Below are positions 1 to 5,189 of a DNA stretch of 5,189 bases, one piece after another. The notes beneath the pieces were generated by a model. That model was not told the DNA's origin, ran no database searches, and saw nothing but the letters and a program-made list of their open reading frames with translations. Within the stretch, counting starts at the first letter, position 1, and every line of letters starts with the position of its first letter. Where the stretch lies: the NCBI GenBank assembly GCA_048882505.1, contig JBHLRO010000064.1, positions 1 to 5,189 on the forward strand. Reading direction: 5' to 3'. The translations under genes and the position numbers were made by a program. Origin of the DNA: Candidatus Thorarchaeota archaeon. Lineage in GTDB: Archaea > Asgardarchaeota > Heimdallarchaeia > Hodarchaeales > Hodarchaeaceae.

Positions 1-53
1 ATGATATAGCGTCCAACCTTGATACTTCCAACCTTTTTGGGTTCATAGGCCAT
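1..53 (-). CDS. eif5a: Archaeal translation factor aIF5A (eIF5A/EF-P family), N-terminal 17 codons; runs off the left edge
   Basis: Minus strand from ATG at 53 reads MAYEPKKVGSIKVGRYI. This matches the aIF5A N-terminal pattern (V/A)G(S/E)(L/I)K(V/E)GxY(I/V) that precedes IDGEPC and the hypusine loop. GGTGA lies 7 nt upstream. The diagnostic GKHG motif is outside the window. Confidence 0.78.
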   Translation of the reverse strand, partial: MAYEPKKVGSIKVGRYI

Positions 54-60
54 TTATAAA

Positions 61-65
61 TCACC
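61..65 (-). promoter_or_regulatory. Shine-Dalgarno site (GGTGA) of the aIF5A-like gene
   Basis: The minus strand reads GGTGA-TTTATAA-ATG. GGTGA is part of the archaeal GGAGGTGA consensus and the spacing is 7 nt. Confidence 0.6.
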
Positions 66-299
66 AGTATAGCAGATCAAATTTTGAAATCGACCCCTTA
101 GTCTCGAAGAGACTTGTGCGCAAATATTTCATGATCTCAAAACCATATCAGCGTTATTAAGCTTATGCCTCTCCCCCCACAGCAATATTAAAATCTTTCT
201 CGAGCATTTCGATATTTCACACCCAGGACTAATCCAACGTCTTATACAAGTTAAAGGGTTGAAGAGTAGTTAAAAGGTTATTGAGCTAGTATTGAGAAG

Positions 300-711
300 C
301 TACACAATACGGCCATGGGTCATATGGTACTTTCTGAGTTGTCTATCTGTCCAGTGGCCATATTTAGCTTCAGCCTGCGCTAAGACCTGCGTGAGCTTGA
401 TCGGCTGGCCTTGGAGCTGCTCGTAGCTCGTCGGATGCCCAGTCGGGGTTTTGATTCGGCACCAGTTCCCGAGTCCTATACGGAACTCGATCCTTCTTGT
501 CCTTCTCTTGTACCATTTTTTCCTGGGTTTTTGGTATCCTAAGGAAGACTTGGCGCCCTTGCTCCCACAGCTTCTTCACAAACCGCCAGCTACGGGTATT
601 GAGTAGATACCCCTCGTAAATGCTTTCGGTCTTTCTATATTGTTTCACTGTCTTCCAATACAGCTTCTTTTCTTTAATGTCCTGCTTTTCTTCCTTGGTG
701 AGGTATTTCAT
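300..711 (-). pseudogene. Frameshifted gene for a basic hypothetical protein (about 136 aa when repaired)
   Basis: The track ORF 370-711 is protein-like up to ...VFLRIPK. A +1 shift at the A5 run (528-532) gives PRKKWYKRRTRRIEFRIGLGNWCRIKTPTGHPTSYEQLQGQPIKLTQVLAQAEAKYGHWTDRQLRKYHMTHGRIV, ending at TAG 302-300. That second frame is open for about 90 codons without an ATG start. Confidence 0.5.
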
Positions 712-991
712 CGCGGGTGGGTCAATTTGCTGTCTAGAACAAGGTCAGTTAACATTCTGTTTGATTGATCACGACGGGAAGAGAAGGTGTTACAGAAGTC
801 CAAATGATCCGAAAAAATTTAGGAAAACCTCCTCAGAACCGATTGAGTTTTCTTCATCCGTGCAAATTCATCTCCTGTTCTAGCTCAAAGTTAAAATCTT
901 CGGAAAAGCAAATAACACAAGTTTCAACATTTTTGGAGACTTTAAGGTGCCCCGCTTCTGTTCTTTCCCCAATATTTTTTCGTTTAACCAT
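712..991 (-). pseudogene. Possible decayed 5' part of the 300-711 gene, or a separate 45-aa ORF (991-854)
   Basis: ATG at 991 gives MVKRKNIGERTEAGHLKVSKNVETCVICFSEDFNFELEQEMNLHG*RKLNRF*GGFPKFFRIIWTSV. One +1 shift then gives HLLFPS*SIKQNVN*PCSRQQIDPPA, running into M711. All four stops are TGA (854-856, 833-835, 769-771, 745-747). No SD is evident before ATG 711. Confidence 0.3.
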
Positions 992-1011
992 TTAAGCCAC
1001 TTTTTTTCTTC

Positions 1012-1115
1012 TAATTAATATCTCTAAACTTGATTTAATCGGTAGTAATTTGAGATATGATTCAGAATGATAAACAATTCTTTCAAATCTTAATCTTTAT
1101 ATAATTAATATGTCT
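1012..1115. repeat. Direct repeat TAATTAATAT(C/G)TCT at 1012-1025 and 1102-1115
   Basis: The two copies are 13/14 identical and exactly 90 bp apart, in a region of about 22% GC (hand count 33/150 for 991-1140). Confidence 0.5.
1096..1103 (+). promoter_or_regulatory. Putative archaeal TATA box for the 1143 ORF
   Basis: TTTATATA matches TTTAWATA. A start site about 25 nt downstream would fall just before the SD at 1127. Confidence 0.55.
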
Positions 1116-1126
1116 TAAAAACAATA

Positions 1127-1133
1127 GAGGTGA
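1127..1133 (+). promoter_or_regulatory. Shine-Dalgarno site GAGGTGA
   Basis: This is a 7-nt match to GGAGGTGA, 9 nt upstream of ATG 1143. Confidence 0.7.
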
Positions 1134-1142
1134 TTCAATAGC

Positions 1143-1661
1143 ATGAACGCTCAATATTCACAAATCCCATATCCCACCCCATTAGACCTACTTTCAGGGG
1201 TTTTCTATATGGAAGACGAAGGCGCAGAATGGCTGAGCGTGGCATCAATTTTACGACACTTCGACTTAAGCGCTGCGGAATTTGGTTTATTCCTCAGGCA
1301 ATATTGTCGGATGAATGATGATTGGGAGGATTTTCCTTATTTTGACCGTTTTGGGAAACTAACAAATGCTGTATATTCATTTATCCAGTACAAATACGAT
1401 AACCACCTAAATGTCAAACTAAAAGATCAATCTTTTGACGAAATTAAACGTCTACCATTTCCTCAAACCCCATTACGTCCTGAAGCGGTCGTAGAAGGAT
1501 TTGGGGCGGAAAACCGACGCCCTTTACATAAGGAAATTTCCGAAAACTCAAAATTCTTAGAGAATCTCAAGGTTTTTCGCATTAACTATCAGGACCAGCT
1601 TGCACAAGACCCTTTTTTAGATGCCTTATGCACATTCATCCAAAAGGAAGGCCAGGTTTGA
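1143..1661 (+). CDS. Hypothetical protein (172 aa) with one copy of an HFxLSxxxFxxF helical repeat; possibly the N-terminal part of an 876-codon gene
   Basis: The ORF has a strong SD and a TATA box. Residues 36-56 are 12/21 identical to residues 211-231 of the next ORF. It ends in TGA, in frame with the next ORF. Confidence 0.85.
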   Translation: MNAQYSQIPYPTPLDLLSGVFYMEDEGAEWLSVASILRHFDLSAAEFGLFLRQYCRMNDDWEDFPYFDRFGKLTNAVYSFIQYKYDNHLNVKLKDQSFDEIKRLPFPQTPLRPEAVVEGFGAENRRPLHKEISENSKFLENLKVFRINYQDQLAQDPFLDALCTFIQKEGQV

Positions 1662-1667
1662 AATCCC

Positions 1668-3773
1668 ATGCCTCTTGCCAATAAATTCACAGTTAACCCG
1701 CATTTAAATCACGCCACACCGGCAGCCGAGATCCTAATTGGGATTTTAGGTATGCCTCCCTCCTCTGAGCCTAAAGTGGAACGTGTAGCATCTATATTCG
1801 GATTTTTCAGTCGTTTTCACCTCCATGGACGTAAAGGAGAGGATTTCCCACATTTCAAGTTTGGACTGAATGATTTTGTCCATTTCGTATCACAGGTTTG
1901 TGGTAAGAAGTATCTCTCTTATTTATGGAGCAAGAATCCGATCGATTTAGAACAGCTGACTTACCAATATTTAACGATGAAGTATGAACAGGCAATCCTA
2001 CACCTAGATCAACCCCGAGTTCCCATACAATACGAAAAACAACGCCTAAGCCGGTTTTTCGTATTTACCCAAGCGACGAGGAGAGGTTTTGACACCTTCT
2101 TACAAGAACTAGATCTTATTTCATCAACCGAAGGGGGAGTTCGACCTGATGAAGAGACTAATTCGGTAGAAGTAAGGTATCTATTCGCTCTTCGGGAATT
2201 CATGGAAATTGAGCACAAATTAAAGAAGACCTCATCAGAATCCATATTTCATGCATTCATATCTAGAAATCCAGTGGTGGTTGATGAAATCCATAGAATC
2301 CTGAAACATTTTTCCTTAAGCATGTTTGATTTCGGCCTGTTCTTTCGAGAAAGGGCTAGAAGATTATATTATGGAAAATTATCCTCTGAAGATGAGTCAG
2401 AATATCGGACCATTCCTGCAAGTATTGTTGTACAGATTCTGTTTCAGTTTTTAGATTTCATAATCCGAGACAGGGCATATCGCTATTATCGCCTTGCGGC
2501 TAAGTCAGTTCCGAGTCTTAAAATAGAGCAAGCAAGCATTTTTCTTACAGACTATGACCTTGCAGATCCTATACCCATTCTGGAGCGGATTTTAAAGTTT
2601 AACATGTATAATAGAGGAAGTCGCGGTTGGCTGTGGAAGTCAAAAGACGAAAACCAAGGCTCCCCCATTCAAGAACTCATCTTCGAGGAAATATACCGTC
2701 ACCCGAAACCATTCCAAGATTTAACAGAAGTATTCCAAACTTACAAAGATAAATTTGCTTATTTTCAAAAAATCCTTATCGATAATAGTGTCGAGATGCT
2801 GGCCTTCCTAAATACCATCAAAGAAAAACACCCCAGAGTGAAAAATGATGAATTCATGATTAAACTAGGAAATTTTGTGAAAGATAGATGTAAACGGGAA
2901 AGGATCCTAAGTTTGTTGCCCTCGCATCTTTCCTCTCAACACGTGACCCTTATTGAGTCATTGGACTCCCCATATCCTCTACATAAGCTTATTTATGATC
3001 TAAGATATCATGATATCCAACTACTGAGTCTTAATGAATACGAATTTAGAAGAAAGTACTCATTACCTGCAGGTCTTACTAAGGATCAACTAAAAACTTT
3101 AATTTATTTCGTCTTTCTCGATCATCGTCCTGTTCATGCAGCAGGTATCGTTCAATTCCTCAGTGAAGTAAATTTCCTCAGTAAAGTGATTTCTAAGGGA
3201 ATTATCACTCAGCTTCTGATAGAAATGGTTGCGGAGGGATTAATGACTACTCTCCATCCTGAAGAACCTCCTAACTTGAGACAATACCTATTTGTTACCG
3301 ATGGAACCCAATGGAATGTCTCCCTAGAGCCAAGCAAAATGATACAAGGGGATGACCATTCCATACTACGGGGAATTGTTTTTCCTCTACCTCTGATAAA
3401 TGCTTTATCGACACAACAGAAATTTCTCCTATATATTCTGTCCGAGGAATTGAAATACAAAGACCTACCTCTCCTCAAGAAGGAGGGGATCCAACATTAC
3501 TACCAGACCTACTGCAATGCCTACGGCCAACCAGCTATTCTAAGGAGCAAATTCCATAATACAATGGATCTTCTCGAGAGATTGGACTTGATTTATAGAC
3601 CTACTCCCATACCTCCAGAGAAATATAAGAAATTTATTACTACTAACCCTCTCCTCCGCGATGTCATCACTCTGGCACAATTTAGGGACCAGCTATGTAA
3701 AGATGGCATTAAAGGTTTGCAGTTTCACCGAACTTTGGGCATTGCGGGTAAATCGTATCTGAAAACTCATTAA
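1668..3773 (+). CDS. Hypothetical protein (701 aa) with N-terminal helical repeats and C-terminal tandem winged-helix-like domains; putative DNA-binding protein
   Basis: This is an uninterrupted 701-codon ORF in low-GC DNA. Repeat copies lie at about aa 17-111 and 205-267, a wHTH-like segment at aa 470-544, and an Orc1/Cdc6 C-terminal WH-like segment at aa 577-660. No Walker A or B motif was found. Confidence 0.92.
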   Translation: MPLANKFTVNPHLNHATPAAEILIGILGMPPSSEPKVERVASIFGFFSRFHLHGRKGEDFPHFKFGLNDFVHFVSQVCGKKYLSYLWSKNPIDLEQLTYQYLTMKYEQAILHLDQPRVPIQYEKQRLSRFFVFTQATRRGFDTFLQELDLISSTEGGVRPDEETNSVEVRYLFALREFMEIEHKLKKTSSESIFHAFISRNPVVVDEIHRILKHFSLSMFDFGLFFRERARRLYYGKLSSEDESEYRTIPASIVVQILFQFLDFIIRDRAYRYYRLAAKSVPSLKIEQASIFLTDYDLADPIPILERILKFNMYNRGSRGWLWKSKDENQGSPIQELIFEEIYRHPKPFQDLTEVFQTYKDKFAYFQKILIDNSVEMLAFLNTIKEKHPRVKNDEFMIKLGNFVKDRCKRERILSLLPSHLSSQHVTLIESLDSPYPLHKLIYDLRYHDIQLLSLNEYEFRRKYSLPAGLTKDQLKTLIYFVFLDHRPVHAAGIVQFLSEVNFLSKVISKGIITQLLIEMVAEGLMTTLHPEEPPNLRQYLFVTDGTQWNVSLEPSKMIQGDDHSILRGIVFPLPLINALSTQQKFLLYILSEELKYKDLPLLKKEGIQHYYQTYCNAYGQPAILRSKFHNTMDLLERLDLIYRPTPIPPEKYKKFITTNPLLRDVITLAQFRDQLCKDGIKGLQFHRTLGIAGKSYLKTH
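3075..3299 (+). other. Winged helix-turn-helix-like domain 1 (PadR/MarR-like pattern), aa 470-544
   Basis: LTKDQLKTLIYFVFLDHRPVHAAGIVQFLSE...ISKGIITQLLIEMVAEGLMTT...PNLRQYLFVT follows the wHTH layout, including the Lxx(L/M)xxxGL(I/M) helix end and an RxYxxT-type wing strand. Pattern recognition only. Confidence 0.5.
3396..3647 (+). other. Orc1/Cdc6 C-terminal winged-helix-like domain, aa 577-660
   Basis: INALSTQQKFLLYIL...IQHYYQTYCNAYGQPAILRSKFHNTMDLLERLDLIYR parallels the Cdc6_C pattern as I recall it: IxxLPxQQKLxLxAI...VYxxYxxLCxxxGxxPLxxRRFxxxLxxLExLGLI. Confidence 0.62.
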
Positions 3774-3780
3774 AACATGG

Positions 3781-3791
3781 CGATTGAATCA
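3781..3791 (-). repeat. TGATTCAATCG, inverted copy of a motif also found at 1031-1041 and 1131-1141
   Basis: The three copies are TGATTTAATCG (1031), TGATTCAATAG (1131) and, on the reverse strand, TGATTCAATCG (3791-3781). The core GATT-N-AATC is palindromic. Confidence 0.45.
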
Positions 3792-3803
3792 TGGAACCAG
3801 ATA

Positions 3804-4638
3804 TTAAGATACGATCTCCCCGTTGTTGCCGTGTCTATGTCCCTTGATACAGCAATGGATCGCAAACCTGGCCTCCGTGGGCGTTGCGCCGTTGTCGAGG
3901 AGAATGATTTCGCGTCGAATCTCTGTCCCCTCACACCACGGACAACGGTCTGTATCGGGGGATACCGAAGTGCGACAATGTGGGCACTGGACGAAGAGGG
4001 TGAAATCCTTCCCCTTCCTGAGTTCCTTGATGAGATCTAACGGAAATGGGATTGCTTCGTCCCCCTACAACCGAACAATCTCACTCACCATGTGCGGCGG
4101 AAGCTCGATGTCCATGCATTGTAACAACCGAGTGAATCCCACTGCATACACTTGGTGATCCTTCGTCTCCTCAATCAGCGTCTAATCACTGGTTTCTCCA
4201 TTATATATGCCTTGTCGTCGGTGGGGTCGAAGTAATAACGCCCCTAAATTCTGAGATCCCTTTGGAGGGCACCGTTTGGATTAAACTGGATATCCAGGAG
4301 AGGCGAGAATGTGAACTCTCGGGACACAATCGAGTTTGAATGAGGATTTAGCCAAATCTGTCGGTCGTAATAACATAATCATTTACCCTCTATGTCGTGA
4401 TCCAACCTCTCGTTTTCGGGATATGAGGTAACTAAAACTAGAAGGACAAAACGTCATAGATTTCGTGACTATGAACAATATGGGAAGTGATGTATAGAAT
4501 TAGCTTTCATTCTTTTGTTAGTATAAAAGCATGTGTTGGAAATGGGGGTAGAAAATATGGTGTTTCATTATGATGTTGTTTCGAAATCTCCGTTTCCAAG
4601 TTTTTGATTTTTTACTTGAAAGTATGATACTTAACCAT
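3804..4638 (-). pseudogene. Disrupted gene for a roughly 278-aa protein with a C-terminal C4 zinc ribbon
   Basis: The path runs from ATG 4638 to TAA 3806-3804. It needs two -1 shifts (T4 run at 4448-4451; about 4178-4185). Internal stops are TAA 4612-14, TGA 4507-09, TGA 4379-81, TAG 4244-46 and TAG 4065-67. The last 86 codons are open: GDEAIPFPLDLIKELRKGKDFTLFVQCPHCRTSVSPDTDRCPWCEGTEIRREIILLDNG...GEIVS. The 3' half is much better supported than the 5' part. Confidence 0.6.
3933..3986 (-). other. Zinc ribbon motif CPHC-x10-CPWC
   Basis: Direct translation gives CPHCRTSVSPDTDRCPWC, the spacing typical of zinc-ribbon/DZR-type domains. Confidence 0.7.
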
Positions 4639-4642
4639 ATAT

Positions 4643-5059
4643 TTATGGGATTCTTATGCCTTCTGTTTGCGATTTTTCCAATATCTGTCTGGGAATCACA
4701 GATTACCCAATCCCCATACCGTTGGGAACAGTAATTTCGGATAAACGTGGTAGCCGTGGTCACATACTGGTTCCGTGTCGGTAAATTGGTCACCTCCCAG
4801 TGCTGAAGCACCCCAATAAAATCTGTCACATATTTGCGGTACTGGTCGGGGTACTGGCTCACCACCTGCGGAAGGCGCTCTACCAACAGTTGCAGAAGCC
4901 GCCATTTACGTTCCACGTACCAACCCACCAAAAACTACCCTGATCCATGACTGCCCCCCTAAAATATTTTACCAAATAGTGGAGTGAAAGTGACCAAAAT
5001 CGCGAAATCTCTAAGAAGAACTCCTCTTTGGGCACCTAACGGGTCAAACATGATTTCAT
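4643..5059 (-). pseudogene. Disrupted gene for a roughly 135-140 aa hypothetical protein, upstream of and probably co-transcribed with the zinc-ribbon gene
   Basis: MKSCLTR*VPKEEFFLEISRFWSLSLHYLVKYFRGAVMDQGSF is followed by a -1 shift at T5 (4930-4934). It continues LVGWYVERKWRLLQLLVERLPQVVSQYPDQYRKYVTDF...WVICDS (the core of track ORF 4518-4931). A +1 shift at C3 (4691-4693) gives RQILEKSQTEGIRIP, ending at TAA 4645-4643, only 4 nt before ATG 4638. Confidence 0.42.
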
Positions 5060-5112
5060 GGGTAGCTATTTTAAATCTTAGAAGCTTAAAGGCTCGATGG
5101 AACCGTACTAGC

Positions 5113-5189
5113 TCAAAACACCCTGAAACCATGCGCATTTGCGGTCCGTCGGATTCGTTCTCTAAATTCCCCTTCAGGGACATTATAAT
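5113..5189 (-). CDS. Possible 3' end of a gene entering from the right edge
   Basis: The frame from 5187 reads YNVPEGEFRERIRRTANAHGFRVF, then TGA 5115-5113. This looks more protein-like than the overlapping track ORF 4959-5183, but it is too short to identify. Confidence 0.3.
   Translation of the reverse strand, partial: YNVPEGEFRERIRRTANAHGFRVF

Follow-up and report, generated by a model that had tools for sequence, protein, structure and literature searches.

An orphan protein with a probable Orc1/Cdc6-type winged-helix core and no detectable AAA+ domain, from a strain-variable island in an Asgard archaeal genome

Known winged-helix systems and the P0001 protein

Cdt1 and some ORC subunits are eukaryotic origin factors that are ATPase-inactive and are also built from winged helices. 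In Orc1/Cdc6 the winged helix (WH; PF09079) ends a protein of about 410 aa, and its wing contacts DNA; the paralogue Orc1-2 keeps the full AAA+-lid-WH architecture. WhiP is a Cdt1-related tandem winged-helix initiator of the Sulfolobales origin oriC3 (PMC3607249). In Saccharolobus islandicus the Orc1/Cdc6 paralogue Orc1-2 is reported to act as a global DNA-damage regulator (PMC12490963). This shows that a WH of the Orc1/Cdc6 type can be used in gene regulation, the role that we prefer for the protein described below. The ESM Atlas holds stand-alone clusters named "Cdc6 C-terminal winged helix" (102-160 aa), with archaeal, bacterial and eukaryotic members, in which the WH is detached from AAA+. 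They are nearest to our protein by features (0.91), a likeness of features only, with no linking alignment or E-value; the clusters are small, some may be gene fragments, and none carries a comparable helical extension of 570 residues.

We examined the open reading frame P0001 within a stretch of 5,189 nt, here called the window, of a Candidatus Thorarchaeota assembly (GCA_048882505.1, contig JBHLRO010000064.1); its features are collected in Table 1. In P0001, aa 577-642 align to the three helices of the Orc1/Cdc6 domain, including the patterns LxxxQKxxLYxx and YxxxCxxxG, in the register of the Asgard Orc1/Cdc6 proteins. Unlike Orc1/Cdc6, P0001 has no AAA+ base, no lid and no recognisable Gly/Arg-rich wing hairpin, its domain occupies residues 577-660 of a helical protein of 701 residues (or 876 codons), and its gene has neither an origin-like region nor polD next to it. 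With WhiP and the iteron-plasmid initiators RepA, RepE and pi it shares a possible WH-WH arrangement lacking an ATPase, on DNA of accessory origin; however, it has no similarity to the CDT1 or Rep_3 profiles, exceeds them two- to threefold in length owing to an extensive N-terminal scaffold, and has no AT-rich repeats or iterons in or beside its gene. WhiP is conserved across orders, whereas P0001 is a singleton. Compared with Orc1-2, P0001 has the WH core only.

Table 1. Positions of features within the window (aa numbering is that of P0001).
Feature	Position (nt)	Strand	Remark
Chromosomal flank	1..81	-	Common to island-bearing and empty-site forms
SspD/PAPS-reductase-like C-terminal fragment, ~37 codons	300..413	-	Multi-copy gene; remainder missing or disrupted
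AT-rich intergenic stretch ahead of the cassette	992..1142		TATA-like box, SD-like site, one repeat pair
P0002, upstream ORF	1143..1661	+	172-aa orphan
In-frame TGA between P0002 and P0001	1659..1661	+	Sole stop separating the two
P0001	1668..3773	+	701-aa orphan protein
Candidate first winged helix-turn-helix, aa 470-544	3075..3299	+	Lead-level support
HTH core of Orc1/Cdc6-type winged helix, aa 577-642	3396..3593	+	Cdc6_C match below cut-off
Expected site of the wing hairpin, aa 643-660 (YRPTPIPPEKYKKFITTN)	3594..3647	+	Outside the profile match
Zinc-ribbon frame (CPHC...CPWC)	3804..4151	-	Convergent with P0001; in-frame stop
P0003-family N-terminal fragment, ~80 codons	4704..4943	-	Genus-specific family, full length ~520 aa

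The winged-helix-like modules and the search for an ATPase

A sequence-only reading of the window had proposed two tandem WH modules at nt 3075-3647, which correspond correctly to aa 470-660 of the 701-aa ORF 1668..3773; both modules fall within the C-terminal third of P0001. The single Pfam family matched by P0001 at E <= 10 was PF09079 (Cdc6_C), aligned at aa 577-642 to profile positions 3-68 of 96 with no competing family. The match gave E 3.2e-4 (21.1 bits) for whole P0001, E 7.8e-5 (23 bits) for aa 460-701 alone, and 24.2 bits at P0001 in a six-frame search of the genome, all below the curated gathering cut-off of 25.1 bits; the E-value of 3e-4 counts all 24,736 Pfam models. The WH part of a home-made HMM prepared from 34 Asgard Orc1/Cdc6 proteins aligned to aa 577-643 in the same register, its real score being reached by one in 300 local shuffles, and in pairwise phmmer comparisons 11 of the 12 top-ranking local alignments lay in the winged helix of their Orc1/Cdc6 target; the home-made Orc1/Cdc6 HMMs yielded just 3-5 bits on P0001. 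The same residues in the same register were obtained from three differently built comparisons (Pfam, Asgard HMM, pairwise). ESM-Atlas gave aa 460-701 a feature score of 0.91, on a calibration not built for partial proteins, with 191/256 features shared, all of them with Cdc6_C/ORC WH clusters, and the ten best named matches belonged to one family. From these sequence comparisons the C-terminal part of P0001 probably holds an Orc1/Cdc6-type DNA-binding winged helix. The domain had been drawn as aa 577-660; aa 577-642 had the sub-threshold match, whereas the wing (aa 643-660, profile positions 69-96) was matched by no profile, and by eye it lacked the Gly/Arg-rich wing motif of the host's own four Orc1/Cdc6 proteins.

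The generic wHTH proposed for aa 470-544 kept leads from Atlas, Foldseek and AF2 but gained no Pfam match at E <= 10. ESM-Atlas features of the region scored 0.82 to ArsR/Fur/BlaI clusters, a low-confidence Atlas model reached TM 0.61-0.65 to PadR-type WH, and AF2 run on the single sequence gave the element order alpha-beta-alpha-alpha-beta-beta at pLDDT 43. The top Foldseek matches were nearly all wHTH proteins, yet at E >= 0.12, and Foldseek against the PDB returned nothing at E <= 0.001; PDB sequence searches with P0001 gave no match. PadR/ArsR/MarR/Fur-type regulators had no profile match in P0001 at E <= 10, the likeness being at the level of fold and of low confidence. Leads of wHTH type spanned aa 455-562. 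The two AF2 single-sequence models of P0001 had pLDDT 37 and 43, both of low confidence, so that they demonstrate no fold. The Cdc6-type core is probable and aa 470-544 a lead; a second wHTH probably precedes the core.

The reported lack of Walker A/B motifs was borne out at the level of sequence by motif, Pfam and sub-HMM shuffle tests. The Walker A pattern [GA]x4GK[ST] was present in neither P0001 nor P0002, P0001 gave no AAA+ or lid Pfam match at E <= 10, and the sub-HMMs for AAA+ and for the lid (Cdc6_lid) scored at the level of shuffles, of which 19/300 and 23/300, respectively, reached the real value. When Atlas overlaid aa 276-701 on full-length Orc1/Cdc6, the weak structural likeness (TM 0.4 by target; model pLDDT 0.44) hinted at a degenerate AAA+ or lid between aa 280 and aa 570; the hint was unsupported by HMM and shuffle tests and the overlay is not evidence. 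The proposed architecture held: a long protein in which no AAA+ module could be detected has an Orc1/Cdc6-type WH core, probably preceded by a second wHTH. Elsewhere the host genome has four canonical Orc1/Cdc6 genes (contigs C24, C2, with two, and C12), and the P-loop is intact in all of them; therefore the host does not need P0001 as an initiator.

Reading frames, upstream region and possible roles of P0001

The chance of a 701-codon open frame at 41% G+C was estimated at ~1e-19, and the P0001 ORF is real. Its codon score of 0.048 lies at the 6th percentile of the host's long ORFs and above the 95th percentile of off-frames; this host-like, though low, score was confined to frame 1, and P0002 had a host-like score of 0.087. 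P0002 and P0001 are in the same frame and would form 876 codons were the TGA between them read through. The contig from the source run equalled the window over 48-5179 with zero differences, this TGA included. The P0001 ATG lies 6 nt past the stop, a common layout for re-initiation, and no SD-like sequence stands ahead of it at the normal spacing. TGA and TAG serve as normal stops in the host genome, where TGA closes 546/1705 long ORFs. Selenocysteine at the TGA was rejected: tRNA-SeC is encoded in the genome, but the window had no SECIS-type Rfam match and no redox-type context. Alternative codes (table 4; TGA=W with TAG=Q) were likewise set aside, the flanks still giving no convincing genes. 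P0002 and the N-terminal part of P0001 share the motif ILxHFxLSxxxFGLFxR...EDFPxF, which is 24 to about 40 residues long (12/24 identities, E 1e-5 to 6e-5); P0001 carries two copies, aa 41-66 and aa 208-231, and its N-terminal ~455 residues are helical in the predicted, low-confidence model. Kinship with the neighbouring P0003 family was rejected (hhalign probability 0.2).

Neither P0001 nor P0002 had relatives in ~15 billion proteins or in 83 genomes of the class. P0001 found self-hits only in a word-indexed set of 5.8 billion, where P0002 had no homologues; an exhaustive phmmer search with P0001 against 1.84 billion representatives gave self or nothing, and a six-frame search of 22 family genomes and 83 class genomes only self. 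No relatives of either protein were present in IMG/VR, plasmids or phages, and PHROGs and NCBIfam gave no useful match. P0001 is lineage-specific and so far a singleton.

The region upstream of the cassette had been described as an AT-rich repeat region. The 150-bp stretch is AT-rich (~32% G+C in the 300 nt at 901-1200), but its direct repeats amounted to one two-copy 17-nt pair (1012-1028 / 1102-1118, 88% identity, not shown above chance). It bears the TATA-like TTTATATAA at 1096-1104 and a strong Shine-Dalgarno-like GAGGTGA at 1127-1133, 9 nt ahead of the P0002 ATG at 1143. No repeat family in the whole window exceeded two copies, iterons or ORB-like arrays were absent beside and inside the P0001 gene, and 992-1142 contained no inverted ORB-like pairs. 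Judged by the usual archaeal TATA/SD spacing, the region reads as an ordinary divergent promoter region, not an origin. A candidate target motif, TGATTYAATMG, defined post hoc, had 3 matches vs 0.73 expected and was dropped as not significant; 10/200 shuffles reached 3.

We give a probability of about 0.45 to P0001 being an ATPase-less, lineage-specific DNA-binding protein that has a small paralogous partner ORF and is encoded on a strain-variable chromosomal island of an Asgard archaeon of Hodarchaeales type; on the best reading it has a DNA-binding or regulatory role and no ATPase, and it may be in decay. Its HTH core of Orc1/Cdc6 type probably came out of an initiator gene and was joined to a helical scaffold of unrelated origin, and the repeated helical motif would build the N-terminal two thirds of P0001 and also P0002. 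Like the same fold in Orc1/Cdc6 and wHTH regulators, the WH modules would bind double-stranded DNA, and the helical repeat part may serve for self-association or partner binding. Lacking a nucleotide-binding module, P0001 would be a passive binder and not a helicase-loading initiator; such a site-specific binder could regulate island or host genes, or act as a chromatin-like or occluding factor. Transcription of the cassette would probably start from the TATA-like box and P0002 be translated from the GAGGTGA site, with P0001 made by re-initiation past the TGA, or else the two may formerly have been one 876-codon protein. If this reading holds, the WH of Orc1/Cdc6 has been reused without its ATPase, on a helical scaffold that is both large and new, within the archaeal group nearest the eukaryotes. 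For now its value is limited: P0001 is a singleton from the variable island of a single metagenome-assembled genome and so far offers no insight into replication.

P0001 could instead be a decaying remnant, an 876-codon gene of an incoming element that was nonsense-mutated at TGA 1659 and is now non-functional. The lone in-frame TGA between ORFs with a common repeat motif, the ATG lacking an SD-like sequence, the fragmentary or stop-bearing state of the remaining contig genes, the 6th-percentile codon score and the singleton status in all databases searched are as expected of decay; yet 701 + 172 codons stay open with no further stop or frameshift between flanks riddled with them, the frame-1 codon score exceeds the off-frame range, and the position of the ATG is one common in re-initiation, and we hold this explanation to be unlikely. 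It is quite unlikely, too, that P0001 has no winged helix and that the Cdc6_C match is a chance likeness, arising from three amphipathic helices in a Leu/Ile/Lys/Phe-rich protein. An E-value already covering every Pfam model with no rival family, the agreement in residues and register, and language-model features that concur on one family speak against chance, in spite of a score under the Pfam threshold, an unaligned wing, the few bits from the home-made HMMs, an AF2 model with no confident fold for the region, the absent PDB sequence match and an Atlas calibration not made for protein parts.

The sequence-only reading had favoured an initiator, an ORC competitor or an origin-binding regulator, and this idea gained nothing from the tests run (iterons, ORB, helicase, profiles). 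P0001 as an AAA+-less factor that, like WhiP or RepA, initiates replication or binds the origin for a mobile element, or that competes at origins with the Orc1/Cdc6 of the host, would agree with the WH core and the second wHTH that is probably in tandem with it, and with an accessory island carried by only part of the population, and has a precedent in tandem-WH WhiP, which specifies oriC3 of Sulfolobus islandicus by itself (PMC3607249). We consider it very unlikely: Rep_3, CDT1, WhiP and other initiator profiles were unmatched, no iteron or ORB arrays lie beside or inside the gene, the 150-bp AT-rich stretch bears promoter-like signals, the ~20 kb assembled encode no integrase, MCM or primase, the DNA-contacting wing of Orc1/Cdc6 is unrecognisable in P0001, and no relatives were found on plasmids, phages or viral contigs. 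An initiator role for P0001 is unsupported speculation, and we put at long odds an ATPase-less, initiator-derived WH protein acting at origins, either as a WhiP-like island initiator or as a decoy against host Orc1/Cdc6. If true, it would offer a natural route from Orc1/Cdc6 to ATPase-less ORC/Cdt1-like factors in the lineage closest to eukaryotes. Proteins with tandem wHTH are frequent in defence and DNA-modification cassettes, and P0001 might be the sensor or DNA-binding subunit of such an island-borne module. PADLOC matched DpdD to aa 470-521 (E 0.003), an SspD-like gene fragment lies 700 bp upstream and an ERCC4-HhH nuclease at the other end of the island; but the DpdD match is weak (14.9 bits over 50 residues), the SspD-like neighbour is a 37-codon stub only, P0001 is neither fused to nor flanked by an intact effector (nuclease, ATPase, HEPN, PIN), and the other island proteins fit no PADLOC model. 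We consider a defence role highly improbable.

The island and the neighbouring genes

The P0001 gene lies on a strain-variable chromosomal island, in keeping with the earlier guess of an accessory element. Its contig belongs to the chromosome and makes up one end of the island, which is at least 20 kb long and lies between psmA and aIF5A. Window positions 1-77 are the reverse complement of 1-77 of contig C15, on which aIF5A occupies 25-462, its first 18 codons lying in the window at 53..1; the island boundary follows window position 81, at which contigs from runs X1 and X2 depart from the window and enter the end of contig C42. The empty site was recovered exactly, the island being in some genomes of the sampled population and missing in others, and it is missing from five congeners. 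The island replaces 14 nt with no recognisable duplication. Its assembled parts (contigs C44, C62 and C64, ~20 kb, with the gap between C62 and C64 unassembled) carry no integrase, helicase, MCM or primase, and the island is at most a candidate self-replicating or integrative element.

All genes of the contig besides P0002 and P0001 are fragmentary or stop-bearing. The SspD/PAPS-reductase-like fragment had 62-76% identity by tblastx to copies on contigs C56, C11 and C2, of which the intact C56 copy matched PADLOC SspD (1.1e-10) and, weakly, Pfam PAPS_reduct; the fragment region has no host-like coding signal. The zinc-ribbon frame is open only with stop codons read through, its zinc-ribbon Pfam matches are weak (best E 6e-4) and its codon signal is not coding-like; it is probably a gene wreck. 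The P0003-family fragment sits in a 137-aa ORF (4518-4931) that diverges from the family past ~80 residues, with 51% identity by tblastx over 80 aa to contig C16 and 54% over positions 6-75 of the query. A P0001 gene already in decay would be compatible with these wrecked neighbours, with the in-frame TGA and with a codon score at the 6th percentile.

The polymorphic psmA/aIF5A island with its recovered empty site is the firmest new fact, and the two together provide a clean natural with/without comparison for later tests. In run X3, of which ~1 in 100 reads was sampled, almost none fell on the window.

The P0002-P0001 frame and its wrecked neighbours

The archaeal genome G000 (4.3 Mb, 83 contigs, 41% G+C) contributes the entire contig C64 (5,189 bp) as the window, which carries two clean ORFs, P0002 and P0001, both on the + strand. 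These lie in one frame, separated by a single TGA (1659-1661) and two codons; with the TGA read through, the frame would span 876 codons. Both contain a common motif, identical at 12 of 24 residues (E values of 1e-5 to 6e-5) and present once more at P0001 aa 41-66. The two ORFs therefore derive from one shared module, whether they are a pair or a single gene that a nonsense codon has divided. G000 has a tRNA-SeC gene; a SECIS-like element was looked for in the window and not found.

P0001 is a singleton: only the protein itself was returned from a word-indexed set of 5.8 billion proteins, from an exhaustive phmmer search of 1.84 billion cluster representatives, from six frames of 22 family genomes and 83 class genomes, and from IMG/VR, plasmids and phages. 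The same held for P0002, for which no relatives were found. By our estimate, the chance of a 701-codon open frame at this composition is ~1e-19. The frame 1 codon score of P0001 (0.048) was above the 95th percentile of off-frames and at only the 6th percentile of host long ORFs (n=994); P0002 scored 0.087, and by the same score no coding signal was found in the flanks of the pair.

Features of C64 and of the island contig C44
Feature	Location	Strand	Remarks
SspD/PAPS-reductase-like stub	300-413	-	last ~37 codons of multi-copy gene
AT-rich stretch	992-1142		150 bp, between divergent left wreck and P0002
TTTATATAA	1096-1104		read from sequence
GAGGTGA	1127-1133		9 nt before ATG of P0002
P0002	1143-1661	+	clean ORF, 172 aa
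P0001	1668-3773	+	clean ORF, 701 aa
Zinc-ribbon frame	3804-4151	-	CPHC...CPWC and His/Cys cluster, in-frame stop
P0003-family stub	4704-4943	-	first ~80 codons
Protein without Pfam family	L025 (= C44) 213-5396	+	1,728 aa
Subtilase	L025 (= C44) 5328-6470	-	S8, 3e-35
Small ERCC4 + helix-hairpin-helix nuclease	L025 (= C44) 8692-9363	-	4e-10

The genes beside P0002-P0001 are wrecks. The zinc-ribbon frame is convergent with P0001, and its Pfam matches are weak and to zinc ribbons only. The genus-specific P0003 family (~520 aa, 1-9 copies per genome, often clustered, with five on one contig of G019) occurs in every one of the 21 congeners, and the remaining 61 genomes of the class lack it; its paralogues are 20-29% identical and have neither a Pfam family nor a PDB relative. 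A full copy lies at L010:2688-4256 (-), equal to C16:58687-60255 of G000. An intact SspD/PAPS-reductase-like copy is found at L012:281-1117 (-) on C56 (PADLOC SspD, 1.1e-10), and others at C2:101142-101627, at C11:118679-118975 and on C2 near 216.4 kb. The C2 and C11 copies directly adjoin a ~280-aa gene that by eye is PCNA/sliding-clamp-like, and the two genes appear to form a repeated module. Use of TGA or TAG as a sense codon was rejected: the wrecked flanks were not rescued, and both are ordinary stops in G000.

The sequence-only reading had placed P0001 next to an AT-rich repeat region. The 150 bp upstream of P0002 are indeed AT-rich, but their sole repeat is one 17-nt pair, and no origin marks were found in them. 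The layout of TTTATATAA and GAGGTGA is what we take to be the usual archaeal promoter and ribosome-binding site. A motif seemingly bracketing the P0002-P0001 cassette was not significant.

Probable and possible winged helices of P0001

The segment at 3075-3647, read earlier as two winged helices (WH) in tandem, corresponds to aa 470-660 of P0001. The only Pfam family returned for P0001 was the Orc1/Cdc6 C-terminal WH, Cdc6_C (PF09079; aa 577-642, aligned to positions 3-68 of the 96-position profile), at E 3.2e-4 and 21.1 bits for the whole protein and at E 7.8e-5 and 23 bits for aa 460-701 scanned alone, both below the curated cut-off of 25.1 bits. In a six-frame genome search nt 3396-3593 scored 24.2 bits, and the four canonical Orc1/Cdc6 genes of G000 scored 35-99 bits. 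An HMM built from 34 Asgard Orc1/Cdc6 proteins placed aa 577-643 on its WH part and nowhere else, with a score matched by one of 300 locally shuffled copies. Pairwise phmmer placed 11 of its 12 highest-ranking local alignments on the WH domain of the Orc1/Cdc6 targets, and the top alignments shown kept a single register (LPLINALSTQQKFLLYIL...IQHYYQTYCNAYG over LEVLRTLPLQQKLVLYAV...VQDVYGDFCEQLG). ESM-Atlas features for aa 460-701 gave 0.91 (191 of 256 in common), the best ten named matches all being Cdc6_C/ORC WH clusters. None of these comparisons covered the wing; the residues after the core, YRPTPIPPEKYKKFITTN, could form a hairpin but do not show the wing motif, rich in Gly and Arg, that the host Orc1/Cdc6 proteins have. 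On this evidence, with Pfam below its cut-off and the wing uncovered, we consider that P0001 probably holds the helix-turn-helix core of a Cdc6-type WH; the full domain proposed earlier is upheld to that extent.

For the generic winged helix-turn-helix (wHTH) proposed at aa 470-544 there are coherent leads only. No Pfam family was found over this region, but weak matches agreed: ESM-Atlas features (ArsR, Fur and BlaI clusters at 0.82), the model of low confidence that the Atlas itself supplies (TM 0.61-0.65 to PadR-type domains) and a PADLOC match to DpdD (E 0.003). A single-sequence AF2 model showed the wHTH order of helix, strand, helix, helix, strand, strand, but at pLDDT 43; almost every Foldseek neighbour of this model was a wHTH protein, with no E-value under 0.12.

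The absence of an ATPase was borne out. Neither P0001 nor P0002 contains a Walker A pattern, no AAA+ or lid family appeared in the Pfam scan at E <= 10, and on AAA+ base and lid sub-HMMs P0001 scored on par with shuffles. An Atlas overlay of aa 276-701 on whole Orc1/Cdc6 models (TM ~0.4 by target) was set aside, as the model behind it has a pLDDT of 0.44.

Relation to known initiators and possible roles

P0001 lies outside the Orc1/Cdc6 family: it has no ATPase or lid, its WH is under the cut-off and no origin adjoins it. It is likewise outside Rep_3 and Cdt1/WhiP, with which it has no more in common than the use of winged helices. Databases contain short proteins that consist of a Cdc6_C domain on its own, whereas that of P0001 is preceded by ~570 residues of new helical sequence.

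The simplest reading, to which we give a probability of about 0.45, is that P0001 is an ATPase-less DNA-binding protein with a regulatory or occluding role. DNA would be bound by one probable and one possible WH, and the long helical repeat scaffold common to P0001 and P0002 may serve in oligomerisation or partner contacts. Lacking a nucleotide switch, P0001 would be unable to load a helicase in the Orc1/Cdc6 manner. That the gene is already decaying is a less likely reading; the wrecked neighbours and low codon score speak for it, the open frame against it. It is rather unlikely that the Cdc6_C match arose by chance and that P0001 has no WH at all; the sub-cut-off bits would fit this, the agreement of the comparisons would not.

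The initiator or ORC-competitor role suggested by the sequence-only reading gained no support. WhiP, a tandem WH protein, can alone specify an archaeal origin (PMC3607249), but P0001 has no profile in common with it and no repeats to bind; a WhiP/RepA-like initiator or an ORC competitor is improbable. A place as subunit of a defence module, on which the DpdD match would bear, is equally improbable. The by-eye observation was a good one.

The island between psmA and aIF5A

C15 opens with 77 nt that recur, reverse-complemented, as window positions 1-77; within these, the aIF5A gene begins at position 53, runs to position 1 and has its remainder on C15. In five congeners aIF5A is divergent to psmA and the exosome operon, ~100-450 nt apart. 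In G000, C42 ends in psmA, and 77-mer end overlaps lead from C42 to C44 (9.5 kb) and C62 (5.4 kb, reversed); an unassembled gap follows, then C64 (reversed) and C15. Public contigs from two samples of one study were compared with the window. In the probable source run the depth was 20.3 for C64 against 36.7 for the aIF5A flank, and a 78-nt contig (depth 13.2) departed from the window at position 81 and joined the end of C42 via 14 nt, TGTTAGTCTATCGT (psmA-to-aIF5A direction). In the second sample the empty-site form had depth 21 against 2.6-5.7 for the island pieces. The empty-site junction was recovered in two runs; the island replaces its 14 nt, and no target duplication was seen.

From contig depths, the empty-site junction and congener gene order, C64 therefore forms one end of an island that measures 20 kb or more; only some of the population carries it, and the five congeners lack it. 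This island is an insertion or, at the minimum, a stretch that varies between strains. C44, at the opposite end of the island, and C62 together encode a 1,728-aa protein without Pfam families, a subtilase, an ERCC4-HhH nuclease, a Cdc48-N fragment and several uncharacterised proteins; no integrase, helicase or primase was seen on the assembled parts. The polymorphism is a useful fact in itself. Island-bearing and island-free forms are distinct strains, because they differ at position 50, where the island-free haplotype has C>A (+ strand), changing aIF5A codon 2 from Ala to Ser; Ser is also found at this codon in three of five congeners checked.
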